A DNA stretch of 13,279 nt, from contig CAWALK010000006.1 in the NCBI GenBank assembly GCA_963782915.1, positions 1-13,279 of the forward strand, read 5' to 3'. Under the pieces are notes generated by a model. It was not told where the DNA came from and did no database searches. It worked only from the letters and a program-made list of their open reading frames with translations. The DNA comes from an uncultured archaeon. Lineage in GTDB: Archaea > Thermoproteota > Bathyarchaeia > Bathyarchaeales > Bathycorpusculaceae. Made by a program: the position numbers and the translations under genes. Positions within the stretch are counted from its first letter, which is position 1. Each line of letters begins with the position of its first letter. Below, in pieces: positions 1-13,279 of the stretch.

Positions 1-353
1 CGCTTAACGCAGCCATGCGACGTCGAATGGCTGTGTGGATCAACTTCGATTTCCTCAGTGTGGGTGAAAAGATTAGCCCTGACGAGGTGGAGATGCTGCG
101 TAAAAGAACCAAAGTTAGCCAAGAAATCGCTTATGGCATCATTCAAGCCGGTGCAGAGTTGCGTCGGCAGTACAAAGCCGGCGATTTACCTTATGGCCCA
201 TCGCTTGGTGACTTGATCAACTGGGCAACATTGGTTTTCGATGGTATGACACCTATGGAAGCTGCGGAAGAAACAATCATTGGGTTAACCAGCGACAACG
301 TTGAAGTACAGGCTGATGTACGGAGAATCCTTGAACCGGTCTTCCTGAAATAG
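1..353 (+). CDS. CbbQ/NirQ/NorQ (MoxR-family) AAA+ ATPase, C-terminal part (5'-truncated by window)
   Basis: The frame is open from the window edge (LNAAMRRRMAVWINFDF, a MoxR-type 'LNxAxRRR..I.FDY' Arg-finger segment). A CbbQ C-terminal-like lid follows (ELRRQYKAGDLPYGPSLGDLINWA). It lies directly upstream of a VWA gene, the usual MoxR/VWA pairing. The ATG at 15 is probably internal. Confidence 0.8.
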   Translation, partial: LNAAMRRRMAVWINFDFLSVGEKISPDEVEMLRKRTKVSQEIAYGIIQAGAELRRQYKAGDLPYGPSLGDLINWATLVFDGMTPMEAAEETIIGLTSDNVEVQADVRRILEPVFLK

Positions 354-370
354 TCGGGGAGCATTCGCCA

Positions 371-2095
371 TTGGGTTTTATTGATTATGCTTGGGCGGTT
401 TCTCTACAAAAAGATAACACGAAAGTAAAGATTCTCCAAGATGAAGCCTTAGAGCAGCCAGTGTTACTTGGGGATGAAGTAGGGTTTACTATAAAGTTGC
501 CCGCTGTTCATTTACGGAAAGATGGCACCATAAGTTTTTTGGGGTTAAAATTCGCCGGAGACAACAACGGTAAATCCAGGGTTGGCAGAGTCTTTCGTGC
601 ATCTGTAATGCACCTAACCCTGCACACAATAGCGCCTTTTACAAAGAATCGGATTGTGCCTAACCCAAAAGACGGTATACTAGACGCATACGCCAAATCC
701 TTAGTCAATGACATATACATTAACTCTTACATTCAAGCATGGTACCCAGACCGCTTCTTTGACCTAGCATACGCCAACGCGCTTGCTTACCAAAAAATTA
801 AGTCCTGTGACAGAATTTTCACTTCCTCAACCAAGTTAATGTCTGCATTACTAACTCAGCTCTATGTGGGTTCTATGAAGAATTCGCCGGGTATCGAAGA
901 AGAGAAGGTTGTCAATAAACTCCATAGTGACTTGATGGCGCTTAAGGAAACTTTCATGATGTCGATTGCCGGCGACGAAGTAAAATTCAACGATGTATTT
1001 GATGAAAAAGTGAAAATAATCAAAGATTCGCTTGAACCGTTTGGCCCATTTTTAGAGGCTCCATCTTTTAAGCATACAGAAAACATTGGACGCAACAGCA
1101 TCTACACTGACATAGAGGGAGCTGCTATGTCTGTTGAGGATTTTGAGGGGTTATTTGTGCAGTCGCTTATGGCTATGGGCGGCGATGTTCCATCCGTAGA
1201 TCATATTGAGCAGTTGTGGCGTGTAGAACAAGAGGCAGAGGCTCTGCAAGCGTTTAATGCTGATCATTACCAGAAGCAAAGAGAGACAAGAATCCTCCAA
1301 AAAATTGCACCTTACATGGGTTTAACACGTTTGAAATCGGTCGCTATCCCCGAAGAAGACTATACCCAGTATCTTCGTGCGAGGACTTTGGTGCAGGGTA
1401 CGAGCCGTCGTGTTTTGGATATTTTGCGTTCAGCCTTTAATTATTTGGATGAGGACCCACGTCAGGAGATGGGGCAACTGGATTTGCCTGCGGTTATTCA
1501 GTCTTTAGCCGCCAACAAGCCCGCGACTGACGTGTTTAATTTGGATGAGTATTTGCAGCCAAGTTATGCTTGGTCACTTATCTTCGACGTAAGCCACAGC
1601 ATGCAGGTTAAGGGAGAGTTTGGGCGCGCCTTAGCTATCGCTGTGGCTGAAGCTGCCCGTGAATTGATGACTGATCCAACGTCCTGGACGTTTTTTGCTT
1701 TCAGCGACCGATTCTACATCTTAAAAGACAGCACTGAATCGTATTCTAAGCGTGTTCGGGCTCGGATTGGCGGGTTAAAGTTTGAAGGCTTAACCTATAT
1801 TCCTGATGCTATCACGATTGGCGGTAAGATGCTTGCGAAACGTTTTGAGGAACAGCGTATCTTGGTTGTGATTTCGGATGGGTGGCCGTATGGTTACGCC
1901 AACATGCCCATTGCGTTGAAGGAATGTGTGGATGATTTGGTCCGCAAAAACGTTATTGTCATCGGTATTGGTGTGGAAACTGATAGGATGAGCAACTTTT
2001 TCCATTTGCACTCGTCTATCTATACGCCTAAAGACCTTGTTAAGAAATTCGCGAGTGTTTATGCGCATGCTTCTGAGAAGGCGCTTGAATCATAG
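371..2095 (+). CDS. VWA-domain protein, NorD/CbbO-like partner of the MoxR ATPase
   Basis: 574 aa, TTG start with GGGGAG at 356-361. C-terminal VWA with intact MIDAS (DVSHS ... GLT ... VISDGWP), 'GQLDLPAVIQ' pre-VWA segment and 'VIGIGV' strand. Confidence 0.85.
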   Translation: MGFIDYAWAVSLQKDNTKVKILQDEALEQPVLLGDEVGFTIKLPAVHLRKDGTISFLGLKFAGDNNGKSRVGRVFRASVMHLTLHTIAPFTKNRIVPNPKDGILDAYAKSLVNDIYINSYIQAWYPDRFFDLAYANALAYQKIKSCDRIFTSSTKLMSALLTQLYVGSMKNSPGIEEEKVVNKLHSDLMALKETFMMSIAGDEVKFNDVFDEKVKIIKDSLEPFGPFLEAPSFKHTENIGRNSIYTDIEGAAMSVEDFEGLFVQSLMAMGGDVPSVDHIEQLWRVEQEAEALQAFNADHYQKQRETRILQKIAPYMGLTRLKSVAIPEEDYTQYLRARTLVQGTSRRVLDILRSAFNYLDEDPRQEMGQLDLPAVIQSLAANKPATDVFNLDEYLQPSYAWSLIFDVSHSMQVKGEFGRALAIAVAEAARELMTDPTSWTFFAFSDRFYILKDSTESYSKRVRARIGGLKFEGLTYIPDAITIGGKMLAKRFEEQRILVVISDGWPYGYANMPIALKECVDDLVRKNVIVIGIGVETDRMSNFFHLHSSIYTPKDLVKKFASVYAHASEKALES

Positions 2096-2362
2096 GATAG
2101 GGTTAGCTGCTCTGCCGAGGACCCCCCTCCCCTATATATAGAAAGACAAACGGCTAAACCCTTGTTGAGCTAGTGTACATTCATTGAGTATGCGTTGGGT
2201 TAATGCAATGTTGTTGTAATTAGCCCACGCTAACTGGGCGTTTGCCGTTGTATTGCCTGCAATTCTATGCGCAAGCAACCTAAAGTTATTGCTCTCTTCA
2301 CTTTATCCCCGTTCTCTCTTGACGACTGGACCGTTATTAAATTAACTGAAAAATCTGTTTTC

Positions 2363-2376
2363 CGAAACCTTAAATT
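2363..2376 (+). promoter_or_regulatory. Putative archaeal BRE + TATA promoter for the mini-protein/OFOR operon
   Basis: CGAAAC-CTTAAATT is a purine-rich BRE followed by a TTAAAT box, about 40 nt upstream of the ATG at 2416. Confidence 0.5.
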
Positions 2377-2415
2377 CCCCATAACGACAGAAGTATTTGT
2401 GCAGAGGCGAAGAGG

Positions 2416-2553
2416 ATGACTGAAAAAAATCAGCCTCGATGCATCAACTGCGGAAACTTTATCGACGACTGTAATTGTGTATGCCCATACTGCGGAGAGT
2501 CCGCAAAGTGCACATGCGTAATAGGCCACGATAAAGCAACTGGCGGTGGATAG
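2416..2553 (+). CDS. Unannotated 45-aa cysteine-rich small protein (8 Cys, C-terminal ATGGG)
   Basis: Manual translation gives MTEKNQPRCINCGNFIDDCNCVCPYCGESAKCTCVIGHDKATGGG*. It has two CxxCG knuckles plus CxC motifs, a purine-rich GAGG leader and an upstream TATA box, and ends 32 nt before the OFOR alpha start. It is too short to appear in the ORF track. Confidence 0.8.
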   Translation: MTEKNQPRCINCGNFIDDCNCVCPYCGESAKCTCVIGHDKATGGG

Positions 2554-2585
2554 CCAAAACTTCAATTTTAAAGTGAGAAATCAAA

Positions 2586-5472
<2,887 letters not shown>

Positions 5473-5565
5473 GTTAGAAGAAATTGGTGAGGAGCTTCTC
5501 CTTTCCCCTCAACCTCTTATGCGCTTTGTGAGCTTATATATCCCTATTTCTGAGTTCGATATATG

Positions 5566-5937
5566 TCAGGGTTGGTCTGGCTCTAAATCAACGTAGCAGT
5601 CTTGGGTGAATCTGGGTGTGCAGACGCAGTAGAAGACTAAGTCGGTGTCGCCTGTGTTTTTTACTTTCTGTGAGGTCTCTGGTGGGATAACTACTACGTC
5701 GCCCACTGTTACTTCGGTTGGTTCAGTGTCGCCGATGTAGACGGTGCCTTTGCCGCTTGTTATGATATAAATCTCCTGAACCCCATGGATTAGGTGGTGT
5801 GCTTTGGTGGTTACGGCGGGTTTTATGGTTGCTCGCGCGATTGAGACTGCTGGGTCGCTGTGGTTTTCAGCTATATAGCAGTGTTCGGGGGTTAGGTATT
5901 GGTGGGGGGTTTGGGCTTTGATGATTTTGGGCTGCAT
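5566..5937 (-). CDS. Cupin-domain protein (cupin_2-like)
   Basis: 123 aa with cupin motif 1 (AHHLIHGVQEIYIITSGKG) and motif 2 (VGDVVVIPPETSQKVKNTG). Confidence 0.85.
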   Translation of the reverse strand: MQPKIIKAQTPHQYLTPEHCYIAENHSDPAVSIARATIKPAVTTKAHHLIHGVQEIYIITSGKGTVYIGDTEPTEVTVGDVVVIPPETSQKVKNTGDTDLVFYCVCTPRFTQDCYVDLEPDQP

Positions 5938-6174
5938 TATCCATCACTTTTCTCCAATTTTTCAGAGGCAGATGCCCTGTTTGGGGCTTGTTTATTGATG
6001 AATACCCGTTTTTTGTTATATTGCTTGCGTAAGCCTTAACCAAAGTGGATATTTGGGCAGATAGGGGTTTTTTTGTGATTTGGGCGTTTTTTTGGGTTTT
6101 TTGTTGTCGTGTTTTTTGTGTATTTTTTATGGAGTTAGCATTCAGGTTTTGAGTGGGTTTACGTCTAATATGTA

Positions 6175-6190
6175 AAAAGTCCTTATATAG
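6175..6190 (+). promoter_or_regulatory. Putative BRE + TATA promoter of nrdRDG
   Basis: AAAAGTCC-TTATATAG (TATA at 6183-6190), about 70 nt upstream of the nrdR ATG. Confidence 0.55.
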
Positions 6191-6206
6191 GCGCTAACTG
6201 TAGTGT
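6191..6206 (+). promoter_or_regulatory. Candidate NrdR box
   Basis: GCGCTAACTGTAGTGT matches 11/16 positions of the bacterial NrdR-box consensus acaCwAtATaTwGtgt with the correct 4-nt arm spacing. It sits immediately 3' of the TATA box. Confidence 0.4.
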
Positions 6207-6262
6207 ATTCGATAAGCTTGTCGGCACTACGGATAAAAGAACGGCATGAGTATGTATAACCT

Positions 6263-6712
6263 ATGAGATGCCCCTACTGCAACTCAGAAAATTCAAAAAC
6301 ACTCGAAACACGCGAGTCCCCAGAAAACACCACACGCAGACGCAAAGAATGCATAACCTGCAACAAAAGGTACACAACCTACGAGTACCTCGAAACCGTC
6401 GAACTCATGGTACGCAAAAAAGACGGCCAACTCCAACGCTTCGACGTCAACAAAATCATCCGCGGCTTACAAAAAGCCTGCGAAAAACGCCCCGTAACCA
6501 TGGCTCAAATCAACGAGTTAGCAGACCAAGTACGTCAAGACCTAATGCTCAAAGGCACCGAAGAAGTCGCATCCGTAGACATCGGCGATTTAATCATGAC
6601 TCACCTCAAAAAAGTCGACCGAGTCGCCTACATTCGATTCGCTTCGGTTTACAAAAAGTTTGAAGAACCTGAAGATTTCAGGCGAGTCCTATCGGAAGTG
6701 AAGAAACAATGA
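6263..6712 (+). CDS. nrdR: Transcriptional repressor NrdR
   Basis: Zn ribbon (CPYC...RRRKECITC, RYTTYE), ATP-cone (VRKKDG...FD..KI..GL.KACEKRPV) and C-terminal VAYIRFASVY. Confidence 0.96.
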   Translation: MRCPYCNSENSKTLETRESPENTTRRRKECITCNKRYTTYEYLETVELMVRKKDGQLQRFDVNKIIRGLQKACEKRPVTMAQINELADQVRQDLMLKGTEEVASVDIGDLIMTHLKKVDRVAYIRFASVYKKFEEPEDFRRVLSEVKKQ

Positions 6713-8835
6713 AGTTTGTCCTAAAACGTGATAGTAAATTAGAACCATTCGATCAAGAACGCATAACAATAGCTATTTACAAAGCTGCAAAAGCAGTGGG
6801 TGGCAGAGATAAAGAACAGGCTAAACAAGTTAGCGACAAAGTTGTTGCTGACTTAAACAAACTCTATGGCGACGACGGCGTACCCACAGTCGAAGAAATA
6901 CAGGACTTAGTGGAAAAACGCTTAATCGAAGACGGCCACGCCTCCACAGCTAAAGCCTACATCCTGTACCGCAAGCAGCACACTGACATGCGCGAACTCG
7001 CCGCATTACTAAGCTCATCTGACATGGTTGATCAGTACCTTGAAGTCGAGGACTGGCGAGTAAAAGAAAACAGCAACATGAGCTACAGCCTACAGGGCTT
7101 AAACAATTACCTCTCATCAACAGTCATCGCCAAATACTGGATAGCCCGCATCTACCCAGAAAACATCGCAGCCGCACACTTCTCAGGCGACCTACACATC
7201 CACGACCTAGGCGTCTTGGGTCCATACTGTGTGGGCTGGGATGTCAGCGACCTACTCCTCTCAGGCTTCGGCGGAGTCCATGGCAAAATAGAGAGCAAAC
7301 CCGCCAAACACTTCCGCACAGCCCTTGGCCAAGTAGTCAACTTCTTCTACACTCTCCAAGGCGAAGCAGCAGGAGCACAGGCGTTTAGCAACTTTGACAC
7401 TTACTTAGCACCTTTCATACGCTACGACCACTTAACACAAAAAGACGTGGAACAAGCACTGCAAGAATTCTTCTTCAACATGAACGTGCCCACCCGCGTC
7501 GGCTTCCAAACACCCTTCACCAACTTAACATTAGACTTGACTGTGCCTGACTTCATGAAAAACGAAGCCATCATCCACAACGGCAAAGTCATGCAAGACA
7601 CCTACGGCGACATGACCAAAGAAATGGAAATGTTCAACATCGCATTCGCCGAAGGCATGAAACAGGGCGACGCAAAAGGCCGAGTCTTCACCTTCCCAAT
7701 CCCAACCTATAACATCACCAAAGACTTCGACTGGGACTCACCCGTTTCGCAAGCCATCTTTGAAGTCACAGCCAAATACGGTGTACCAAACTTTAGCAAC
7801 TTCGTAAACAGCGACCTCAAACCCGAAGACGTACGCAGCATGTGCTGCCGCCTGCGCATTGACAACCGCGAACTGCGCAAACGAGGAGGAGGATTCTTCG
7901 GCGCAAACCCACTCACAGGAAGCATCGGAGTCGTCACCCTAAACATCCCCAGAATCGGATACCTATCCAAAGACGAGGATGAATTCTTCGAGAAACTAGG
8001 CGGCTTAATGGATATTGCCAAAAACAGCTTAGAAATCAAACGCAAAGTCCTCGAAGGCTTCACAGACAACGGCTTATACCCATACAGCAAACGCTACCTA
8101 CGCCACGTAAAAGAAGGGTTCGATAAGTACTGGAAGAACCATTTCTCAACAATCGGCATAATCGGCATCAACGAAGCAGTCCTCAACTTGCTGGGCCAAA
8201 ACATCGCCTCCAAAGATGGACAAGCCTTCGCAGTTAAAACACTCAGCTATATGCGTAAACGGATATCGGATTACCAAGAAGAAACAGGCAACATATACAA
8301 CTTGGAAGCTACACCCGCAGAAGGCACCTCTTACCGATTAGCCCGCTTAGACAGAAAACGCTACCGCGACATCATATTCGCCAACCAAAAACACATCGTA
8401 GAAGAACACGCTGAACCATTCTACACCAACTCATCCCAGTTGCCAGTAGATTTCTCAGGTGACCTCTTCGAAGCACTCGAACACCAAGAATCACTCCAAA
8501 CACTCTACACAGGCGGCACAAACTTCCACATATTCCTGGGCGAACGCTTACCATCATGGAAATCCGCTGCTGAACTCGTCAAAAAAGTCAGCTGGAACTC
8601 AAAACTACCCTACTTCACATTGACCCCAACCTTTAGCATCTGCCCAACACACGGCTACATGAACGGCCAACACAAAACCTGCCCAACCTGCGGCATACGC
8701 AGCGAAGTCTACAGCCGCGTTGTGGGTTACCTGCGTCCAGTTGACCAATGGAACGACGGCAAACAAGCAGAATTCGACATACGCAAAACCTTCGACCGCT
8801 CAACAGTAACGCAATCCGCACCCCTAACGGTTTAA
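6709..8835 (+). CDS. nrdD: Class III anaerobic ribonucleoside-triphosphate reductase with N-terminal ATP-cone
   Basis: ATP-cone (VLKRD..LEPFD..RI...VEEIQDLVE), HIHDL, PYC, SMCCRL finger loop, EATPAEG, YTNS, YTGG, C-terminal CPTH/CPTC Zn site and the glycyl-radical motif YSRVVGYLRP. ATGA overlap with nrdR. Confidence 0.97.
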   Translation: MKFVLKRDSKLEPFDQERITIAIYKAAKAVGGRDKEQAKQVSDKVVADLNKLYGDDGVPTVEEIQDLVEKRLIEDGHASTAKAYILYRKQHTDMRELAALLSSSDMVDQYLEVEDWRVKENSNMSYSLQGLNNYLSSTVIAKYWIARIYPENIAAAHFSGDLHIHDLGVLGPYCVGWDVSDLLLSGFGGVHGKIESKPAKHFRTALGQVVNFFYTLQGEAAGAQAFSNFDTYLAPFIRYDHLTQKDVEQALQEFFFNMNVPTRVGFQTPFTNLTLDLTVPDFMKNEAIIHNGKVMQDTYGDMTKEMEMFNIAFAEGMKQGDAKGRVFTFPIPTYNITKDFDWDSPVSQAIFEVTAKYGVPNFSNFVNSDLKPEDVRSMCCRLRIDNRELRKRGGGFFGANPLTGSIGVVTLNIPRIGYLSKDEDEFFEKLGGLMDIAKNSLEIKRKVLEGFTDNGLYPYSKRYLRHVKEGFDKYWKNHFSTIGIIGINEAVLNLLGQNIASKDGQAFAVKTLSYMRKRISDYQEETGNIYNLEATPAEGTSYRLARLDRKRYRDIIFANQKHIVEEHAEPFYTNSSQLPVDFSGDLFEALEHQESLQTLYTGGTNFHIFLGERLPSWKSAAELVKKVSWNSKLPYFTLTPTFSICPTHGYMNGQHKTCPTCGIRSEVYSRVVGYLRPVDQWNDGKQAEFDIRKTFDRSTVTQSAPLTV

Positions 8836-8847
8836 GGTGAAACTTGA

Positions 8848-9525
8848 TTGAAGTTTAGCGGATTACAAAAAATCAGTCTACAGGATTACCCAGACCATAT
8901 AGCCTCGATACTGTTCACGCCAGGCTGCAACCTACGCTGCCCCTACTGCCACAACTACAAAATCGCCGTTGACCCTCAACCGCCGTTTCTGCAGGAAGGC
9001 GCTGCTCTGCAAATACTTGAGAGCCGCAAGAAATACGTGGATTCAGTAGTCATTACTGGTGGGGAACCCTGTATGCATAAGGAACTGCCAAAGTTTTTGG
9101 CTAAACTCAAAGAACGGGGATTCTTCGTTAAACTGGATACAAACGGCTGCTTCCCAGACACACTCCAAGAATGCCTTCCCTACGTTGACTATGTAGCCAT
9201 GGACATTAAAACCAGCCCAGAAAAATACAAGCTTCTAGGCGCACCTGACACCACCGCACTAAAGCGCTCTATCGAAATCCTAAAAACGGGCAAAGTACCC
9301 TACGAATTCCGAACCACTGTTGTCCCAGAAATCGTCAATGCAGAAGACATCCCAGCCATCGGCGAACTAGTTAGGGGCGCCAAAGTCTATGCGCTTCAAC
9401 AGTTCGTTGCAGAGGACACATTGGATAAGCGATTCAAGTCGCTCAAGCCCTATGCGCCTGAAGTGATTCAGGGATTCGCTGAAACTCTCAAAGGGTACGT
9501 TGAGAATGTCATACTTAGGGTATAA
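8848..9525 (+). CDS. nrdG: Anaerobic RNR activating enzyme (radical SAM)
   Basis: GCNLRCPYCHN (CxxxCxxC), ITGGEP, KLDTNG, AMDIK and YEFRTT. TTG start with AAGGTGA upstream, directly after nrdD. Confidence 0.95.
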   Translation: MKFSGLQKISLQDYPDHIASILFTPGCNLRCPYCHNYKIAVDPQPPFLQEGAALQILESRKKYVDSVVITGGEPCMHKELPKFLAKLKERGFFVKLDTNGCFPDTLQECLPYVDYVAMDIKTSPEKYKLLGAPDTTALKRSIEILKTGKVPYEFRTTVVPEIVNAEDIPAIGELVRGAKVYALQQFVAEDTLDKRFKSLKPYAPEVIQGFAETLKGYVENVILRV

Positions 9526-9534
9526 TTCCACATA

Positions 9535-9544
9535 TTTTTCTTTT
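9535..9544 (+). terminator. Possible archaeal T-tract terminator after nrdG
   Basis: TTTTTCTTTT begins 10 nt after the nrdG stop, between convergent genes. Confidence 0.3.
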
Positions 9545-9627
9545 AAAAACCCAGCCCAGTCAATGGGAAAACATATTTTTAGTTAATTAAAGCCAGCCTT
9601 CTGACGAAGCTTCAGAATAGGCGCTTG

Positions 9628-10809
9628 CTAGCTGGATACTTTCTTGAAAGCCAAAACCAATGGCACCGTAGCCAAACCAATCAATGCGGAAATCAAAAAC
9701 GCTAACCCAAAAAACCCCACGGAAGCCCCAAAAGAAAACGCACTTGCAGCTAACACTGGCGCAATACTCTGCGCTGCCCCCGCAATCGCCCAAGCAACCC
9801 CCAACGTGCCACCCTGCGCTGCCTCAGACGCATTAATCGAAATCAGTGTGTTGTAAGTTACGAATTGGATTCCGAAACCAAACGAAGACAAAGCAGCAAC
9901 CGCCAACAGAACCGCAAAGCTTGATACCACAGACAAAATCGAAAGCCCAGCTACAAAAAAGATGATGCCTAAAATAACCAGCGAGGTTCTGTCTAATTTT
10001 TTACTCAACAGAGGCAGTAGAACCGCTTGGGTGAAAACGCTGACAGCGCCTATAAAAAAGAAAACCAAACCCGTTTCCAATGAGCCGAATCCGAAGACTG
10101 TTTGCAGCCAAGGTGACAGCGCAGATTGCAAAAAAACGAACGCGACAAAAAACAGGAAATAGGTTGCCAATAGCAGAACCATCTTGCGCTTTCTAATCGT
10201 CGCCAAAAGTGCCCTAAAAGAGAGCACTGTTCTCTTTGTGTTGAAGGCGGCTGGTTCAGGTAGCAAAAAATATGCTGACACCAAGTTAGTGAACGCCAAC
10301 GCTGACGCTAGGAAAGATGGCACCCCATACCCAAAATAGGTGCTTAGCGTTCCGCCGATTGCAGGTCCAAAAATAAACGCCAACCCCGCCGCTGCACCTA
10401 AAAGCCCCAGGTACTTTAGCCGCTGCTCTTTAGTGGTAACGTCTGCAACATAAGCCTGTGCAACTGGAACCGTGGCAGCGGTGGTTCCCGAGAGCATCCT
10501 GCCCAAAAAAAGCACCCACAGCATCTGCGCAGTGCCAAAGAGGAAGTAAGCTAAGCTGGCGACTGCAAGGGCGGCAAGCAAAATTTTTCTTCTGCCATAT
10601 CGGTCGCTGAGCCGAGCTACAATCGGCGTAAAAATAAACGACATCAAACTGTATGCAGCCAACAGAATCCCGTACAGCAACGCGTCGCCGCCTAGCGATT
10701 GTACATAGAAATAGAGGTAGGGTACGACTATGGCGAAGCCTAGGTTGTCTAGGAAAACGACGGAGAATAATACGCTAAAAGTGGCTTTGCCTGGTTTGTT
10801 GTATGCCAA
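9628..10809 (-). CDS. MFS transporter, DHA1/TetA-like efflux family
   Basis: 393 aa, about 12 hydrophobic segments, motif A (RLSDRYGRRKIL), 'LFLGRMLSG', 'AYVADVT' and antiporter motif C (GLAFIFGPAIGG). Confidence 0.92.
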   Translation of the reverse strand: MAYNKPGKATFSVLFSVVFLDNLGFAIVVPYLYFYVQSLGGDALLYGILLAAYSLMSFIFTPIVARLSDRYGRRKILLAALAVASLAYFLFGTAQMLWVLFLGRMLSGTTAATVPVAQAYVADVTTKEQRLKYLGLLGAAAGLAFIFGPAIGGTLSTYFGYGVPSFLASALAFTNLVSAYFLLPEPAAFNTKRTVLSFRALLATIRKRKMVLLLATYFLFFVAFVFLQSALSPWLQTVFGFGSLETGLVFFFIGAVSVFTQAVLLPLLSKKLDRTSLVILGIIFFVAGLSILSVVSSFAVLLAVAALSSFGFGIQFVTYNTLISINASEAAQGGTLGVAWAIAGAAQSIAPVLAASAFSFGASVGFFGLAFLISALIGLATVPLVLAFKKVSS

Positions 10810-10813
10810 AAAC

Positions 10814-10835
10814 TTGCACTAAGGGTTTAGTGTAA
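10814..10835. promoter_or_regulatory. Inverted repeat, candidate operator for the MFS gene
   Basis: TTGCACTAA-GGGT-TTAGTGTAA has 9-bp arms with one mismatch and lies about 5 nt upstream of the MFS start codon. Confidence 0.4.
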
Positions 10836-11244
10836 CTGGGGAAAATAAGGGTTTTGTGCTGTGTAGATTCAGTGATTGGTTGCTTAGGTTTTTGCGGGTT
10901 GCTTTTTTTCTATATTGGTTGTTGCTGTGGACTCCTCTTATTTCAACAACTACCAGCAGGGCTTTGCTTTGGCGTCGGGTTTGCTGTTGGGTTGTGGGAT
11001 GGGTTGCAGGCTGGTTGCGGAGTATGTACAAGCTGCAATAACCAAGCTAACCTAAAAGAAACATTGAACGCCCATAACTTGTCCAACTTAAGACCTGTAG
11101 CTTAAAAAAATAGAGCACTCAAGCGGGATACTTATTCGAGATAACGCAAACACCACTGAGTTAGAATGGTGCGGGATAGAATTAGTACAACATGCTTTTA
11201 TTTTTTAAAACCAATCTATAATTAGGCTTGTTTTAGGTGTTTTA

Positions 11245-13188
11245 GTGGCTAAAAGGCAAAGACTCACACAAAACGTCGGCTTGATTATAGTTGTTGCTTT
11301 CATAGTCATAACTCTTTTTCTTGTCATTTATGGCAGCAGCCTGCAGTTCGCCTTTAACCCGCCATACCTCAGGCTGATTCTAAACGCTATCTTCATTTCC
11401 TCAACCAACATTTTCGTAGCCATTGTTTCTGTCAGCAGTTTTCTACGTCATGGACAAATTAGTTTTGCCCTGCTAAGCGGCGCTCTTGTAACCAGCGGCT
11501 TAGCCGCGTTTATATCGGGTGGAGTTTCAGGCATTCCAACGGACGCCACCTTCACCGTTTTTAATGTTGGCTTCTTGCTTTCCTCTATTATGCAGGCTTT
11601 TGGGGCAGTTTACCTTTCGGCAGCATCTCCCGCATCTAAAGTGTATTCAAACAGAAGAATCATAATCGCGCTGATTCTGTTGTTGCCGATTATTGTTCTC
11701 TCAGTGTTAACGGCATTATCGGTTTGGGGTTTAACCCCTGCATTTATTGATCCAACGGGCGCTACCACTGACTTGCGGCAGTTTACGATAGCTTTGACTT
11801 TTCTCTTTTTTGTTTTTGCCAGTTCCATTTTTGCCTACCAGTATTTTCAGACTAAAGCACGTGCACTCTACTGGTACTCTTTAGCATTAGCTCTCTTTGC
11901 ACTAGACGCTATCGTTGCTTACAATTCAGCCCAATTAGGCGACGCATTGCAGTGGATTGGACGAATCGCCGACTACATGGGAGGTGTATTTTTCATTATC
12001 GCTTTTCTCTCGCTCAGACAACAAACCTTCGTCGGCGCTGATTACTCAGAAAGATGGTTTGAAACATTCAGTAACAACCGCGTTCAGCTTGCCTCACTCT
12101 TTGCCAGCATGTTAAGCGGGTTTGCGTATCTTAGAGTTATTCCCCGCAAAGGAGGCGGCACAGAGGATGCAGTGGTCTTGGAGGTTAACGACGCCTTTGA
12201 AAAAAACACAGGGCTCAAAAGAGAAACCGTGGTTGGGCACCGCTTATCTGTGGTGATTCCAGGGATTGAAGCTGACCCCGCCGCTTGGATAGATTTCTTT
12301 GGAACGATAGCTTTCCAGCGCAAACCAGCTAAAACCGAGAACTACCTGAAGGGGCTGAATAGGTGGCTAAGAGTCTCTGCGTACAGCCCTGAAACAGGCT
12401 ATGTCGCTGTATTGATTGATGACATAACGCCGCAGAGAGAACTGCAGAAGCAGCTTGAGGATTACACAAGAAACCTCGAAAAAATCGTTGAGGAACGCAC
12501 CGCACAACTGAGAGCGTCGGAACGTTTGGCGGGTATAGGTCAAACCGCCGGCATGGTTGGCCATGATATACGTAACCCCTTACAGGCAATCACGGGTGAC
12601 CTTTACTTAATTGAGCAGGAAGTTCAAGAAAACCCAAACTGCATCAGCAAAGAAATCGCTGAAAGCATCGCCGCCATAAATGAAAACATCGCCTACATTA
12701 ACAAAATTGTAAGCGACCTCCAAGACTACACCAGAAATCTAAAACCTACAAAATCAATGGTGAACCTCAACGAAGTCATAGACAGCGCTTTAACAGGTCG
12801 AACAATCCCTCAAAGCATATCTGTTGAAACGCCAAAAACTGATTTAAAAATTAATACTGACCCCACTTTTCTGAGACGCATCATAACTAACTTGGTAACA
12901 AACGCGATTCAAGCGATGCCTAATGGAGGCAAACTAATAATTGACGCATACACGGAAGGGAATGCCGTCTATATCTTTATTCAAGATACCGGTGTCGGAA
13001 TATCGGAAAAGGCTAAGCCGAACTTGTTTAAGCCCCTGTTTACGACTAAAGCGAAGGGGCAAGGTTTGGGGTTAGCGGTAGTTAAGCGGTTAATTGAGAT
13101 GTTAAACGGTGAAATAACTTTTGAGAGCCAAGAGGGAGTGGGAACAAAATTTATCATTAAGCTGCCGCTTGATTTGCAAAACCCATAG
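11245..13188 (+). CDS. Membrane-bound PAS-domain sensor histidine kinase
   Basis: About 7-8 N-terminal TM segments (MASE-like, inferred), PAS (LEVNDAFEKNTGLKRETVVG), coiled coil, H-box GHDIRNPLQAI, N-box NLVTNAIQAM, G1 DTGVGI, F-box FKPLFTTK and G2 GQGLGL. Confidence 0.93.
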   Translation: MAKRQRLTQNVGLIIVVAFIVITLFLVIYGSSLQFAFNPPYLRLILNAIFISSTNIFVAIVSVSSFLRHGQISFALLSGALVTSGLAAFISGGVSGIPTDATFTVFNVGFLLSSIMQAFGAVYLSAASPASKVYSNRRIIIALILLLPIIVLSVLTALSVWGLTPAFIDPTGATTDLRQFTIALTFLFFVFASSIFAYQYFQTKARALYWYSLALALFALDAIVAYNSAQLGDALQWIGRIADYMGGVFFIIAFLSLRQQTFVGADYSERWFETFSNNRVQLASLFASMLSGFAYLRVIPRKGGGTEDAVVLEVNDAFEKNTGLKRETVVGHRLSVVIPGIEADPAAWIDFFGTIAFQRKPAKTENYLKGLNRWLRVSAYSPETGYVAVLIDDITPQRELQKQLEDYTRNLEKIVEERTAQLRASERLAGIGQTAGMVGHDIRNPLQAITGDLYLIEQEVQENPNCISKEIAESIAAINENIAYINKIVSDLQDYTRNLKPTKSMVNLNEVIDSALTGRTIPQSISVETPKTDLKINTDPTFLRRIITNLVTNAIQAMPNGGKLIIDAYTEGNAVYIFIQDTGVGISEKAKPNLFKPLFTTKAKGQGLGLAVVKRLIEMLNGEITFESQEGVGTKFIIKLPLDLQNP

Positions 13189-13209
13189 AAAATCAGTTGG
13201 CTGTAATTG

Positions 13210-13279
13210 TGGCGAGGATGTGGGAATTGAACCCACGCGGCGCCACTCGACCATAAACTTAGCACGTCTTATGTAGCTG
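13210..13279 (-). tRNA. 3' portion of a tRNA or tRNA-like element, isotype unresolved (5' end outside window)
   Basis: Minus strand reads CAGCTACATAAGACGTGCTAAGTTTATGGTCGAGTGGCGCCGC-GTGGG-TTCAATT-CCCAC-ATCCTCGCCA. It has a perfect 5-bp T-stem with a TTC loop and ends in CCA. The other arms are non-canonical. Confidence 0.5.

Follow-up and report, generated by a model that had tools for sequence, protein, structure and literature searches.

The window analyzed here, a 13,279-nucleotide stretch of archaeal DNA, carries a 45-codon gene for a microprotein of an undescribed family, located directly ahead of korA and korB, the genes for a two-subunit 2-oxoacid:ferredoxin oxidoreductase (OFOR). Judging from its sequence and its gene contexts, this mini-protein is probably a metal-binding helper of the OFOR. 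Our favored explanation, to which we assign a probability of about one half, is that the mini-protein forms a double-metal Cys8 knot with a free Thr-Gly-Gly (TGG) tail and serves as a partner of KorAB, probably acting on the Fe-S cluster of KorB.

The mini-protein gene and the korAB operon

The gene occupies positions 2416 to 2553 of the forward strand, with an ATG at 2416, 45 codons, and a TAG at 2551–2553, and its translation gives the same 45 residues as a preliminary description of this DNA. Cys residues are located at positions 9, 12, 19, 21, 23, 26, 32, and 34, which bears out the previously proposed spacing C-x2-C-x6-C-x-C-x-C-x2-C-x5-C-x-C, and the protein terminates in T-G-G-G. Alignments delimit a Cys8 core (residues 9–34, nt 2440–2517, forward strand) and a conserved tail, D-K-A-T-G-G-G (residues 39–45, nt 2530–2550, forward strand). 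The single His that had been pointed out is present in the window protein as His-38; it is not conserved in the family, as position 38 in 114 sequences is most often Tyr (32), Phe (28), Ile (13), or Leu (9).

A forward-strand spacer of 32 nt (2554–2585), the length reported before, separates the mini-protein gene from the korA start at 2586 and contains a Shine-Dalgarno-like GTGAG for korA at 2573–2577. The korA gene (2586–4517, forward strand) encodes the 643-aa fused gamma-alpha subunit of a two-subunit OFOR (Pfam POR_N, 5e-52; POR, 7e-28; PFOR_II, 7e-13). Its end overlaps the start of korB (4517 versus 4507), which extends on the same strand from 4507 to 5472 and encodes the 321-aa TPP-binding and [4Fe-4S] beta subunit (Pfam TPP_enzyme_C and PFO_beta_C). 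The best solved relative of KorB is a 2-oxoacid--ferredoxin oxidoreductase beta subunit, 5b46_B (E = 5e-113), and the third cluster Cys of KorB is replaced by Asn (G-V-G-N). Pfam shows no Fer4 domain in KorA or KorB, as had been stated, and KorAB has the composition that defines a two-subunit OFOR, namely a fused gamma-alpha subunit plus a beta subunit without a delta or ferredoxin domain. As a separate observation, korA contains a 343-nt stretch (2852–3194) bordered by a conserved bulge-helix-bulge-like helix; this stretch appears in metatranscriptome contigs as abundant RNA joined head to tail.

Aligned upstream regions of 16 loci share a BRE/TATA-like element, tccgaaaccttaaattcc (2361–2378, forward strand), about 40–55 nt before the start codon; the element named at 2363–2376 in the preliminary description sits within it. 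A conserved purine-rich leader with a Shine-Dalgarno-like GAGG, gcagaggcgaagagg (2401–2415, forward strand), adjoins the ATG. Among 91 Bathyarchaeia loci, CCGAAA(N1-3)TTAA occurs 77–81 nt upstream of the first Cys codon in 61, and a GCAGAGGCG-like motif is present at most 60 nt upstream of that codon in 67. tccgaaaccttaaattcc is a putative promoter element, and gcagaggcgaagagg probably has a ribosome-binding role.

RNA-library contigs cover 2408–2558 of the mini-protein region, and two of them, X1 (2463–2662) and X4 (2463–2613), bridge the mini-protein ORF and korA, in agreement with the claim that the gene leads the korAB operon as its first cistron. Eight of the ten listed differences within the ORF in these contigs fall at third codon positions. 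The left-most contig starts at 2408 and no contig covers 2250–2385 in four runs, a pattern compatible with transcription starting downstream of the TATA-like element; this gap in cover is no evidence, however, and DNA is possible in RNA libraries. No RNA family in Rfam matched 2200–3300; therefore, no known riboswitch or leader lies in this region.

Conservation and distribution of the family

The ORF is, on comparative grounds, a genuine protein-coding gene, far above chance expectation. Relatives were confirmed at 471 loci among genome contigs, with strong matches (E <= 1.1e-10) in 17 of 41 related genomes. Pairwise dN/dS medians by length class were 0.080 (74 sequences), 0.108 (23 sequences), and 0.034 (25 sequences), a range of 0.03–0.11 that places the gene under strong purifying selection.

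The preliminary description had staked its proposal on conserved Cys spacing, proximity of homologues to korAB, and retention of the Gly-Gly tail. The same spacing recurs across 114 diverse sequences, homologues sit by korAB, and the tail is kept. Cys-9, Cys-12, Cys-19, Cys-21, Cys-23, Cys-26, Cys-34, Gly-43, and Gly-44 are invariant in these 114 sequences, and Cys-32 is found in 112. Several other residues are also nearly fixed, including Pro-24 (105), Tyr/Phe-25 (113), Gly-27 (105), Glu-28 (99), Ala-41 (100), and Thr-42 (101). At position 35, where the window protein has Val, most relatives carry a ninth Cys (Cys in 72 of the 114, Ala in 34, Val in 7). The family is acidic, with a median net charge of -3 and a lowest value of -8, and the median charge makes a protein partner likelier than a nucleic acid.

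The family reaches far past the genus of the window and occurs in two archaeal classes, with members in Bathyarchaeia and in ammonia-oxidizing archaea. All 56 sampled genomes of one small-genome family (1.1–2 Mb), which we read as the ammonia-oxidizing Nitrosopumilaceae, carry the gene directly before korA. A search of NCBIfam matched no model, Pfam contained no model above its threshold, and relatives in the ESM Atlas occurred solely in 'hypothetical protein' clusters. A full-text literature search, covering listings and abstracts, returned no description of a small Cys-rich gene before korAB or of a third OFOR subunit in these archaea; proteome tables of ammonia oxidizers may include the mini-protein. 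A passage in one article retrieved (PMC10030591) concerns AmoZ, which is unrelated to the mini-protein.

Linkage to korAB

In 78 of the 80 genome loci listed, korA shares its strand with the mini-protein gene and starts 27–52 nt downstream of it. Likewise, korA is directly downstream in 16 of 17 strong-match loci among the relatives, in 30/30 loci of a phylum sample, and in 44 of 70 metagenome loci retrieved with an alignment of five close sequences as the query. Within the family of the window, the two are lost together: of the other genomes, 12 encode a close KorB (E < 1e-150), and 11 of these have the mini-protein gene, which is absent from all 13 genomes that lack such a KorB. In the phylum as a whole, 255 of 401 genomes have KorB-type genes, versus 80 with the mini-protein gene. 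The mini-protein gene is decayed beside an intact korA in two genomes (G001 and G017) and frameshifted beside an intact korAB in a third (G020). Ca. Bathyarchaeum tardum has an intact copy with its promoter and no adjoining korAB, and its only KorA, encoded elsewhere, is 42% identical. A GC-rich group of 24 metagenome loci is without korA, with at least 1.8 kb of downstream sequence in 18 of them. The link of the mini-protein to korAB is strong without being absolute.

Comparison of the KorB Cys-to-Asn replacement with the ninth Cys or with loss of the mini-protein disclosed no pattern; Asn accompanies Cys-35 in 46 loci and Cys accompanies Cys-35 in 40, and G001 combines the KorB Asn with a decayed mini-protein gene. 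Two candidate fusions of the mini-protein to KorA were rejected. A 708-aa ORF in locus L102, considered as an in-frame fusion, is merely another reading frame, and P0066 (131 aa) appears to be the product of a frameshift that runs through into korA.

C-terminal tail, fusions, and gene neighborhoods

Gly-Gly is the last pair of residues in 52 of the 79 database representatives that have the full motif; one more residue follows it in 18, and extensions after it occur in 5. The 122 locus-encoded copies end in GG (48) or GGG (74), and GGD or GGE ends are found in the GC-rich group and in some database representatives. In both independent fusions, the mini-protein domain is C-terminal and its partner N-terminal. 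The tail would need a free end, because 52/79 representatives end at GG, 18/79 end at GG plus one residue, and all fusion partners are N-terminal.

One fusion joins a NifU-like domain (PF01106, 6e-7) to the mini-protein domain directly before korA in three of the four genomes of one Nitrososphaerales genus. Another family, represented by 35 genomes, includes two in which IscU (NifU_N, 4.6e-53) and a different Cys protein, 57 aa in length and YHS/TRASH-like, are encoded ahead of korAB; KorB identity in these two genomes is 69–70%. The suggested Fe-S link comes from this one fusion event in one genus and this one neighborhood in two genomes.

Stand-alone paralogues of the mini-protein are located beside Lrp/AsnC-type genes in 11 loci of the family in which all 56 genomes carry the gene, read as ammonia oxidizers, and are sometimes fused to an Lrp/AsnC ligand-binding domain. 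One tandem paralogue retains the eight Cys without the Gly-Gly tail. A GC-rich stand-alone member, L163, is one gene away from a cation-efflux/zinc-transporter gene, and other gene contexts of the family include a 2-hydroxyacid dehydrogenase. The regulator NrdR is encoded within the window itself. In the neighborhoods read, no E1-like, JAMM, ATP-grasp, or sulfurtransferase genes were noticed. E1-like genes are near-universal in archaea, and their presence in a genome would not discriminate.

Comparison with known protein families

AlphaFold2 monomer models had a mean pLDDT of 64.3 with an alignment of 21 sequences and 61.3 with 114 sequences, and values below 50 in the tail, a confidence too low for metal sites to be assigned. 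A Foldseek search of the first model against the PDB gave no match at E <= 0.001. Its weak matches, to rubredoxins (21 columns) and RING/PHD/MYND-type fingers, all had E > 1 and are therefore leads only. Complex prediction with KorA (1 to 630), KorB, the mini-protein, and two Zn, using separate alignments, scored 0.00 in both runs; with no controls, this result is uninformative either way.

The sole sequence resemblance detected is to zinc-ribbon-type knuckles. Zn_ribbon_3 (PF13248) scored 14.5 bits against the window protein (E = 0.026), below the Pfam gathering threshold of 27, and matched 12 of 57 family members at E <= 0.01 (best E = 8.5e-5). A sequence search of the PDB returned bL32 (E = 0.06) and RpoP (E = 1) as the best solved matches, neither of them significant. 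Like the C4 zinc ribbons of Zn_ribbon_3, bL32, and RNA polymerase subunit P, the mini-protein has the knuckles C-x2-C and C-P-x-C-G about 10 residues apart, and both knuckles of the ribbon, C9-x2-C12 and C23-x2-C26, are invariant in the 114 sequences. Unlike these ribbons, it has four further conserved Cys (C-x-C ... C-x-C) interleaved with the ribbon, an invariant terminal T-G-G, and a gene place fixed before korAB.

The preliminary description was also correct in setting the protein apart from ferredoxins and rubredoxins: the motif C-x2-C-x2-C-x3-C-P is absent with no Fer4 match, and Pfam rubredoxin (PF00301) gave no match, the knuckles being 10 residues apart versus about 29. The mini-protein shares with rubredoxin and desulforedoxin the C-x2-C-G and C-P-x-C-G motifs, a length of about 45–55 residues, and a possible Fe(Cys)4 site, but it has a far shorter knuckle spacing, no aromatic core signature, a second Cys4 set, and the TGG tail. 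Small Cys-containing modules are also known from OFORs themselves: four-subunit OFORs have a delta (ferredoxin) subunit, and the Desulfovibrio africanus PFOR has its domain VII, each located near the Fe-S clusters of the enzyme, for electron exit or oxygen protection. The mini-protein is similarly small and Cys-containing but lacks a ferredoxin motif and is encoded as a separate first cistron. With the Nfu/NifU and IscU scaffolds there is no sequence similarity, and the tie consists of the NifU-like fusion in one genus and of IscU in the corresponding place of the operon in two genomes.

Two groups of proteins resemble the mini-protein in having a conserved C-terminal tail. LysW/ArgW amino-group carriers are acidic zinc-ribbon proteins of about 50 residues, in which a conserved, flexible C-terminal tail, acidic and with a terminal Glu, is the working part; LysW genes cluster with ATP-grasp ligases (LysX/ArgX-type) for lysine and arginine. 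The mini-protein is likewise small, acidic, and zinc-ribbon-like, but its tail is A-T-G-G(-G), its neighbors are korAB, and no Pfam LysW match was obtained at E <= 1. ThiS, MoaD, SAMPs, and Urm1 share the conserved C-terminal Gly-Gly, and here too a few members have short extensions beyond it. In contrast to these proteins, the mini-protein has 45 residues with eight metal-type Cys, no beta-grasp in its low-confidence models, an end that varies among GG, GGG, and GGD/E, and no E1-like gene seen nearby; ThiS/MoaD models in Pfam and NCBIfam did not match it.

Proposed function and alternative explanations

The evidence favors an accessory role that is linked to the OFOR and has to do with Fe-S clusters, because the mini-protein gene is lost together with korAB, a NifU fusion is found at the same operon position, and IscU with a small Cys protein takes that position in two genomes. 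In the mechanism that we propose, the mini-protein would be translated as the first cistron of a mini-korA-korB transcript, and its eight Cys, within 26 residues, would wrap two metal ions in an interleaved, cross-brace-like manner. The knuckles C9-x2-C12-G and C23-P-Y-C26-G would form a zinc-ribbon or rubredoxin-type site, while C19-x-C21 and C32-x-C34 would provide the second metal site. The last seven residues (D/G-x-A-T-G-G, plus or minus one residue) would remain a free, flexible tail. The mini-protein would assist KorAB, either in its assembly or as a small accessory subunit, with the metal knot as its body and the TGG tail as a plug docking into the partner. Its task would concern the single [4Fe-4S] cluster of KorB, which it could insert, repair, or shield, or it could tune the site of electron exit.

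Alternatively, the mini-protein could be a free redox carrier whose Cys4 site or sites hold iron, as in rubredoxin or desulforedoxin, or a small Fe-S cluster, and which takes electrons from KorB, replacing or preceding ferredoxin. This reading draws on knuckles common to rubredoxins and zinc ribbons, on the weak fold matches (E > 1) to rubredoxins and cross-brace fingers, and on a KorAB without Fer4 domain; stand-alone paralogues would suit a general carrier, and in Chlorobium tepidum rubredoxin reportedly takes electrons from pyruvate:ferredoxin oxidoreductase. We nevertheless consider it unlikely, as a simple electron carrier leaves the invariant free TGG tail without a role, the knuckle spacing and the Pfam result differ from those of rubredoxin, fusions to NifU and Lrp/AsnC ligand-binding domains are atypical for electron carriers, and a high-potential rubredoxin-type acceptor would presumably waste the low-potential electrons needed by anaerobic Bathyarchaeia. 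The tail itself is the center of another proposal, in which the Gly-Gly carboxylate either undergoes adenylation and thiocarboxylation or forms an amide bond with a metabolite or protein, so that ThiS/MoaD/SAMP- or LysW-like chemistry takes place on a Cys8 scaffold. In favor of the GG-tailed modifier or carrier offered in the preliminary description, the tail is invariant (Thr-42 in 101/114, Gly-43 and Gly-44 in all) and always C-terminal, fusions included. The extensions past GG in 5/79 representatives recall ubiquitin-like precursors, the small, acidic, ribbon-like body recalls LysW, and the contexts of the family (korAB, 2-hydroxyacid dehydrogenase, Lrp/AsnC ligand-binding domains) concern 2-oxoacids and amino acids. 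Against it, 74 of the 122 copies have a third Gly and others end in GGD or GGE, so that an E1-type enzyme would meet differing ends; moreover, the inspected neighborhoods showed no E1-like, JAMM, ATP-grasp, or sulfurtransferase gene, the beta-grasp fold that E1 enzymes recognize is missing, and the tandem paralogue keeps its eight Cys without the tail. Such a C-terminal carrier is, in our judgment, distinctly unlikely. A little more doubtful again is a new protein-borne carrier in which the double-metal knot is the body and an activated Thr-Gly-Gly brings a sulfur, acyl, or amino-acid-derived group to or from the OFOR. If true, the Cys8 carrier would be a third solution beside the ThiS/MoaD/SAMP and LysW types, in every ammonia-oxidizing archaeon sampled.

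A role in regulating the operon seems improbable. The first cistron, directly before korA, could specify a small zinc-ribbon DNA or RNA binder, or could be an upstream ORF whose translation, for example through Cys demand, controls korAB; zinc ribbons often bind nucleic acids, NrdR being one such example, and the paralogue is found beside, and fused to, Lrp/AsnC-type regulatory domains. Against this stand the negative net charge, the Shine-Dalgarno-like motif that korA has of its own in a spacer of 27–52 nt, and protein-level conservation over two classes which, together with the stand-alone paralogues, exceeds the needs of a leader peptide. Of the four functions offered at the outset, the accessory subunit is the one that the evidence favors; the invariance of non-Cys residues and of the tail makes a mere metallothionein-like buffer unlikely. 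A general zinc or metal buffer or chaperone, next to korAB by chance, would account for a Cys content of 18–20% of residues and for the cation-efflux/zinc-transporter gene near L163. It would not account for invariant Gly-43 and Gly-44, a place before korA held in two classes, or the joint loss with korAB, and we regard it as highly improbable.

Biological significance

Ammonia-oxidizing archaea are among the most abundant microbes of oceans and soils, and Bathyarchaeia dominate many anoxic sediments. In both groups, two-subunit OFORs run the 2-oxoacid steps of central carbon metabolism. Work to date has regarded KorA and KorB as the whole enzyme, and the operon contains a third, unannotated gene; therefore, the enzyme as studied and modelled may be incomplete. 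An accessory protein of the kind favored here would bear on how aerobes maintain a functional Fe-S enzyme. Should the tail prove chemically active, the few known protein-borne carriers would be joined by one built on a new scaffold. More generally, genes of 45 codons that are overlooked by annotation can be core genes.

Identification and Conservation of a Small Cys-Rich Gene

The ORF at 2416–2553 (plus strand), preliminarily described as hidden and as encoding a Gly-Gly-tailed, eight-Cys mini-protein, runs as noted there from ATG 2416 to a TAG at 2551–2553 and comprises 45 codons with the translation MTEKNQPRCINCGNFIDDCNCVCPYCGESAKCTCVIGHDKATGGG. Its stop lies 32 nt before the start of korA (2586), while korB overlaps the korA end. 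Matches with E ≤ 1.1e-10 occurred in 17 of 41 related genomes; numerous weaker matches in those genomes were dismissed as generic Cys knuckles within longer frames. A scan in which a single genome stood for each species confirmed 471 loci. Most of the best 80 of these 471 are labelled Bathyarchaeia or Bathyarchaeota, and the remainder carry uncultured archaeon, Crenarchaeota, Thermoproteota, Methanocella or bacterial labels, the last two of which we take for mis-binned contigs. Pairwise dN/dS over the domain, a check proposed in the preliminary description, was 0.080 (74 sequences, 2061 pairs), 0.108 (23 sequences), and 0.034 (25 sequences), so that selection on a coding sequence is evident and the ORF is a real gene. 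An antisense 111-codon ORF (2230–2565) was ruled out as a gene since the substitutions sit at plus-strand third positions.

An alignment of 114 sequences, filtered to <93% identity, revealed that C9, C12, C19, C21, C23, C26, C34, G43, and G44 are invariant, with C32 (112 sequences), Tyr or Phe at 25 (113), P24 and G27 (105 each), T42 (101), A41 (100), and E28 (99) nearly fixed. Conservation of the Cys spacing and of the Thr-Gly-Gly end, proposed earlier as a check, is thus borne out. The single His that had been remarked upon lacks conservation across the family, and most relatives carry a ninth Cys at the site of V35 in the window protein. The family is acidic, with a median net charge of −3 (range −8 to +3).

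The sole Pfam match of the mini-protein is a sub-threshold zinc ribbon over residues 8–28 (14.5 bits vs 27), and no relative beyond zinc-ribbon knuckles was found in Pfam, NCBIfam, ESM-Atlas, or the PDB. Judged by its sequence, the mini-protein belongs to no described family. Without the ferredoxin motif it is no ferredoxin; its spacing and the lack of a match set it apart from rubredoxins; both exclusions were anticipated earlier. Having no beta-grasp, it is not ubiquitin-like either. The nearest precedent is LysW, in which a zinc ribbon carries a C-terminal tail that does the work; the tail and the gene neighbours of LysW are different. Full-text literature searches yielded no description of the gene, although proteome tables may contain it.

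Organization of the korAB Operon

Upstream of the gene, a conserved BRE/TATA-like element, tccgaaaccttaaattcc, occupies 2361–2378 (plus strand). Of 91 Bathyarchaeia loci, 61 have the motif CCGAAA(N1-3)TTAA at a constant distance, in agreement with the promoter initially proposed. The leader immediately 5' of the start codon (plus strand), gcagaggcgaag, is conserved in 67 of the 91. The suggested link to korAB holds as well, with korA starting 27–52 nt past the mini stop in 78 of the best 80 of the 471 loci; one of the two exceptions is a locus that ends 74 nt beyond the gene, and the other is Ca. Bathyarchaeum tardum. KorA (643 aa; 2586–4517) contains POR, POR_N, and PFOR_II domains and KorB (321 aa; 4507–5472) contains TPP_enzyme_C and PFO_beta_C, and the Pfam scan placed no ferredoxin domain in either subunit, as had been stated. 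Among solved structures, KorB is most closely related to the beta subunit of 5b46 (E = 5e-113), a two-subunit 2-oxoacid:ferredoxin oxidoreductase (OFOR).

Contigs assembled from four metatranscriptome libraries (three studies) span the mini ORF (2408–2558, 3 differences), and two runs of one study yielded contigs bridging it to korA (2463–2662 and 2463–2613). Eight of the ten listed differences within the ORF fall at third codon positions, the other two being S29T and A30V, as in relatives. DNA could be present in the libraries and a bridging contig is no proof of a single transcript; these contigs therefore serve as supporting evidence only.

Residue 51 of KorB (window 4657–4659) is Asn, as in 52 further loci, and is Cys in 47 loci (S-G-[IV]-G-C/N). 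The equivalent position in solved 5b46_B is Cys46, which would provide the [4Fe-4S] cluster with its third ligand. Among the loci compared, the Asn/Cys state correlated neither with the ninth Cys of the mini-protein nor with loss of its gene.

Upstream of the operon (window 15–2095) are the C-terminal fragment of a CbbQ/NorQ-type gene and a gene with a VWA domain, the latter not kept adjacent to the mini gene in other genomes; a minus-strand cupin gene and an nrdR-nrdD-radical-SAM activase cluster follow downstream (window 6263–9525). The whole region recurs on another contig of the same assembly (G000 C1:24000-37000, locus L021), where a second copy aligns with window 1–9330 at 94–96% nucleotide identity and includes the VWA gene, the mini gene, korA, korB and beyond. 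In this copy korA, korB, and the VWA gene match piecewise only, and the mini gene is preceded by roughly 1.4 kb of additional DNA. The copy may reflect strain variation, an assembly artefact, or a duplicate in decay.

Distribution, Loss, and Copies Away from korAB

When 1.84 billion representative proteins were searched with a profile, 133 matched at E ≤ 1e-3, 13 of them at E ≤ 1e-10, and the full-length matches were mostly short proteins ending in A-T-G-G. The gene is present in 80 of 401 sampled genomes of the phylum, among them all 56 sampled genomes of one family (1.1–2 Mb, mostly closed genomes), taken to be Nitrosopumilaceae on a basis that includes protein names such as 'Nitrososphaerales archaeon'. 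It directly precedes a korA homologue in all 30 loci listed from the 401-genome sample, and likewise in nine further loci from other families. With loci in both groups, the order mini-korA-korB is common to Bathyarchaeia and Nitrososphaeria. The 56-genome family has a D-2-hydroxyacid dehydrogenase gene as divergent neighbour and a promoter that differs from the Bathyarchaeia one; this promoter sits some 30 nt ahead of the start codon, which suggests that the transcript has almost no leader. KorB-type genes are far more widespread (255 of 401 genomes vs 80 for the mini gene), so the latter is an addition in the Bathyarchaeia/Nitrososphaeria lineages and no general part of two-subunit OFORs.

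Within the family of the window, the gene and a close KorB are lost together: of the other genomes, 12 have a close KorB and 13 lack one, and the mini gene occurs in 11 of the former and in none of the latter. Three genomes show decay beside an intact korA, namely a shortened copy with four Cys missing (G001), remnants behind the conserved promoter (G017), and a frameshifted copy (G020) that could be a sequencing error. Ca. B. tardum has an intact mini gene and promoter with no adjacent korAB, and elsewhere only a KorA of 42% identity. The 56-genome family possesses a second, stand-alone paralogue (…C-x2-C-H-N-x-L-P-H-C-H-C-x-C-P-Y-C-G…ALFDAATGG) that adjoins genes for an Lrp/AsnC-type regulator and a ligand-binding domain in 11 loci (L133–L143), and some of its genomes have a third copy in tandem, with all eight Cys but no GG tail. 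Members from 24 GC-rich metagenome loci (64–72% GC; L160–L175, L177–L179, L182, L183, L210, L212, L229) end in ATGG or ATGGD; no korA was found in these loci, although in 18 of them the sequence continues downstream for 1.8 kb or more. Four loci of this group were scanned, disclosing upstream EamA-type transporter genes in two, nearby DUF488 genes in two, and a cation-efflux gene in one. Stand-alone paralogues, an orphan copy, and decayed copies together show that the tie to KorAB is not exclusive and can be dispensed with.

Conserved C-Terminus and Association with Fe-S Scaffolds

The domain is always C-terminal. The complete motif occurs in 79 database representatives, of which 52 stop at GG, 18 extend one residue further, and 5 extend three or more; of the 4 without a nearby GG, one ends in GG past a longer linker and the rest have the look of truncated or frameshifted products. 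Two independent fusions place the partner N-terminally. A NifU-like domain (PF01106) is joined to the mini domain directly before korA in three of four genomes of one Nitrososphaerales genus, a protein named 'NifU family protein' at NCBI, and an Lrp/AsnC ligand-binding domain (PF01037) is joined to the stand-alone paralogue in three protein clusters (P0152–P0154).

A second association with an Fe-S scaffold comes from two of 35 searched genomes of another family, whose KorB is 69–70% identical to that of the window and in which IscU takes the place before korA (NifU_N, 4.6e-53) beside a Cys protein of 57 residues that is distinct from the mini-protein and resembles YHS/TRASH below threshold. 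The arrangement lies at L232:3172-3731 (minus strand) and L233:792-1345 (plus strand).

A Putative Excised Segment within korA

A 343-nt piece inside korA (2852–3194, KorA residues ~90–203) reached a summed depth of 260–2300 vs ~15–45 in its flanks in three RNA-library runs from two studies, an excess of 10–100 times. Contigs contain a head-to-tail joint, 3194 to 2852, which in run X12 is a 176-nt record with 61 + 113 nt either side and 0–4 differences, and which in run X1 has a depth of 763. Two contigs of run X4 connect 2851 straight to 3195. The piece looks like a circular RNA excised from an essential ORF, and the joint may also derive from a tandem DNA duplication in relatives.

The minimum-energy fold of 2812–3235 pairs the flanks in an outer helix (2832–2842 with 3199–3209), a central helix of 5 bp (2845–2849 with 3189–3193), and an inner helix (2853–2863 with 3178–3188). 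The 5' cut falls after the second base of a 3-nt bulge, A2850-G2851-U2852, and the 3' cut falls within the opposite A-rich bulge, 3194–3198. As modelled, this is a relaxed form of the bulge-helix-bulge, the structure on which the archaeal splicing endonuclease acts. The 343-nt spacing is kept in 62 loci (53 distinct) of the window's clade, which have standard pairs in 92.2% of pair cells vs 59.9% in 91 other loci. Compensatory changes occur in the flanking helix of this clade (2832–2863, 3178–3209); for example, the pair 2839–3202, formed by second codon positions of two different codons, is GC in 34, AT in 10, GU in 7, and AC in 2. Removal of the piece shifts the frame, and the shortened ORF runs for 93 codons to a TGA sharing nucleotides with the in-frame ATG codon of Met208. 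PMC2738675 and PMC7714728 report introns in archaeal cbf5 mRNAs and examine splicing-endonuclease substrates beyond tRNA and rRNA in Haloferax. A conserved excisable segment of an essential coding sequence would be unusual.

Proposed Role of the Mini-Protein

The Cys spacing suggests two interleaved Cys4 metal sites. Site 1 would combine the knuckles C9/C12 and C23/C26 in a zinc-ribbon- or rubredoxin-type arrangement, site 2 would pair C19/C21, in the hairpin between the knuckles, with C32/C34, and residues 39–45 would form a free tail. Probably made from the KorAB message, the mini-protein may dock on KorAB through its knot and T-G-G end, possibly in the manner of small zinc-ribbon microproteins on enzymes, and its task could concern the single [4Fe-4S] cluster of KorB, in delivery, repair, shielding, or electron-exit tuning. 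We assign a probability of about 0.5 to a KorAB-docking protein that acts on this cluster, with metal, binding, and effect all putative.

Since the tie to KorAB is non-exclusive and dispensable, three other readings stay alive. A free redox carrier is unlikely, and a carrier or modifier working through its C-terminal carboxylate, rather more so; a regulatory role appears improbable. The idea of a mere metal buffer, hard to reconcile with non-Cys residues and a tail that are likewise fixed, is very improbable. An Fe-S-related accessory role for KorAB is the best-supported reading and is predicted here for the product of this gene, which opens the OFOR operon in two major archaeal classes and is unannotated.
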